A DNA stretch of 64,000 nt from Ilumatobacteraceae bacterium (GTDB taxonomy: Bacteria; Actinomycetota; Acidimicrobiia; Acidimicrobiales; Ilumatobacteraceae): NCBI GenBank assembly GCA_044239355.1, contig JBIIBO010000006.1, positions 18,311-82,310 on the forward strand, given 5' to 3'. Positions within the stretch are counted from its first letter, which is position 1. The number at the start of each line of letters is the position of its first letter. The position numbers were made by a program, and so were the translations under genes. This document shows, piece by piece, positions 1-64,000 of this stretch. The notes below the pieces were generated by a model. That model did not search any database. It worked only from the letters and a program-made list of their open reading frames with translations, and had not been told where the DNA came from.

Positions 1-657
1 GACATACCAGAACACCGCTTCATCGATGGAACCTCCAACGGTGAAGTGGCCATGATTTTGGTGAATGGCTGCACGGTTGTTGCCAAAAGCTTCAGCAAAG
101 TCGCGACCGGCTGATTCTTCAAACACCACGGCGCCACCATGCTCTGAAATGACGGTGTTGGTTTCGTAGAAGGCACACGCGTCTTGAGTGATGGGATCAA
201 GTGGAATTCCCAATGCGCTAAATGCTTTTCCGTAGACCGAGTGCGCATGTGCTGCGGCAACAACATCGGGTCGTGCGGCGTGAACAGCTGCGTGCAACAC
301 GTAGGCCGCACGATTGACACTGTGCTTTCCAATGACGACTTCGCCATGGTGGTTGACGAGCAACAAGTCCGACACGGTCACGTGGCGAAATGACAGACCC
401 AGTGGGTTCACCCAGAAGTGATCAGGGAATTCTGGATCACGCACGGTGATGTGGCCAGCTACGCCTTCGCCAAAACCGAATCGACCAAAAATACGAAGTG
501 CGCCGGCAAGTTTTTGCTTACGACGAAGTCGTTCTTCAGCCATCGTGGGCTTGGGAGCAAGTTCTTCGAGATACAAGGTGGTGACATCTTTGGGAGTCAA
601 TGGGATGCCGTCGATCATGGGCGGTGTGGTCACGGGTGCGTCTGGCGTGATGGTCAT
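1..657 (-). CDS. class II aldolase/adducin-family protein (start in window, C-terminal part runs off the left edge)
   Basis: Absent from the ORF track because it is truncated. My minus-strand translation from ATG (657..655) is open to position 1: MTITPDAPVTTPPMIDGIPL...GEGVAGHITVRDPEFPDHFWVNPLGLSF...AAAHAHSVYGKAFSALG...NHGHFTVGG. The His motifs fit the class II aldolase/adducin fold. Confidence 0.7.
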   Translation of the reverse strand, partial: MTITPDAPVTTPPMIDGIPLTPKDVTTLYLEELAPKPTMAEERLRRKQKLAGALRIFGRFGFGEGVAGHITVRDPEFPDHFWVNPLGLSFRHVTVSDLLLVNHHGEVVIGKHSVNRAAYVLHAAVHAARPDVVAAAHAHSVYGKAFSALGIPLDPITQDACAFYETNTVISEHGGAVVFEESAGRDFAEAFGNNRAAIHQNHGHFTVGGSIDEAVFWYV

Positions 658-676
658 GGCTTCACAATAGGCCAGA

Positions 677-1084
677 ATGGTCGATATGGGAATCAGTGAG
701 ATACAGCCAGAACATATGGCGCCACCGGCTGCCAAATACGCCCATGCAGTCAAAGTAGATGGTGCCAAGTCCTTGGTGTTCACCTCTGGGGTTGTGCCCA
801 CGATGCCCGATGGCACTGTGCCTGCTTCCATAGAGGGTCAAGCACGTGTGGTGTGGGCCAATTTGTTGGAGATTTTGCGCACTGCAGAGATGGAAGTAAC
901 CAATGTGGTGAGCATCACCACCTATGTGGTGGCGAGTGCAACGCTGTCTCATGATCTGGCCTCAGTCATGGCCGTGCGCGATGAAGTCATGGGGTCTCAT
1001 AGAGCGGCAAGCACCTTGGTGACTGTGCCTGCGTTGGCTCGCGCTGAATGGTTGATGGAAATCAGCCTTGTCGCGGCCCAATAG
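677..1084 (+). CDS. RidA/YjgF/L-PSP family protein
   Basis: 135-aa ORF. Size and pattern (...PPAAKYAHAVKVDG...VFTSGVVP...EGQARVVWANLLEIL...VVSITTYV) are typical of RidA-like proteins. The start could be ATG 686. Confidence 0.7.
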   Translation: MVDMGISEIQPEHMAPPAAKYAHAVKVDGAKSLVFTSGVVPTMPDGTVPASIEGQARVVWANLLEILRTAEMEVTNVVSITTYVVASATLSHDLASVMAVRDEVMGSHRAASTLVTVPALARAEWLMEISLVAAQ

Positions 1085-1165
1085 GGTCAAAAAACCTTCA
1101 GATTTCGCCATATTGCCTTCTCCCCATTAGGGCGGGCACACTCATCGCTCGTACCATTGAGACCT

Positions 1166-2749
1166 ATGGCTGAAGACGTAAAGCGCACTGACTCGGGTAT
1201 TGAAATTGCCCCCCTCTACACAGAGGCCGATTTGGCCAACTGGAATGCCCAGGAACAACTGGGCACCCCCGGCGTTGCTCCCTATACGCGTGGCGTGTAT
1301 CCCACGATGTATCGCGGGAAATTGTGGACAATGCGTCAATACGCAGGCTTCGGCACAGCTGAATCCACTAACGAGCGATTCAAGTTCCTTTTGCAGGCAG
1401 GCCAAACAGGTCTCTCGTGTGCGTTCGACCTACCCACACAGATGGGATATGACTCTGACCATCCTCGCGCCGAGGGTGAAGTGGGCAAAGTAGGCGTTGC
1501 CATTAGTTGTCTCGATGACATGCGTTTGTTGTTGAAAGATCTTCCCTTGGACAAGGTGTCCACCTCGATGACCATCAACTCCACGGCGGCCATTTTGTTG
1601 TTGATGTACGAGTTGGTTGCAGAGGAACAAGGCGTTCCCGCACATGCCATCAGTGGCACGATTCAAAATGATTTGCTGAAGGAATACATTGCTCGCGGTA
1701 CTTACGTGTACCCGCCGCGACCTTCAATGCGCATCATCACCGACATCTTTGAGTACTGCTCCAAAAATGTGCCTAAGTGGAACACCATTTCTATTTCCGG
1801 TTATCACATTCGTGAAGCAGGGAGCACTGCAGTACAAGAGATTGCATTTACCTTGGCAAATGCAATTGCATATGTGCAAGCAGCTGTTGATGCTGGTCTC
1901 GATGTCGATGATTTCGCTCCGCGATTGTCATTTTTCTGGAATGGCCACAACAACTTCTTTGAAGAAGTGGCCAAGTTCCGCGCTAGCCGCCGCATGTGGC
2001 ACAAAATCATGACCGAGCGTTTTGGTGCAAAGAAAGAAAGCAGCAAACTGTTGCGCTTCCACACACAAACTGGTGGCAGCACTCTCACCGCACAACAGCC
2101 ACTCAACAACGTGGTGCGTGTTGCTGTGCAGTCACTGGCTGCAGTAATGGGCGGTACGCAAAGTCTCCACACAAATGGCTACGACGAAGCACTGGGATTG
2201 CCGACAGAAGATGCTGCACGTATCGCATTGCGTACCCAGCAAATCATTGGATATGAAAGCGGAATAGTAGATACACCGGACCCGTTGGCTGGTTCTTACT
2301 TTGTGGAATCACTCACCGATGAGGTGGAGCGTTTGGCATGGGAATACATCGAACGTATTGATGCAATGGGTGGGGCAGTGGATGCCATCGAAGCTGGATT
2401 CCAAATGGATGAAATCGAACAAAGCGCTTATGAATACACCAAGTCCATTGATGATGACGAGCGAGTCATTGTGGGTGTCAATAAGTTCACGGTGGATAAC
2501 GAACCCGAACCCAATGTGTTCCCGATTGATCCAAGTTTGGCCAAAGGTCAACTTGCACGCCTGAAAGAGTTCAAGGCCAATCGTGACCATGCGGCTGTGG
2601 ACGCAGCTCTTGAGCGGGTACGTGAGGCGGCTCGCGGCACAGAGAACATCTTGATTCCCATGAAAGAGGCACTGCGTGCACACGCCACATTGGGCGAAGT
2701 GAGCGATGCGTTGCGCGATGTCTATGGGATGTATCAGCCCGGGCGCTAA
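1166..2749 (+). CDS. methylmalonyl-CoA mutase family, catalytic (large/N-terminal) subunit without a B12-binding domain
   Basis: Motifs [53 protein letters not shown] and [16 protein letters not shown]. The roughly 527-aa length matches split (archaeal-type) MCM alpha. ATG 1166 is preferred over the TTG 1157 given in the track. Confidence 0.85.
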
Positions 2750-2779
2750 CTGCTCCTGAGTTGCTGTAATGAAACGTCG

Positions 2780-3334
2780 CTAACTCAGCCAGTGCACAAT
2801 TGGTGCAGGTCGTTCTTTGGCGACGCCCTCACGAGTGCCCCAACCTAGGTAGATGATGCCGACCACATGGTCAGTGTCATCAAACTGGCAGAACTGGGTC
2901 ATTGTGTGATGAGTGCCTTTTGCAGGCGTACTCCACAGCGCGGTCATGCCTAATTCTTCAAGCAGTAACAGCATGTTCTGTATGCCAGCTGCAACTGCAT
3001 AGCGATTTTCTTCAGTCTCAAGTTCGCTTGCACCAAGAGCCGATGCAACGACCAACACAACAGGAGCGCGTCCATATTTGGTGCGCGTCTTGTCTACTTT
3101 GATCTGGTCATCGCCATGTGTCTGCATTGCGTCGGCAACTGCTTCACCAAAACGTAGGCGTGCATCTTCTTGTAATACCGCGATGCGTAAAGGACGAGTC
3201 TTGCGATGGTTAGGTGCTGCTTGTGCCGCCTGTACGAGACGGTGAATGATTTCTTCTGCGACGGGCTTGTCTCGGTCAATTGTCATTGCGCTGATGCGCG
3301 AATGAATAATGCGTTCGAGATCGTCGGCTGACAT
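2780..3334 (-). CDS. nitroreductase family protein
   Basis: The ORF 2780..3373 is trimmed to ATG 3334 (MSADDLERIIHSRIS...) because the upstream dapD stops at 3337. The pattern RPLRIAVLQEDARLRF...AAGIQNMLLLLEELG is nitroreductase-like. Confidence 0.65.
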   Translation of the reverse strand: MSADDLERIIHSRISAMTIDRDKPVAEEIIHRLVQAAQAAPNHRKTRPLRIAVLQEDARLRFGEAVADAMQTHGDDQIKVDKTRTKYGRAPVVLVVASALGASELETEENRYAVAAGIQNMLLLLEELGMTALWSTPAKGTHHTMTQFCQFDDTDHVVGIIYLGWGTREGVAKERPAPIVHWLS

Positions 3335-3336
3335 TG

Positions 3337-4254
3337 CTAGTTCTTGTGAAGATCTGCGTTCAATCCACCCCAAGAACCAGTGCGAGAAATTACTTCTACA
3401 GCACCGGTGAGTGAGTTACGACGGTACAACAATCCGGATTGACCGGAAAGAAGTTTTGCTTTCACGGCATTGCCAGAAGGATCAAGAACCACTGTGCCGG
3501 CGGTGACGTAGAGTCCTGCTTCCACGATGCAATCATCACCGAGGCTGATCCCGATGCCAGCGTTAGCACCAAGCAGACATCGCTCACCAATGGTGACCAT
3601 TTCTTTTCCACCACCAGAGAGTGTTCCCATGATGGAAGCACCACCGCCAATGTCGGAGCCATCGCCCACGATGACACCTTGTGAGATGCGGCCTTCCACC
3701 ATCGATGCACCCAAGGTGCCGGCATTGAAGTTGCAGAATCCTTCGTGCATCACCGTGGTGCCCGAGGCAAGATATGCGCCAAGACGAACACGGCTTGCAT
3801 CGGCAATACGCACTCCACTTGGGACCACGTAATCGGTCATGCGAGGGAACTTGTCGACTCCGTGCACGGTGAGGTGTTCATTGCGGCGTGCAAAGTTCCA
3901 CGTCACTGATTCGATAGCGCTCACGGGAACGGGACCCCGCGATGTCCATGCAACATTTTGCAGATGGCCAAACATGCCGTCGAGATTGATGGTGCGTGGT
4001 TGCATGTGGCGATGGGAGAGAAGATTCAAACGAAGATACGCATCTTGGGCATTTGTAGGGCTTGCCGCAGTATCGACGGTGATGGACACGGCGCGAAAGG
4101 CCACGCCGCGTTCAGGATCGGAATCTGTTGCAGGTTCATGAGAGGGAAGTGATGATGGGGCCTCACCTAGTCCCAATGCACGAAATCGCACATCGAGTGT
4201 TGCGCCGTCGGCGTCAAGTGTGGCAATGCCCACTCCCCATGCTGTTGTTGACAT
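3337..4254 (-). CDS. dapD: 2,3,4,5-tetrahydropyridine-2,6-dicarboxylate N-succinyltransferase (actinobacterial type)
   Basis: 305 aa. The N-terminus [17 protein letters not shown]... and hexapeptide-repeat C-terminal half ([36 protein letters not shown]...) resemble mycobacterial/corynebacterial DapD. Confidence 0.85.
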
Positions 4255-5760
4255 TTACATGACCTCCGGTCGAAGAGTAGGGAACAAGATGACATCACGA
4301 ATGGATTGAGCGCCACCAATCAACATGACGAGGCGATCAATACCGATGCCAAGACCACCAGTGGGCGGCATGCCAAATTCCAAGGCGCGCAAATAATCCT
4401 CATCTACGGTGCCGGCCTCGGCATTACCGGCTTCTTTTGAGGCTTGTTCGTCTTCAAAACGAAGACGTTGTTCTACGGGATCGTTGAGCTCGGAATATGC
4501 ATTTGCAAGCTCGCGCCCACCGACAAACAATTCGAAACGTTCGGTGAGGAATGGATCGTTGCGATCAACGCGGGCAAGTGGGCTGATCTCTACAGGATGT
4601 CCAGTAACGAATGTGGGGGCACGAAGCGCATTTTCACAAGTTGCCTCGAATAGCTCTTCAATGATTTTTCCTGTGCCGTGATGTGCTTCGACTTTCACGT
4701 TGTGTTTTTGCGCCAGTGCTACGAGTTCTTCGCGTGGTTGCGAAGGATGCACGGCCACTCCTGTGGCTTCTGCGACAAGATCAATCATGCGTGCACGACG
4801 CCATGGTTGTGCAAGATCGACTGTTTCGCCGTCAATAGTGACCGTGCTTGAACCAGTTGCATCAATTGCAGATTGTGTGATGAGAGCTTCGGTGAGATCC
4901 ATGATGTCGGTGTAGTCCGCAAATGCTTGGTAGAGCTCCATCATGGTGAACTCGGGATTATGGCGAGTAGAGATGCCTTCGTTGCGGAACACCCGACCAA
5001 TTTCGTACACACGCTCCATGCCACCCACAATGAGGCGCTTGAGGTGCAGCTCGAGGGCGATGCGTAAAAACAATTGCATGTCAAGCGCGTTGTGATGCGT
5101 CACAAAAGGACGGGCATGTGCTCCACCGGCTTCTACATGCAACACAGGTGTTTCTACTTCAATAAAGCCACGATCGTGGAGCGTGCGTCGGAAACTGGCA
5201 ATGACTGCATGTCGAATTTCAAACATACGACGCGATTCCTCGTTGCCGATGAGGTCTGCATAGCGCTGGCGATAACGAGTATCGGTGTCGGTGAGTCCAT
5301 GCCATTTATCAGGCATAGGGCGAATTGCTTTCGACAAAAGCTGCAGGGAGGACACCTTGATGGACAGCTCGCCCTTACGAGTAGACATCACCATGCCCGA
5401 CACGCCGACCCAATCGCCAAGATCAAGATCGGCAATGGCGTCGAAGGCATCGTCGCCGACAACTGCACGAGAGACGAACAGCTGCAGAGATCCAGTGCGA
5501 TCTTGCAAGGTAGCAAAAATGAGTTTGCCTTGATCGCGCTTCAACATGATGCGTCCCGCAACGCTGACGTGAGTCTCTGTTTCGGTGCCAGGCTCTAGTG
5601 CGTCGTGGTCACGGCGAATCTCGCCCAGTGTGTGTGAACGATCAAAACGGTAGGGGTAGGGGTTGGTGCCCGCATCTCTCATAGCGGCAAGGGCAGCCAA
5701 ACGACGTGCTTTTTCGTGCTCGAGGCCACCGGCGCCTTGTTCTTGATTCTCTTCACTCAC
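4255..5760 (-). CDS. lysS: lysine--tRNA ligase (class II)
   Basis: Class II LysRS motifs (FIEVETPVLH, YEIGRVFRNEGIS..HNPEFTMMELY, GGLGIGIDRLVML). Start set to GTG 5760 because a perfect AGGAGG lies 4 nt upstream on the minus strand. The track's start at 5805 would add 15 aa. Confidence 0.9.
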   Translation of the reverse strand: MSEENQEQGAGGLEHEKARRLAALAAMRDAGTNPYPYRFDRSHTLGEIRRDHDALEPGTETETHVSVAGRIMLKRDQGKLIFATLQDRTGSLQLFVSRAVVGDDAFDAIADLDLGDWVGVSGMVMSTRKGELSIKVSSLQLLSKAIRPMPDKWHGLTDTDTRYRQRYADLIGNEESRRMFEIRHAVIASFRRTLHDRGFIEVETPVLHVEAGGAHARPFVTHHNALDMQLFLRIALELHLKRLIVGGMERVYEIGRVFRNEGISTRHNPEFTMMELYQAFADYTDIMDLTEALITQSAIDATGSSTVTIDGETVDLAQPWRRARMIDLVAEATGVAVHPSQPREELVALAQKHNVKVEAHHGTGKIIEELFEATCENALRAPTFVTGHPVEISPLARVDRNDPFLTERFELFVGGRELANAYSELNDPVEQRLRFEDEQASKEAGNAEAGTVDEDYLRALEFGMPPTGGLGIGIDRLVMLIGGAQSIRDVILFPTLRPEVM

Positions 5761-5859
5761 AGACCTCCTACGGTAGTGGGCACAGCGTGTTGATGAGGAA
5801 GTCATTGCGTCACGAAGTGTTTACTTTGTCTCCCGTGCATCACAGGTAGCCTCAAAGAC

Positions 5860-7227
5860 GTGAATCTGAATAAACGCCTCGTTGTTGTAGGTGGAGGCCC
5901 CGCTGGCCATGCGGCGGCAAGCCTGGCTGCTCGCAAAGGTGTGCAGGTCACAGTGGTGGAGCGTGAAATTCTCGGAGGCGCAGCGCACTTGTTGGATTGT
6001 GTGCCATCAAAAACAATGATCGCCACGGGCAGTGCAGTGAGCTTCACCGAGGGACTTAGTGGCATGGGTCTAGAGAACAGGGATGCCGAAGTTGATGTCG
6101 CAGCTCTCACAAACCGCATTGAGGGCATTAAGAATCGTCTGTCCAATGACGTGGAGACTCTTCTTGTCAGCCAAGGCGTGAGAATTCTGCGGGGCACTGC
6201 CACTTTGGTAGATCGTTTTCATGTGCGCGTTGTTTTTGCCGATGGAACACAAGAAGACATCGAGACTGACGACATTTTGATCTCTACAGGTAGTCGTCCT
6301 CGCATTCCAGATTTTGTGCAACCCGATGGTGATCGCATTTTGACGACACGAGATTGTTATCCGCCAAAAATTTTCCCCGAGAGCGTCACCATCGTGGGCT
6401 CTGGTGTGACTGGTGTGGAATTTGCACACATGTTTGAATCATTTGGATCCAAAGTCACATTGGTGGTGAGTCGTCAACAAGTGTTGCCGGGCAAAGATCC
6501 AGAAGTTGCTGCTGTTCTCGAGGACACCTTCTTGGCTCGTGGTGTGCGTTTGTTTAAGGGTGCACGTGCCACAACAATTGAGCGAACAGCTAACGGCGTA
6601 CGCGTGGTGTGTGACGATGGGCGAGTGTCGGAAACCACCCATGCGGTGCTGGCAATTGGATCACTTCCCAATACCGAAGGGCTTGGCTTAGAAAACGTGG
6701 GCGTCGAAACTGATGGTGGCTACATCGTGATTAATCGTCACTGCCAAAGCAGTATCGACAACATCTATGCAGCCGGTGATGTCAGTGGAAAGCTTCCATT
6801 GTCGTCGGTGGCTTCTATGCAAGGACGAAAAGTTGCCGAGCAAGTAGTGGGTGGACCCAAAGGTCCACATCGCCATTTGGATTATGACAAAGCAGCGTCT
6901 GCAATTTTTACTGAGCCAGAGATTGCCGATGTGGGGCTTGCCGAGGCAGAAGCATTTGCATCAGGTCGAAAGATTCGCGTCACCAAAGTGCCGTTTTCAT
7001 CTACTGCAAAAGCATTAATCAATAACGATTCACGTGGTTTTGTCAAGATCATTAGTGATCCTGCAACAGGCGAAGTGCTGGGTGGATCCATTGTGGGCCG
7101 TCACGCAGCAGAGCTCATCAGTGTGATTGCATTAGCCGTGACGGCAAATCTTAAAGTCACCGACATTGAAGAGTCTTTGTTAGTGCATCCGGCTCTTGCC
7201 GAAGCACTGTCTGAAGCTGCTGACTAG
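5860..7227 (+). CDS. flavoprotein disulfide-reductase-family NAD(P)H dehydrogenase (LpdA/Rv3303c-like, single-Cys active-site region)
   Basis: 455 aa with VVVGGGPAGHAAA (FAD) and a second Rossmann motif IVGSGVTGVEFA. The region where the CxxxxC should be reads GGAAHLLDCVPSK. The dimerisation domain ends ...HPALAEAL. Confidence 0.8.
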   Translation: MNLNKRLVVVGGGPAGHAAASLAARKGVQVTVVEREILGGAAHLLDCVPSKTMIATGSAVSFTEGLSGMGLENRDAEVDVAALTNRIEGIKNRLSNDVETLLVSQGVRILRGTATLVDRFHVRVVFADGTQEDIETDDILISTGSRPRIPDFVQPDGDRILTTRDCYPPKIFPESVTIVGSGVTGVEFAHMFESFGSKVTLVVSRQQVLPGKDPEVAAVLEDTFLARGVRLFKGARATTIERTANGVRVVCDDGRVSETTHAVLAIGSLPNTEGLGLENVGVETDGGYIVINRHCQSSIDNIYAAGDVSGKLPLSSVASMQGRKVAEQVVGGPKGPHRHLDYDKAASAIFTEPEIADVGLAEAEAFASGRKIRVTKVPFSSTAKALINNDSRGFVKIISDPATGEVLGGSIVGRHAAELISVIALAVTANLKVTDIEESLLVHPALAEALSEAAD

Positions 7228-7242
7228 TTATTCAATAACAAC
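7212..7242. repeat. 31-bp direct repeat, left copy (TGAAGCTGCTGACTAGTTATTCAATAACAAC)
   Basis: Identical to 8976..9006 by my base-by-base alignment. It contains the last 16 nt of the 5860..7227 CDS (including TAG) plus a 15-nt relic of the accA 3' end (TTATTCAATAACAAC). Confidence 0.95.
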
Positions 7243-8975
7243 GACAGTTTCAAGAGACCCGTATCACGGATGAAACTGTTGAAGGTTTACCTTTTCTCAT
7301 CACAGTTGCCGTGTAACGACATTTGCCCTTCTTCAACATGCGTAACGATGTTCCTTGGGGACGACACACCGAACTAGTACGGGAAGTTATACGAACTACT
7401 CGTGCACCTTTGGATGGCGACAACAATGTAGTTGCTGGCAATATTTGGGTGATCTGTGCTCTAGTTCGCGGAGTCACTCTTGCGCCGTTCTTAAGTTGTA
7501 CTTGCTTTGCGATGGTCGTTACAACGTAATTGACGGGGATGGTCGACCTTCGCGTGTTTCGAGCAGTTGATTTCTTGACATTACTTGTCGAGACGATTGC
7601 ATTTACTAAGCAAGGACCTGGTCTAATCGGAACGATTTTATTGTTTGTGATCGTGCAGCCTTGCTCGTTGACGCTAAGACTGTCCACATTCAGTGACAAC
7701 TGCGTTCTGAGATTCGAGGCGCTGCAGTCTGCAAAGACAGTGTTCTCGAGGACATCGTCGGTTGTTCGTGGAGTGGCATTGTCGAGAACGAGAGCCCAGT
7801 CATCTACACCTTCTAGGTATTGCCATTTTTCGTTGGAGTTCTCAATTTCGGTGAATTTTCCTCCGAAGGGGCCAACCTTTGAAGCAGAGTCGTAAATGGG
7901 TCCTAAAAACTTTCCGATTAATCCTTCAAACCTCCACTTGGCTAGTCCAAGATCAATGAGAGAAAGTAGGTAACCATCTGGCCCTAACGCTCCGTAGCCC
8001 ATAACGCGAGGTGAAGGGGCAAGAATTACTTCACCGCTGGGACAGGCCCCTGGCGCAACAAAATCAAGTGATGTGGTAATCGGAGGCTTGCCGTCGCCGG
8101 TCACGCGGTATGTCAGGTTGTATGTACGACCAGCTTTCAATCCGTCAATGTGTGGGCCACTAGGTGTTGTGAAAGGGCCGAAGTTATTTGAACCACATCC
8201 AGGAACAGTTATGTCTCCTGTGGATTTTCCAATTGTGCCCCGCTTTTTGAATTGACCGTTTTCAATAAGTTCATATTCTGCGTCTGTGTATCCCTCGAGA
8301 GTGGAAGAAAATCCAAACATTGAGGTAGGGGCGCCTGACGAACTGTTCAGTGGTAAGCCATCGCGATAGTTGGCGCAAAGACTTACTCTTGTCATGATCG
8401 TTGAATCTAAATTCCAAAAAGTGACTTCAAATGGCTCCAGTGATGTCTGTTGCTGATGCCAATCACGTGGGTTGGACCAAGTATTAACTGGATTAGTAGA
8501 CAGTGACCAACCATCTGTCAAATCTTTAAAATTACTTGGGACTTGTGCTGTCACTGGGCGTCGTTGAAATCTTTCACCAACTTTTAGAAGTACCTGTAAC
8601 CAGCGAGCAGAATCGCGCACCCCAGGCGTGGAGATGTAGTTCACTTGGAAAATTTCACAGTCGTCGAGGTGGCAAACGCGCATTGGGACAATTCCAAACA
8701 TTGGAATTGAATTCGTACGTTGACCTCTCCCTATGTAAGCAAAAACTGACAGATCACCATTTTCGCCGTGGAGGGCAAATGGGGGAACCGCGTTACTCGT
8801 CTGAGCTTGAATATGGGTATTGGGTAAACCCACTGCAACAACTATCGAAGCCAAGATGACAAACACGCCGCGTTTCATCGTCGAATCCTAAAGCATCCTG
8901 AGATCAACTTTTTCAATTGAGTTCAGCTACTGCCGAGTGTCATGCAACCCTGTTGTTGCGTTGTATAAGTTTTTA
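7243..8975. other. 1.73-kb low-GC insertion carrying a single secreted-protein gene
   Basis: Bracketed by the 31-bp direct repeat. Hand counts of 60-nt lines gave about 40-43% GC inside (7261-7320, 8401-8460) versus about 52% in the flanks (6901-6960, 9001-9060). Confidence 0.7.
7250..8878 (-). CDS. secreted protein of unknown function (orphan)
   Basis: 542-aa ORF with a signal-peptide-like N-terminus MKRGVFVILASIVVAVGLPNTHIQAQ and AGGA 7 nt upstream of the ATG. No catalytic motif recognised. The C-terminal part has paired-Cys beta-rich modules and a basic tail. Confidence 0.8.
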   Translation of the reverse strand: MKRGVFVILASIVVAVGLPNTHIQAQTSNAVPPFALHGENGDLSVFAYIGRGQRTNSIPMFGIVPMRVCHLDDCEIFQVNYISTPGVRDSARWLQVLLKVGERFQRRPVTAQVPSNFKDLTDGWSLSTNPVNTWSNPRDWHQQQTSLEPFEVTFWNLDSTIMTRVSLCANYRDGLPLNSSSGAPTSMFGFSSTLEGYTDAEYELIENGQFKKRGTIGKSTGDITVPGCGSNNFGPFTTPSGPHIDGLKAGRTYNLTYRVTGDGKPPITTSLDFVAPGACPSGEVILAPSPRVMGYGALGPDGYLLSLIDLGLAKWRFEGLIGKFLGPIYDSASKVGPFGGKFTEIENSNEKWQYLEGVDDWALVLDNATPRTTDDVLENTVFADCSASNLRTQLSLNVDSLSVNEQGCTITNNKIVPIRPGPCLVNAIVSTSNVKKSTARNTRRSTIPVNYVVTTIAKQVQLKNGARVTPRTRAQITQILPATTLLSPSKGARVVRITSRTSSVCRPQGTSLRMLKKGKCRYTATVMRKGKPSTVSSVIRVS

Positions 8976-9006
8976 TGAAGCTGCTGACTAGTTATTCAAT
9001 AACAAC
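8976..9006. repeat. 31-bp direct repeat, right copy
   Basis: Identical to 7212..7242. It contains a 16-nt relic of the 5860..7227 CDS 3' end (with TAG at 8989..8991), directly abutting the true accA stop (TTA 8992..8994) and its last codons. Confidence 0.95.
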
Positions 9007-10758
9007 AACAACGTCGCCAGCACCCACGGTGTCACCTGGTGACACATTGATTGCTTTCACAACGCCGCTCTTGTCGGCTTCGATTTGGTTTTCCATTTTC
9101 ATGGCTTCGAGCACAACAACACTTTGACCAGCTTCAACACTTTGGCCTACTTCAACAAGAACCTTCACAATGGTTCCTTGCATCGGCACGGCAACCTTGC
9201 CAGTTCCTGCGCCGCCTGCACCACCAGAACCTGATGCTGCACGAGGAGTTTTCTTTTTGGCTGGTGAACTTGCAGCAACTCCAGCAGATTCTGGAACCCA
9301 CAACTTCACATCGAAACGGCGACCGTTTACTTCCACGGTTGTCTGACGCTGCACAAGGGGAGCATCATCGTCACCCGACGGCGCGCCCACTGGAGTGACA
9401 CCAATGTGAGAGAGATCAAGGACTTGTTCTACCCACTTGGTGGAGTGAGTGACTGCTGCGAAATCTGGATGTTCGAGAATGGCGATGTCTGCGGGAATTG
9501 TTGTGGCAACACCTTCAACAACCATTTCTTTGAGGCAACGCAAGGTGCGTGCAATTGCAGTAGGGCGATCTTTGCCCCATACGATCAACTTGCCGACCAA
9601 GTTGTCGTAGTACTGACTGATTTCATCGCCAGATTCATAACCACTATCGAATCGCACACCAAAACCATCTGGTGGAACCAACTTGGTAATTGGTCCGGGC
9701 GAAGGCAAGAACTTACCGCCAGCAGGGTTTTCTGCGTTGATACGAATTTCAATGGCGGCACCGCTTTGGCGTGCACGTACTTCTTTTTGTGTCATCGGCA
9801 ACTTCTCGCCTGCAGCAACACGAATCTGCCATTCCACAAGATCGATTCCTGTAATCACTTCGGTGACTGGGTGTTCTACCTGAAGACGTGTATTCATCTC
9901 CAAGAAGAAGAACTCACCATCTTGATAAATGAACTCCACGGTTCCTGCGTTGTAGTAGCCCACAGCTTTTGCAGCTTTTACAGCAGCGGCGCCCATGGCT
10001 TCTTCTACACCGTCAGGCAGACCTGGTGCTGGTGCTTCTTCCACCAGTTTTTGGTGACGACGTTGTGCAGAACAGTCACGAGTGGAGACCCACACAACAT
10101 TTCCGTGCTTGTCGCCGACTAGTTGAACTTCGATGTGTCGTGGCCAGGTGAGGTAGCGCTCCACATAGACCTCATCGCGACCAAAAAAGTTTTTCGCTTC
10201 ACGTTGAGCTGAATCCATGGCTTCTTGGACTTCAGATTCTGATTGCACAACTTTCATTCCACGACCACCGCCGCCGTATGCAGCCTTGATGGCAACGGGC
10301 CAACCAAACTCTTTGCCGAAGTCGATGATTTCTTGGGCGCTTTGTGCGAACTCTGTTGTGCCAGGAACAATCGGGGCTCCACCACGAAGTGCTGCTTTGC
10401 GGCTGGAAACCTTGTCGCCCATTTCATCGATGGCCTCGGGCGGTGGTCCAATGAACTGCACACCCATCGCGCTGATGGCACGAGCAAACTCGGCGTTCTC
10501 GCTAAAGAAGCCATATCCCGGATGCACAGCATCTGCGCCACTGTCCTTGATGGCTTTCAAAATCGCTTCGGTATTGATGTAGCTCTCGGCTGCGGTTTGC
10601 CCACCAAGGGCATAGGCCTCATCAGCCAAGCGCACGTGAAGTGCATTGCGATCGAGTTCGGAGTAGACCGCCACAGTGGCGATCCCCATCTCACGGGCGG
10701 CACGGATAACGCGGACGGCAATTTCGCCGCGGTTGGCAATCAGGATTTTCTTCAGCAC
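8992..10758 (-). CDS. accA: acetyl/propionyl-CoA carboxylase alpha subunit (biotin carboxylase + BCCP)
   Basis: N-terminus VLKKILIANRGEIAVRVIRAAREMG, an ATP-grasp region, and a C-terminal biotinyl motif LEAMKMEN. Start trimmed to GTG 10758, the family-typical N-terminus. The track's 10893 start overlaps birA. Confidence 0.9.
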   Translation of the reverse strand: MLKKILIANRGEIAVRVIRAAREMGIATVAVYSELDRNALHVRLADEAYALGGQTAAESYINTEAILKAIKDSGADAVHPGYGFFSENAEFARAISAMGVQFIGPPPEAIDEMGDKVSSRKAALRGGAPIVPGTTEFAQSAQEIIDFGKEFGWPVAIKAAYGGGGRGMKVVQSESEVQEAMDSAQREAKNFFGRDEVYVERYLTWPRHIEVQLVGDKHGNVVWVSTRDCSAQRRHQKLVEEAPAPGLPDGVEEAMGAAAVKAAKAVGYYNAGTVEFIYQDGEFFFLEMNTRLQVEHPVTEVITGIDLVEWQIRVAAGEKLPMTQKEVRARQSGAAIEIRINAENPAGGKFLPSPGPITKLVPPDGFGVRFDSGYESGDEISQYYDNLVGKLIVWGKDRPTAIARTLRCLKEMVVEGVATTIPADIAILEHPDFAAVTHSTKWVEQVLDLSHIGVTPVGAPSGDDDAPLVQRQTTVEVNGRRFDVKLWVPESAGVAASSPAKKKTPRAASGSGGAGGAGTGKVAVPMQGTIVKVLVEVGQSVEAGQSVVVLEAMKMENQIEADKSGVVKAINVSPGDTVGAGDVVVVIE

Positions 10759-10777
10759 AGGTGACAATATTGCCTTG

Positions 10778-11527
10778 ATGAGAGACCAAAAAGCGAACCA
10801 ATCAGAAAACTGGCAAATTCGCCGTGTTTCAGAGACGGGGAGTACGAACACCGATTTGCTCCAAGAAGGGGCCCAAGGTGCCGTTGACCGCACCGTTTTG
10901 CGGTCTGACTACCAATCTGCAGGCCGTGGACGCCTTGATAGGGCTTGGGAAGCCCCCAGAGGAGCCAATTTGTTGGTCTCCATGCTTTTCCGCCAAGTAC
11001 CTGCCCACACCCACGTACTGACCCAGGCGGTGGCTTTGGCAGCAGCCCGGGTAGCTCGAGAAACATGCGGGGTCGATGTGGTGATGAAGTGGCCGAATGA
11101 TCTTTTGGTGGCTAACGAGAAGGTGGCAGGCATTTTGGCTCAAGCAGGTTCTCTAGATGCACGTGGTGTGCCCGCATTTGTAGTGGTGGGAATTGGACTG
11201 AATCTTGAGTGGGCGCCACCAGGGGCTACATCTTTGGCCGCCAGTGGATGGACGCAATCTGTGACACCTGATGAATTCTTGCTGGCAATGCTGCCGTGTA
11301 TTGATGAGCTATTGGCATTGCCCGAAGAACAGATGCATGATCGATATGTTGCAGAACTTGGCACGGTGGGGATGCGTGTGCGTGCAGAGTTACCACACGA
11401 TCAAGAAATTGTGGGACGTGCAACTGGTGTTGAAGTTGACGGTCGATTGATAGTTCTCGACGAATGTGGTGTTACACATCGCATAGACACAGCAGATGTG
11501 GTGCACCTTCGCCCTGCAGCGGACTGA
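10778..11527 (+). CDS. birA: biotin--[acetyl-CoA-carboxylase] ligase (group I, no HTH domain)
   Basis: Motif QSAGRGRLDRAWEAPRGANL (GRGRxGRxW). About 249 aa from ATG 10778. Divergent from accA. Confidence 0.85.
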   Translation: MRDQKANQSENWQIRRVSETGSTNTDLLQEGAQGAVDRTVLRSDYQSAGRGRLDRAWEAPRGANLLVSMLFRQVPAHTHVLTQAVALAAARVARETCGVDVVMKWPNDLLVANEKVAGILAQAGSLDARGVPAFVVVGIGLNLEWAPPGATSLAASGWTQSVTPDEFLLAMLPCIDELLALPEEQMHDRYVAELGTVGMRVRAELPHDQEIVGRATGVEVDGRLIVLDECGVTHRIDTADVVHLRPAAD

Positions 11528-11541
11528 CTACCGTAGACACT

Positions 11542-12558
11542 GTGTTATCTGAACCAGGAATATCTCGCCTGACAGGTGCACCAAAGTGGATGTGGGTGTT
11601 GTCGGTGGCTCTTGTTGTGTCACTAGCTGGTGCACTTGGAATTGTGCGGGCAACTCAAGCACAACTCGACGATGTCGCACGTATCGACACAGTGTCAGCA
11701 GTTCTTTCTCCACCGTCGGCTGGAGTAGAAAACATTTTGCTGGTCGGTTCAGACTCGCGCGAAAGCGCAGATCCCAACGATAAAGATTTTGCATCAACAG
11801 GTTCAGTTGATGCCACACCAGGCATGCGTTCGGACACTCTCATTGTGGTGCGTATTGATAAAGCAACAGGCGATGTTGCATTGATGTCTGTCCCTCGTGA
11901 TTTGTGGGTCAAGATTGGTGACGGAGAAAAATTCGCCAAGATAAATGCGGCTTATGGAAATGGGCCAGAAGTTTTGGTCCGCACTGTGCAACGCGCACTC
12001 AATATCCCCATTCATCAATATGTAGAAATTAATTTTTCAGGATTCAAAACAATTGTTGATGCCATTGGTGGCGTCAATGTCTGTGTGCCTCACATCTCTC
12101 GCGACAAAGCAACGGGTTTCTACATTGGACGTAAAGGCTGCAAACGTCTTGATGGAACACAATCTTTGGCCTACGCCCGTTCGCGCTACCTAGAACAAAA
12201 AATTGATGGCAAATGGGTGATGGATCGCACTGGCGACACGGGTCGAGGGGAACGCCAACGAGCCTTTCTTTCCTCACTGGCCAAAGATGCTGCACGCTAT
12301 TTGGCGCGCAATCCGTTGCGCACGCATGTTGTGCTTGATGCGGTGACTTCTGCAATGACGGTCAGTGTGGGGCTGGATGTGTTGGAGACCGGTCAAAAAC
12401 TACGTGTATTGGGTACTGGAGACACTTTGTCGTATGCATTGCCGGTATCGAGTGAGATGTTGAATGACAATTTCATTTTTCGCTTGTCACGTGACGCAAC
12501 ACCTGTTCTTGCGTATTTCGCAGGACTTGGTCCTGCACCTGAAATCGACGAGAACTAG
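11542..12558 (+). CDS. LytR-CpsA-Psr (LCP) family cell-envelope transferase
   Basis: Motifs ILLVGSDSR, RSDTLIVVRID and SVPRDLWV, with an N-terminal TM segment WMWVLSVALVVSLAGALGIV. The start is either GTG 11542 (just after the birA stop) or ATG 11590. Confidence 0.85.
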   Translation: MLSEPGISRLTGAPKWMWVLSVALVVSLAGALGIVRATQAQLDDVARIDTVSAVLSPPSAGVENILLVGSDSRESADPNDKDFASTGSVDATPGMRSDTLIVVRIDKATGDVALMSVPRDLWVKIGDGEKFAKINAAYGNGPEVLVRTVQRALNIPIHQYVEINFSGFKTIVDAIGGVNVCVPHISRDKATGFYIGRKGCKRLDGTQSLAYARSRYLEQKIDGKWVMDRTGDTGRGERQRAFLSSLAKDAARYLARNPLRTHVVLDAVTSAMTVSVGLDVLETGQKLRVLGTGDTLSYALPVSSEMLNDNFIFRLSRDATPVLAYFAGLGPAPEIDEN

Positions 12559-12564
12559 CGCAAG

Positions 12565-14616
12565 CTATTGCTGACGAGCATTTGACTTGCGTCGGATTTT
12601 GTCCGCAAAAGTCTGCGCATCCACTGCTTCACCAATGCGATTTCCTTGCAGTAGGTCACATCCCAATACTTTGAGACGCTGCACGTGGTCATCAGTAGTA
12701 ACCCATTCAGCGCACACCGTGAGGTTTAAAGAGTGTGCAAGTTGAATCAATGATCGCACCATCGGGTCATCTCCACCATCAGTACGTCCGACGTCGCGCA
12801 CCAAAGTACCGTCCAGTTTCAAGATGTCGGCGGGGAATGTGCGAAGCGATGCAAGTGAGGAATATCCGGAACCGAAATCGTCTACTGCAATTTTGATTCC
12901 TTGGCGAGTCAATGCGTTCACTGTTCGCAATACAGATGGATTGTTTTCTACCAAATTTGATTCAGAAGTTTCCAAGACCAACTGCGACGCATCGAGTTGA
13001 TGAGTGCGAAGAATGGTCAAAGTGCGATCAACGAATGTGATGTCAGAGAGTTGTCGCCGAGATGCATTGATGTGTAACGCGGTGCTTGGGTCTACAAGTC
13101 CATCACGTATCCATTCAGAAACTGTTCGTGCGCTTTCATCAAGAATCCAATCACCAATCGGTGCAATGAGCCCAGATTCATCTGCAAGATCAAGAAATGC
13201 ACCCGGGGCCAATAGTCCGCGAGTGGGGTGGTTCCAGCGCAATAGTGCTTCAGCGGCAACAATTCGCCCGGTGTGTGCAGATTCAATGGGTTGGTACACC
13301 ACTGAGAATTGATCTCCGGCAAGAGCTTGTTCGAGTTCTGAGGCCAGTGATTGTCTCTCTTGGGCAACGCGACGCATCTCTTCGCTGTACAACTCGCTAC
13401 GTCCGCGACCGCGTTGCTTGGCTTTGTACATTGCTGTATCGGCGGAACGCAACAATGTCACTGCAGCATCGGCTGGTGATTGTGTAGCCAGCAATTCTGG
13501 GGTGGACATTGCCACGCCGACGCTTGCTCCGGCTTCAATTTCAACACCTTGAAGAACGAGAGACCCAGTGATTGCTGTACGAATGCGTTCGGCAACATCG
13601 AGAGCAACGTGTTCGTCGAGAAGCCCTTCACACAGCACGACAAATTCATCACCGCTGATGCGTGCTACTAAGTCGCTTGGTCTGGTGGCTGCAGCAAGGC
13701 GTTTTGCGATCGTCACAATCAATTGATCGCCCACGGCATGTCCAATTGTGTCATTGACATGTTTGAGTTTGTCGAGGTCGATAAACAACACTCCCACCGA
13801 TGCGTGTGTGGTCTTGCTGCGTTCTAGGGCTTCTGTTGTCTTGCGTACGAATAACACGCGGTTCGGCAAACCGGTGAGGGCATCATGGGTGGCTTGACGT
13901 GCGAGTTCGGCTTGTGCATGGCGTTGTTCGGTGATGTCACGACTAATTGTTGCCCAGTGCTGAATGCTGCCGTCTGCATTACGTACTACTTGAACAACGA
14001 TGTGTAAGACGCGCGCAATGCCATCGGGGGAACGGAAACCAATCTCGCCGTCCCATCTGCTGGGTGAACCACTGGGTGCTGCAGGGTCAAGAAGAACTCG
14101 CGGCAACTGATCGCGTACTGCTTGCATGAAAGTGCGCGAGGCGACATCATCAAATGATGTGTGTGGATCATGCACACCCACCAAAGTTTTGGCGGTGTCG
14201 TTTGCAAAGATCACTTCACCAACGCGGTTAAACACAATGACCGCATCACCTGAGACATCAAGTAAACCAATGAGTTGTTCAGACAGTTGACGTTGATCTG
14301 TATGCGATGTGACGTTGAGTGCGGTACCGATATGGCCAGTCAAGATTCCATCAAGGATGATGGGTTGTGTGCTGAGTGCAATTGACGCACTTTCTCCGGT
14401 GGGAAGTCCAATGCGAAATTCCACAGTAAATGCATCAGACGGTGCGCCACGTTGTGTCCATTGTTTTTCACATTCGGTGCGTTCATGTGGCATTGCATTT
14501 GTCCAAGGTGCAGTCCCGGGAACAACAGGTGCACCATGTAACACAAGTGTGCGAAACGCATCGTTTGCAGAGATGAGTCGACAATTCAGGTCTGTCTCAA
14601 ATACGCCAACTGGCAA
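12565..14616 (-). CDS. PAS-PAS-GGDEF-EAL signalling protein (c-di-GMP turnover)
   Basis: Motifs HDALTGLPNR..., RISGDEFVV (GGDEF site reads SGDEF), EALLRW, DDFGSGYSS and LKLDG. Confidence 0.9.
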   Translation of the reverse strand: MPVGVFETDLNCRLISANDAFRTLVLHGAPVVPGTAPWTNAMPHERTECEKQWTQRGAPSDAFTVEFRIGLPTGESASIALSTQPIILDGILTGHIGTALNVTSHTDQRQLSEQLIGLLDVSGDAVIVFNRVGEVIFANDTAKTLVGVHDPHTSFDDVASRTFMQAVRDQLPRVLLDPAAPSGSPSRWDGEIGFRSPDGIARVLHIVVQVVRNADGSIQHWATISRDITEQRHAQAELARQATHDALTGLPNRVLFVRKTTEALERSKTTHASVGVLFIDLDKLKHVNDTIGHAVGDQLIVTIAKRLAAATRPSDLVARISGDEFVVLCEGLLDEHVALDVAERIRTAITGSLVLQGVEIEAGASVGVAMSTPELLATQSPADAAVTLLRSADTAMYKAKQRGRGRSELYSEEMRRVAQERQSLASELEQALAGDQFSVVYQPIESAHTGRIVAAEALLRWNHPTRGLLAPGAFLDLADESGLIAPIGDWILDESARTVSEWIRDGLVDPSTALHINASRRQLSDITFVDRTLTILRTHQLDASQLVLETSESNLVENNPSVLRTVNALTRQGIKIAVDDFGSGYSSLASLRTFPADILKLDGTLVRDVGRTDGGDDPMVRSLIQLAHSLNLTVCAEWVTTDDHVQRLKVLGCDLLQGNRIGEAVDAQTFADKIRRKSNARQQ

Positions 14617-14713
14617 GGCAATAAGTGATGCGTCTATGGAGACATTCTCACAGATTAAACACCCAGTGCGGTGGACTGACCCCTCTCGGTGATGAATTAT
14701 TTGCTGGGGTGAT

Positions 14714-15307
14714 TTAGCGACGTTGGTAGGTGAAGGTGGTGCTCACTATTTCGAGTGCCACCTCTTGGAGGGCATCGCGCATTTGAAGTGCTGGTGTGTT
14801 GGGTGCGCTTTCTAGCGGAAACTCTTGGGCGTAGATAGTGATCTCAAATTGTTGAGCCACCCCAGCATCTGGACATGGGGCCTGATAGCCCAGTGTCCCT
14901 GATGCATTCACTGAGACAACAGCACCTTGGGGTGCCAGACCCTCTACAAGGTTGCGAGTCCCAATGGGGATGTCGGCCATTGCCCACAGCACTGTGGTGG
15001 GATCATCAACCGCGGTCAGTACAAGTCCGTAGGCCCGGGTCATCTCAGGACCTTCGCTCCACACCAATGGCGGCGAAACTGCTTGCCCATCACAGCTGTA
15101 GCGCACATCGAGCTCGCCCCCTTTTTCCCACGGAGCAGTGAGCGCCCAACTAGATGTGTCGGCGTTATCTGTGGGAGCGGTGGTGCCCACCATTGCTGGG
15201 CCGCCCACAGGTTCTTGCATTTGTCGGCCATCGTTAGTGGAACAGCTGGCGGAGACAATGGTGACTACGCCAACAAGCGCCACGCTGCGTCGAAAAACAT
15301 GCTTCAT
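14714..15307 (-). CDS. YbhB/YbcL (PEBP/Raf-kinase-inhibitor-like) family lipoprotein
   Basis: Signal sequence with a Cys (MKHVFRRSVALVGVVTIVSASCS). PEBP-like pattern DVRYSCDGQAVSPPLVW...YGLVLTAVDDP...YQAPCP...FEITIYA. Confidence 0.7.
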   Translation of the reverse strand: MKHVFRRSVALVGVVTIVSASCSTNDGRQMQEPVGGPAMVGTTAPTDNADTSSWALTAPWEKGGELDVRYSCDGQAVSPPLVWSEGPEMTRAYGLVLTAVDDPTTVLWAMADIPIGTRNLVEGLAPQGAVVSVNASGTLGYQAPCPDAGVAQQFEITIYAQEFPLESAPNTPALQMRDALQEVALEIVSTTFTYQRR

Positions 15308-15368
15308 TGGTCACACTCTATGCAGAACTGTTGGTGGTGAATCGTCGGCCCTCACTAACCTGAGAGCG

Positions 15369-16304
15369 ATGTCTCTTTCTCCCACGTCAATTTCTGGTGA
15401 GCCGTTGTGTCTCATGACTGTGCATGCACACCCTGATGATGAAGCATCGAAAGGTGCTCCCACCGTTGCTCGATACTTCGCCGAAGGTGTCTCTACGGTG
15501 TTGGTGTGTTGCACCGGTGGAGAAGAAGGCGACTTGCAAAATCCGGCTCTTCGTGAACCGGGTCAACCTTTTCATAAAGTGAGCCCAGATCAAGAACGTG
15601 CACTGCTTGCAAAGATTCGTCCACTCGAACTTGAACGTTCTACGCAGGCAATTGGGTTTAACCACGTACACATGTTGGGCTACCGCGACTCTGGAATGGC
15701 AGGGGCTGAATCAAACAATCACCCTGATTGTTTTCATATGGCAGATATTGATGAAGCTACGGGTCGTCTTGTGGGGCTCATTCGCCAGCACCGCCCACAA
15801 GTGATCCTGACCTACAACGATGATCAGCGTGGTTACCCGCACCCTGATCACTTGCGTGTGCATGACATCAGCGTCTTGGCATTTGATCGTGCAGGAGATC
15901 CTATGTGGTACCCAGAGATGGGTGAACCTTGGCAAGTGTCCAAGATGTATTATACATTGTGGGCCAAACAACGCATTGAGGTGGTACACAATGCGTTGAT
16001 AGAAAAGTTTGGCGAATCGCCATTTGATGAGAACTGGCTCAAGAGACCATCACAAGACCATCGCATTACTACTCGTGTAGAAATCGGTAAGTATTTGGCC
16101 GCTCGCACACAATCGTTGTTGGCTCATGCCACACAAATTGATCCCACGTCGAAATGGTGGTTTGGTCTTGATGATGACGAACTTGCACGCGTGTATCCAT
16201 GGGAAGATTGGATTCTTGCGCGGTCTTCTCTTGATCCCTTGCCGCAAGGATGCATTGAAGACGATGTGTTTATGAATATCCGTTCCACATCTCAGGGTTC
16301 GTAG
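15369..16304 (+). CDS. mca: mycothiol S-conjugate amidase (LmbE/PIG-L family)
   Basis: Motif LMTVHAHPDDEASKGAPTVARY...VLVCCTGGEEGD...GYRDSGM...HPDH closely resembles Mca. The track's ORF start at 15138 overlaps the divergent PEBP gene, so it is trimmed to ATG 15369 (alternative 15414). An MshB assignment cannot be excluded. Confidence 0.8.
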   Translation: MSLSPTSISGEPLCLMTVHAHPDDEASKGAPTVARYFAEGVSTVLVCCTGGEEGDLQNPALREPGQPFHKVSPDQERALLAKIRPLELERSTQAIGFNHVHMLGYRDSGMAGAESNNHPDCFHMADIDEATGRLVGLIRQHRPQVILTYNDDQRGYPHPDHLRVHDISVLAFDRAGDPMWYPEMGEPWQVSKMYYTLWAKQRIEVVHNALIEKFGESPFDENWLKRPSQDHRITTRVEIGKYLAARTQSLLAHATQIDPTSKWWFGLDDDELARVYPWEDWILARSSLDPLPQGCIEDDVFMNIRSTSQGS

Positions 16305-16531
16305 TGTCCATTCAATATCGCGTTGTCTTTAAGAAAAATGATGAGGCCGTTGAAGGCCCCGACGACGCTGATGTTGTGGTGCGTATTGATGCCAAAAATG
16401 CCTCAATGAATCCCACAACCGCGTTCATGGCGGGAAAATTGAAGGCCGAAGGGAATACGCGGTGTTTGTTCGAAGCGTTGTGGTCTGGAGAGGCTGAAAA
16501 AGTAATCAGCCAGCTCGCATCGCGTCCCTAA
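16304..16531 (+). CDS. small SCP2/sterol-carrier-like protein
   Basis: 75 aa. The GTG start overlaps the mca stop (TAGTG). The pattern ...FMAGKLKAEGNTRCLFEAL... resembles the C-terminal helix region of SCP2. Confidence 0.5.
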   Translation: MSIQYRVVFKKNDEAVEGPDDADVVVRIDAKNASMNPTTAFMAGKLKAEGNTRCLFEALWSGEAEKVISQLASRP

Positions 16532-17348
16532 GTTCGCGATAACCAATAAGAACTGCGCCACTTTTTTCTATCTGGGCGACAAGTTCTTTATCTTCGGTGG
16601 CAAAGATGTAGTCATCGATCCACCCTTGTGCATCCTTGCCCAATGCACGCACTTCGGGAGTGTCGATTGCAGGCTGAATGTGAATCTCGGTCACGCCTGG
16701 CTGCAAGTTGTGTAGTGCGTGCAGTACACGCTCTCGGCTTCCTGCACGCCAGTCATGGTCGAAGTGATCTGGGAAAACAACACCTTCTTCGGCAGCAAGT
16801 TGTCGGAAAGGAAATCCTGCGACATCGGCACTAATGGTTGAAGGCAATCGAATGGGGAGTGCGAATTCCACTGCAAGTTCTACATACACATCAAAAAACT
16901 CAGGACGCAAAGTGATGGAGGTGAGATGTGGCGCAAGATGAGTGACGTCAATACCCCAGGCGATTGCTCGTTCGATTTGTGCACGACATTCGCGCAATAC
17001 CTCTACAGAGTCGGCATGTTCCCATAAGTCATCAACAGTGCGAGGGAAACCACCTTCGCCAGACAACAAAGAAGGCGCGTGCGTGAGTGGGCCCCATCGA
17101 TAAGAAGGATTTTCTGCGTTCAGTGTGAGATGCACACCAATGTCTTCGCCTGAGTAATTGTCTGCTGCGTAGCGTGCCCAAGGTGCAGGCATCATGATGG
17201 ACGCACATGTGGCCACGCCGTGACGCAGTGCGCCATACACACCTTCAGTGGCGCCATGACATGCACCCAGGTCATCGCAAGAAATAATCACCAGTCGCGC
17301 ATCGGCGTTGTAGCCAAGTCGGGTTGCGAGCACTGAAGTATCAGACAT
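16506..17348 (-). CDS. ChbG/HpnK (YdjC-like) carbohydrate deacetylase family protein
   Basis: Motif LVIISCDDLGACHGATEGVYGAL...ASIMMPAPW. Start trimmed to ATG 17348 (MSDTSVLATRLGYN). Confidence 0.7.
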   Translation of the reverse strand: MSDTSVLATRLGYNADARLVIISCDDLGACHGATEGVYGALRHGVATCASIMMPAPWARYAADNYSGEDIGVHLTLNAENPSYRWGPLTHAPSLLSGEGGFPRTVDDLWEHADSVEVLRECRAQIERAIAWGIDVTHLAPHLTSITLRPEFFDVYVELAVEFALPIRLPSTISADVAGFPFRQLAAEEGVVFPDHFDHDWRAGSRERVLHALHNLQPGVTEIHIQPAIDTPEVRALGKDAQGWIDDYIFATEDKELVAQIEKSGAVLIGYRELRDAMRAG

Positions 17349-17359
17349 AAGCCCAAACC

Positions 17360-17806
17360 CTACCTGCGACACAACGCCCACATCCCCACACCATTGCGTT
17401 GTGCGGTGAGTGCAAGAGCAGCAAACTCTGAGGAGAACATGGTGTTGGGCTCAAAGGGGTAGGCGGCGGCGTGTCCATGTTCGAGAAGTGCCCGATTAAG
17501 AAACAACCCGTCGTATTGACGAAACACATACGCCAAGAGTCGGCCAAAACGATCACGGGCCTCGATATCTCGAACAATTTCCACTTTCGTGCCTCGTGGG
17601 AATTGTGTTGCAGTAAATGCCGATGCCTCCGGTCCACCACACTCGACGGGCTTGTTCGGATGCTTGGTTTCAGGTGTGTCCACTCCAATAAGGCGTATGT
17701 CTTGGCGGCGCCCTCTGAGGCGAACGGTCAAGGTGTCGCCATCTATGGGTTCGACCACTGTGGCTATAACGCGTTCACCCGCACCAGTTGTGGTGCGGGT
17801 GAACAT
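17360..17806 (-). CDS. thermonuclease (staphylococcal-nuclease-like) family protein
   Basis: Motifs GDTLTVRL...IRLIGVDTPE...EASAF...GRLLAYV. The track ORF (to 18181) overlaps the thiolase gene, so it is trimmed to ATG 17806. An alternative GTG at 17836 would add a short hydrophobic leader. Confidence 0.75.
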   Translation of the reverse strand: MFTRTTTGAGERVIATVVEPIDGDTLTVRLRGRRQDIRLIGVDTPETKHPNKPVECGGPEASAFTATQFPRGTKVEIVRDIEARDRFGRLLAYVFRQYDGLFLNRALLEHGHAAAYPFEPNTMFSSEFAALALTAQRNGVGMWALCRR

Positions 17807-17879
17807 ACATGAATGAAGTGTGAGACAAAGTCCCACAACGCATATCGCTTCGGCGTACTTGAGTACGCGTGAAACAGAT

Positions 17880-19067
17880 TTAGATGCGCTCGATAAGTGT
17901 TCCGGTTCCGAGGCCACCACCACAGCACATGGAGATGAGGCCGTAGCGTCCACCTGTGCGCTCAAGTTCATTGAGAGCCTTGGTAACCAAGAACGCACCT
18001 GTTGCACCAAGTGGGTGACCCAATGCAATGGCACCACCGTTGGGGTTTGTGCGATCGAGGTCTGCACCCACTTCTTTTGCCCATGCAAGAACAACTGATG
18101 CGAAAGCTTCGTTGATTTCAAAGACATCGATGTCGCCAATCTTGAGATTGTTGCGCTCCAGCAAACGCTGGGTCGCATCAATAGGACCGGTCAACATGAG
18201 TACAGGATCCACGCCAACGAGGCAGGTGTCTACAACACGAGCACGAGCCTTGAGGCCAAGTGCTTTTGCTTTTTCCTCTGTCATCATCAACAGCGCTGCT
18301 GCGCCGTCAGAGATTTGTGATGAGTTACCAGCAGTGTGCACACCGTCAGGGCGAGCAACTGGCTTGAGGGTGGACAACTTTTCAAGTGTGGTCTCGCGCA
18401 AGCCTTCATCTTTGGACACGCGACGTGTGCCAATAACTTCTCCGGCTTCATTGACTTCTGGAGCATCTACTTCGATGTATTGACCAGCAAAGCGGTCTTC
18501 GTTCCATGCACGAATCGCGCGCTCTTGGGAGGCAAGACCCCACGCATCAGTATCTGCACGTGTGATGTTCCACTTGTCGGCGATGCGCTCTGCGCCTTCA
18601 AACTGTGAAGTCATTTCATAGTTGTCGAAATATGTCTTGGGGATGGGTACACCCAAACCAAGTTCTTTGCGGCTGTTGCTTCCAATGGGTACTCGACTCA
18701 TTGCTTCAACACCACATGCAATAGCAACATCAACGACGCCCGAACCCAGCAATGAAGTGGCAAGACCTGTTGCTTGTTGTGAAGATCCACATTGTGTGTC
18801 CACTGTTGTTGCAGCAGTGGTGAGTGGAAGACCTGCGGCCAACCATGCGGTACGAGTGATGTTGAACGACTGTTCGCCCACTTGGCTGACGTTGCCGCCA
18901 ACAACTTGTTCCACAATGGCGGGATCAATGCCGGAGCGTTCAATGATTGCTTTTTGAACTAATCCCAACGTTTCGCCGGGGTGAAGGGTGGATAGACCGC
19001 CATTGCGACGCCCAACTGGGGTGCGTACTGCATCAACGATTACGACTGGATTTTGATTACGTGCCAT
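17880..19067 (-). CDS. acetyl-CoA C-acyltransferase (thiolase)
   Basis: 395 aa with the active-site Cys region TVDTQCGSSQQA, NPNGGAIALGHPLGATG and ISMCCGGGLGTG. Confidence 0.9.
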   Translation of the reverse strand: MARNQNPVVIVDAVRTPVGRRNGGLSTLHPGETLGLVQKAIIERSGIDPAIVEQVVGGNVSQVGEQSFNITRTAWLAAGLPLTTAATTVDTQCGSSQQATGLATSLLGSGVVDVAIACGVEAMSRVPIGSNSRKELGLGVPIPKTYFDNYEMTSQFEGAERIADKWNITRADTDAWGLASQERAIRAWNEDRFAGQYIEVDAPEVNEAGEVIGTRRVSKDEGLRETTLEKLSTLKPVARPDGVHTAGNSSQISDGAAALLMMTEEKAKALGLKARARVVDTCLVGVDPVLMLTGPIDATQRLLERNNLKIGDIDVFEINEAFASVVLAWAKEVGADLDRTNPNGGAIALGHPLGATGAFLVTKALNELERTGGRYGLISMCCGGGLGTGTLIERI

Positions 19068-19111
19068 TGGATAATCCTAGGCAGAGAGACAGCCACTACC
19101 GTCAGTGGGCG

Positions 19112-19909
19112 ATGAATACGAGCAATCCATTTTTCCGCCCATCGTTGCGCCCTGCAGAAGATGCAACGCTCCACAGATATATCCATGTGGTGGGGAGCAA
19201 AGTCTTTATTGATGACCGCCCAGCTGATGAAGAATGGAATTGTTTGTTTCTTGGGATGCACGGCGACACTGCATGTTGGGGAATTGATGTACCAGTTGGC
19301 CAAGACCCCGCATACGGAGCCGACTATGACCTGCGTTCACTTTTTGGCATGGTGTCGGAAGCCGAGTGGGCGATGGCAGGTCGCGCTGTACAACTCGTTG
19401 AATGGTCTCGCACCCACCGGTTTTGCGGACGATGTGGAACTCCCACACGCATGGCCGATAACGACAGAGCGTTCGTGTGTCCATCGTGTGCGTTGATGTC
19501 GTTTCCTCGACTTGCGCCGGCAATCATCACCTTGATTACTCGCGGTGAAGGTGATGACGAACAAGCTCTTCTCGCTCGGGGAGCACAGTTTCCGGTCCCG
19601 ATGTTTTCTTGTCTTGCTGGGTTTGTAGAAGCAGGGGAAAATCTTGAACAAGCTGTGGTTCGCGAAGTGGAAGAAGAAGTTGGTCTTGCTGTTGACTCGG
19701 TGCAATATGTCGCAAGCCAGCCATGGCCATTTCCGCACTCCATCATGTTGGGATTCCGTGCACGCTGGGTAAGCGGCGACATCTCATGTGATCCGGTTGA
19801 AATTGCGGAAGCACATTGGTACAGCCGCGATGATCTGCCAATGATTCCGCCTGGAATCTCCATTGCCCGCCGCCTTATTGATGACTGGGTGTTCCGTCGG
19901 TACAACTAA
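19112..19909 (+). CDS. nudC: NAD(+) diphosphatase / NADH pyrophosphatase (Nudix)
   Basis: Zinc ribbon CGRCGTPT...CPSC and Nudix box GFVEAGENLEQAVVREVEEEVGL. Trimmed to ATG 19112, past the thiolase gene. Confidence 0.85.
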   Translation: MNTSNPFFRPSLRPAEDATLHRYIHVVGSKVFIDDRPADEEWNCLFLGMHGDTACWGIDVPVGQDPAYGADYDLRSLFGMVSEAEWAMAGRAVQLVEWSRTHRFCGRCGTPTRMADNDRAFVCPSCALMSFPRLAPAIITLITRGEGDDEQALLARGAQFPVPMFSCLAGFVEAGENLEQAVVREVEEEVGLAVDSVQYVASQPWPFPHSIMLGFRARWVSGDISCDPVEIAEAHWYSRDDLPMIPPGISIARRLIDDWVFRRYN

Positions 19910-19938
19910 TTGAGGTCACAGCACCTAGATTTCTCCCC

Positions 19939-20829
19939 ATGAGTTCAGTACCTATGGGAAGAGTGGGTCTGTGGTCTGCAGACTTTGACCTACAGCCAAT
20001 GACCAAGGCCCAAGAGGCCATTGCCGAAGTGGAAGAGATGGGATACTCCGCAGTGTGGGTTCCTGAAGCTGTGTTGCGAGAACCATTTGCATCGACTGCA
20101 CTACTTCTTTCTGCAACAAAGAAACTTGTGTTGGCTACAGGAATTGCAAGTCTTCATGCACGTACTGCTCAAACGATGAACGCCGGTTGGAAAACCGTAA
20201 CTGAAGCTTTTCCTGATCGATTCGTATTGGGAATTGGTGTGAGTCATGCACCGATGGTGAACGGTGTGCACAAGGGCGCCTATGACAAGCCCTATTCCAC
20301 GATGGTGGAATATCTCAATGCGATGGATTCAGGTTTGTATTTTTCTCCCGCACCCACCACAACGCCACGTCGTGTCCTTGCTGCGCTTGGACCAAAGATG
20401 TTGAAGCTTGCAGCAGAACGTGCCGATGGTGCTCATCCGTATTTCACACCGGCAGAACACACCGCATTTGCTCGCACCACAATGGGTAGCGGAGCATTCT
20501 TGGCTCCAGAAGTTGCAGTTGTTCTTGAAACAGATGCAACGAAAGCACGCGAGATTGCGCGCGGATATATGAAGACCTACACCGGGTTGCCCAACTATGC
20601 GAACAATCTCAAGCGTTTTGGTTTCGAGCACGACGAGATCGTTGATCAAAACGATCGCTTAGTGGATGCCATTGTGGGTTGGGGTAGCACTGACACTGTG
20701 GTGGCGCGCATCAAAGAACATTTTGATGCGGGCGCAGACCACGTATGCATTCAGGTTCTCACTGACGCAACAGGTACCTTGCCTATGCGTCAGTGGCGCG
20801 AATTAGCCGAAGCAACCCGCGGCCTCTAG
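19939..20829 (+). CDS. LLM-class (luciferase-like) F420-dependent-type oxidoreductase
   Basis: 296 aa with a TIM-barrel LLM pattern (GLWSADFDL...GYSAVWVPEA...LATGIASL...). The cofactor assignment follows the family only. Confidence 0.7.
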   Translation: MSSVPMGRVGLWSADFDLQPMTKAQEAIAEVEEMGYSAVWVPEAVLREPFASTALLLSATKKLVLATGIASLHARTAQTMNAGWKTVTEAFPDRFVLGIGVSHAPMVNGVHKGAYDKPYSTMVEYLNAMDSGLYFSPAPTTTPRRVLAALGPKMLKLAAERADGAHPYFTPAEHTAFARTTMGSGAFLAPEVAVVLETDATKAREIARGYMKTYTGLPNYANNLKRFGFEHDEIVDQNDRLVDAIVGWGSTDTVVARIKEHFDAGADHVCIQVLTDATGTLPMRQWRELAEATRGL

Positions 20830-20833
20830 ATAT

Positions 20834-21859
20834 TTACTCGGCGATTCCCACGGGAGAATTGTCGATGATTTGATCAAGGTATTCAGACATTCCATAGCCA
20901 GTTGCTCCTGCATGTTCGCCCGAGGTGATGGTCCATTTGGTCATACCTTCACTAATGCGTGTCATTAACCAATTGCCATCAGGGTCTTGACGTCGATTGC
21001 GCAATGGAATCAACGTCTGCACGTCGCCTTCAAAATTCCACGAACGTTGTGACTTGCTGGAGGAAATAACACCAGTAACTTTTTGGTGGTACTGATCATC
21101 GCCAGTTGTCACTGTGGTGATCTGCACATCATCACACAAGTGAATCTGTCCGTGATCCCACACGAATCCACCGCGTGTTCCTGGTCCGTCTTTCTTTGCT
21201 ACACGACTGGCCATAAATCCAAGGTTCTCGCCAAAGTTGGCAGTGAGCCATCGGTAGTACCAAGGTGCTTGCCAATAACGCGGACCCCATGAATGGTCGC
21301 GTAAACCAAAACCCTGTATTTGCCACTCGCGATCACCTACACGAATAGAACCGTGGGCAGCGATGAGTTGTTCGTAGTGGCCCTTGGCGAATTCTTCGCC
21401 AGGTGTTTCGTGCGGTGTATCGGGTTCACCACCAAACATCGACGGGCGACCTTTTCCTGTGAATACCAAGTTCACACTGCATTGCGCAAATGGATTGTTC
21501 TTAAAGGCACTCTTTGGGTCGGCCATCTGCTTGGGATCATCGAGGAGCACCACTTTTCCTTCGTAGGCAATTCGCAATTCCTCAAATGGTGTCACCATGG
21601 TCCACGTCAGCCCGCCGGCATCAAAGGCATCATTGGATGAAATCTCTGGTCTCTTGTACATGAAGCCCACTTGACCATCGGGCAAGTACAAGCACACTGT
21701 CATTTCCGCATAACCCTCATTGGCGCGATTTCCAATGCGGAACCAACCTCCCACGCCACTGGATGGATCGAAACAATTGATGTACATCGACTCATTGAAG
21801 TTGGGCTCTGGTCCGAGCTCGTGCATGTATTCATCTGCTGGGTCTAAACGAACGCCCAT
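20834..21859 (-). CDS. conserved hypothetical protein
   Basis: 341-aa ORF with codon usage like its neighbours and tight spacing. No catalytic motif recognised. Confidence 0.75.
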   Translation of the reverse strand: MGVRLDPADEYMHELGPEPNFNESMYINCFDPSSGVGGWFRIGNRANEGYAEMTVCLYLPDGQVGFMYKRPEISSNDAFDAGGLTWTMVTPFEELRIAYEGKVVLLDDPKQMADPKSAFKNNPFAQCSVNLVFTGKGRPSMFGGEPDTPHETPGEEFAKGHYEQLIAAHGSIRVGDREWQIQGFGLRDHSWGPRYWQAPWYYRWLTANFGENLGFMASRVAKKDGPGTRGGFVWDHGQIHLCDDVQITTVTTGDDQYHQKVTGVISSSKSQRSWNFEGDVQTLIPLRNRRQDPDGNWLMTRISEGMTKWTITSGEHAGATGYGMSEYLDQIIDNSPVGIAE

Positions 21860-21883
21860 CTGATTTCCCCCTTGGTGTGTGTT

Positions 21884-22699
21884 TTAACTGTTGAAGATTC
21901 GACTCTGTAACTTGCGCATTCCGGCAAGCCAACGATCGCGATCATCTACTTTGCGTTGTTCATAGGTATGCACTTCGGCATGTGGCATCACAAGAAACTT
22001 CTCCGCAAGAATTGTGTCATAGACAATGTTGGCAACTTCGGCTGGTTCTAGAACAGCACCTGAAGCTTTCACAACATCGCCACCACGCTTGTCGATGCCG
22101 TCTTGGCTCCCTGGTGGATTCAACATGTTGGTGTTCACTCCTTGTGGGCACAGACATGTCACCTTGAGACCTCTATCTCCATAGGTAATGGAGAGCCATT
22201 CAGCAAAAGCAACTGCGGCGTGTTTGGTCACACTGTAGGGAGCACTACCAATTTGTGAGAGAAGGCCTGCAGCCGATGCGGTACTGCAGAAATACCCTTC
22301 GCCTGCCGCTAGCCAATCACCAAGGAGATGTTTGGCAGCCCATCGATGTGCATGAAGGTTGATGTTCATTGCAGCTTCCCATGTGGGCTCATCTGTGTCC
22401 TCAAGAAAAGTACCCATTGCAACTCCAGCATTTGCAAAAAACAGATGAATGAATCCGAATGCTTTTTGTGCGTCGCGAATAAGTTCAATATTTCCTTGTT
22501 CACTACCGATATCTGCCACAACTGCAACCGCTGAACCTGGCCGCAGAGCATTGAGTTCCGATGTGATGCGCTCTAGGGGTGCTTGGTCGCGATCGGCCAG
22601 AACAACTCGAGCACCTGCTTGGTGGAATCGCGTTGCAAGGGCGGCCCCAATTCCATTTGCTGCTCCGGTGACTACTGCTGTTTTTCCCTCGAGATCCAT
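21884..22699 (-). CDS. SDR family oxidoreductase
   Basis: TGAANGIGAA cofactor motif, NAG, and a YSVTK catalytic Y-x3-K. Confidence 0.85.
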   Translation of the reverse strand: MDLEGKTAVVTGAANGIGAALATRFHQAGARVVLADRDQAPLERITSELNALRPGSAVAVVADIGSEQGNIELIRDAQKAFGFIHLFFANAGVAMGTFLEDTDEPTWEAAMNINLHAHRWAAKHLLGDWLAAGEGYFCSTASAAGLLSQIGSAPYSVTKHAAVAFAEWLSITYGDRGLKVTCLCPQGVNTNMLNPPGSQDGIDKRGGDVVKASGAVLEPAEVANIVYDTILAEKFLVMPHAEVHTYEQRKVDDRDRWLAGMRKLQSRIFNS

Positions 22700-22844
22700 A
22701 CGGTGACCTTATGGCACGAGTCACCTCTGTTTTTCATTGGATAGTCACAAGTTCCCCACTTGGGCACATGGCATCTGTACGATGAGGGGGACAGTCAGTA
22801 CCTGGGTTACCAAGTAAGGGCTGTCCATTTGAGAGGAGCTCCAC

Positions 22845-23009
22845 ATGATTGACACCCGCGAACCGGTGATCACCGAGGCGCTCGCCGTCATTGATAAGGC
22901 ACTTGCCGAAATGTTGCGCCGTGAATTGGTGTCTTCCGGAGAGGTAGCAGACCTTCTGCTAGATCTTCGTTCGTTGCTTACCGCGAACGAAACCACCACC
23001 GTCGCTTAG
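22845..23009 (+). CDS. candidate small protein (54 aa), not in the ORF track
   Basis: My translation is MIDTREPVITEALAVIDKALAEMLRRELVSSGEVADLLLDLRSLLTANETTTVA*. GAGAGGAG lies 6 nt upstream of the ATG. The listed antisense ORF 22745..22999 looks like an S/R-rich shadow. Confidence 0.45.
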   Translation: MIDTREPVITEALAVIDKALAEMLRRELVSSGEVADLLLDLRSLLTANETTTVA

Positions 23010-24459
23010 AGCGCAACGCACCATCATTTTCTAGAGCACTTGGTCCCGCATTGGTGGACTGTTGTCCGATTTGGGCAAGTTCATGGAATGAATCCACGAG
23101 ACAATCACGCAAAAGCGTGGGGCTCTCCACGGCTGCTTCATCAATATTGATGCCCACGTCAAGGCTTCCCAAATACGACATGAGTGTCACGTTGAAAGCC
23201 ACTCCTGCAAGTGGGCCTACGGGGTAATTCTCCAAAAGTTTGGCGCCGCCCACGTATAAAGCCACTCCTGCGCCACGAACATTCGACGTTGCAAAGTCCA
23301 CGGTTTCTGATTGTGCACGTGCAAGTCGTGTAACAACCGACGTGGGAAGCAAAGTGGAAAAGGTTGCAATGGTGTCAAGGGATCCAGAACTGCTTCCTGC
23401 ACGTGCGGCCACGAGAATTTCATTGATTGCAGCGAATCTTTCTTGAATCGGCATTTGTGCTGTGGGTACCAACATGCGCGCGAGGGTAAATGAATTACCT
23501 CCGGTTGCTGCATCTTGATCATTGCGAGTACTGATGGCCATTGAAGTGCGTAGTGATTCCACTGGGGCGCCAAGTTCGCGGTGGTATCGACCAGATGCAT
23601 GGGCTGCGGCGGTCACGAAGGCAGTATTGAGAGTTCCATCCATCTGTTTGGCGGCACTGCGCATGTCGTGATACGAGATGCGGGCCGTTTCTAATCGGCG
23701 ACGAAGTGAGCGCTGCGTCCACAAAGGAGAACGTGCAGCGTCTGTTTCGCTGAGTTGGGCGAGAATCTCTTTGACTGTTGCAGACGTTGATGCACCAATA
23801 GAAGTGAGCAACGAAGGATCAGAAACTACATCGCGCACTTGTCGCAAAAGCGCAAGAGGAAGTCGCACAGAATCTGCCATCGCTCCGCGCAGTGCATCTG
23901 TGGCATCGGGTGATGCGGCGTGCATTGCAGCGTTAGCAATTTCTGGATCAAGTGGCGGCAATGGGGCAGGGTTGCGCTGTAGATCAAGATAATGCATCGA
24001 AAGTTCCACACCACCTTGACCATCTGTGACTGTGTGGTGCAGTTTTTGAATAAGCGCACTGCGACCGCCGGCAAGTCCGTCCACCACGATGAAATGCCAA
24101 AGTGGTCGGGAACGATCAAATGGGTCAGCAACCATCAATGTGGTGAGATCAAGAAGTTGTCGCAGGTCGCCTGGCTCGGCAAGAGAGATCCTTCGAACGT
24201 GATAACGAATATCGAATGATGGATCATCCACCCATGTGGGGTTTCCAATGTTTCCGGGTGATGGTTGCACGCGACGTCGTAGGCGCGGGAAGAGAAGCGA
24301 TGCGCGCTCCATGCGCGCATAGAGCTCGTCCATGTTTGGCGCACGATCAAGAATGGTGATGTTGGCAAATGTGGATGCGAGGTGTGGATCTTTTTCAAGT
24401 CTCCACATCAGTGATTCAGAATCACTCATTCTTTTCTGCTGGTCAGACATGTGATTCAA
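22978..24459 (-). CDS. wax ester synthase/diacylglycerol acyltransferase (WS/DGAT)
   Basis: 493 aa with the HHTVTDGQGG (HHxxxDG) active-site motif and a typical N-terminus SDSESLMWRLEKDP. Confidence 0.85.
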   Translation of the reverse strand: MNHMSDQQKRMSDSESLMWRLEKDPHLASTFANITILDRAPNMDELYARMERASLLFPRLRRRVQPSPGNIGNPTWVDDPSFDIRYHVRRISLAEPGDLRQLLDLTTLMVADPFDRSRPLWHFIVVDGLAGGRSALIQKLHHTVTDGQGGVELSMHYLDLQRNPAPLPPLDPEIANAAMHAASPDATDALRGAMADSVRLPLALLRQVRDVVSDPSLLTSIGASTSATVKEILAQLSETDAARSPLWTQRSLRRRLETARISYHDMRSAAKQMDGTLNTAFVTAAAHASGRYHRELGAPVESLRTSMAISTRNDQDAATGGNSFTLARMLVPTAQMPIQERFAAINEILVAARAGSSSGSLDTIATFSTLLPTSVVTRLARAQSETVDFATSNVRGAGVALYVGGAKLLENYPVGPLAGVAFNVTLMSYLGSLDVGINIDEAAVESPTLLRDCLVDSFHELAQIGQQSTNAGPSALENDGALRSKRRWWFRSR

Positions 24460-24469
24460 CCTACAACGA

Positions 24470-25069
24470 CTACATCGGAATGCTGGTGTGCTTCAGTTCG
24501 TTAAGAATTGGCCAGTCAATATCGTCCAATATGCGTTCAATTGTTGCTTTGCCCACTATTTGGTCGCCATGGGCATGGTCGAGGAGACGGACAAAAACTG
24601 CTTTGTTCTCCACCACGAAGGTGGGTGTTCCCCATACCTGATGGCTGCGGACGTATTGCTCGTGTTCGCGACGTACGACCTCGAGAGTTCTTTGGGTTTG
24701 TACGTCTTCGAATGCCGCAGCGGCATCAGCACCTGCAGTAGTGAGAATGCGAGCAAGAATCTTGTGATCATTGATCGATCCACCGCCAGTGTGGCGATGG
24801 TTGAACATTGACTGATGAAAATCAAGAAATGCATGAGGTTGATTGTCACGCACAGAGATGGCCAATTGAAGCGCAAGTAAGCCTGAATCGGAGTCAGGCC
24901 TATCCCAGACATCTATGTCACCTTCTTCAACATGGGCTTGTCCGAGACAAAAGGGGAGAAAGGTGACATTCCAGTCAGCTCCGGCACGAAGGCCTTCCAC
25001 AACGTGGTCATGTACTAATCGTGCAAACGGGCAGCGATAGTCGAATGTGATTCCAAAAGTACGTGCCAT
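24470..25069 (-). CDS. DsbA/HCCA-isomerase-like thioredoxin-fold protein
   Basis: N-terminus ...ITFDYRCPFARLV (single-Cys CPFA in place of CxxC). Size is about 200 aa. ATG 25069 is preferred over TTG 25075. Confidence 0.6.
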   Translation of the reverse strand: MARTFGITFDYRCPFARLVHDHVVEGLRAGADWNVTFLPFCLGQAHVEEGDIDVWDRPDSDSGLLALQLAISVRDNQPHAFLDFHQSMFNHRHTGGGSINDHKILARILTTAGADAAAAFEDVQTQRTLEVVRREHEQYVRSHQVWGTPTFVVENKAVFVRLLDHAHGDQIVGKATIERILDDIDWPILNELKHTSIPM

Positions 25070-25139
25070 AGACAAGAGGTCAACACCTATTTATCTGCAG
25101 GTATTCCCTGATGTACAAACCCCTTATGGGTGTTGTGCA

Positions 25140-25664
25140 TCAGCCGAGAATGGCAGAGATAACTGGGACGGCAATAGTGCCAAGAATTGCCCCTGTCACG
25201 ATGCCGCCGAGGATGTCAGTGGCGTGGTGAATGCGCACCACTACACGCGACAGCGCAATGATGAGTGCAAGTGCAATCCATAACACTCCAAGTGGAAAAC
25301 CTGTGTACGAGATAAGGATGAACACAGCAAAGGTTGCCGATGATGCATGTCCTGAAGGAAAACTTGATGTCCGTGGTGTGCGGATTTCGAATCGATCATC
25401 GCCTGATGTTGTGGGTCTCTCACGACGAAACATTCGCTTAATGCCTTGATTGACAATCAAGCTCTCTATTCCAAGTGCAACTGACAACGCCACTGCTTGC
25501 CCCAGGCGCTCCATGGATCCCAGTGCACGTGTGAACCCGATGATGTGCCACGCAATGCTGAAATCGCCCACGGTGCTTGCAATACCAAAACAGGTAACAA
25601 AAAATTTGCGTTGGCGCAGTGGCTCAAGAAGAGCATCTCCCATGGCGTCGATGCGATTCATCAC
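25140..25664 (-). CDS. PAP2-family phosphatase (membrane)
   Basis: Motifs KRMFRRERP, PSGHAS and SRVVVRIHHATD, with several TM segments. Confidence 0.85.
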   Translation of the reverse strand: MMNRIDAMGDALLEPLRQRKFFVTCFGIASTVGDFSIAWHIIGFTRALGSMERLGQAVALSVALGIESLIVNQGIKRMFRRERPTTSGDDRFEIRTPRTSSFPSGHASSATFAVFILISYTGFPLGVLWIALALIIALSRVVVRIHHATDILGGIVTGAILGTIAVPVISAILG

Positions 25665-26539
25665 AGTTGTGTGATTACATTCTGAGTCAATTTCGCCAAC
25701 ATGTCGGGGCGTTCAAGTGGGCCGAAGTGGCCTAGTTCGTCGAACTGGATGTAGGTGGCATGAGGGATCTGTTCTGCGACGCTGAGCGCAAATGAAGATG
25801 GTTGAAATGGCGCAGGTGCGCCAGAGACGACCCACACCGGAGTGGTGATTGAGGGCAATTCATCCCATGCGCCACTTGTTCCACCAGTTTCATATGTGCG
25901 TGCTTCATGTTCGGGGAGGCATTTCAACGCAATGTCTCCATCATCGGTAACGGCAAAGCCATGTCGCACGTAAGCCTCGCGTGCCGATGGATGGAAAGTA
26001 GACATCGGTGGTTTGGATGCAAAGTTTTCCAATGCCTCATCAAAGGATGCAAACCGTGATCGCCTTTTACGTGCGCCACCGGCAAGCGGATTTTCTGGTC
26101 GAGGTGGTGCATTGGGGGGAGGAGGTGGAAACACAATTGGCTCAAACACGATGAGTGCCGAAAAAAGAGTGGGTTCTTGAAGAGCGGCCATCAATAACGA
26201 TGCGCCACCCATTGAATGGCCCACGCCGATGATTTTTTCTTCGCCGGCTGTGACATAGAGGTGACGAGCAGCAGCAAGTGCGTCGCTGCCGTACATCTTC
26301 CATTCAATTGTCGCGGGGTCAATACGTTCGGCATCGCCGTATCCACGATGATCAAATCCCATCACGCGATGATGCAGGCATAATTGTTGTGCAAGAGGTT
26401 CAAAGCAATGTGCATGAAAACCAGTTGCATGCGATAACAACACCGGTGTTCCTTGCCCACCGAAATCATGCATAACAATCGAGATTCCATCAAGTGAAGG
26501 AATCACTTGAGCATCGGTGCACGCGATGTGTTGTGTCAT
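25661..26539 (-). CDS. alpha/beta hydrolase
   Basis: Nucleophile elbow GVGHSMGG and a C-terminal HFGPLE His region. Its stop overlaps the PAP2 start by 4 nt. Confidence 0.8.
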   Translation of the reverse strand: MTQHIACTDAQVIPSLDGISIVMHDFGGQGTPVLLSHATGFHAHCFEPLAQQLCLHHRVMGFDHRGYGDAERIDPATIEWKMYGSDALAAARHLYVTAGEEKIIGVGHSMGGASLLMAALQEPTLFSALIVFEPIVFPPPPPNAPPRPENPLAGGARKRRSRFASFDEALENFASKPPMSTFHPSAREAYVRHGFAVTDDGDIALKCLPEHEARTYETGGTSGAWDELPSITTPVWVVSGAPAPFQPSSFALSVAEQIPHATYIQFDELGHFGPLERPDMLAKLTQNVITQL

Positions 26540-26571
26540 AGCAATTACTGCACCGTCAGCACAGAAATTTT

Positions 26572-27471
26572 CTAGGCATCCTTGAGCGCATTGAAGAACA
26601 AGCCTGTTTCTTCAGGTACGCCAGATGGAATGACATATCCATCTGTATTGCGAATCTGGCTCCAGTTGTCGCGTACGTCTTCCAAACTCAGACCTGGCTT
26701 GAAGAACCCTTGAGTCTCACCAATGAATACACGCGCGACTCGTCCGCCACCCACAGAATAAATCTCACCAGATACGTCGCAATCTTCATGTGCGAGCCAC
26801 GCAACGATTGGCGTGACCAGTGATGGGTCAAGTTTGTCGCCAAGTGCACCCATGAGATTTTCTGTCATACGAGTAAGTGCTAGTGGTGCAATGGCGTTGG
26901 CTCGGATGTTGTACTTGGCACCTTCTGCGGCAAGTACACGAGTGAAACCTACGAGCCCCATTTTTGCTGCGCCATAGTTCGCTTGACCAAAGTTGCCAAA
27001 GATTCCTGCAGCTGAAGATGTGGAGATGATGCGGCCGTACTTTTGTTCACGCATACGAATCCATGCGGGACGTGTCACATTGAATGCTCCCTTGAGATGC
27101 ACTTCGATGACCGAATCCACAAGATCTGGAGTCATGTTGTGAAAGGTCTTGTCACGCAAAATTCCTGCGTTATTGATCACAATGTCCACTCGGCCATAGG
27201 CGTCGATAGCTGTTTGGATGATTGCTTCACCGCCGTCTGGAGTCGACACGCTGTCATGGTTGGCAACTGCTTCGCCGCCTGCTGCGCGAATCTCATCCAC
27301 GACTTTTTGTGCAGCACTGGCGTCAGCGCCGGTGCCTTCGACGTTTCCGCCGAGGTCATTGACCACCACGAGGGCGCCACGTTCTGCCAAAAGAAGGGCG
27401 TGTTGCCTTCCTAGGCCTCCACCAGCTCCGGTGATTACTGCAACTTTTCCGTCATATGTCAACTTGGTCAT
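26572..27471 (-). CDS. SDR, MFE-2/17beta-HSD4-type 3-hydroxyacyl-CoA dehydrogenase-like
   Basis: Motif GKVAVITGAGGGLGRQHALLLAERGALVVVNDLGG plus YGAAK. Paralogous to 40624..41553. Confidence 0.8.
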   Translation of the reverse strand: MTKLTYDGKVAVITGAGGGLGRQHALLLAERGALVVVNDLGGNVEGTGADASAAQKVVDEIRAAGGEAVANHDSVSTPDGGEAIIQTAIDAYGRVDIVINNAGILRDKTFHNMTPDLVDSVIEVHLKGAFNVTRPAWIRMREQKYGRIISTSSAAGIFGNFGQANYGAAKMGLVGFTRVLAAEGAKYNIRANAIAPLALTRMTENLMGALGDKLDPSLVTPIVAWLAHEDCDVSGEIYSVGGGRVARVFIGETQGFFKPGLSLEDVRDNWSQIRNTDGYVIPSGVPEETGLFFNALKDA

Positions 27472-27508
27472 GTCTTCTACCGTAGTCGTGGAGACCTACT
27501 GTGACCAC

Positions 27509-28672
27509 ATGGACGAATTGCTCCCTCCAGACAACGACCCACGGCGCCAACAAGTGCGCCAATGGATTGCCGACCATCCCGCCCCCACGAATAGAGAGTT
27601 AGCCGAATCGGGTTACGTCGCTCCACATTGGCCCGCGCCATATGGATTGGGTGCAGACCCAGTACACCAATTAATCATTGACGATGAACTTGCTCGCGCG
27701 GGCATTACGCGTCCGTCGAATCAAATTGGCATCGGATGGGCGGCTCCCACAATCATCTTTGCAGGAACGCAAGAACAAAAAGATCGTTACGTCATGCCGG
27801 CATTGTCCGCGGAAGAGATTTGGTGTCAGCTGTTTTCTGAGCCCGGTGCGGGAAGCGATCTTGCGTCTTTATCGACGCGTGCGACACGCGATGGAGATGA
27901 ATGGGTCATCAACGGCCAAAAAGTATGGACAACAGGTGCGCACTATTCAAAGTTCGGAATTTTGATTGCACGTACAAATCCCGATGCACCCAAACACAAA
28001 GGCATCACCTACTTCATCTGTCCAATGGATACCCCTGGCATCGAAATTCGCACCATTCGCAATATTGCTGGAGCAGAAAGTTTCAACGAAGTCTTTTTCA
28101 CTGACGTGCGACTTGCCCACGATTGTGTAGTGGGTGAAGTAGATGAGGGTTGGAGACTTGCCAAGGTCACACTCGGCAACGAACGCGTCTCACTATCAAC
28201 TGGTGGAGTCTTATGGGGCAATGGCCCCACCGCATTGGATGTTGTAGCTGAGGCACAAAAACTGGGAGTGTCTCATCCAGTCATGCGCCAACGCATCGCA
28301 AAGATCTATATCGAACATGTGATTTTGGAAATCATTCGCATGCGCACCTTGACTGCTCGGATGCGAGGAACACAACCAGGTCCAGAGGCCAGTATTCGCA
28401 AGATCATGGCTGATGAACATGGCCAAAAGGTGATGGAAGTGGCCCGCGATGTGATTGGTGCTGATGCGATGTTGATTGGAGTTGATGATTCGATTGGCGG
28501 AAAGAACATTCGATCCAAGAGCTGGTACAGCGGCTATATGTTTTCTCGGGCACTCACCATTGGAGGCGGAACTGGCGAGGTGCAACGCAACATCTTGGGT
28601 GAACGCGTTCTTGGCTTGCCTAGTGAACCAGACCCCACCAAGGGTCTATCGTGGGGTCAATCACACAGATGA
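27509..28672 (+). CDS. acyl-CoA dehydrogenase family protein
   Basis: ACAD pattern (WCQLFSEPGAGSDLASL, INGQKVWTTGAHYS, ...GGGTGEVQRNILGERVLGLP). Trimmed to ATG 27509 (alternative GTG 27488). The track start at 27218 overlaps the divergent SDR. Confidence 0.85.
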   Translation: MDELLPPDNDPRRQQVRQWIADHPAPTNRELAESGYVAPHWPAPYGLGADPVHQLIIDDELARAGITRPSNQIGIGWAAPTIIFAGTQEQKDRYVMPALSAEEIWCQLFSEPGAGSDLASLSTRATRDGDEWVINGQKVWTTGAHYSKFGILIARTNPDAPKHKGITYFICPMDTPGIEIRTIRNIAGAESFNEVFFTDVRLAHDCVVGEVDEGWRLAKVTLGNERVSLSTGGVLWGNGPTALDVVAEAQKLGVSHPVMRQRIAKIYIEHVILEIIRMRTLTARMRGTQPGPEASIRKIMADEHGQKVMEVARDVIGADAMLIGVDDSIGGKNIRSKSWYSGYMFSRALTIGGGTGEVQRNILGERVLGLPSEPDPTKGLSWGQSHR

Positions 28673-28684
28673 CGGGGGGTCACT

Positions 28685-29872
28685 ATGTCGGTGTCATCAG
28701 ATCGCTTACAAGTCGATTTATTAGATCCTGATCTCTATCAATCAAATCCACACGATGTGTGGTCATGGATGCGCGCAAATGAACCCGTGTATCGCGATGA
28801 AAAGAATGGTCTGTGGGGTATCACGCGTCATGCCGACGTGATGGATGTGGAACGTCGCTCCACAGTGTTTTCTTCCAATGGCGTGTATCGCGCGGTTCTT
28901 TCTCCCGGCGAGAGCAACATGATTGCTCAAGATGACCCGCGCCATCGTCAGCAACGCATGTTGGTCCAACCCCAGTTAACTCGTTCTGGTGTTGCACAAC
29001 GAAGCGATGAAATTCGTCAGCTCGTAGCAGAACTTGTGGATGAAGTGATCGCTAAAGGTGAATGCGACATTGTGGAGACGTTGGCGGCACAACTACCCGC
29101 ACGTTTAACTTCTCGATTGTTGGGCTTTCCTGAAGAGATGTGGCCTCAGTTGAAATCGTGGAGTGAGCGATTAATGCGCACAGACATGCGTGATAGAGAT
29201 CCTGAAGTGATGACCGAATTCATTGCAGCCAATCAAGAGTTTGTCTCGGCAATGATTCCGGTACTTCATGAAGTGTCAGGTTGTCCACGTCATGACTTCA
29301 TGTCGATTTGGGCAAACGCACTTATTGATGGTCAACCATTTTCTCCCGAATCCATCGTGCACGAAGTGGGCTTGTTTATTGCAGGTGGCGCAGAAACAAC
29401 TCGCACGGCAATTAGTCATGGACTCCGAGTTTTTTGCGATCATCTTGATCAGTGGAACATGATGGCCGCACAACCTGCACTTGTGGAGCCTGCGGTGGAA
29501 GAAGTTCTTCGTTGGGTCACTCCGCTAAACAATTTTTTCCGGATGGCGCTTACTGATGATGAAGTTGGTGGTCAAGCAATTGCAGCTGGCGACAGAGTGG
29601 TGATGTTGTACCCATCTGCAAATAGAGACGAAAAGGTCTTTAGCTCTCCGTTCTCCTTTGACATCACGCGGTCTCCAAATCCGCATTTGTCTTTTGGTTT
29701 TGGAACGCACTTGTGCGTGGGGGCTAATTTGGCACGACTAGTTCTTGAAACGGTGTTTGCCGAGATGTCTGCTCGGATTTCGCATCTTGAGCCGGTTTCG
29801 GAGCCTGATGTGGAGGCCAACATATTTGCCCGTGCTGTGAAATCTTTCCATCTTCGCGTCGTGCCGAGATAA
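28685..29872 (+). CDS. cytochrome P450
   Basis: Heme loop FGFGTHLCVGANLAR, I-helix AGGAETT, and an ExxR region (EEVLRW). Confidence 0.9.
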   Translation: MSVSSDRLQVDLLDPDLYQSNPHDVWSWMRANEPVYRDEKNGLWGITRHADVMDVERRSTVFSSNGVYRAVLSPGESNMIAQDDPRHRQQRMLVQPQLTRSGVAQRSDEIRQLVAELVDEVIAKGECDIVETLAAQLPARLTSRLLGFPEEMWPQLKSWSERLMRTDMRDRDPEVMTEFIAANQEFVSAMIPVLHEVSGCPRHDFMSIWANALIDGQPFSPESIVHEVGLFIAGGAETTRTAISHGLRVFCDHLDQWNMMAAQPALVEPAVEEVLRWVTPLNNFFRMALTDDEVGGQAIAAGDRVVMLYPSANRDEKVFSSPFSFDITRSPNPHLSFGFGTHLCVGANLARLVLETVFAEMSARISHLEPVSEPDVEANIFARAVKSFHLRVVPR

Positions 29873-29908
29873 CGACACACACACTCATTTTCCTCATTAT
29901 CCGTTAGT

Positions 29909-30970
29909 GTGGAAGTCATGCGTATTTCACCATGGTTATCTCTTTCAGTTGTTGCAGCACTTGGAGTCGCGGGGTGTGCCTCTGACTCGGAATCCACATT
30001 GCCGACCAATGCCGATGCAACAGCAAAAGAAACGTGTATGACCGTGGAGGAAATCACGGGACGTGCGCCAAAACTTGTGTCAACTGTGGCGCCGATTACC
30101 AATCTCATTGCAATGGTGGTGGGCGATCTTGGACCCACCGTTGATGGCCTAGTTCCAGAAGGAACGAACTCTCACACCTTTGAACCCCCACCAAGTGCAG
30201 CAGCAGTAGTTGAAGATGCAGATGTGGTGTTCGTAAATGGTCTTGGTCTCGAAGATCCTTCCATTGAGTTGGCGAAAGATAATGCAGCAAATGCTGTGAT
30301 TTGCGAATTGGGAACAGCAGTGCTTCCCGAAGGTGAGTGGGTATATGACTTCTCTTTTCCAAAAGAAGGTGGCAAACCAAACCCTCACTTGTGGACCAAC
30401 CCACCAATGGTGCAGCAATACGTGGACCTCATCCGTGATGTCGTGATTGCATTAGATCCATCGAACACTGAGGGATACAACGCAAATCACGCAAAGATTT
30501 CTCGAGTGATTACAGATCTTGATGCAGCAATGACCACTGCGGCACAAACTGTTCCTGAGGCAAGCCGAAAGTTACTTACTTATCATGATGCGTATGCATA
30601 CTTTGCACTGCGTTATGACTTCGAGGTTGTGGGCGCTATTCAGCCTTCATCCTTTGAGGAGCCATCACCTAAAGAAATTGCAGACCTTATTGATCAAGTT
30701 AAGACACTTGGCGTGAAAGCTGTATTTGGCAGTGAAGTATTCCCATCTCCGGTGTTAGCTCAAATTGGTGACGAGGCCGGCGTGCGTTACATCGATGTTC
30801 TGCGTGATGACGATTTGCTGGGCGAACCTGGCGATGCACAACACAGTTGGGCAGATTTGATGAAGTTCAACTTCACCACGATGGTGGAGGCATTGGGCGG
30901 AGATGCCTCGGCGTTAGCGGCTGTTGACACAAAAGCAGGTGTAGTGGACAAAGCGTTCTATCCGCAGTGA
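29909..30970 (+). CDS. metal (Zn/Mn-type) ABC transporter substrate-binding lipoprotein
   Basis: Lipobox ALGVAGCASD and a ZnuA/TroA-like pattern (NSHTFEP...NPHLWTNP...YHDAYAYF). The start may be ATG 29918. Confidence 0.8.
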   Translation: MEVMRISPWLSLSVVAALGVAGCASDSESTLPTNADATAKETCMTVEEITGRAPKLVSTVAPITNLIAMVVGDLGPTVDGLVPEGTNSHTFEPPPSAAAVVEDADVVFVNGLGLEDPSIELAKDNAANAVICELGTAVLPEGEWVYDFSFPKEGGKPNPHLWTNPPMVQQYVDLIRDVVIALDPSNTEGYNANHAKISRVITDLDAAMTTAAQTVPEASRKLLTYHDAYAYFALRYDFEVVGAIQPSSFEEPSPKEIADLIDQVKTLGVKAVFGSEVFPSPVLAQIGDEAGVRYIDVLRDDDLLGEPGDAQHSWADLMKFNFTTMVEALGGDASALAAVDTKAGVVDKAFYPQ

Positions 30971-31746
30971 GCGGAGGAATTCTTGTTGAATGTGCACACA
31001 TTACGTGTACATACGGAGCAACAGTTGCGGTTCGTGACGCCCACGTCACTTTTCACAGTGGTGACTTTGTAGGAATTGTTGGGCCCTCTGGATCTGGCAA
31101 AACGACTCTTTTGAAGGCCATTCTTGGAACGGTCACGCCACAACAAGGCCACGTCACCAAGAAGCCCGGATTGCGTATGGGGTATGTGCCTCAAGTGGAA
31201 TCGGTGGACTGGAATTTTCCTGTCACGGTTCTTGAAGTGGTTGCCATGACGCGCACAAGCCGTCGATATTTCCCAAGAATTTCACCCGATGAACGCCGCG
31301 ATGCTCTAGATGTGCTTGAGAGATTGGGCTTAGGTGGATTACATGATCGCCACATTCGTGAACTCTCCGGTGGTCAACAGCAGCGCGTATTTGTTGCGCG
31401 TGCGCTTTTTCATCGCCCTGAATTATTGGTGTTAGATGAACCAACATCTGGAGTTGATGTGCGCACACGACATGAAGTGCTTCATCTGCTTGCAGATCTT
31501 CATGATGATGGAGTGTCCATTGTTCTTTCCACGCACGATCTCAACGGATTAGCTGCACACTTACCTCGGTTGATTTGTATGAATGTGGATGTCATTGCCG
31601 ATGGCCCTCCACTTGAAGTTTTGAATTCAGAAGTTCTAGAACAGACCTACGGTGCACCCATGGAGGTACTCGTACACGGTGGTATGCCACTTGTACTGGA
31701 ACATGGCCAAGATGATGTTTCACGACGACTTGGCGGTACTCGATGA
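30967..31746 (+). CDS. metal ABC transporter ATP-binding protein
   Basis: Walker A GPSGSGKTT, signature LSGGQQQR, Walker B LLVLDEP. Its start overlaps the upstream stop. Confidence 0.9.
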   Translation: MSGGILVECAHITCTYGATVAVRDAHVTFHSGDFVGIVGPSGSGKTTLLKAILGTVTPQQGHVTKKPGLRMGYVPQVESVDWNFPVTVLEVVAMTRTSRRYFPRISPDERRDALDVLERLGLGGLHDRHIRELSGGQQQRVFVARALFHRPELLVLDEPTSGVDVRTRHEVLHLLADLHDDGVSIVLSTHDLNGLAAHLPRLICMNVDVIADGPPLEVLNSEVLEQTYGAPMEVLVHGGMPLVLEHGQDDVSRRLGGTR

Positions 31747-32606
31747 GTTCGGCCCCATTGCTGATTGCAGGAATATTTGAGCCCTACCGCTATCAGTTCT
31801 TCACCAATGGAGTAGTCGTGGCAACCATTGCTGGTGCGTTGTGCGGGCTGTTGGGTGTCTTTGTGGTCTTGCGCGGCATGAGCTACATCGGACACGGTCT
31901 CTCACATGCGGTCTTTGGTGGAGCGGCAGCATCAGCAGTGATGCAATTGAACTACTTCGTTGGCGCAGGAATTTGGGGAGTTGCCTCCGGTGTCATCATC
32001 GGTCGCATTGCCCGTCGCCGTTTAATCGGTGCCGACGCCGCAATTGGGGTCGTCACTACGGCGTCTTTTGCTTTAGGTCTTGCACTTCTCAACCGATTTG
32101 GTCAAGCAAAGAAAAGTATTGAAGCGGTGTTGTTTGGCAGTGTGCTGGGCGTTCGCACTGCAGATATTGTCGCGGTTGCTCTCGTGACGGTGTTGACGGT
32201 GGTCATAGTGGTGGTTCTGTACAGGCGTTTGTTGTTTGCCACTTTCGACCCCGATGTTGCGCAAGTCTCGGGTGTCAAGGTTGCATGGATTGAAGCATTA
32301 CTCATGGTTCTCTTGTCGCTCACCATCTTGGTCACGATGCGCGTGATTGGAACTTTGTTGATTTCTGCACTTTTGGTTATCCCCGCCTCAGTGGCGCGCA
32401 TGACCACCAATTCTTTTGCGCGCATGTTGTGGATCTCACCCATTGTGGGTGCATTGTCCGGATTCTTGGGAATGAATTTGTCGTATCACCTAGATACATC
32501 AGCGAGTGCAACCATCATCTTGGTCGCAACTGCGATGTTCATTTCTGTGTACACCGTGAGTGGTATTCGCGGGCGCTCGCGCATAGCCCACGTCCATCAC
32601 GTGTAG
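31743..32606 (+). CDS. metal ABC transporter permease
   Basis: 287-aa polytopic membrane protein (ZnuB/MntB-like). Its start overlaps the ATPase stop by 4 nt. Confidence 0.85.
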   Translation: MSSAPLLIAGIFEPYRYQFFTNGVVVATIAGALCGLLGVFVVLRGMSYIGHGLSHAVFGGAAASAVMQLNYFVGAGIWGVASGVIIGRIARRRLIGADAAIGVVTTASFALGLALLNRFGQAKKSIEAVLFGSVLGVRTADIVAVALVTVLTVVIVVVLYRRLLFATFDPDVAQVSGVKVAWIEALLMVLLSLTILVTMRVIGTLLISALLVIPASVARMTTNSFARMLWISPIVGALSGFLGMNLSYHLDTSASATIILVATAMFISVYTVSGIRGRSRIAHVHHV

Positions 32607-32607
32607 T

Positions 32608-33900
32608 TCACTTTTTTTCGTCGAGAACCCATTCCACGCCCGCTGGCGTGTCACGTACTTCAATGCCAAGGTTCGCGAATGCATCACGAATGACGTCTGA
32701 GAGATCAAATCTTTTTTCTGCACGCACTGTTGCACGCACTGCGAGCATCGCTTCCACATATGGACTCACTACTTCACGTGGATCTTGCAATCCAGCCGAT
32801 GACGCATCGCCTAATTGGCTAATCATCGAACGCAATGATGCGCGGGCACGATCACCAATGTCTCCATCTAATGTGTCGCTTGACCAATCCTGGATGGCTT
32901 GTTCCAGATCGAGGCACGCACGCAATGCAGAATCTGCGTCGCGGGATGCGATGGCGAGACTAAAGGCCTGGTTGAGTTGAGTGAGCGCGCTTTCAAAAGT
33001 ATCTTCACCGACCTCAACGTGATCTGTGTCTGAACTGTCGTGGCCATTGGCATTAGTGGGTGCGGTGTGTGCAGAGCCTGTTGAGCCAAAGTGCGCCCAT
33101 GGGTTCTGCAGTACGTCTATATCAATGGTTTCACCACTTTTAATGGAGTGCGAGGAGGAGCGAAGACGAATGGTGACCGTTCCATTTCCCACAACGCGGG
33201 CAGTGCCTGCATCGCTGTCAATAATCAATCCTGTGTGTTCATCAACGCCAAGCACATAGGTGTCGTCATCAAGAAGCGATTCAAAGAGGTGAAGACGCAT
33301 TTCACCGAGGTAACAAAATCGCGAATCATGATTTCCGCCTTCAGCGTTGTCAAAGTGAGGTATCACAGTGGCATTGATGCCTAGGACTGAAAGCACATCA
33401 AGACCATTGAGCCGTTCGACGTCTTGGCCGACTTTGTAGATCTCATACACCGGAACAGTGGCGCGACCCAAGGTGAGTGCGGCCGCCGATGCAAATGTGA
33501 CGATGCCGCCATGGCGAATCTTGTCTTCAATAATGGAGGCCACATTTGTGCCACTCCATTGTCGTAGTGCATACGTGGGTGAGCCGGGGCCCGCAAATAT
33601 GTAGTGAGAATCTGTAAGTGCACGAAGTCCCCGCTCGATGAGCACAGGGTCTGCCGGCAAATGAGTGTCATGCATGCGCACTAGACCTGCCACGGTGATG
33701 TCGATATTCACTGACGTGCGGAAATAAGCCACTGCACGCGCAGCAAGCTCGGGTGCATTTTCTTGAAAGCCGTAAGGAGTGTCGAGAAGAAGTGCACGTG
33801 TGGGGGTAGGGAGCTGTGCAACAAGTGCTCTATGGGTAGAGACCATGGTGGGTGTGGTTTCACCTGAACCCATGATGGTGAGTATGCGTGGAAGGCTCAT
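32608..33900 (-). CDS. two-domain protein: GATase1/peptidase-S51-like N-terminal half fused to a CysRS anticodon-binding/C-terminal-like half
   Basis: N-terminus ILTIMGSGETT...IFAGPGSPTY...TFASAAALTLG. C-terminus FESALTQLNQAF...LDLEQAI... and VRAEKRFDLSDVIRDAFANLGIEVRDTPAGVEWVL, which resembles the CysRS C-terminus. This domain call is from memory only. Confidence 0.45.
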   Translation of the reverse strand: MSLPRILTIMGSGETTPTMVSTHRALVAQLPTPTRALLLDTPYGFQENAPELAARAVAYFRTSVNIDITVAGLVRMHDTHLPADPVLIERGLRALTDSHYIFAGPGSPTYALRQWSGTNVASIIEDKIRHGGIVTFASAAALTLGRATVPVYEIYKVGQDVERLNGLDVLSVLGINATVIPHFDNAEGGNHDSRFCYLGEMRLHLFESLLDDDTYVLGVDEHTGLIIDSDAGTARVVGNGTVTIRLRSSSHSIKSGETIDIDVLQNPWAHFGSTGSAHTAPTNANGHDSSDTDHVEVGEDTFESALTQLNQAFSLAIASRDADSALRACLDLEQAIQDWSSDTLDGDIGDRARASLRSMISQLGDASSAGLQDPREVVSPYVEAMLAVRATVRAEKRFDLSDVIRDAFANLGIEVRDTPAGVEWVLDEKK

Positions 33901-34850
33901 GAGAAAAATCCTGTGGAAATAGCGTGGTCGACTACTGCAGCGAATCGATCGGGGAATTGGGCATGAAGGTCATGATCTGCGGGCTCGAACCATTCAACTC
34001 GAGCATGTGGTAGTTGAGAAATTGCAAGAGCAATCTGTTGCCTTTTGATGGAGGTGTGTTCGTCGTGTGCTTTTGATGCGGGTGTGAATAACACGGGCAC
34101 CTTTATATGGGGCCATTTTTCTGCGGGTCGATCTTCCCAGAGGTATCGCAGGATGGTCATGTGGCGTTCCATGGTGAGGTGTGGCGCAATGGTGTTATCA
34201 GCGCGTTTTTCCATGTTATGCATCTGGCCATCTATGGCCTCTTGTGTCCAATCGGGATGTGCTGCACGAATATAGGAACGAAGTCGGTCGTAGTGCATAC
34301 CTACAAGATGAGGCGGCCGAAGTGTTCTTTCACATTCATCCCATTCAGCAAAAGACTGTGAGAGATCGATAGTGCCGCCATCGACAGCAACAATTCCACG
34401 AATGAGATGAGAAAATTGGGAGGCAAGTTCCACCACGATGTTGCCGCCCCATGATTGACCGATGACGAGAGGTCGCTTCCATTGCGAGTAGGTGCTCGAG
34501 AGAGTTTCGATCAGGTGCGCCACGTCGGCGGCAATTTCTGGAACTGAATATCCATGGTCAGGCTTATCGCTGTGGCCGTGCCCGCGGAGATCAACCGCAA
34601 TCACTGAATGGCCAATGCTGGTGAGGCAACGAGCAGGACCATCCCACAGGCGGGCATTAGAGGCAAGGCCGTGCACTAACAAGATGGGAATACCCGTTGA
34701 TGGGGTCTGGGATGACCAATTAATGACGCGCAGGTTGGTTCCGTCGGCTGCTGAGAGAAAAGACGAAACAAAGGGCGAACTCACAGTTACATTGTCGCGC
34801 CACGGGTGGCAAATCGCACCACGAATCGCTGATGTCTCTGGCCGCGCCAT
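33897..34850 (-). CDS. alpha/beta hydrolase
   Basis: Motifs ILLVHGLASNARLW and a GQSWGG nucleophile elbow. Its stop overlaps the downstream start (ATGA at 33897..33900). Confidence 0.8.
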   Translation of the reverse strand: MARPETSAIRGAICHPWRDNVTVSSPFVSSFLSAADGTNLRVINWSSQTPSTGIPILLVHGLASNARLWDGPARCLTSIGHSVIAVDLRGHGHSDKPDHGYSVPEIAADVAHLIETLSSTYSQWKRPLVIGQSWGGNIVVELASQFSHLIRGIVAVDGGTIDLSQSFAEWDECERTLRPPHLVGMHYDRLRSYIRAAHPDWTQEAIDGQMHNMEKRADNTIAPHLTMERHMTILRYLWEDRPAEKWPHIKVPVLFTPASKAHDEHTSIKRQQIALAISQLPHARVEWFEPADHDLHAQFPDRFAAVVDHAISTGFFS

Positions 34851-34882
34851 AAGGTTTAGGAGACACCAACTAAGGAGAAATC

Positions 34883-35935
34883 ATGAAGTTGTCGATGGGA
34901 ATTAACTATTCAGGCGGATTCAAAGAAGCTGTAGACCGTGTGGTGCAGTTGGAAAAGGCAGGACTTGACCAAGTGTGGATTGCCGAGGCCTACAGCTTTG
35001 ATGCGATTTCTCAAGTGGGTTACCTCGCAGCCAAAACAGAACGCGTGGAAATCGGAACAGGAATTGTGAATGTCTATTCGCGCACTGCTGCACTTATGGC
35101 CATGACAGCCGCAGGTTGTGACTATGTCAGCGATGGTCGATTCATCTTGGGTCTTGGTGCATCTGGTCCACAGGTCATCGAAGGTTTTCATGGAGTGCCC
35201 TATGACAAGCCCATGCAACGCATTAAGGAATACATCGAAGTGTGTCGCAAGGTATGGGCGCGCGAAGAGGCATTGCAATACGACGGCAAGACCGTGCAGA
35301 TTCCATTGCCCGCGGGCCAAGGCACTGGATTAGGCAGGCCACTCAAGATCATTAATCATCCTGTACGCAAAGACATTCCCATTTGGTGGGCATCATTGAA
35401 AGACAAGAGCGTTGAGGCAACTGCAGAAATGGCAGATGGTTGGTTGCCCATCATGTTTTATCCGGAGAAGTATCACAATGTCTGGGGAGCTCAGTTAAAG
35501 GCTGGTCTCGCCAAGCGCGATCCCAATCGTGCACGGTTGGATATCTCTGCAGGCGGCATGTTGGCCATTGATGAATCCTTAACCGGAGATGCACAGACCA
35601 AGATCTTGGATATGGCACGTCCCAATATGGCGTTGTATGTAGGTGGCATGGGTGCACGTGGCAAGAATTTCTATAACGATGTATGTCGTGATTACGGATT
35701 TGAAAAAGAAGCTGTAGAGATTCAAGATTTGTACCTCGAAGGCAAAAAAGATGAAGCCGCAGCGGCGATACCTGGAGAATGGATCATGAACGCCAACTTG
35801 GTGGGTTCACCTGGATTTATCAAAGAGCGTGTGGCTGCATACAAAGAAGCAGGTGTCACGGTGTTGTCTGTGAACCCAGTGGGTCCAGATCCAGTCGGGC
35901 AGATGGAAAAACTTCGCGCAATCGTGGATGGCTGA
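34883..35935 (+). CDS. LLM-class F420-dependent-type oxidoreductase
   Basis: AAGGAGA SD 4 nt upstream. Sequence MKLSMGINYSG...AGLDQVWIAEAYSFDA...GTGIVNVYSRT is a typical LLM pattern. Confidence 0.8.
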   Translation: MKLSMGINYSGGFKEAVDRVVQLEKAGLDQVWIAEAYSFDAISQVGYLAAKTERVEIGTGIVNVYSRTAALMAMTAAGCDYVSDGRFILGLGASGPQVIEGFHGVPYDKPMQRIKEYIEVCRKVWAREEALQYDGKTVQIPLPAGQGTGLGRPLKIINHPVRKDIPIWWASLKDKSVEATAEMADGWLPIMFYPEKYHNVWGAQLKAGLAKRDPNRARLDISAGGMLAIDESLTGDAQTKILDMARPNMALYVGGMGARGKNFYNDVCRDYGFEKEAVEIQDLYLEGKKDEAAAAIPGEWIMNANLVGSPGFIKERVAAYKEAGVTVLSVNPVGPDPVGQMEKLRAIVDG

Positions 35936-37116
35936 TGATGTCACCTTTGACCGTTGATCGTGTAGTTCCTGGTTGGGAGCCAGTGCGTGATGCATTGTTA
36001 GAGGGTTTTCGCAACGGTGAAGATCACGGGGCAGGCGTTGCGGTGTATCACCGTGGAACATGCGTGGTTGATGTGATGGGCGGTTGGCGAGACCGTGAAC
36101 ACACGATTCCTTACGGCCCAGATGCGCTGCAGACCGTTTTCTCTACGACCAAGGGCATCATGTCCGTTGCGGTGGCTATGTGTGTGCAGCGGGGCCTGAT
36201 TGATTACTCAGAAAAAGTTGCGACGTATTGGCCTGAATTTGCTCAAGCAGGAAAACAAGATGTCACTGTGGCGCAACTCCTTGCACATCGTGCTGGCCTG
36301 TACACGTTGCGCGATCAAGTCAGTCTTGACGATGCTTTGAACTGGGACACGATGGTGACACGCCTAGCCGCCACAGAACCATTGCTTCCTTTGGGCTCAG
36401 TTCACGCCTATCACGCCGTCACATTTGGATGGTTAGCTGGTGAGTTGGTGCGACGTGTGGATGGACGCAGTGTGTCTGAATTTGTGCGCGATGAAATTTC
36501 ACGTCCGCTAGGCGTGGATTTTTATGTTGGATTGCCAGAGGAATTAGAGCCGCGAGTTGCACGACTCATGGCGCATCCACTTCCCAGTTTTCCGCCAGAT
36601 ATTGCAAAAATCATGTTGGATCGTGGTGGTCCAGGAACAAAAGGCGAGGCAGCTTTGTCGTTGAATGGAGCTTTCGCTCCTGGTGCATTCAATAAGCCCG
36701 AAGTGCATCGCGCACAGGTGCCTGGCGCAAACGGCATAGGAAATGCGCGAGCATTGGCAAAGATTTATGCATCTTGTGTAGGCGAAGTGGATGGTGTGCA
36801 ATTGCTCACGCCAGCAACTGTGGCTAAAGCAACCACAAGCATGACTCCAGTAGGTGAAACCGATGCGGTGCTGTTATCGCAGACAGATTTTGCAATGGGT
36901 TTTATGCGTCACAATGAGAATTACAAATTCACTGGTCCTGAAGCTTTTGGTCACACAGGTGCCGGCGGTTCTGCATCATTTGCAGATCCAAGTCGTCACT
37001 TAGGTTTTTCCTATGTGATGAACACGATGATGACGGTCTATGACGAAGACCCGCGTCGTGCGCGTCTTATTGCTGCGGCGAAGCGTTGCGCAGATGCTGC
37101 CGAAGCGAGCGCGTAG
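35935..37116 (+). CDS. serine hydrolase (class C beta-lactamase/esterase family)
   Basis: SxxK motif FSTTKG. The start ATG overlaps the upstream TGA (TGATG). The track start at 35779 lies inside the LLM gene. Confidence 0.8.
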   Translation: MMSPLTVDRVVPGWEPVRDALLEGFRNGEDHGAGVAVYHRGTCVVDVMGGWRDREHTIPYGPDALQTVFSTTKGIMSVAVAMCVQRGLIDYSEKVATYWPEFAQAGKQDVTVAQLLAHRAGLYTLRDQVSLDDALNWDTMVTRLAATEPLLPLGSVHAYHAVTFGWLAGELVRRVDGRSVSEFVRDEISRPLGVDFYVGLPEELEPRVARLMAHPLPSFPPDIAKIMLDRGGPGTKGEAALSLNGAFAPGAFNKPEVHRAQVPGANGIGNARALAKIYASCVGEVDGVQLLTPATVAKATTSMTPVGETDAVLLSQTDFAMGFMRHNENYKFTGPEAFGHTGAGGSASFADPSRHLGFSYVMNTMMTVYDEDPRRARLIAAAKRCADAAEASA

Positions 37117-38299
37117 AAGCCAGATAGGTGATTGCTGCACACGCAGCAAGACATGAAAACATCACAATGGTGCTTCGTACGCCTATTGATTCAGACACCA
37201 ATCCGGCAGCAATGCTTGTGAGGCTTAACATCAAGGTGACAAGTGCGAAGTCGCCAGCGATTACTCGTCCGCGCAATTCATCAGGGGCTTCCATTTGAAG
37301 ACCAAGTGTGGACAAGGTCCACTGTGCGCCTCCACCAAGGTGTGCAAGTGCTACAAAAACCACCGCGACACCAAGAGTGGGGCTTAGCCCCACTCCGAGA
37401 TAGGCGATAGAAAAACACAGTCCGGCCCAACCACACACACGCAATAACTTGGCCATGTCACGTTGTACTAATCGCGCAGCAAGGATCGGGCCAAGTCCAG
37501 ATCCGACGCCGCGGGCTCCAAGAAGCGCTCCGCGTCCTGCATCACCGGCACCAAATGCATCAGATGCAAGGACTGCAAGCTGACTGACAATTCCTGCGCC
37601 GACTGCAAAAGTTGTTTTTGACGCAAGTAGTGCCAAGATCACTTTGTTATGACGTGCCAACGTAATGGCTTCATTCATGTCTGCTAGTGGTCGTACGCGA
37701 CGAGTTGACGAGCGTACCCTTTCACGCTGCATGGGGCGTGTAATACGTGACACGAGAAATGCTGCAATCACAAACGTGAGCGCGTCGGCCACAAATGATG
37801 CTTGACGACCAAAGGCAGACGAGAACATTCCACCCAAGCCAGCACCGACAGCCAACATGATTCCCCATGTACTGCCAAATAATGAGTTGGCGTATCTGAG
37901 GTCCTGGTCGTTGTCCACCAGATTGGGAATTGCAGCACCCGATGCAGGGCCAATAAAAGCAGCTAAGGCCGAGATGGTGCTTTGACACACAAATGCAAGC
38001 CACACAGTGTTGTTGTCGACGAGTAAAAACCCCAGTGCCGCAACTGCTTGGGCAATGGAGACAACAAAGATGATCTTGCGTCGATCGAAGCGATCAGCAA
38101 ATGATCCAGCAATAGGGGACATGAGAAACGAGGGCAATGTGAGTGACACCAAGACCAGTGACACCAAGAACTTTGAACCCGTGAGATCGTCTATGAGTCC
38201 TGCAAGGGCAACGAACGTGAACCAGTCACCCAGATACGACACCACTTGGGCGCCGAAAAGAAATCGAATGTCGCGATTGCGACGAAGAAGATTTAACAA
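37067..38299 (-). CDS. MFS transporter
   Basis: 410 aa, about 12 predicted TM segments, with the DRFDRRK loop motif. Confidence 0.8.
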   Translation of the reverse strand: MLNLLRRNRDIRFLFGAQVVSYLGDWFTFVALAGLIDDLTGSKFLVSLVLVSLTLPSFLMSPIAGSFADRFDRRKIIFVVSIAQAVAALGFLLVDNNTVWLAFVCQSTISALAAFIGPASGAAIPNLVDNDQDLRYANSLFGSTWGIMLAVGAGLGGMFSSAFGRQASFVADALTFVIAAFLVSRITRPMQRERVRSSTRRVRPLADMNEAITLARHNKVILALLASKTTFAVGAGIVSQLAVLASDAFGAGDAGRGALLGARGVGSGLGPILAARLVQRDMAKLLRVCGWAGLCFSIAYLGVGLSPTLGVAVVFVALAHLGGGAQWTLSTLGLQMEAPDELRGRVIAGDFALVTLMLSLTSIAAGLVSESIGVRSTIVMFSCLAACAAITYLASTRSLRQHLRNASPQQ

Positions 38300-38301
38300 A
38301 A

Positions 38302-39264
38302 TCAGCGCATCGAATCGAGACGCTCAAGAGTCTGGATTGCGTCAGCCATGATCTCGGCCACTACTTGTCGTGCGGGCTTAATCTCATCGATTGCACCCAC
38401 TGATTGTCCGATTGCCATAAACGCACGATTGGTATCAAGCTCTACTTCTGGACCCACACCTAGGTGATGAATACCAGCTTGGATGGTGGCAATTGCTTGT
38501 CCAGGGAAACCTTGTAGTTCTTCGGGGTGTTCTTCGAAGTGTTGGGTCCACTCGGTGCGTGCCACGCGACATGTCTTACCCGTGTAAGCCTTGCTAATGA
38601 CAGTGTCATCTTCTGCCATCTCCAACATTTTTTCTTTATAGCCACGACCAGTGTGTGCCTCATGAGTAGCGATGAATTTGGTACCAATCCATACACCTTC
38701 TGCGCCAAGGGCAAGCGATGCAATAAGTCCACGTCCATCAAAGATTCCGCCTGCAGCAACAACAGGCACTTTTCCTTCCACTGCGTCAACAACTTGTGGA
38801 ACAAGTGCCATCGTGGCCACTACACCTGTGTGTCCGCCTGCTTCTGTTCCTTGAGCAACAACAAAATCACATCCACTAGCAACCGCTGCAATGGCATGGC
38901 GCACTTTGCCACACATTGATCCCACCAAGATGTTGTGGGAATGAAGTTCATCCACAATCTCGCGCGGTACGCCAAGACCTGCCACATAGATACTGGCTCC
39001 GCCTTCAATGATTGCTTTGAGGTTGCGTTCAATGGAGTCAGGAGATGCGGTGAGAAGGTCCACTCCAAATGGCTTGTTGGTGAGGGTGCGCACTTTGGCC
39101 ATCTCTGAGATCAGTAATTCAGTTGTCATCGGGGCGGCACCAAAAGTTCCAATACCGCCTGCATCAGAGACTGCAGCCACTAAATCGCTGTATGAGACGC
39201 CTCCCATGCCGGCGAGCATGATGGGTAACTCGATATCAAACATTTCAGTGAGGCGCGTTTTCAT
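38302..39264 (-). CDS. nitronate monooxygenase (NMO/FabK-like FMN oxidoreductase)
   Basis: Motifs ELPIMLAGMGGVS and VVAQGTEAGGHTG. Confidence 0.85.
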   Translation of the reverse strand: MKTRLTEMFDIELPIMLAGMGGVSYSDLVAAVSDAGGIGTFGAAPMTTELLISEMAKVRTLTNKPFGVDLLTASPDSIERNLKAIIEGGASIYVAGLGVPREIVDELHSHNILVGSMCGKVRHAIAAVASGCDFVVAQGTEAGGHTGVVATMALVPQVVDAVEGKVPVVAAGGIFDGRGLIASLALGAEGVWIGTKFIATHEAHTGRGYKEKMLEMAEDDTVISKAYTGKTCRVARTEWTQHFEEHPEELQGFPGQAIATIQAGIHHLGVGPEVELDTNRAFMAIGQSVGAIDEIKPARQVVAEIMADAIQTLERLDSMR

Positions 39265-39304
39265 AGATACTTACCGTACAACTCGGCGGCGTGTGATGGC
39301 CTAA

Positions 39305-40516
39305 TCAGGACAGTGTGCGATATGCCCCAGGCCGGCGCAGAAATCCACGATGCCACCGTCGAGGGGTGAAAAGCGCGGCTCGAGGCTCATCTTCAAACAT
39401 CCAGCGCACAAAATACCGCTTTGTCCATGCGGTGCTGTTGACGATGGCAAGTACACGACGAGTTGTTCGTGGGGAAGAAAGCAATCTGCCCAAAAACTTC
39501 GATATGCGATGGTCGGCTAGCAAAGTTGTATCAAGTGTCCGTGAGTAGTGGTGACGAACTTGGCTTGGGGTGTCGTTGTGTGCAATCGCATGTGCTGCAG
39601 CTATGCCGGTCTCTAATGCTTGTGCAATTCCCTCGCCAGTCATGACGTCGGTGGCGCACACTGCATCACCCACAAAAAGAATGCGCCCCGTTGCGCGCAC
39701 AGCATTGTCAATACGTGCAGGAATTGGCCACGCGGTGTGTCGATCTTCAGGCACAACTGTGTTGCCCAGTGCAGCACGTATGTGGGGTCGGTCAAATAAA
39801 TCCACCCATGTCTTTTTCATAAACTGCATCGAAGTCGCATCATTGCGCATCATGCAAAAACCAAAGTTCACTCGATTGTTGGGTAAAGGAAATGACCATG
39901 CGTATCCAGGAAGAAGATCATCGTCAAACCACACGTATAAATCTTCTGCCGCGGGTCCATTCACATCGCTGAGGTACTGGCGAAATGCATGCCACTCACC
40001 GAGATAACCAGGAGTGGACATTTCTAATGATTTACGGATTGGCGACCACATCCCGTCTGCAGCAATGACATAGTCGGCCTCAACGATGCCTAGTCCTTCA
40101 ATATCAACGGTGACAGTGTCGGCGTCGTTACGCACGACACTGCGAAAGCTATGCCCTTGGTGCACTGGGATCCCAAGTTGGATGCATTGTTGAACGAGCG
40201 CATCATCAAGTTGTCGCCGGGGCGCCACAGCGGCGAACATGCCTTGTCCTTCAGGAAGATCCATCTCTACTGAGCGTCCATCGGGTGATTGCACAATCAC
40301 CTTGTGGGTCTGTTTCCAATCAGGCACTGTGTGTGGTGAGAAGTTGAGATGTTCCAAGATGCGCAATGCATTGGTGGTGAGGCCATCACCGCAACATTTG
40401 TCTCTGGGGAAGGTGGCTTTGTCGACCACTGTGACGCTGTGGCCAAGGCGGTGCAACGTGACGGCACACGCGCTACCAGAAGGGCCAGCACCAATTATGA
40501 GGACCTTTTTTGCCAC
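39305..40516 (-). CDS. geranylgeranyl reductase family FAD-dependent oxidoreductase
   Basis: Motif VLIIGAGPSGSACA...VVDKATFPRDKCCGDGLT. Start trimmed to GTG 40516 (VAKKVLIIGAGP). Confidence 0.75.
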   Translation of the reverse strand: MAKKVLIIGAGPSGSACAVTLHRLGHSVTVVDKATFPRDKCCGDGLTTNALRILEHLNFSPHTVPDWKQTHKVIVQSPDGRSVEMDLPEGQGMFAAVAPRRQLDDALVQQCIQLGIPVHQGHSFRSVVRNDADTVTVDIEGLGIVEADYVIAADGMWSPIRKSLEMSTPGYLGEWHAFRQYLSDVNGPAAEDLYVWFDDDLLPGYAWSFPLPNNRVNFGFCMMRNDATSMQFMKKTWVDLFDRPHIRAALGNTVVPEDRHTAWPIPARIDNAVRATGRILFVGDAVCATDVMTGEGIAQALETGIAAAHAIAHNDTPSQVRHHYSRTLDTTLLADHRISKFLGRLLSSPRTTRRVLAIVNSTAWTKRYFVRWMFEDEPRAALFTPRRWHRGFLRRPGAYRTLS

Positions 40517-40623
40517 GCTTTCGAGGCTAGGGGGCCTTGGGCTATGTCGGCTGTGACACCAGTTCGTAGTATCAAAGGCGGACACCATGAGGTGTTGTCC
40601 CATTTACAAAGAGGAGAGCCGTC

Positions 40624-41553
40624 GTGGCGAAGTTGTGTGAAGGCCGTGTTGCCGTAGTTACAGGAGCAGGACGCGGAATTGGTCGCGAGCATGCATTGAG
40701 TTTGGCAAGCCAAGGCGCCAAAGTTGTGGTGAACGATCTTGGTGGCAATATTGACGGAAGTGGTGGCGATGTGAGCCCCGCACAATCTGTTGTCGATGAA
40801 ATCAAGGCAATGGGTGGCGAAGCTGTTGCAAATGGTGATGACATCTCTTCTTGGGAAGGCGCACAGCGTCTCATCAATACCGCAGTGGAGACCTTTGGCG
40901 ACATCAACATCGTGGTGAATAACGCAGGAATTTTGCGCGACCGCATGTTGACCAACATGACCGAAGAAGAGTGGGATGCAGTTATCAAGGTACACATGAA
41001 GGGCACATTTGGTCCTAGCCGCTGGGCTGCTGCATATTGGCGTGAACAAGCCAAAGCAGGCAAAGAGGTATACGGCCGCATCATCAACACCACATCTGTG
41101 TCGGGAATCTACGGCAACGTGGGCCAGACAAACTACGGTGCAGCAAAAGCTGGTATTGCATCGTTCACTGTGATTGCAGCCCTTGAGTTGGCACGTTTTG
41201 GTGTGACAGTAAATGCTGTTGCGCCAGTTGCTCTCACTCGTATGACTGAAGGTTTGGGCAATGCGCCAGAGACCGACGAAGAGCGCGAGATGCGTTCACC
41301 ACGTTGGATCGCCCCGATTGTTACTTGGTTAGCAGGAAGCGAAGCAGGCGATGTCACTGGTCGCGTGTTTGAAGCAAGTGGTCAGACATTGGCAATTGCT
41401 GAAGGCTGGCATCGTGGACCAAGCGTGTCGCCAATTGACGACCCCACCAAGATTGGCGCTGCTGTTTCAGAGATGCTCAAGACTGCACGTCCAAATGCGG
41501 GAATGGATGGACGCGACGGCTCCTATCCACAAAACACCATTGGAAAGAAGTAG
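40624..41553 (+). CDS. SDR, MFE-2-type 3-hydroxyacyl-CoA dehydrogenase-like
   Basis: AGAGGAGAG SD upstream of a GTG start. Motif GRVAVVTGAGRGIGREHALSLASQGAKVVVNDLGG plus YGAAK. Confidence 0.85.
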   Translation: MAKLCEGRVAVVTGAGRGIGREHALSLASQGAKVVVNDLGGNIDGSGGDVSPAQSVVDEIKAMGGEAVANGDDISSWEGAQRLINTAVETFGDINIVVNNAGILRDRMLTNMTEEEWDAVIKVHMKGTFGPSRWAAAYWREQAKAGKEVYGRIINTTSVSGIYGNVGQTNYGAAKAGIASFTVIAALELARFGVTVNAVAPVALTRMTEGLGNAPETDEEREMRSPRWIAPIVTWLAGSEAGDVTGRVFEASGQTLAIAEGWHRGPSVSPIDDPTKIGAAVSEMLKTARPNAGMDGRDGSYPQNTIGKK

Positions 41554-41562
41554 GTCAACAAC

Positions 41563-42420
41563 ATGGCTTTGAATCCAGAAGCAGTCGGTTCAGTAGGTGA
41601 GCCGTACCAAATTTCATGGTCCTCGAAAGATTCCCTGTTGTATGCAGTGAGTTTGAATGTGGGCTCGGAACAATTGCAATACGTCACAGAAAACTCCACT
41701 GGAGTGACACAAAAAGCTCTGCCCACCATGCCAGTGGTATTGGGTTCTGGTCAAGCAACCGCTGCATCGAACCCGATGCGCAATGTGGGTGAATTCAACT
41801 TTGCAAACCTCGTGCATGCATCACAAGCAATCACATTGCATCAGCCACTTCCCGTAGAAGGAACTGCCACGGTGCAAAGCAAGCTTGTGGCGATGTACGA
41901 CAAGGTAAAGGCTGCAGTGATTGTGACGGAAGCAGAAGCCACCGATGCCGCTGGCAAGCCGCTGTACTCCACGCGCTCTTCTGTATTCATTCGTGAAGCC
42001 GGTGGCTTTGGTGGAGAGCGTGGCCCAAGTGGCGCAGTCAATGAACCACCAGCAAAGGCTCCTGATCACGAGGTCACTTTTCAGACAACCCCCGACCAAG
42101 CACTGTTGTATCGCCTCAACGGCGATCGCAATCCTTTGCACTCAGATCCCAATCATCCAGCTGTTGCAGCCGGAGTGTTCCCTAAGCCCATCCTTCACGG
42201 ATTGTGCACTTACGGATTTACGGGTCGTGGTTTGTTGAATGCACTATGTGACGGTGATGCTGATCGCTTCAAGCACATTGAAGGTCGCTTTGCATCTCCT
42301 GTATTTCCAGGTGACGCTCTCACTATAAAAATCTGGAATAGCGGTGCTGGCGAGGCATTGTTTGAGACCTATGTGGGTGATCGCAAAGTCATCGACCAAG
42401 GCTTGGTGCGCTTTAGCTAA
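41563..42420 (+). CDS. MaoC-family (R)-specific enoyl-CoA hydratase (double hot-dog, hydratase-2 type)
   Basis: Hydratase-2 motif YRLNGDRNPLHSDPNHPA. The 285-aa length fits a double hot-dog fold. Confidence 0.85.
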   Translation: MALNPEAVGSVGEPYQISWSSKDSLLYAVSLNVGSEQLQYVTENSTGVTQKALPTMPVVLGSGQATAASNPMRNVGEFNFANLVHASQAITLHQPLPVEGTATVQSKLVAMYDKVKAAVIVTEAEATDAAGKPLYSTRSSVFIREAGGFGGERGPSGAVNEPPAKAPDHEVTFQTTPDQALLYRLNGDRNPLHSDPNHPAVAAGVFPKPILHGLCTYGFTGRGLLNALCDGDADRFKHIEGRFASPVFPGDALTIKIWNSGAGEALFETYVGDRKVIDQGLVRFS

Positions 42421-43075
42421 ACAGTGTCCAGTCATCTGACTTTTTGCCACGCAATTCGTCATAGTTGACTTCCACACACTTAATCCCGCGTGACTCTGCA
42501 AGTGTGCGTGCTTGTGGCTTAATGCTTTGTGCAACAAACATGCCTCGCAGTGTCCCCAAAGTGGGGTCATTGGATAGGTCGGCAAGATACCGAGTGAGTT
42601 GTTCTACGCCGTCAATTTCTCCACGTCGCTTCACTTCAATCACCACTGTGTTGCCCTCGGAGTCTTTGCACAAAATGTCCACGGGGCCAAGGGCGGTGTA
42701 ATGCTCACGTCGAAGGAGAACAAGACCTGTTTCCATTACCTCGGGTGATGCTGCAAGAAGTTCTTGAAGTTGTTTTTCTACACCATCTTTTTCTAACCCC
42801 GGATCTGTTCCCAGTTCATGGGCAGATTCGTAAAAAATCTCGTGGAAAAGGATTGTCATTGTTTCGCCTTTGGGGTTGCGCACAATCCACGAATCGCTCA
42901 TTTCTTCAATGGTGTTGGGTGAGTTCATCCAATTCAGTGGCTTGTATGCACCACCGTCGGAGTGAATAGCCACGCAGCCATCGGCCTTCACCATGACGAG
43001 ACGAATTGCATCTGGCAAACGTGTATCGAGGCGACCTGCATAATCCACAGTGCATCGAGCGACAATCAATCTCAC
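42413..43075 (-). CDS. nucS: endonuclease NucS (EndoMS)
   Basis: Sequence MRLIVARCTVDYAGRLDTRLPDAIRLVMVKADGCVAIHSDGGAYKPLNWM... and ...VVIEVKRRGEIDGVEQLTRY. Size is 220 aa. Confidence 0.9.
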   Translation of the reverse strand: MRLIVARCTVDYAGRLDTRLPDAIRLVMVKADGCVAIHSDGGAYKPLNWMNSPNTIEEMSDSWIVRNPKGETMTILFHEIFYESAHELGTDPGLEKDGVEKQLQELLAASPEVMETGLVLLRREHYTALGPVDILCKDSEGNTVVIEVKRRGEIDGVEQLTRYLADLSNDPTLGTLRGMFVAQSIKPQARTLAESRGIKCVEVNYDELRGKKSDDWTLFS

Positions 43076-43117
43076 GTTTTCTATTCTCGCTCATGATGGC
43101 GGGCGAATACCAAAAAC

Positions 43118-44752
43118 TCAGCCGACGAGGTGGTCTTTCATGCGTTTTTGAATCAGTTCTCGTCGCCGCTGCAGTTCGCGGTAGGTCAAGGTATCGGTCG
43201 ACTCATCAACGCCCAAACTGGCCTTCACGCTTCCCAGGTCAATTTGGAAAGTGTTCTGATCAACGCCAAGCTCTCGGAAAATACGCTCTCCGTGTCGTTG
43301 AGTAAAGATCATGGTGATGTTGGTTAACTCAGCGATGATGTCGAGATCTGGTGCAAGTCGTGCAATTGCGCCATCCAAAAAGACCATGTTTTTCACGTAC
43401 AGCATCAATTCCTTGGGAAGCTTGGCTCCATATGCCAATAGTGATTTCACAATGCGCTGCACTTCTTGGACTAGTTCTTCGCCATTAAGTGTTGTGGGAT
43501 CTACGGGTTGATCAAGTTTCAAATCCACAATCACCGCATCGATATCTGTGTCTTGGGGCAAAGCGCCAAGATCACGTAAAGCTGCAACTTGACCACGAAG
43601 GTCATTTGTTGTGGCCCCAAGCATCAGGCGCATAAAAGCCATACGTCGTTTGTCATTAAGTCGACCCACAATGCCGAAATCGAGCAGTGCTGTTCGACCA
43701 TCGTTGAGGACAAAAAGATTTCCACCGTGAAGGTCGCCATGGAAGACACCGTGTACGAGTGCGCCTTCCATGAATGCGATCATTCCTGCGCGAACAACTG
43801 CTTCGGTATCAATGCCGGCTGCCTGCATGCCTTCCACATCATCGAAATTGAAACCTTGCAGACGTTCCATCACAAGAATGCGACGCGTCACAAGTTGTGG
43901 GTGAGGACGTGGAACGATGTAGGCCTCTTGACGTAGTTCGTGCATCATGGCCGCGACATCGACCATGTTGTCGGCTTCCATGCGGAAGTCAAGTTCTTCC
44001 ACGATGGTTTCAGCGAAAAGTTCCACCAATGCTGGCGGATTGGCAAGGGCGGCAACTTTGATGCGACCAATCATGAAAGGAGCAATCCATGCCATCACTT
44101 GTAAGTCCTTGCGCACCAAGGTGCTTACGCGTGGTCGTTGCACCTTGATGACTACATCTTCACCAGTGAGCAATTGTGCACGGTGCACTTGTGCGATGGA
44201 TGCCGCTGCAAGAGCAGTTCTTTCCACGTTGATGAATACATCGTCGAGACGTGCACCAAGATCTTGTTCGATAGTTGTGCGCACACTGTCCCAAGGTTCA
44301 GGTGGTACTTGGTCACGGCAGCGCTTGAATTCATCGACAAGCTCAGTAGGGAAGAGGCCTTCACCACTCGAGATGATTTGTGCAAGCTTTATGTAGGTGG
44401 CGCCCAATTTTTCAATGGCCACACGAAGACGTTGAGAGACATAAGTGCGTGACTCTTCAGGGGTGGCGAAGCGTTTTCTCTTTTTGTTAATGAACCATGG
44501 CAACAAGGCTGTGCCAAGGTGCCACACCACAACAATCAGTCGACCAATGGGGGGAAACCTGCGTGTGCGAATAAGAGTGGGAACTTCTTTGCGAGCCGCC
44601 TCGCGCAGAACTACTGCCACTTGAGACCAGGTGATTGCGTCACGGTCAAGGACCCAGGGGCCAGAGTCAGAAAAGTTTCCCCATGAGAGGTCTGAGTGGG
44701 AGGTTGTCACAAAATCAGTCTGCCGTTTGCCTGCCTGAAAGACGGGCGACAT
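43118..44752 (-). CDS. ABC1/UbiB-family atypical kinase
   Basis: Motifs AAASIAQVHRA, VVIKVQRP and HGDLHGGNL. Trimmed to ATG 44752. The track start at 44965 overlaps the divergent CoA-transferase. Confidence 0.8.
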   Translation of the reverse strand: MSPVFQAGKRQTDFVTTSHSDLSWGNFSDSGPWVLDRDAITWSQVAVVLREAARKEVPTLIRTRRFPPIGRLIVVVWHLGTALLPWFINKKRKRFATPEESRTYVSQRLRVAIEKLGATYIKLAQIISSGEGLFPTELVDEFKRCRDQVPPEPWDSVRTTIEQDLGARLDDVFINVERTALAAASIAQVHRAQLLTGEDVVIKVQRPRVSTLVRKDLQVMAWIAPFMIGRIKVAALANPPALVELFAETIVEELDFRMEADNMVDVAAMMHELRQEAYIVPRPHPQLVTRRILVMERLQGFNFDDVEGMQAAGIDTEAVVRAGMIAFMEGALVHGVFHGDLHGGNLFVLNDGRTALLDFGIVGRLNDKRRMAFMRLMLGATTNDLRGQVAALRDLGALPQDTDIDAVIVDLKLDQPVDPTTLNGEELVQEVQRIVKSLLAYGAKLPKELMLYVKNMVFLDGAIARLAPDLDIIAELTNITMIFTQRHGERIFRELGVDQNTFQIDLGSVKASLGVDESTDTLTYRELQRRRELIQKRMKDHLVG

Positions 44753-44794
44753 AGGACACAATAGGGAAGGGAATAAACCGGAAAGGCAATACCG

Positions 44795-45940
44795 ATGACT
44801 CAAGGACCTTTGCACGGCGTGAAAGTAGTGGAGCTTGGCGTGTGGGTTGCAGGGCCTGCGGCGACCGGGATTATGGCCGATTGGGGTGCCGATGTTGTCA
44901 AAGTAGAACCTCCCACTGGCGATCCTCAACGTTCGGTCTTTGGCGCACTTGGTGTTGCTGATCAAAGCGGTGTGCCCCCTTTTGAAATTGATAACCGTGG
45001 CAAACGCTCTGTGGTTGCTGACCTTCGTGATGCACGGGGCATGGAGTCATTGATGTCGCTATTGGCTGATGCCGATGTATTTGTCACCAATGTGCGTCCG
45101 GCTGGACTTGCACGGTTGGGACTTGATCCCAAATCTCTCACGGACCAGTTCCCTCGTTTGATTTATGGAGTGATCACCGGTTATGGCACAACGGGGCCAG
45201 ATGTAGATCGTGCGGGATACGACATTGGTGCATTTTGGGCGCGATCGGGCTTGGCTCACACCACGGTGGCTCCTAATGAGTTACCCCCTGCACTACGCAG
45301 CGGTCAAGGCGATCACACAACGGCACTGTCTTTGGTCTCAGGAGTGATGGCCGCATTGTTTGATCGTGAGCGCACAGGAAAAGGTCGTATGGTGTCCACA
45401 AGTTTGTTGCGCACTGGTATGTACACACTTGGTTGGGATGTTGGTGTGTACTTACGTTTTGGAAAGCGCCAAAGTACAAAACCCAATCGTGAGAATCCTG
45501 CGCCGATGATGAACTGTTATCGCACCGGTGATGGCAGGGCTTTTTGGTTGCTCGGTTTAGAAGCGGACCGGCATTTCCCAGGTTTATTGGCAGCAATAGA
45601 ACGTCCAGAGTTGGCACAAGTAGAAAACTTCAAGAATGCACGTGCACGTTCAATACACGCTGAAGAATTCACCGCAGTGCTTGATGAACACTTTGCAACT
45701 CAGTCTTATGAGTATTGGACGACCCGATTTGATGCACATGATGTGTGGTGGGCGCCGTTGAATTCCATCGCCGAAGCTGTTGTGGATGAACAAGTGTTGG
45801 CATCAGGTGCAATTGTGGACATGACGCCTCGCACAGGTGAAGCGCCATATCGTGCAGTGAATTCACCAGTGGATTTCAGTGACTACGCGCCTACGTATGG
45901 TCCTGTTCCAGCACTTGGAGAACACGACCCACAATGGTGA
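44795..45940 (+). CDS. CaiB/BaiF family (type III) CoA-transferase
   Basis: Sequence GPLHGVKVVELGVWVAGPAATGIMADWGADVVKVEPP... is the typical family N-terminus. Confidence 0.85.
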   Translation: MTQGPLHGVKVVELGVWVAGPAATGIMADWGADVVKVEPPTGDPQRSVFGALGVADQSGVPPFEIDNRGKRSVVADLRDARGMESLMSLLADADVFVTNVRPAGLARLGLDPKSLTDQFPRLIYGVITGYGTTGPDVDRAGYDIGAFWARSGLAHTTVAPNELPPALRSGQGDHTTALSLVSGVMAALFDRERTGKGRMVSTSLLRTGMYTLGWDVGVYLRFGKRQSTKPNRENPAPMMNCYRTGDGRAFWLLGLEADRHFPGLLAAIERPELAQVENFKNARARSIHAEEFTAVLDEHFATQSYEYWTTRFDAHDVWWAPLNSIAEAVVDEQVLASGAIVDMTPRTGEAPYRAVNSPVDFSDYAPTYGPVPALGEHDPQW

Positions 45941-45950
45941 ACCAATAGCA

Positions 45951-46550
45951 ATGTCATTATTTGCAGTGAATGGTCACGAACTGTTGCCCAATGACGGCAG
46001 TGCGAAACTGTATGAATGGGTACTGGGGGATACTGACCCAAATTTGGTTATGCAGGAACTTCTTACCACCGTTCCGTGGTCATCCCAAACCATCACAATG
46101 TTTGGAAAGCAGTATGAAGAACCTCGACGTACTGCATGGTTTGGTGATGTTGGCGCAAGTTACACCTATTCGGGTATCACGATGACACCACTTGCTTGGA
46201 CACCTTTGCTTGAGTCATTGCGCAAGATCTGTGAAGAACGCAGTGGCAGTTCGTTTAATTCAGTGTTGCTGAATCTGTATCGCAATGGCAATGACAAAAT
46301 GGGATGGCATGCAGACGATGAACCTGAACTTGGAACAGAACCCGTCATCGCCTCACTAAGCCTTGGCGCCACTAGACGTTTTCGTTTTCGTCATCGCACC
46401 ACAAAAGAAATAGTGAAGTGTGAACTACCGACTGGTTCGTTGGTGGTGATGAGTGGTCTGTCGCAAAAATGTTGGGTGCATGAGGTGCCGCAGCAAAAAC
46501 GCATCACAGCTCCGCGCATAAATCTGACGTTTCGACAGATTCGTAATTGA
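45951..46550 (+). CDS. alkB: alpha-ketoglutarate-dependent dioxygenase AlkB
   Basis: Motifs MGWHADDEPELG and RINLTFRQI. Trimmed to ATG 45951. Confidence 0.8.
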   Translation: MSLFAVNGHELLPNDGSAKLYEWVLGDTDPNLVMQELLTTVPWSSQTITMFGKQYEEPRRTAWFGDVGASYTYSGITMTPLAWTPLLESLRKICEERSGSSFNSVLLNLYRNGNDKMGWHADDEPELGTEPVIASLSLGATRRFRFRHRTTKEIVKCELPTGSLVVMSGLSQKCWVHEVPQQKRITAPRINLTFRQIRN

Positions 46551-47342
46551 TTACTCGCGCGGGTCGCGTCCCCACAACGCATGAAGAATATCTGTGGTGT
46601 ATTCGGGGCGACACACAAAAAAATCTGGCAACCAAGTATCTGGTTTGTTATAGATAAGAGGAGAGCCGTCAATGCGGCTTGCATGAAGACCAGCAGCCAT
46701 CGCCACTGCCGCAGGTGCCGCTGAATCCCATTGGTGCATGCCGCCATCATGGATGTAGATATCTGCTTCACCCATCAGAATCGACATTGTCTTTGCTCCT
46801 GCACTCCCTAAGCGAAATGCATCACAACCCAAACCTTCTGCAACAAGTACCGCTGCATAAGGGGCTCGATTACGTGAAGTGACGAGGCGAGGCTTTGTGT
46901 CTGGTGTCTTAGGTGGCACCACTGCAGGAGGGTCGGTGGAAAACACAGTGTCGATGCTTGGCAGGGAAACTGCACCTGCAGTGAGAGCTTCGTTTTCCCA
47001 CAATGCAATGTGTACAGCCCAGTCGGCGCGACCTTCGCCGTATTCATTAGTGCCATCTAATGGGTCGATAATCCATACGCGATCGTTACTGAGTCGATTG
47101 TGCGAGTCGCGTCCCTCTTCAGACAGAACTGCATCGTTGGGGCGTAAGGCGGTGAAGGCATCAAGAAGAAAGTGGTGGGCGAGGAGATCTCCCGAATCCT
47201 TCAATTGCCAGATACTGATACCGCGTTCTACTTGTGTATTGCGGTGCTCGTCGAGAATGCGTCCGGCGTGCTGGGCTAATGCCGTTGCAAGTTCGGCATC
47301 GGAGAATCCGCGCAATGTGTCAAATAGTTCGTCGTTGCTCAC
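46551..47342 (-). CDS. cysQ: 3'(2'),5'-bisphosphate nucleotidase / inositol monophosphatase family
   Basis: Motifs WIIDPLDGTNEY and LGSAGAK. CysQ-like size. Confidence 0.75.
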   Translation of the reverse strand: MSNDELFDTLRGFSDAELATALAQHAGRILDEHRNTQVERGISIWQLKDSGDLLAHHFLLDAFTALRPNDAVLSEEGRDSHNRLSNDRVWIIDPLDGTNEYGEGRADWAVHIALWENEALTAGAVSLPSIDTVFSTDPPAVVPPKTPDTKPRLVTSRNRAPYAAVLVAEGLGCDAFRLGSAGAKTMSILMGEADIYIHDGGMHQWDSAAPAAVAMAAGLHASRIDGSPLIYNKPDTWLPDFFVCRPEYTTDILHALWGRDPRE

Positions 47343-47650
47343 TGTTGTCCGCGTGATAAATCGAGCGCATCTCGAATCAGTGCTCGCACATCAGATTCAT
47401 GAGCACCTGCCTCAACAAGAGTGCGTACTCGTTGTTCGATGCGCTCAGCAATGACTTCATCAAAGGTGTCAATACGTGTTCTGGCTGTCACTGCTGAGAC
47501 TGCAATCAATATCAAAGCCGCTATGGCGGTCACCATGCCAAAGGTGACGACCCACCCTTCGTTGTTGCCCGCAATAGAAGAGACAATGAGTGCAGGAATT
47601 CCACTGAGGAAAATGACAAAACAAAACACCTTGATGATTCTCAGTGCCAT
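47339..47650 (-). CDS. small membrane protein (2 TM segments plus a helical tail)
   Basis: 103 aa with two hydrophobic segments. Packed between ettA (3-nt gap) and cysQ (4-nt overlap). Confidence 0.6.
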   Translation of the reverse strand: MALRIIKVFCFVIFLSGIPALIVSSIAGNNEGWVVTFGMVTAIAALILIAVSAVTARTRIDTFDEVIAERIEQRVRTLVEAGAHESDVRALIRDALDLSRGQQ

Positions 47651-47653
47651 GGG

Positions 47654-49330
47654 TTACCTCGACAACGGCTTGTACTTGATGCGGTGTGGTTGTTCAGCCG
47701 CTGATCCCAACTCTTTACGACGCCATGCTTCGTATTCGGTGAAGTTGCCTTCAAACCATCGCACTTGGCTGTCGCCTTCAAACGCAAGCACGTGCGTTGC
47801 GATGCGGTCAAGGAACCAACGGTCGTGGCTAATCACCACTGCGCAACCGGGGAATGCTTCCAAGGCATCTTCTAGTGCGCGAAGAGTGTCCACGTCTAAG
47901 TCGTTTGTGGGTTCGTCAAGAAGCAATACGTTGCCGCCACGCTTGAGAACTTTGGCTAAATGCACTCTGTTGCGTTCGCCACCAGAGAGATCGCCGACAA
48001 GTTTTTGTTGGTCTGCACCTTTGAAGTTAAAACTCGCCACGTATGCGCGTCCGTGAATCTCACGGTTGCCCACCTTCATGTGTTCCACACCTTCGGTGAT
48101 TTCTTCGTACACAGTTTTTGTGGCATCTAGCGAGTCGCGATTTTGGTCGACGTAACTCAATTGCACAGTGTCACCCACTGAGACGGTTCCAGAATCAGGA
48201 GCCTGTTGGCCGGTGAGCATGGCAAACAACGTGGACTTACCCGCACCGTTGGGACCAATGATGCCCACAATTCCTGCAGGAGGTAGTGCAAAAGACAAGT
48301 TTTCAATCAGCAAGCGATCTCCGAAACCTTTCGAGAGGTTTTCGACGTTGATGACATTGTCGCCAAGGCGAGGGCCTGCTGGAATGTTGATTTCCAACTT
48401 GTCTGGTCCACGCTCTGCGGCAAGTGCTTCTGCATGCAACTTGTCATAAGCAGACAAGCGCGCCTTACCTTTTGCTTGTCGCGCCTTTGGCGACATCTTG
48501 ACCCATTCAAGTTCGCGTTGCAGGGTGCGCGCACGATTGTCGCTCTGTTTTTCTTCTGCAGCGAGACGAGTTTGCTTTTGTTCCAACCACGAGGAGTAAT
48601 TACCTTCAAAGGGAAATCCACGTCCTCGGTCGAGTTCCAAAATCCATTTGGCGACATTGTCCAAGAAGTAACGGTCGTGGGTAATCGCCACAACAGTGCC
48701 TGGGTATTCGGAGAGGAATCTTTCTAACCAGTCAACGCTCTCTGCGTCTAAGTGGTTAGTGGGTTCGTCCAATAGCAACAGGTCTGGGCGAGACAGTAGT
48801 AGTCGACACAGCGCAACGCGGCGACGTTCACCACCAGACAATGTGGTCACGTCTGCGTCGTTGGGCGGGCAACGCAAGGCATCCATGGCGATTTCGACGT
48901 TGCGGTCCAAACTCCATGCATCCATCGCTGCGATTTTGTCTTCAAGTTCTGCTTGAAGGGCGCCCACCTTTTCATAATCTGCATCGGGGTCACCCCACAT
49001 CGCCATCACTTCGTCGTAGCGGGTGAGCACGTCACGGATCGGGGCAACGCCGTCCATTACATTGCCCAACACATCTTTTGTGGGGTCAAGTTGAGGCTCT
49101 TGTTCCAAGAGGCCAACCGAAAACCCTGGGGTCAGGCGTGCCTCGCCGGTGTAGCCGTCATCGAGACCGGCCATGATGCGCAGCAAACTCGACTTACCGC
49201 TTCCGTTGGAGCCGATAACGCCAATTTTTGCCCCGGGGTAAAAAGAGAGCGAAATGTTCTCCAAAATGGTGCGATCTGGAGGATAAAAGCGGGCCAGTTT
49301 GTAACAGGTATAGATGAACTCGTGAGCCAT
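47654..49330 (-). CDS. ettA: energy-dependent translational throttle protein EttA (ABC-F)
   Basis: N-terminus MAHEFIYTCYKLARFYPPDR, two ABC cassettes (GSNGSGKSS, GPNGAGKST; LSGGERRR, LSGGERNR). Trimmed to ATG 49330. Confidence 0.9.
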   Translation of the reverse strand: MAHEFIYTCYKLARFYPPDRTILENISLSFYPGAKIGVIGSNGSGKSSLLRIMAGLDDGYTGEARLTPGFSVGLLEQEPQLDPTKDVLGNVMDGVAPIRDVLTRYDEVMAMWGDPDADYEKVGALQAELEDKIAAMDAWSLDRNVEIAMDALRCPPNDADVTTLSGGERRRVALCRLLLSRPDLLLLDEPTNHLDAESVDWLERFLSEYPGTVVAITHDRYFLDNVAKWILELDRGRGFPFEGNYSSWLEQKQTRLAAEEKQSDNRARTLQRELEWVKMSPKARQAKGKARLSAYDKLHAEALAAERGPDKLEINIPAGPRLGDNVINVENLSKGFGDRLLIENLSFALPPAGIVGIIGPNGAGKSTLFAMLTGQQAPDSGTVSVGDTVQLSYVDQNRDSLDATKTVYEEITEGVEHMKVGNREIHGRAYVASFNFKGADQQKLVGDLSGGERNRVHLAKVLKRGGNVLLLDEPTNDLDVDTLRALEDALEAFPGCAVVISHDRWFLDRIATHVLAFEGDSQVRWFEGNFTEYEAWRRKELGSAAEQPHRIKYKPLSR

Positions 49331-49437
49331 GATTCCCTTGAGGTTAGTTCGGCTAGCCATATTCCACCCTTCCCGTGCTGCGGGCGGGTAACTTGACCTT
49401 GTCGTCCCATCGGGCGCTCACACAAGGGGAACATCTC

Positions 49438-50208
49438 ATGCTGTCAGCACTATTTGACCAAGCTGCTCTACATAACTTCTGGTTTAGGTACCTTCACGTC
49501 CTTGCCGGTATTGCCTGGATTGGCTTGCTGTACTACTTCAACTTCGTACAAGTCCCAGGTCTTGCCGCCTATGGCGATGAGGGCAAAGCTCGAAACATCA
49601 CCATTACTCAGATCGCAACTCGCGCTTTGTGGTGGTTCCGCTGGGCTTCCATTGCCACATTGGCAACCGGACTCCTCATCATTGGTGTTCTGCCCGAGTA
49701 CATGGAAAATTTCATGAATCATGAAGGCCAAGTTGGCGCAAACGCAAAGAACGTTGCAATCACCATTGGAATGATCTTGGGTATCACCATGGCAGCAAAC
49801 GTATGGATGATCATCTGGAAGAACCAGAAGGTTGTTATTGCTAATGCCACCAACGTGCTCAACGGCCAAGAAGCCGACCCAAATGCAGCAACATCCGGTC
49901 GTCGTGCATTGCTTGCATCACGTCAGAACATGATCTTTTCAGTGTCAATGTTGTTCTTCATGGTGGGCGCAGCGCACTATTACGATTCATACTTCGTAGC
50001 GAGCCGCAGTGAGGCATACACCTTGTTGCTGATTGCGGTTGTCATTGGCGCATTGTTACAAATGAACGCATTGGGAATCTTTGGTGGCATCAAGGCCGGC
50101 AACAAAATGCTCTGGCCATACGAGTCACACAAAAATGCCATCATCACTTCGGTGGTGTTGTTTGTGGTGCTGTTTGTTGCATCCACCCTCACATTGGGTC
50201 TCGTGTAA
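49438..50208 (+). CDS. polytopic membrane protein, PuuD/urate-hydroxylase N-terminal-domain-like
   Basis: Motif YLHVLAGIAWIGLLYYFNFVQVP with about 6 TM segments. AAGGGGA lies 8 nt upstream of ATG 49438. The family call is from memory. Confidence 0.5.
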   Translation: MLSALFDQAALHNFWFRYLHVLAGIAWIGLLYYFNFVQVPGLAAYGDEGKARNITITQIATRALWWFRWASIATLATGLLIIGVLPEYMENFMNHEGQVGANAKNVAITIGMILGITMAANVWMIIWKNQKVVIANATNVLNGQEADPNAATSGRRALLASRQNMIFSVSMLFFMVGAAHYYDSYFVASRSEAYTLLLIAVVIGALLQMNALGIFGGIKAGNKMLWPYESHKNAIITSVVLFVVLFVASTLTLGLV

Positions 50209-50232
50209 CTCACGCCTCGACGTAAAGATATA

Positions 50233-50271
50233 AAAAATGGGCCACCCTTTGCGGGGTGGCCCATTTTTATT
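50233..50271. terminator. bidirectional intrinsic terminator
   Basis: Stem AAAAATGGGCCACCC (50233..50247) pairs with GGGTGGCCCATTTTT (50254..50268) around the loop TTTGCG. An A-tract lies upstream and a T-tract downstream. It sits between two convergent genes. Confidence 0.75.
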
Positions 50272-50282
50272 TACGAGAAGAG

Positions 50283-50660
50283 TTATTCAACAGTGAGTAC
50301 TGCACGCATGTTGCTGTGTCCGGGCACATCGCAAATCACTTCGTAGGTGCCGGCTTCAAGGTTGACCACAGCTGAATCAATGCTTCCTTTTTTGGGAACT
50401 TCTAATTTGAAGTTAGGCACCTTGACGCCATCTTTGGCCAAAATCAAGGTGTGGCGTACCGAATCTTCATTCAGGTAGCCGAATTGGACGTCGCCTGCAG
50501 CAATGGGGCCGTAGGTCTCAGCGTCAAACTTCAAACCAGCTACTGCTGTGACCACGAATGCATCAGCGGGCAATGTTGCCGCAGGTGCATTGGTGCTTGA
50601 TCCACCACAGGCAGACAGGGCGAGACCGACAACGGCCAGGAGAGGGAGAGTGCGCTTCAT
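50283..50660 (-). CDS. cupredoxin (plastocyanin/azurin-like blue copper) lipoprotein
   Basis: Lipobox LALSACGG and C-terminal Cu ligands C-DVPGH-SNM (ICDVPGHSNMRAVLTV). Trimmed to ATG 50660. Confidence 0.75.
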   Translation of the reverse strand: MKRTLPLLAVVGLALSACGGSSTNAPAATLPADAFVVTAVAGLKFDAETYGPIAAGDVQFGYLNEDSVRHTLILAKDGVKVPNFKLEVPKKGSIDSAVVNLEAGTYEVICDVPGHSNMRAVLTVE

Positions 50661-50802
50661 GAGACTGAATTTACTCCCCAATTGGGAGGAAAGAGTCTCG
50701 GCTCAACCATGTGGGGAAGTACCATTTGTCACGCGGACAACGTCGTCCGCGGTGCCTCACAGCACCCCATAGCTCCCCGGGGCAAGAATCTAAGGCAAGA
50801 AC

Positions 50803-53800
50803 ATGGCTGACTTAGCGGACCGCACGCAAGACTTCGGCGCCAACTCGTGGTTGGTCGAAGAGATGTACGAGCAATTTCGCACTGATCCACAGTCGGTCAG
50901 TGAGGCATGGAGAGAGTTCTTTAGTGACTATCGCTCTCAGAATCCGAATCTTGCCACACCTTCTGCGCCTGTTGTTGACCACACTCCAGCCCCAGCAGTG
51001 GCGCCGTCTGCGTCCACAAATGGTGCAACACCCGCCACGTCACCGTCTACTCCTGTTGCCAGTACTCCTTTAGCCGTCGATGGAGAGCCCATCCGTGGAG
51101 TAGGTGCTGCAATTGTCACCAACATGGAAAAGAGCCTGTCGGTTCCTACTGCTACATCTTTCCGCAATGTTCCTGCGCGTTTGTTGGAAGTCAACCGCAA
51201 GCAAATTAATGATTACCGTTCACGCCATGGCATGAGCAAAGTGTCATTCACTCACATCATTGCCTATGCAATTGTGCGTGCAATCGCTGATGCAGTTCCC
51301 AACATGAAGAATGGTTATGCAACAGATAGTGCTGGCAAGCCGTTGCTGGTGCGCAACCCGAATGTGAATGTGGGACTTGCTGTTGACGTGGACAAAGGCG
51401 ATGGTTCTCGAAATCTCGTCGTTCCGGTTTTGCGAGATGCCGACACCATGGACTTTTCTGGATTCCTGGTTGCCTATGACGAAATTATTCGCAAGGTAAA
51501 AGCAAACAAACTCACCATCGCAGATTTCCAAGGTGCGAATGTGTCGATTACAAACCCTGGAACCATCGGCACGGTGCAATCCGTGCCTCGATTAATGCCA
51601 GGACAAGGCGTGATCGTGGGTGTGGGATCTATTGATTATCCGGCCGAGTTTCAAGGAACTGATGAAACCAACTTGAACACATTGGGTGTGTCGAAGGTTG
51701 TGACGATTACAAGCACATATGACCACCGCATTATTCAAGGTGCAGAAAGCGGCTTGTTCTTAAAGCGAGTACATGAGTTATTGCTTGGCAACCATGGTTT
51801 TTATGATTCGTTGTTCCGTGGATTAGAGATTCCATACCAGGCTGTGCAGTGGGCATCTGACGTAGCTCCGTTGAATCGTGAAGAGACAATGATGCACAAG
51901 CAGATGCAAGTGAGTTTGCTTGTGCGTTCACATCGTGTGCGCGGACATCTCATTGCCGACATTGATCCGCTTCGTTGGAAAGAACCTCGCTTGCCGCGCG
52001 AACTTGATCCTGCTAACTATGGCCTCACGATCTGGGACCTAGAGCGCGAGTTTCTCACTGGTGGTGTTGCTGGCAGCACCAAAATGAAATTGGATGACCT
52101 TTTGGGTGTATTGCGCGATGCGTACTGCCGCACAATTGGCGTGGAGTACATGCACATCCAAGACACCGATGAACAACGATGGATTCAGTCAAAAATGGAA
52201 GGCGCAACTTTCACGCCAACACTGGATGAGAAGTTGCGCATTTTGGAACGCGTGAATGCAGCCGAAGCTTTTGAGAAGTTTCTTGCGACAAAGTATGTAG
52301 GCACCAAGCGTTTTGGTCTTGAAGGTGCCGAATCAATGATTCCCATCATTGACCGTATTGTGAGTTCAGCAGCAGATGATGGCATGCATGGAATCGTGTT
52401 TGGTATGCCACACCGTGGCCGCTTGAACGTTTTAGTCAATGTGATGGGCAAGGATTACGCCCAATTGTTCAAAGAGTTTGAAGGTCACGTCAGCCCTGAT
52501 TCAGTACAAGGAAGTGGCGACGTGAAGTATCACCTTGGTGCCAAAGGTGTGTATCACTCAGCAACTGGCGCAAGTATCGACGTTGAACTGGCAGCAAACC
52601 CAAGCCATCTTGAAACTGTCAACGGTGTTGTTCTTGGAATGGTGCGTGCAAAGCAAGACGCTATTCAACCGCCAATGCTCTACAGCGTGATTCCGATTCT
52701 GATGCATGGTGATGCGGCTTTTGCAGGACAAGGGATTGTCTATGAAGGTCTTGCAATGAGCGACACCAGTGGGTATCGCGTGGGTGGAACCATTCACCTT
52801 GTTGTGAACAACCAGATTGGATTCACCACCTCACCACAGTTTGCTCGTTCTTCGTTGTATGCAACAGATGTTGCAAAGACAGTGCAAGCACCCATCTTCC
52901 ATGTCAATGGTGACGATCCGGAAGCGTGTGCACGTGTGGCGCAATTGGCGTACGAGTATCGCCAAAAATTCCACAAGGACGTAGTTATCGACATGGTGTG
53001 CTACCGATTGCACGGCCACAACGAAGGTGACGATCCCAGCTACACCCAGCCCTTGATGTACAAAGCAATTGCTGAGAAGCGCAGTGTGCGCAAACTCTAT
53101 GTTGAACAATTGGTCAAGCGTGGCGACATCAGCTTGGAAGTTGCCGAGCAAGCTCTTCTTGATTATCAAGGCAAATTGCAAGTAGCACTCGACGACACAC
53201 GTCAAAATGCGCCGGGCAATGTGAAAGCTGCAAAACCACCAGCACCTATCGGGGTGTTGCCCCATGTGGATACCAGCATCAACAAAGAGACAGTTGAGCG
53301 CATTTTCTATCAACTCACCAATTATCCAGAGGGCTTCCATCCTCATCCTAAGTTGGTGCGTCAGTTTGAAGCTCGTCAAAAGGCCTATGAAACAGATGGC
53401 GACTTTGAATGGGGCGTAGGTGAAGCGCTCGCATTTGGTTCACTACTGATCGAAGGCTTTGATGTGCGTCTTGCGGGAGAAGATTCTCGTCGTGGAACTT
53501 TCAGTCATCGTCATGCATCATTAGTAGACGTCGAGACCGAAGAGACATTCCTTCCTTTGCGTGGTGTTCCAGGCATTAGTGGAAATTTCTGGGTCTATGA
53601 CTCGTTGCTGAGCGAATACGCGGCGTTGGGTTTTGAATACGGCTATGCACACTGCAACCGCAATGCGTTGGTGATGTGGGAAGGTCAATTCGGTGACTTT
53701 GTCAACGGTGCACAAATCGTGATTGACCAATACATCGTGGCTGCCGAGGACAAGTGGAAACAAGCCAATGGTCTTGTGATGTTGTTGCCTCACGGCTTTG

Positions 53801-54432
53801 AGGGCCAAGGCCCTGAGCACTCAAGCGCGCGTATTGAGCGTTTCTTGCAGATGTGTGCTGAAGACAACATTCAAGTGGTGAATGCAACTACTGCTGCACA
53901 GTATTTCCATGTCTTGCGACGTCAATTAATTCGTGATGTACGTAAGCCATTGGTGATTTTCACACCAAAGCAACCTTTGCGTATGAAGGAGAGCCGTTCA
54001 CACATCAATGAATTCACATCAGGATCTTTCCAAGAGGTTCTCGATGATCCATTCGTGACTGACAAGTCCGCTGTGAAGCGCATTGTGATGTGTAGTGGAA
54101 AAGTTGCATGGGATGCGATGAATGAGCGAGTGAAGCGCAATGCACCTGTTGCGGTCATACGCGTGGAACAGCTGTATCCATTCCCGCTTGACCAGATCAA
54201 CGAGTTGCTCACCAGCTATCCCAACGCTCGCGAAATTGTGTGGCTCCAAGAGGAGCCAGAAAACATGGGCCCTTGGAATTTCGTGGAACATCTCATCTGG
54301 CGTGTGAAAGATCGCGGTTATGACCTTCGCCATGCAGCACGAGTTGCATCGGGAAGTCCAGCGACTGGATCCAAAGCAATTCACGATCAAGAGCACGCAG
54401 ACCTTATGGACGATACGTTCCTTGGTCTGTAG
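50803..54432 (+). CDS. kgd: multifunctional 2-oxoglutarate metabolism enzyme (E1o fused to an E2-like succinyltransferase domain)
   Basis: 1209 aa. N-terminus FGANSWLVEEMYEQFRTDPQSV, an Ala/Pro linker, an acyltransferase domain (TYDHRIIQGAESG), then a ThDP E1o domain. Confidence 0.9.
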   Translation: MADLADRTQDFGANSWLVEEMYEQFRTDPQSVSEAWREFFSDYRSQNPNLATPSAPVVDHTPAPAVAPSASTNGATPATSPSTPVASTPLAVDGEPIRGVGAAIVTNMEKSLSVPTATSFRNVPARLLEVNRKQINDYRSRHGMSKVSFTHIIAYAIVRAIADAVPNMKNGYATDSAGKPLLVRNPNVNVGLAVDVDKGDGSRNLVVPVLRDADTMDFSGFLVAYDEIIRKVKANKLTIADFQGANVSITNPGTIGTVQSVPRLMPGQGVIVGVGSIDYPAEFQGTDETNLNTLGVSKVVTITSTYDHRIIQGAESGLFLKRVHELLLGNHGFYDSLFRGLEIPYQAVQWASDVAPLNREETMMHKQMQVSLLVRSHRVRGHLIADIDPLRWKEPRLPRELDPANYGLTIWDLEREFLTGGVAGSTKMKLDDLLGVLRDAYCRTIGVEYMHIQDTDEQRWIQSKMEGATFTPTLDEKLRILERVNAAEAFEKFLATKYVGTKRFGLEGAESMIPIIDRIVSSAADDGMHGIVFGMPHRGRLNVLVNVMGKDYAQLFKEFEGHVSPDSVQGSGDVKYHLGAKGVYHSATGASIDVELAANPSHLETVNGVVLGMVRAKQDAIQPPMLYSVIPILMHGDAAFAGQGIVYEGLAMSDTSGYRVGGTIHLVVNNQIGFTTSPQFARSSLYATDVAKTVQAPIFHVNGDDPEACARVAQLAYEYRQKFHKDVVIDMVCYRLHGHNEGDDPSYTQPLMYKAIAEKRSVRKLYVEQLVKRGDISLEVAEQALLDYQGKLQVALDDTRQNAPGNVKAAKPPAPIGVLPHVDTSINKETVERIFYQLTNYPEGFHPHPKLVRQFEARQKAYETDGDFEWGVGEALAFGSLLIEGFDVRLAGEDSRRGTFSHRHASLVDVETEETFLPLRGVPGISGNFWVYDSLLSEYAALGFEYGYAHCNRNALVMWEGQFGDFVNGAQIVIDQYIVAAEDKWKQANGLVMLLPHGFEGQGPEHSSARIERFLQMCAEDNIQVVNATTAAQYFHVLRRQLIRDVRKPLVIFTPKQPLRMKESRSHINEFTSGSFQEVLDDPFVTDKSAVKRIVMCSGKVAWDAMNERVKRNAPVAVIRVEQLYPFPLDQINELLTSYPNAREIVWLQEEPENMGPWNFVEHLIWRVKDRGYDLRHAARVASGSPATGSKAIHDQEHADLMDDTFLGL

Positions 54433-54444
54433 TCCTCTACAGAA

Positions 54445-55089
54445 TTAGATCAACGCAAGATCAAGGTGCCCAGATAATTCATTGAGTGCATCTATGGGAT
54501 GAACCACTTTGATTGTGCGCATGCCCATTGCGGCTGCTGGTTTGAGGTTGATTCCAAGATCATCGAGGAACACACATTCAGTGGGCTCCACTTGAAGAAG
54601 TTCACAAGCTATTTCATAGAACCGTGGTTCTGGTTTACGACAACCCACTTTGCTGCTCTCCACCACATGGTGAAACTTGTCCATGATGAGAGCAACCTCG
54701 CGTTGTCGAGGTGTGGGTTCTGGAGATTGAGTGACCACATTGTTGGTCAGGCAGGCGGTGAGATAGCCCGCTGCAATAACTGCATCGAGAGCAGCGACCA
54801 TTGCGGGGCGTACGTCGCCTGAGAGCAATGCCAAAATGTCCCCCCCGGCAATGCGATGTCCAAGACGTTCACTCTCTGTTGCAAACAACTCATCAAACTG
54901 TTGTGGGGTGATGTCGTTACGTTCCAATTGGGCCCATGCATTGGAATGAGGGTCTCGGGAATTGACCCCCCGAATGAAGTCTTGAGGGAGGCCATTGCGA
55001 GCCTCATAGGCGTTGAATGCTTCGAAGGGGCTGGACAAAATAACCCCGCCAAAGTCCCATAAGACGGCTCGAATTGCGTGCTGTGTCAT
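54445..55089 (-). CDS. HAD-superfamily hydrolase
   Basis: Motif I VLWDFGGVI and a C-terminal FLDDLGINL motif. Confidence 0.8.
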   Translation of the reverse strand: MTQHAIRAVLWDFGGVILSSPFEAFNAYEARNGLPQDFIRGVNSRDPHSNAWAQLERNDITPQQFDELFATESERLGHRIAGGDILALLSGDVRPAMVAALDAVIAAGYLTACLTNNVVTQSPEPTPRQREVALIMDKFHHVVESSKVGCRKPEPRFYEIACELLQVEPTECVFLDDLGINLKPAAAMGMRTIKVVHPIDALNELSGHLDLALI

Positions 55090-55172
55090 CTATTCGAGGC
55101 TACGAGGTGCTGATATGACCACCATGGTCGGATTGCCCCAGATTGAGGGCTTGGGGGTGCTTGACTAACTAG

Positions 55173-56360
55173 GTGAGCAAGCACATCATCGTTGACGGGT
55201 CAAATATCGCCACCGAAGGTCGAGCGGAGCCCAGCTTGGTTCAGCTGGATGAGGCTGTGAGCGCCTTGATGGCCGAATACAAAAATGCCAAGGTGACCGT
55301 CATTGTGGATGCAACCTTTGGGCATCGCATCGCTAAAAAAGAGCGCGCCGAGTTTGAAAAGGCCTTGGCAAATAACGAACTTGTGACTCCGCCGGCGGGT
55401 GCTGTGGGTCGTGGAGATGCATTCATTCTCGCGATCGCCGACAAAGTGAATGCCACTATTTTTTCTAATGACAGTTTTCAGGAATTTCATGGAAAATATA
55501 AATGGCTCTTTGACGAGGGTCGTCTTATTGGCGGCAAGCCCGTGCCGCTTGTGGGATGGGTGCTTGTTGAGCGTCTGCCTGTTCGGGGCCCCACGAGTCG
55601 TCGATCAGTAAAACACGGTGGCGTAGTTGCAAAAGCCTTGCCTGCGGCAAGTCCTGAGGCCAGCAAACCTATGCCTGTGCCTAAAACGCCGCCACCGAAT
55701 GCACGTCTTGCAAAGTCGGCACCAGCGGCAGCGAAACAGCAGGCATCAAATTCTTCAAAGGCGCCAGCTAGTACTAATAAAGCATCAACAACCATGGTCA
55801 ACGATCTCGTCTCTTTTTTGGAGTTCGTTGAGAAACATCCCGTGGGTGCAAAAGTGAAGGCAGTAGTGGAGACCTATGCAGCTAATGGTGTGTCGGTGCG
55901 AATCGGAAACATTGCGGGCTATGTGCCGTTGAAATACATGGCGACGCCAATCCCGCGCAGTGCACGAGATGTCTTTAAGTTGGGAGACCAGGTCTCATTA
56001 ATGGTGGCGGGATATTCTCCATCTCGTCGCAGTGTGGACTTGGGCGTTCCTGATGTGGTTGCTGTCAAGGTGGCAGAGTCGCTCCAGCAAGAGACAAAGA
56101 AAAAGTCGAAAAAATCTACAGCAGTGAAATCTGTGGCATCTGCAAAAACTGCAACCAAGAAGACAACGGTGCCGGCACGCAAGCAAGTCGTGGAAAAAGC
56201 ACCGGCGAAAAAGGCTGTTGCGAAAAAGTTAGTTGCCAAAAAAACAACAGTAAAAAAAGCTGTCGTCAAGAAATCTGCGGCACCACTCGTAAAGAAAACC
56301 GCACGTCCCGCTGCCAAAAAAGTGGCTCCCGTCAAGAAATCGTTGCCAAAAAAGAAATAG
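55173..56360 (+). CDS. NYN/Zc3h12a-like (PIN-fold) nuclease domain + S1-like domain + Lys/Ala-rich basic tail protein
   Basis: N-terminus HIIVDGSNIA...VIVDATF...GDAFILAIADK...IFSNDSFQEF. Middle region HPVGAKVKAVVETYAANGVSVRIG...GDQVSLMV (S1-like). The last roughly 90 aa are AKK/KKA repeats. Confidence 0.6.
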   Translation: MSKHIIVDGSNIATEGRAEPSLVQLDEAVSALMAEYKNAKVTVIVDATFGHRIAKKERAEFEKALANNELVTPPAGAVGRGDAFILAIADKVNATIFSNDSFQEFHGKYKWLFDEGRLIGGKPVPLVGWVLVERLPVRGPTSRRSVKHGGVVAKALPAASPEASKPMPVPKTPPPNARLAKSAPAAAKQQASNSSKAPASTNKASTTMVNDLVSFLEFVEKHPVGAKVKAVVETYAANGVSVRIGNIAGYVPLKYMATPIPRSARDVFKLGDQVSLMVAGYSPSRRSVDLGVPDVVAVKVAESLQQETKKKSKKSTAVKSVASAKTATKKTTVPARKQVVEKAPAKKAVAKKLVAKKTTVKKAVVKKSAAPLVKKTARPAAKKVAPVKKSLPKKK

Positions 56361-56405
56361 TTCTTCGTCTCGGGTTCTCACGAACTTGTTCGCGCCCGCT
56401 ACCGT

Positions 56406-57188
56406 TTGGGAGTGCTGTTTGTGACCTGGAACGTGAATTCTTTGAAAGCGCGATTACCTCGCGTGGAAGCCTGGCTCCAAGAGGTGCAACCCGATGTGGT
56501 GTGTATTCAAGAGACCAAATTGGCTCAGGAGAAATTTCCCACCGAGGCATTGTCTGCTCTGGGATATGAAAGTGCTCATTTTGGCCAAGGGCAATGGAAT
56601 GGTGTGGCGATTGTGTCCAAGGTGGGTCTCGATGATGTGATGATGAATTTTCATCCATCGGTGGAACAAGACCACGAAGCGCGCATTATCTCGGCAAAAT
56701 GTGGCGGGGTGCGAGTGAGTTCGGTCTATGTTCCCAATGGACGTTCGCTCGACCATGATCACTATCAATACAAACTTTCTTGGATGCAGCGATTACGCCA
56801 ACACCTTGATGCAACGTGTGCTCCAAGTGATGATGTGATTGTTGCAGGTGATTTCAATATTGCACCTGATGATCGAGACGTGTGGGACGTCACGCAGTTT
56901 GCAGAAGCCACTCATGTGAGCGTTCCAGAACGCGATGCACTGCGTCATGTGTGTGAATTCGGCATGGAAGATACCTTCAGGCGCTTTCACGATGATGCCG
57001 GTTTGTTTTCTTGGTGGGACTATCGAGGTGGAAGTTTCTACAAAGGCCATGGAATGCGGATAGATCTTTTGCTTGCAACCGGTCCTGTTGCCGCGCGTTC
57101 CACATGGACAACCGTTGATCGAAATGCACGAAAGGGTGAATCACCCAGTGATCATGCACCTGTGTTGTTGAAAGTTGAACCTCAGTGA
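56406..57188 (+). CDS. xthA: exodeoxyribonuclease III
   Basis: Motifs TWNVNSLKARL...PDVVCIQETK...GDFNIAP...SDHAPV. The start may be an internal GTG a few codons downstream. Confidence 0.9.
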   Translation: MGVLFVTWNVNSLKARLPRVEAWLQEVQPDVVCIQETKLAQEKFPTEALSALGYESAHFGQGQWNGVAIVSKVGLDDVMMNFHPSVEQDHEARIISAKCGGVRVSSVYVPNGRSLDHDHYQYKLSWMQRLRQHLDATCAPSDDVIVAGDFNIAPDDRDVWDVTQFAEATHVSVPERDALRHVCEFGMEDTFRRFHDDAGLFSWWDYRGGSFYKGHGMRIDLLLATGPVAARSTWTTVDRNARKGESPSDHAPVLLKVEPQ

Positions 57189-57883
57189 GTTCAGAGTCTG
57201 AATCACCTTTTGGGACATTTCCCACGTTTCATCAACGAGATGGCGAACTCTCCGATTCTGACATTGCACGGGTTCGACTTGCAGATGTGATGCGCCAATT
57301 GATGCGAGAGGCATTTGTCTCAAATGCATCAGGGCCCCAGATTGATTCTGTGGCTTCTGAGATGGAGCAACAACTCGCAGTGTTGAAGAAGGCGCCAGTG
57401 ATTCAAGGTAGTGCCGCAAGCGAATCGCATTTTTCAGATCGCAGTCCTATCTATGGAGCAATGAATCCGCTGTCGATGCCCATGAAAATGGGTCTCAGTG
57501 ACGGTGGTGGTGAATTTGGTTCGGTCACAGGCGAGGCTGTATTCACCGAACTTTACGAAGGACCGCCAGGTCATTGCCACGGGGGATTTATTGCAGCGGC
57601 ATTCGATGAAGTGCTGGGCATGGCTCAATCGTTGACAGGTCGACCTGGCATGACGGGAAAACTCAGCATTTCTTACCGGGCCCCGACGCCACTGAACACG
57701 CCGATTCATTTTGTGGGATGGGTGGAAAAGGTAGAAGGGCGCAAGATCTTCACCAAAGGCACCGCACATAACGGAGACACGCTTTGTGCTGAATCAGAGG
57801 GATTGTTTTTGTCGATGCCTGTTGAGTTAATGGAACGGCTTCGTAAAGGTCGCGACCTGAAAAGTCCTACTGCGGATGAATGA
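57185..57883 (+). CDS. PaaI-family hot-dog thioesterase
   Basis: Motif HCHGGFIAAAFDEVLG. Its start overlaps the xthA stop (GTGA). Confidence 0.7.
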   Translation: MSSESESPFGTFPTFHQRDGELSDSDIARVRLADVMRQLMREAFVSNASGPQIDSVASEMEQQLAVLKKAPVIQGSAASESHFSDRSPIYGAMNPLSMPMKMGLSDGGGEFGSVTGEAVFTELYEGPPGHCHGGFIAAAFDEVLGMAQSLTGRPGMTGKLSISYRAPTPLNTPIHFVGWVEKVEGRKIFTKGTAHNGDTLCAESEGLFLSMPVELMERLRKGRDLKSPTADE

Positions 57884-59774
57884 TTGACAGGATCTCTTGT
57901 CCGTACCTATGGGCAAAGACAGGATCAGTAATTTCTTTGATTTCTGCAAGGTTGTTCGGCATTGAGCGTATGAGCGCAACCAATTGACGTTGCGACAGAA
58001 CGGTGTCGGGGTCTACGCGCATGTTGCGAGCCTTTGACTTGCGCCATGTATGCATCGCTTCTTCCACTGGATTTTTTGCAGTGACGCTTGTGCGGCGCTC
58101 GCGAAACTCGGGAGTGGGTGGAGCAAAGGTGGGTGTTGCCGTAGTTAATGAAGGCAAAAATGGCGATGGACCCGACGAACGACTTTCTCGGTGATCAGTC
58201 CATGTGACAGTAAGGCGATGAGCGGCACGAGTAAATGCGACGTAGGCCAGACGCGCTTCTTCTGCACGAGCAGATGCGCCGCGTGCACTTCGGTGGGGGA
58301 GCAAGCCTTTTTCACATGCAGCAACGATGACATGAGGCCATTCGCGACCCTTGGCCGCATGGAAGGTCAGCACCTCTACGCCGTCGGATTCAGTGACATC
58401 GGCTGATGTGGCAAGCCAGGAACCAAAAGAGCGACCATCTACTGAACCTGTTCGGTTGTCATCTAAGAACTGACGTACCAATAGTGCAACTTGGTAGTCG
58501 CTTTCTTGTTCGGTGTACTCGCCTAAATCCAGCACATCTGCTGCCCATGTTGATAATGAATCACGACCAGTGAGATCTGTAGCAATAGCAACTGCGCGCG
58601 CCCATTCACCACCACGGCGTGCAGAGCGAACAGGTAATCCTGCATCAATCAATGCGGTGCGAATCTTTTCGGCAACAACATTTGTGCGACACAACACCGC
58701 TATTGCATTGAGTGATTCTGAGGATTGTTCTATAGAGACCGTGCGCACGATGTGTTGTAGTTCTTGCACCTCGGTAGGGAAGCGACGTAGATCAACTGGT
58801 GTGCCAGAGGGTCGGCGCGATATTGCTTCGGTGGGTTGGCCTTGGCCCGTCAAGGTGTCCACTGCAAAATTCACAATCTCGGGAGTGCATCTGTAGTTGG
58901 AGGGTAGAGAGATCACTTGTGCAGGAGATCCAATACCAGGCAATTCATCGAACAATGATTTGTCGGCACCGTTAAAACCATAGATCGCTTGATTCGGGTC
59001 ACCCACAAGAAAAAGATCAGGGTTCGTACCCGACAGAACCTTTAAAAACTCGAATTGAAGAGGGTTCATGTCTTGGGCTTCATCAACGGAGAGGTGTTTG
59101 AATTGAAAGTTCACAGATTCGATGTAGCGCTGGTCGCGTCGGGCCTCGTGCACAACGAAAGTTAAAAAATCATTGAGGTCAACGACGCCACGTTTCTTCT
59201 TTGTCTTTTCGTAGGCCTCGAATACTTCAATAAATCGAGTTGGTCCTAAAGGGATTGTTAAACCGGCGTGAGTCATTTTTTCCACTGCCTGCTGTGGTGA
59301 ACACATATGTCCATGGGCCCAATCGATGGCGCCAAGAATGTCTTGAAGCCCACCTTTTCGCGCATCAGATCCCATGCTGACTGAGAGAACTGAAGTGCGA
59401 TTGTTGATAATGGCCGGCGCAGTTTTTCCTTTGTCTTGGTAGTACTGCATCATGAGGCGTCGTGCTACTGCGTGAAAGGTGCCGATTGTGGGTCGTCCAT
59501 CGAGATCAAATTGAGAAAGTCGTGCTCGCATCTCGGTGGCGGCTTGGCGAGTAAAGGTAATTGCGAGAGTGCGATTGATGTCGGCAGTTTCAGATAAAGC
59601 GCGCCACGCGATACGGCGAGTAAGAACTGTTGTTTTTCCAGAACCTGCACCGGCACGCACAACGATGATTCCAGTTGGCGCAGTGACCGCGGATCGTTGA
59701 TCTGCATCAAGACCTACAAGTACAGATTCCGGGCTCAGGGCCTGAAATGAGGTACTCGGGTCGTTGAATCGCAC
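57867..59774 (-). CDS. UvrD/PcrA-family ATP-dependent DNA helicase with a C-terminal HRDC domain (UvrD2-like)
   Basis: Walker A GAGSGKTT, motifs VDEAQD and TFHAAKGREW. The C-terminus WRKSKARNMRVDPDTVLSQRQLVALIRSMPNNLAEIKEI...YGQEILSII is HRDC-like. Confidence 0.85.
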   Translation of the reverse strand: MRFNDPSTSFQALSPESVLVGLDADQRSAVTAPTGIIVVRAGAGSGKTTVLTRRIAWRALSETADINRTLAITFTRQAATEMRARLSQFDLDGRPTIGTFHAVARRLMMQYYQDKGKTAPAIINNRTSVLSVSMGSDARKGGLQDILGAIDWAHGHMCSPQQAVEKMTHAGLTIPLGPTRFIEVFEAYEKTKKKRGVVDLNDFLTFVVHEARRDQRYIESVNFQFKHLSVDEAQDMNPLQFEFLKVLSGTNPDLFLVGDPNQAIYGFNGADKSLFDELPGIGSPAQVISLPSNYRCTPEIVNFAVDTLTGQGQPTEAISRRPSGTPVDLRRFPTEVQELQHIVRTVSIEQSSESLNAIAVLCRTNVVAEKIRTALIDAGLPVRSARRGGEWARAVAIATDLTGRDSLSTWAADVLDLGEYTEQESDYQVALLVRQFLDDNRTGSVDGRSFGSWLATSADVTESDGVEVLTFHAAKGREWPHVIVAACEKGLLPHRSARGASARAEEARLAYVAFTRAAHRLTVTWTDHRESRSSGPSPFLPSLTTATPTFAPPTPEFRERRTSVTAKNPVEEAMHTWRKSKARNMRVDPDTVLSQRQLVALIRSMPNNLAEIKEITDPVFAHRYGQEILSIIHPQ

Positions 59775-59807
59775 CCCTTGAAACTAGGCGGTTGCTACCC
59801 TTTTGAC

Positions 59808-60419
59808 ATGCCCTTTTCCCCCCGGCACCTCAATGACGGTGAAACCCTTGTTTTAGACCTCCATCCTCATTGGTGGTTTTTTGGGCCCGAGTCCATTTCC
59901 TTGTTGACGTCAATGTTTGTCACTGTCTATGTGCGTTCAAAGGTGTCGGGCTGGTTAGAGACTGCGGTGACCTATGTCGGTCTTGCTGCAATCATCGTGT
60001 CGGTGTCGTGGCTGTGTGTCGCACTTATTAAGTGGCGTACCACGTATTTTGTCGTGACATCCCATCGTTTGATTTATCGTCAAGGTGTAGTGGCGCGCAA
60101 TGGTGTGGAGATTCCACTTGAGCGTGTGAACAATGTGAACTTTGCACAGACTGTTTTCGAACGTCTTCTCCAGGTGGGAGATTTGTTGGTGGAATCTGGC
60201 GGCCAAGAGGGGCAACAAGTCTTCTCCGATATCGCACGACCTGAAGAGGTGCAAAACATTATCCATTCCACAATTCAGCGCGAGAAGCATCAGCGTGTGG
60301 ATGGTGCGCCTTCATTGGCAGGAATTGCCCATGAACTGGAGCGACTTGAGGGTCTGCGTGATCGGGGAGTGTTGACTGATGAGGAATTTGAGGAGCAAAA
60401 GCGCCGCCTTATCGATTAA
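59808..60419 (+). CDS. membrane bPH (YdbS-like) domain protein with a C-terminal SHOCT domain
   Basis: Two TM segments, then a PH-like region (YFVVTSHRLIYRQG...V...ESGG), then LERLEGLRDRGVLTDEEFEEQKRRL (SHOCT). Trimmed to ATG 59808. Confidence 0.65.
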   Translation: MPFSPRHLNDGETLVLDLHPHWWFFGPESISLLTSMFVTVYVRSKVSGWLETAVTYVGLAAIIVSVSWLCVALIKWRTTYFVVTSHRLIYRQGVVARNGVEIPLERVNNVNFAQTVFERLLQVGDLLVESGGQEGQQVFSDIARPEEVQNIIHSTIQREKHQRVDGAPSLAGIAHELERLEGLRDRGVLTDEEFEEQKRRLID

Positions 60420-60468
60420 GGCTTCTCTCGCTTTCATCTCACAGCTGTGAACCTGTGAGAATGGGCAT

Positions 60469-61353
60469 ATGGCACAGCTAACCCTTCCTTCGGGAGTCTT
60501 CTTGGAATACGAATCGATGGGGAATCCTTCGAATCCCACATTGTTGTGGATTATGGGATTTGGCGCCCAGATGACTGCATGGCCCGATGAATTTCTGCAG
60601 ATGTATGTGGACGCGGGATTTCATGTAGTGCGTTTTGATAACCGTGATTGCGGATTGTCGTTTAAGCATGACGGTGTCATGGTTGATGTGGGAGCAGTCA
60701 CAGCCGCTGCACTAATGGGCGACCCTCCACCTCCAGTTCCTTACACATTGTCCGACATGGCTGCAGATGCGGTAGGTGTACTCGATGATCTAGGTATCGA
60801 CAAAGCACACATTGTGGGCGCATCAATGGGCGGCATGATTGCCCAAACACTCGCGATTGAATTTCCTCACCGAGTGCACAGTTTGACAAGCATCATGTCT
60901 GTTCCAGGTGACCTCGCCTATGGAACTCCAACACCAGAGGCACTAGATACTCTTGTGGCTCCTCCGCCAAGTGATCGCGCTGCGTATGTAGAAGGTGCAA
61001 AAAACTGGGCAGTGTGGTGCTCAAAGAAGTATTTCGATCTCGATGAAGCACGTGCTCGTGCCGGCCGCGAATTTGACCGTAGTTTCTATCCAGAAGGTAC
61101 GCATCGACAAATGGCAGCGATCTACGCCTCGGGTGATCGCAGTGAAAAACTTCAAGCACTGTCGGTACCCACGCTTGTGATTCACGGTCGCGACGACACA
61201 TTGTTGACACCATCAGGTGGCGAGCGCACTGCTGAACTTATTCCTGGATCAGTACTCATGATGATTGCCGATATGGGTCACGATTTGCCACGCCCTTTGT
61301 GGCCAGTGTTTGTTGACTCAATGTCATCGCATGCACGCAGAGTTCATTCGTAA
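60469..61353 (+). CDS. alpha/beta hydrolase
   Basis: Nucleophile elbow VGASMGG and a C-terminal ADMGHDLP His region. Confidence 0.8.
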   Translation: MAQLTLPSGVFLEYESMGNPSNPTLLWIMGFGAQMTAWPDEFLQMYVDAGFHVVRFDNRDCGLSFKHDGVMVDVGAVTAAALMGDPPPPVPYTLSDMAADAVGVLDDLGIDKAHIVGASMGGMIAQTLAIEFPHRVHSLTSIMSVPGDLAYGTPTPEALDTLVAPPPSDRAAYVEGAKNWAVWCSKKYFDLDEARARAGREFDRSFYPEGTHRQMAAIYASGDRSEKLQALSVPTLVIHGRDDTLLTPSGGERTAELIPGSVLMMIADMGHDLPRPLWPVFVDSMSSHARRVHS

Positions 61354-61401
61354 CTATTTCGTGTACATCCAAGTTCAACCATTTACACAAGGAGATAAGC
61401 C

Positions 61402-62556
61402 ATGGCTGGTCCACTGAGCGGTTACAAGGTCATAGAAATTGCAGGTATCGGACCTGGCCCATTTGCCGCGATGATGCTGGCTGACATGGGTGCAGAGGTC
61501 ATTCGTGTTGATCGTGCTCAAGCTGTGCGTGGCCCAGCGGGCGACAAGCCTGCAGGAGATCTGATGCTTCGCGGTCGTCGCAATATTGCTCTTGATCTAA
61601 AAAACCCCGACGGCGTGGAAGCACTCTTGCAATTAGTGGAAAAAGCAGATGGCCTGATTGAAGGTTTTCGCCCTGGCGTGATGGAGCGCTTAGGTGTGGG
61701 ACCAGATGTGTGTTTGGCGCGTAATCCCAAATTGGTGTTTGGACGTATGACGGGCTGGGGTCAAGAAGGCATGTATGCCCAAGCTGCAGGCCACGACATT
61801 AACTACATCTCGCTAGCAGGCTCTTTGGCGCATTTTGCCCGTAAGGATGAAATGCCACTTCCTCCACTCAACATGGTGGGCGATTTTGGTGGCGGCGGAA
61901 TGTTTCTGGCATACGGAGTTGTCTGTGGGTTGCTCGAAGCACAAAAGAGTGGCACTGGACAAGTTGTTGACACTGCGATGGTGGATGGTGCCGCAACTTT
62001 GATGTCGATGTTTTGGTCCTTTAAGTCAATGGGAATCTTCGATGAGAACGCTCCCGGAACAAATCTTTTGGACACAGGTGCACATTTTTATGATGTGTTT
62101 GAGTGCAGCGATGGCAAGTATGTCTCGCTGGGCTCTATTGAGCCACAGTTCTATGCAGAGTTACTGAAACTGACTGGCCTAGAAGGTGATGCAGAGTTTG
62201 CGCGACAAATGGATCAATCAATGTGGCCACATCTCAAAGAACGACTGCGCGAAGTGATGAAAAAGAAATCACGCGATGAGTGGTGCGCCATCATGGAAGC
62301 AACCGATGTCTGTTTTGCCCCGGTGTTAACCATGAGCGAGGCGGCAGCGCATCCCCATAACGTAGAGCGCAAGACGTTCATCAATATCAACGGCCACACA
62401 CAACCAGCACCTGCACCGCGTTTTTCGCGCACTGTACCCACAGTGGAACGACCATCTGCTCACCCCGGTCAACACAGCGCAGACATTCTGCGTGACTGGG
62501 GCATTGCAGGCGCAGATGCACTGTTGTCATCTGGTGCTGTGAAGCAGGCACAGTAA
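61402..62556 (+). CDS. type III CoA-transferase family, alpha-methylacyl-CoA racemase-like
   Basis: GGAGA SD upstream. Sequence GPLSGYKVIEIAGIGPGPFAAMMLADMGAEVIRVDR...GHDINYISLAG closely resembles Mcr/Amacr. Confidence 0.8.
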   Translation: MAGPLSGYKVIEIAGIGPGPFAAMMLADMGAEVIRVDRAQAVRGPAGDKPAGDLMLRGRRNIALDLKNPDGVEALLQLVEKADGLIEGFRPGVMERLGVGPDVCLARNPKLVFGRMTGWGQEGMYAQAAGHDINYISLAGSLAHFARKDEMPLPPLNMVGDFGGGGMFLAYGVVCGLLEAQKSGTGQVVDTAMVDGAATLMSMFWSFKSMGIFDENAPGTNLLDTGAHFYDVFECSDGKYVSLGSIEPQFYAELLKLTGLEGDAEFARQMDQSMWPHLKERLREVMKKKSRDEWCAIMEATDVCFAPVLTMSEAAAHPHNVERKTFININGHTQPAPAPRFSRTVPTVERPSAHPGQHSADILRDWGIAGADALLSSGAVKQAQ

Positions 62557-63354
62557 GTGGGAACACTCGTCTGTTTTCATGCTCATCCCGACGATGAATG
62601 CATTGGAACTGGTGGAACCATTGCGCGTGCCGCTCAAGAAGGTCATCGCGTAGTACTTGTTGTAGCCACCAATGGTGACCATGGTGAAACACCCGACGGC
62701 GTCGCAGAAGGTGTCACGCTTATGGATATTCGTCGCGAAGAAACAATGAAGTCAGCTGCAACCTTGGGAATTCAACGTGTGGTGTGGCTGGGTTATGAAG
62801 ACAGTGGAATGACAGGTTGGGAACAAAATAAGAACCAAGGCGCATTCTGTAACGCAGATATCAACTCAGCAGCATCAGCCTTGGCGCAAGTTCTTCGCGA
62901 AGAAAAAGCTGATGTGCTGACCGCATACGACTGGCACGGTGGATATGGTCATCCCGATCACATCATGGTGCACAAAGTAGGACATGCTGCTACTGCATTG
63001 GTGCCCGAGGTGCGATTGTTAGAAGGAACAATGAATCGCGATCTCATTCGGCGCAGCATTCAAATGGCGCGCGACGCAGGGTTTTTGAAAGAAGAAGAAG
63101 GCTTTAATCCCGATGGACCAGCCGATGATGGCAACCCATTTGGCACCCCAGAGGCAGAAATTAATCTGCGTGTTGATGTCACGGAATTTTCTGCTCGCAA
63201 ACGAGATGCCATGCGTTGTCATGCAAGCCAATTGCAAGAGAACAGTTTTTTCCTTGCGATGGATGACGGCGCGTTTGCCCTGATGTTTGGCGTGGAGTGG
63301 TTTATCGAGCCAGGAAGCTCTGAGCCATTGCGAGATGGTTGGATTTTTTCATGA
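62557..63354 (+). CDS. PIG-L/LmbE family deacetylase
   Basis: Motifs CFHAHPDDE and GYGHPDH. The GTG start directly follows the upstream TAA. Confidence 0.8.
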   Translation: MGTLVCFHAHPDDECIGTGGTIARAAQEGHRVVLVVATNGDHGETPDGVAEGVTLMDIRREETMKSAATLGIQRVVWLGYEDSGMTGWEQNKNQGAFCNADINSAASALAQVLREEKADVLTAYDWHGGYGHPDHIMVHKVGHAATALVPEVRLLEGTMNRDLIRRSIQMARDAGFLKEEEGFNPDGPADDGNPFGTPEAEINLRVDVTEFSARKRDAMRCHASQLQENSFFLAMDDGAFALMFGVEWFIEPGSSEPLRDGWIFS

Positions 63355-63914
63355 GTCGTATTTATATGGTGCGCCATGGGCGTGCGGCCGCTGGCTGGAA
63401 TGTGGACCCAGATCCCGGTCTTGATGAACTAGGGCGATCACAAGCACTTCAAGTAGCAACACGTTTATCTTCGTTGGGTCCATTGCCTGTGGTGTCAAGT
63501 CCACTGTTGCGTTGTCAACAAACTGCTTTCCCGTTAGCTACAGCATGGAAACAAGAAGTCCGCATTGAATCTTTGGTGGGGGAGATTCCTTCGCCAGAGG
63601 GATATGAATTAGAAAACCGTGTTGAGTGGCTGCGTGAAGCAATGTCGGGAACATGGGAACAAGTTGCGGTGTCATCTGGTGCGCACTATCGCACCTATCG
63701 CAATGATGTTGCCCACTTCGTGCAATCGATTCGTGTCGATACGGTGATCTTTAGCCATTTCATCGCGATTAATGCTGTGATAGGTGCAGCAACCCAAGAT
63801 GATCGAGTTGTGATTGGGCATCTCGATAATTGTTCGGTGTCTGTTTTTGACACGAGTGACCAAGGTCTATCTCTTGTAGAGATGGGTGGCGAAGCAGACA
63901 CACTCATCCGTTAG
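63351..63914 (+). CDS. histidine phosphatase family protein
   Basis: RHG motif (IYMVRHGRAAAGW) and a later SHF His region. The start overlaps the upstream stop (ATGA). Confidence 0.75.
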   Translation: MSRIYMVRHGRAAAGWNVDPDPGLDELGRSQALQVATRLSSLGPLPVVSSPLLRCQQTAFPLATAWKQEVRIESLVGEIPSPEGYELENRVEWLREAMSGTWEQVAVSSGAHYRTYRNDVAHFVQSIRVDTVIFSHFIAINAVIGAATQDDRVVIGHLDNCSVSVFDTSDQGLSLVEMGGEADTLIR

Positions 63915-64000
63915 TCGTCTTTGGCTGCGAGAGACTAGATTCGTAGTGTGATTTCCTCTGCGGTACTTGATACGTCGTCCACTTTGTATGACTCCCATTT

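Follow-up and report, generated by a model that had tools for sequence, protein, structure and literature searches.

A single-gene insertion between two convergent housekeeping genes in freshwater Ilumatobacteraceae, bracketed by copies of the gene junction that appear to evolve in concert

Insertion sequences and transposons duplicate about 2–14 bp of target DNA. In aquatic bacteria, hypervariable surface-protein loci, known as 'flexible' or 'metagenomic' islands, are exchanged by homologous recombination in their conserved flanks. The cag island of Helicobacter pylori is bracketed by a repeat that copies the end of its flanking gene; strains with an empty site have a single copy of this repeat, and the island contains no internal integrase. 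The mechanism of its insertion is unknown. Its direct repeats are 31 bp long (PMC3266215). The AICEs, the tyrosine-integrase elements of actinomycetes, have as direct repeats att identity segments of tens of bp, which overlap the 3' end of the target gene and restore it (PMC2440964), and the CIMEs keep attL and attR and are without integration genes (PMC5704250).

The locus described here lies in a 64-kb stretch of DNA, referred to below as the window, from a freshwater member of the Ilumatobacteraceae (acIV). The 31-mer TGAAGCTGCTGACTAGTTATTCAATAACAAC is present in two exact copies only, at 7212–7242 and 8976–9006, with a spacing of 1764 bp, as reported in the initial annotation. In shuffled sequence 0 copies are expected, and this is the sole direct repeat of at least 18 bp within the 64 kb. 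The features of the locus, in window coordinates, are as follows.

5860–7227, plus strand: lpdA-like flavoprotein gene (pyridine nucleotide-disulphide oxidoreductase), 455 aa, intact; open reading frame with Pfam Pyr_redox_2 (1e-59) and Pyr_redox_dim (8e-31)
7212–7242, no strand: left exact 31-bp copy, within the degenerate ancestral unit 7208–7246
7243–8975, no strand: DNA unique to the insertion, 1733 bp, comprising a 7-nt spacer, one gene and its 97-nt upstream region
7250–8878, minus strand: cargo gene, 542 aa with a signal peptide, the single open reading frame between the repeat copies
8879–8975, minus strand: non-coding region upstream of the cargo gene, 97 nt, from a six-lineage alignment
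8976–9006, no strand: right exact 31-bp copy, within the degenerate ancestral unit 8972–9010
8992–10758, minus strand: accA-type acyl-CoA carboxylase alpha subunit gene (biotin carboxylase and BCCP), intact; Pfam CPSase_L_D2, Biotin_carb_N/C and Biotin_lipoyl

The accA gene is taken at 588 aa, as called in the gene table of an identical JGI contig (L001); its longest open reading frame reaches 10893. In the left copy, 7212–7227 is the true end of lpdA with its TAG and 7228–7242 is a non-coding pseudo-copy of the accA end (TTA TTC AAT AAC AAC). In the right copy, 8976–8991 is a non-coding pseudo-copy of the lpdA end with TAG and 8992–9006 is the true accA stop with the last four codons (the reverse complement of VVIE*), the TAG and TTA abutting with 0 nt between them. 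This anatomy, 16 nt from lpdA and 15 nt from accA with the two stops abutting, is as first described, but the identity was then said to end at 31 nt. The similarity goes on beyond the exact repeat, with 34/35 identical positions in one alignment and 36/39 in a wider unit (7208–7246 versus 8972–9010), so that the ancestral unit was at least 38–39 bp long and the last 16–20 nt of lpdA form the coding half of the left copy.

A protein-anchored scan of relatives located an empty site in the relative L014, from which the 1733-bp insert is missing. It reads ...GAAGCTGCCGATTAG followed directly by CTATTCAATAACAACAACAACGTC, the TAG of lpdA standing against the CTA of accA with a 0-nt gap between the stops, and the two BLAST alignments of L014 with the window share precisely the 39 bases that are duplicated. 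Abutting lpdA and accA stops were found in 13 species representatives and are the common state of the genus-level clade. The empty site and the abutting stops in relatives together indicate that DNA was inserted into a back-to-back junction and the target duplicated in the process. Both the ancestral back-to-back junction and a single-copy empty site had been predicted in the initial annotation. Degenerate empty-site and junction patterns gave no match in metagenome or genome contigs by exact matching; these scans missed L014 because exact matching was too strict, its site differing at three positions. Exact-sequence look-ups with the LpdA of the window matched no record, and lpdA orthologues of 70–97% identity are present in 80 Ilumatobacteraceae genomes. 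In other species, terminator hairpins or other genes follow the lpdA and accA stops.

Other lineages have cargo alleles of 76–87% protein identity at the same site, and the carriers branch with the empty L014 in an unresolved trichotomy (90/79/76 informative sites). In a sister clade, L009 and L011 carry a 39%-identical homologue of the cargo at the same junction and in the same orientation, without repeats. Relatives that all had the gene at this site, without a repeat and with a host-like composition, had been named in advance as evidence against the insertion reading, and these two supply such evidence in part. Around the type-B homologue of L011, decayed repeat remnants were not above shuffles (p about 0.3).

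We hold with moderate confidence that the locus is an old chromosomal insertion and not an active mobile element, its origin being illegitimate and its repeat copies homogenised by conversion. In an ancestor of a freshwater Ilumatobacteraceae clade, the convergent lpdA-like and accA genes would have ended stop-against-stop, and a gene-sized fragment, consisting of a promoter region and one gene for a secreted beta-sandwich protein, would have entered the junction. The junction would thereby have been duplicated over at least 38–39 bp (about 20 nt of the lpdA end with TAG and 18–19 nt of the accA end with its stop); with a junction copy on either side of the insert, neither housekeeping gene loses its native 3' end. 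The duplication may have arisen from a break with long staggered ends, followed by fill-in and ligation to a captured fragment (NHEJ-like), or from a replicative template switch that resumed about 39 nt behind its departure point. Neither route would need a dedicated recombinase. After the insertion the cargo gene was inherited together with its flanks. Against this account, a target duplication of 38–47 bp is much longer than a classical transposition footprint, and the repeat length falls within the range of integrase att identity segments. We are aware of no bacterial insertion, whether by NHEJ or by template switching, for which a duplication of this length is documented. The homologues at the same junction in two clades, with and without repeats, could also reflect two targeted insertions.

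As the source of the duplication, we consider a single illegitimate event most likely and favour it over att-type integration, which we regard as unlikely. In the latter, the junction would be the attB of a tyrosine-type integrase, and the 38–39-bp repeat would be the att identity segment of a circular element, either one that has decayed while keeping attL and attR, as in a CIME, or a minimal cassette mobilised by a recombinase whose gene lies elsewhere; the copies would stay identical through excision and re-integration within a lineage. In favour of this reading, the repeat is of a length suited to att identity segments, an exact empty site is known, the duplication has its inner boundary at –4 of lpdA both in L004 and in L007 and L094, co-variation of the copies is also expected from cycles of excision and integration, and homologues are present at the same junction in two clades. 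However, the insert is one gene with 7 and 97 nt on its two sides and holds no integrase, excisionase or remnant of these, and no recombinase is encoded in the 64-kb window. About 20 related species have an intact junction and none of them carries another element there, unlike real att hot spots; no other cargo was found at the lpdA/accA junction among 80 species. Family members at other loci are without flanking repeats, the junction sequence is absent from IMG/VR contigs, and the synonymous divergence given below points to long co-divergence with the flanks and not to recent mobility. The 13-bp palindrome GTTATTCAATAAC, tried as a candidate recombinase site, consists only of the accA codons V-I-E-stop, and relatives do not conserve it.

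Searches for mobile-element hallmarks were negative in the regions covered. As had been noted at the outset, neither the insert nor the rest of the 64 kb encodes an integrase or transposase, and the ends of 7243–8975 are not linked by terminal inverted repeats. Other recombinases are likewise lacking from the 64 kb. No tRNA or Rfam match was found in the window; PHROGs gave 0 matches, and no relative or junction pattern was found in IMG/VR. An IS element or DDE transposon was rejected (no transposase reading frame, no inverted repeats, and a duplication of at least 38–39 bp in place of a short one of fixed length), as were an integron gene cassette (no attC-like imperfect palindrome at either end, no integrase in the window), a Xer/dif-type module (no dif-like arms, as judged by eye) and a prophage or phage-derived islet (no phage-family proteins, junction absent from IMG/VR contigs). 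A cassette-type island, one of the candidates first proposed, finds no support, because the window, the lpdA/accA junctions of 80 species and the surroundings of family homologues at other loci yielded no further repeat-bracketed insert.

The two repeat copies within a genome are identical at 38/38 positions in L004–L006, 37/38 in L003 and 36/39 in the window, where neutral evolution would be expected to leave more than 7–12 differences (Poisson P(0) from 4e-6 to 5e-4). Each copy is half coding and half non-coding, and its non-coding half matches the half that codes in the other copy. Between the window and L004 the non-coding halves show no difference, and the upstream DNA beside the repeat is only about 64% identical. 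In L007 and L094, a derived TCC GAG is found in both copies. The identity of non-coding to coding halves and the derived substitutions shared by both copies show, by sequence comparison, that the copies have not drifted apart and evolve in concert. The pseudo-copy of L095 keeps an outgroup-like GCC GCC in place of the GCT GCT found in every true end and every other pseudo-copy, and the two copies in L095 differ at 4 positions in 23 nt; L007 and L094 have no accA-end copy downstream of lpdA, and in some lineages the repeat is wholly decayed. Gene conversion between the copies probably maintains the repeat, with erosion from its outer edges, and the repeat may act as a substrate for precise deletion, regenerating an abutting junction such as that of L014. 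Repeated excision and re-integration could equally explain the concerted evolution, in place of intrachromosomal conversion.

Taken further, the duplicated junction would itself be a minimal excision/integration module, recombinase-free or served by a recombinase in trans, a proposal to which we give little credence. Recombination between the 38-bp copies would pop out a 1.76-kb circle with an intact junction and leave a perfect empty site, and a cell with an empty site could take up such DNA and re-insert it by a single crossover at the junction. If true, this would account for the identity of the repeat copies, their co-variation, the mosaic alleles and the position of the empty relative, which is no outgroup. 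It would mean that a costly surface gene, exposed to phages or grazers, is lost and regained precisely among co-existing genome-streamlined lake Actinobacteria, and a repeat that supports such reversible loss and gain would be a very small gene-mobility device.

It is likewise improbable that the repeat is kept by functional selection, lpdA and accA needing the 15–20 nt after each stop, for instance as a binding site or as context for termination or the 3' untranslated region. Each housekeeping gene does retain its original downstream sequence, and the non-coding halves agree between the window and L004 despite neighbouring non-coding DNA of about 64% identity. However, L095 tolerates its four differences, L007 and L094 lack the accA-end copy after lpdA, L009 and L011 have no copies at all, and other species have hairpins or other genes after these stops. 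In L007 and L094, moreover, the non-coding copy tracks lineage-specific synonymous changes at the lpdA end, which is expected for conversion and not for a fixed motif.

The cargo protein has a Sec-type signal peptide followed by an all-beta multi-domain region, and is predicted to be secreted or at the surface. Its AlphaFold2 structure is all-beta (pLDDT 80.8), and the best Foldseek matches are the S-layer proteins EA1, Sap and SbsB and FN3/Ig arrays, at low TM-score; on this model the likeness appears to be that of a generic beta-sandwich, to S-layer and FN3 folds only, and provides no name. No Pfam, NCBIfam or PHROG match was obtained, and a PDB sequence profile returned nothing useful. The C-terminal ~90 aa are a module common to large extracellular RCC1/FN3 repeat proteins, and the full-length family is small, with just 16 clusters at E ≤ 1e-30 in a set of 1.84 billion representatives. 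A dN/dS of about 0.1 shows that the gene is held under purifying selection. The upstream region (8879–8975) is 64–77% identical between lineages, has a short conserved inverted repeat (GCAAC...GTTGC) and presumably contains the promoter and ribosome-binding site; the insert holds no consensus sigma-70 match, and a promoter and terminator scan of it gave nothing above chance. Pairwise identity of the cargo alleles varies from 62% to 100% along the gene, and the groupings obtained from its 5' and 3' ends conflict. From these alignments the alleles are shown to be recombinant mosaics, of a gene that has diversified fast and has been shuffled between lineages by homologous recombination.

The GC content of the insert is 47.0%, compared to 51.3% for the window, and not the 40–43% given in the initial annotation. 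The low GC noted there is nonetheless genuine: no other stretch of this length in the window has so low a GC content or so deviant a tetranucleotide composition. GC at codon position 1 of the cargo is 0.51 versus 0.64–0.66 in the flanking genes, and its GC3 is 0.427 versus 0.470 ± 0.043 for the genes of the window. The GC deficit of the cargo sits in codon position 1, that is, in amino-acid composition, and its GC3 is host-like. A homologue in a high-GC relative has a GC3 of 0.78, which matches its own host. Between carrier lineages, dS is 0.56–1.21 for the cargo and 0.60–0.85 for the flanks; a cargo dS equal to that of the flanks, together with the host-like GC3, points to an old, ameliorated resident gene. 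By these measures the insertion is neither recent nor compositionally foreign, and the low GC does not serve as the sign of foreign origin for which it had been taken. That the insert is a recent horizontally acquired foreign islet is therefore very improbable and already largely refuted: its composition and the lack of an annotated family for its protein speak for this, but the codon-position and dS data, the host-matched homologue, and the presence of 76–87% alleles at the same site and a 39% homologue in the sister clade speak against it.

There is next to no likelihood that a k=31 de Bruijn graph join or a strain chimera produced the 31-mer repeat during assembly. The repeat length does equal a common assembler k, and a Logan k=31 contig (1793 bp = 30+1733+30) breaks within the repeat at both ends, as a true genomic 31-bp repeat must cause it to do, but the JGI contig has the identical structure, four MEGAHIT k141 assemblies from different samples carry it with a 38-bp repeat, and two further lineages share it. 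Both junctions are spanned in eight independent assemblies (the window, L001, L003–L006, L007 and L094), which exclude the misassembly raised as a concern at the outset. The match of the 31-bp length to k=31 was set aside as a coincidence: in relatives the repeat measures 38 bp, and assemblies made with k141 and with metaSPAdes run across it.

The locus provides a natural example, with its empty site, of how a compact genome takes a new gene between abutting convergent housekeeping genes with neither damaged. It also illustrates that a perfect flanking repeat and low GC, the standard marks of a recent island, can both mislead: the repeat is perfect here because the copies are probably homogenised, the coding-constrained half of each converting the other, and the GC deficit is due to amino-acid composition. 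In acIV Actinobacteria, the locus is a hypervariable, recombining surface-protein site that breaks metagenome assemblies.

With insertion sequences and transposons, it shares the direct duplication of target DNA on both sides, consistent with staggered cleavage and fill-in; in contrast to these, the duplication is 38–39 bp or longer, and transposase and terminal inverted repeats are lacking. The flexible islands are similar in that all carriers use the same site, with divergent mosaic alleles of conflicting phylogenetic signal, a product predicted to be secreted or at the surface, and metagenome contigs that break at the borders, but such islands do not normally have a duplicated junction at their borders, and they lack a precise empty site. 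Like the AICEs and CIMEs, the locus has direct repeats (31 bp exact, 39 bp degenerate) that overlap and rebuild target gene 3' ends, here those of lpdA and accA. It differs from them in having a target other than a tRNA gene and in lacking an integrase or element remnant in the insert or the 64-kb window; in about 20 related species the site holds no other element, and there is no sign of recent mobility. The cag island is likewise bracketed by a direct repeat of roughly 31 bp, and in both cases the repeat duplicates the 3' end of a flanking gene and is single-copy at the empty site. However, the cag island is 40 kb in size, whereas the insert here is a single 1.6-kb gene; its target is the abutting stops of two convergent genes, so that two gene ends are preserved, and it is old, being host-like at codon position 3 and co-diverging with its flanks.

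Two exact copies of the 31-mer TGAAGCTGCTGACTAGTTATTCAATAACAAC, and no others, are present in the window (7212-7242 and 8976-9006), where none is expected in shuffled sequence, and the pair is the sole direct repeat of at least 18 bp within the 64 kb. The initial annotation had described an exact 31-bp direct repeat that flanks one gene and is made of the ends of an LpdA-like gene and accA, in agreement with the ORF and domain layout (the NucS gene is discussed below):

5860-7227, plus strand: lpdA, a pyridine-nucleotide-disulphide oxidoreductase gene, ending ...GCT GCT GAC TAG within the left repeat copy
7250-8878, minus strand: cargo ORF of 542 aa with a signal peptide, filling the interval between the copies along with a 7 nt spacer and an upstream region of 97 nt
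8992-10758, minus strand: accA-type gene (biotin carboxylase and BCCP), with its V-V-I-E-stop end within the right repeat copy
42413-43075, minus strand: NucS endonuclease gene, with NucS_N and NucS_C domains

The oxidoreductase is termed LpdA-like because it has a single active-site Cys. Every repeat copy is half coding and half non-coding: on the left, the lpdA end is the true one and the accA end a pseudo-copy; on the right, the accA end is true and the lpdA end a pseudo-copy. Identity had been said to break at the 31-bp limits; similarity instead extends further, with 34/35 matches in a shorter alignment and 36/39 over 7208-7246 versus 8972-9010. A 13-bp palindrome inside the repeat was rejected as a recombinase site, being simply the accA codons V-I-E-stop and not conserved among relatives.

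To place the locus, a protein-anchored scan with one genome per species was used, which assigned it to freshwater Ilumatobacteraceae of the acIV lineage of Acidimicrobiia. L014, the species representative nearest to the window (97% amino-acid identity for both LpdA and AccA, 85-88% nucleotide identity), is without the insert, and its junction reads ...GAAGCACTTTCTGAAGCTGCCGATTAG followed directly by CTATTCAATAACAACAACAACGTCGCC..., with the two stop codons abutting. Since L014 is empty and its two alignments to the window share exactly the 39 bp of the duplicated target, the insertion occurred into a back-to-back junction and was accompanied by duplication of that junction. At this locus, therefore, a single-gene insert is bracketed by a duplicated target of no less than 38-39 bp. 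Both the single-junction empty site and the ancestral back-to-back arrangement had been predicted from the window; in the genus-level clade the two stops commonly abut with 0 nt between them, as in 13 species representatives. L014, an exact empty site, is not an outgroup of the carriers (the filled loci), because the window, the filled locus L003 and L014 form a trichotomy whose alternative topologies draw 90, 79 and 76 informative sites (outgroup L009 and L011, a sister clade). The empty state of L014 stems either from a secondary, precise loss or from the sorting of an ancestral polymorphism.

Other states of this junction were observed among relatives. In a few species, a 50-64-bp hairpin separates the lpdA and accA stops instead (L024 ~7369-7430, L025 ~2315-2366, L031 ~7369-7432, L034 ~7369-7419); at these four loci the stops lie 51-64 bp apart, and the hairpin is conserved and GC-rich with A and T runs on its sides (AAAAAGCCGGCGAGTTTCCCCGCCGGCTTTTT), looks like a bidirectional terminator, and is a second, independent insertion type at the junction. 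Two species carry the 10-nt spacer CTGTTGTTAG between the stops (L015 ~3461-3470, L016 ~7369-7378), which might be a small duplication or scar. In genera further removed, lpdA and accA are separated by other genes. In distant Ilumatobacteraceae genera (L036, L038, L046-L054, L062-L075 and others) a gap of ~490-1100 bp lies 3' of lpdA, and at 27 loci a conserved same-strand ORF of ~150-170 aa follows lpdA, so that either the abutting junction of the window's clade is derived and compacted or the ORF was gained elsewhere. Junction repeats were found neither in the hairpin species nor in the distant genera with intervening genes. At L035 the junction gap is -516, with the LpdA match ending at residue 395 and the AccA match overlapping, which suggests a rearrangement, deletion or misassembly in this MAG. 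Several public MAG records (L016, L017, L023, L033, L034, L035, L037, L066, L068, L075; LpdA identity to the window 72-87%) are titled 'Bifidobacterium breve' or 'uncultured Bifidobacterium sp.'; their contigs are fully syntenic with freshwater Ilumatobacteraceae, and the titles look like mislabelled taxonomy.

On balance, we consider it probable that one illegitimate insertion generated the duplication. The insertion could have begun with a break whose long staggered ends were filled in before a captured fragment was ligated, or with a replicative template switch returning ~39 nt upstream; RecA-type conversion would afterwards hold the two copies alike, and recombination between them could remove the cargo gene precisely. 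We consider it improbable that the repeat lets a surface protein gene be lost and regained reversibly, as a module in need of no dedicated recombinase. The main rival is att-type integration by a recombinase now lost or acting in trans, as in a CIME-like element (defined in PMC5704250). The repeat length and rebuilt gene ends fit this reading, and direct repeats (att identity segments) that rebuild the 3' end of the target gene are described for AICEs (PMC2440964). However, no element remnant is present, no other cargo occupies the junction in ~20 related species, and the insert has long co-diverged with its flanks, so that we regard att-type integration as unlikely.

The initial annotation had seen no integrase, transposase or inverted terminal repeat; the 64-kb window indeed has no integrase, transposase or resolvase, its large ORFs are all metabolic or housekeeping, and the insert ends share no inverted repeat. 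An IS or transposon (no transposase, no inverted repeat) and an integron cassette (no integrase) were rejected on these grounds, and a prophage because no phage relative was found and the junction sequence is absent from viral contigs. The window has no tRNA or Rfam matches, and no second repeat-bracketed insert was found in the window, at the lpdA/accA junction of relatives or around homologues elsewhere.

The two repeat copies evolve in concert. Based on an inter-lineage dS of 0.6 or more and the ~64% identity of the adjacent upstream DNA, 7-12 copy-to-copy differences are expected per 38 nt (Poisson P(0) 4e-6 to 5e-4). The copies differ at 0/38 positions in L004-L006, 1/38 in L003 and 3/39 in the window, and at 4 positions in 23 nt in L095. 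The derived CTG TCC GAG of L007 and L094 is found in the true lpdA end and likewise in the pseudo-copy, and GCT GCT is found in both copies in the window, L004 and L007; the L095 pseudo-copy retains GCC GCC, the outgroup state. Identity is highest in the middle of the unit and falls at its outer edges, with exact limits that vary by lineage (31, 38 and 21 bp, and 17 bp in L095), as would be expected of gene conversion between short repeats combined with mutational erosion. A fixed functional motif would look different, and the repeat is dispensable, because it has diverged in L095, its accA-end pseudo-copy is missing in L007 and L094, and L009 and L011 have no copy at all. Both points make it improbable that selection on the nucleotides downstream of the stops keeps the repeat. 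NucS, a non-canonical mismatch-repair enzyme typical of Actinobacteria, bears on the tolerance of recombination between diverged short repeats.

The insertion is neither recent nor compositionally foreign, and has long resided in the genome. The insert (7243-8975, 1733 bp) has a GC content of 47.0%, higher than the 40-43% first estimated, compared to 51.3% for the window (sd 1.3% for equal-sized windows), and no other stretch of this length in the window has a lower GC or a more deviant tetranucleotide composition. The suspected deviation thus holds for GC and tetranucleotides but not for GC3, which is host-like (0.427, versus 0.470 ± 0.043 for the window's genes); the deficit sits in codon position 1 (0.51, versus 0.64-0.66 in neighbouring genes) and therefore reflects amino-acid composition. 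A cargo homologue in a high-GC relative has a GC3 of 0.78, like its own host. Between carrier lineages, dS is 0.56-1.21 for the cargo and 0.60-0.85 for lpdA and accA on its flanks, taken from the same genomes or from genomes at equal distance, with dN/dS of ~0.1 and 0.02-0.04, respectively. The host-like GC3 and the comparable dS speak against the foreign origin first read from the low GC, and leave recent foreign acquisition of the insert highly improbable.

The JGI contig L001 has a structure identical to the window locus, and both junctions are also spanned by diverged loci in four MEGAHIT k141 assemblies from different samples (L003-L006), an ENA scaffold (L007), a JGI contig (L094) and a Logan contig (L095), so that independent assemblies support the structure, and the chance that assembly created it is negligible. 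A 1793-bp Logan contig built at k=31 (30+1733+30) terminates within the repeat at both ends, just as a true 31-bp genomic repeat must break a k=31 graph.

The cargo protein has no match in Pfam, NCBIfam or PHROG, and its full-length family is small, with 16 clusters out of 1.84 billion representatives at E ≤ 1e-30. Its AlphaFold2 model (pLDDT 80.8) is all-beta and multi-domain, with best structural matches to the S-layer proteins EA1, Sap and SbsB and to FN3/Ig arrays; the TM-scores are low, and the model therefore supports only a predicted extracellular string of beta-sandwich domains. The C-terminal ~90 residues (window 7250-7520) form an unnamed beta module, absent from Pfam. It is found again in numerous large extracellular proteins that bear RCC1-like propellers and FN3 domains, as one C-terminal copy or as a tandem array of as many as 16, and may constitute a family of surface-anchoring or Ig-like domains. 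L009 and L011, the sister clade (LpdA 90% identical), have a full-length, 39%-identical homologue at this junction, oriented in the same way and free of flanking repeats; other homologues lie at unrelated loci, also without repeats. In four assemblies from different samples, the cargo gene (L003 3590-5218; L004 212-1840; L005 and L006 456-2084) has an in-frame stop at codon 451 that removes the C-terminal module, with the downstream codons still conserved, reflecting either recent pseudogenisation or a truncated variant. Pairwise identity between cargo alleles varies along the gene, between 62% and 100%, and the window allele groups with L007/L094 at its 5' end and with L004/L095 at its 3' end: the alleles are mosaics produced by homologous recombination. 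Many assemblies contain short contigs that terminate near the insert borders, consistent with a strain-variable gene between conserved flanks.

Of the features of integrase-type islands, the present locus has the repeat, and no integrase was found in the insert or the window. The nearest known case is a direct-repeat-flanked island whose repeat copies the end of a flanking gene and which has no integrase of its own. In the cag island of H. pylori, the repeat copies the end of a flanking gene, and the island is not known to carry an integrase. Its direct repeats are 31 bp long (PMC3266215). The locus has the defining features of this loose cag-like class; it is unusual in that the duplicated target is the stop-to-stop junction of a convergent gene pair, in that the insert is only one gene in size, and in that concerted evolution can be demonstrated for a repeat of 38 bp.
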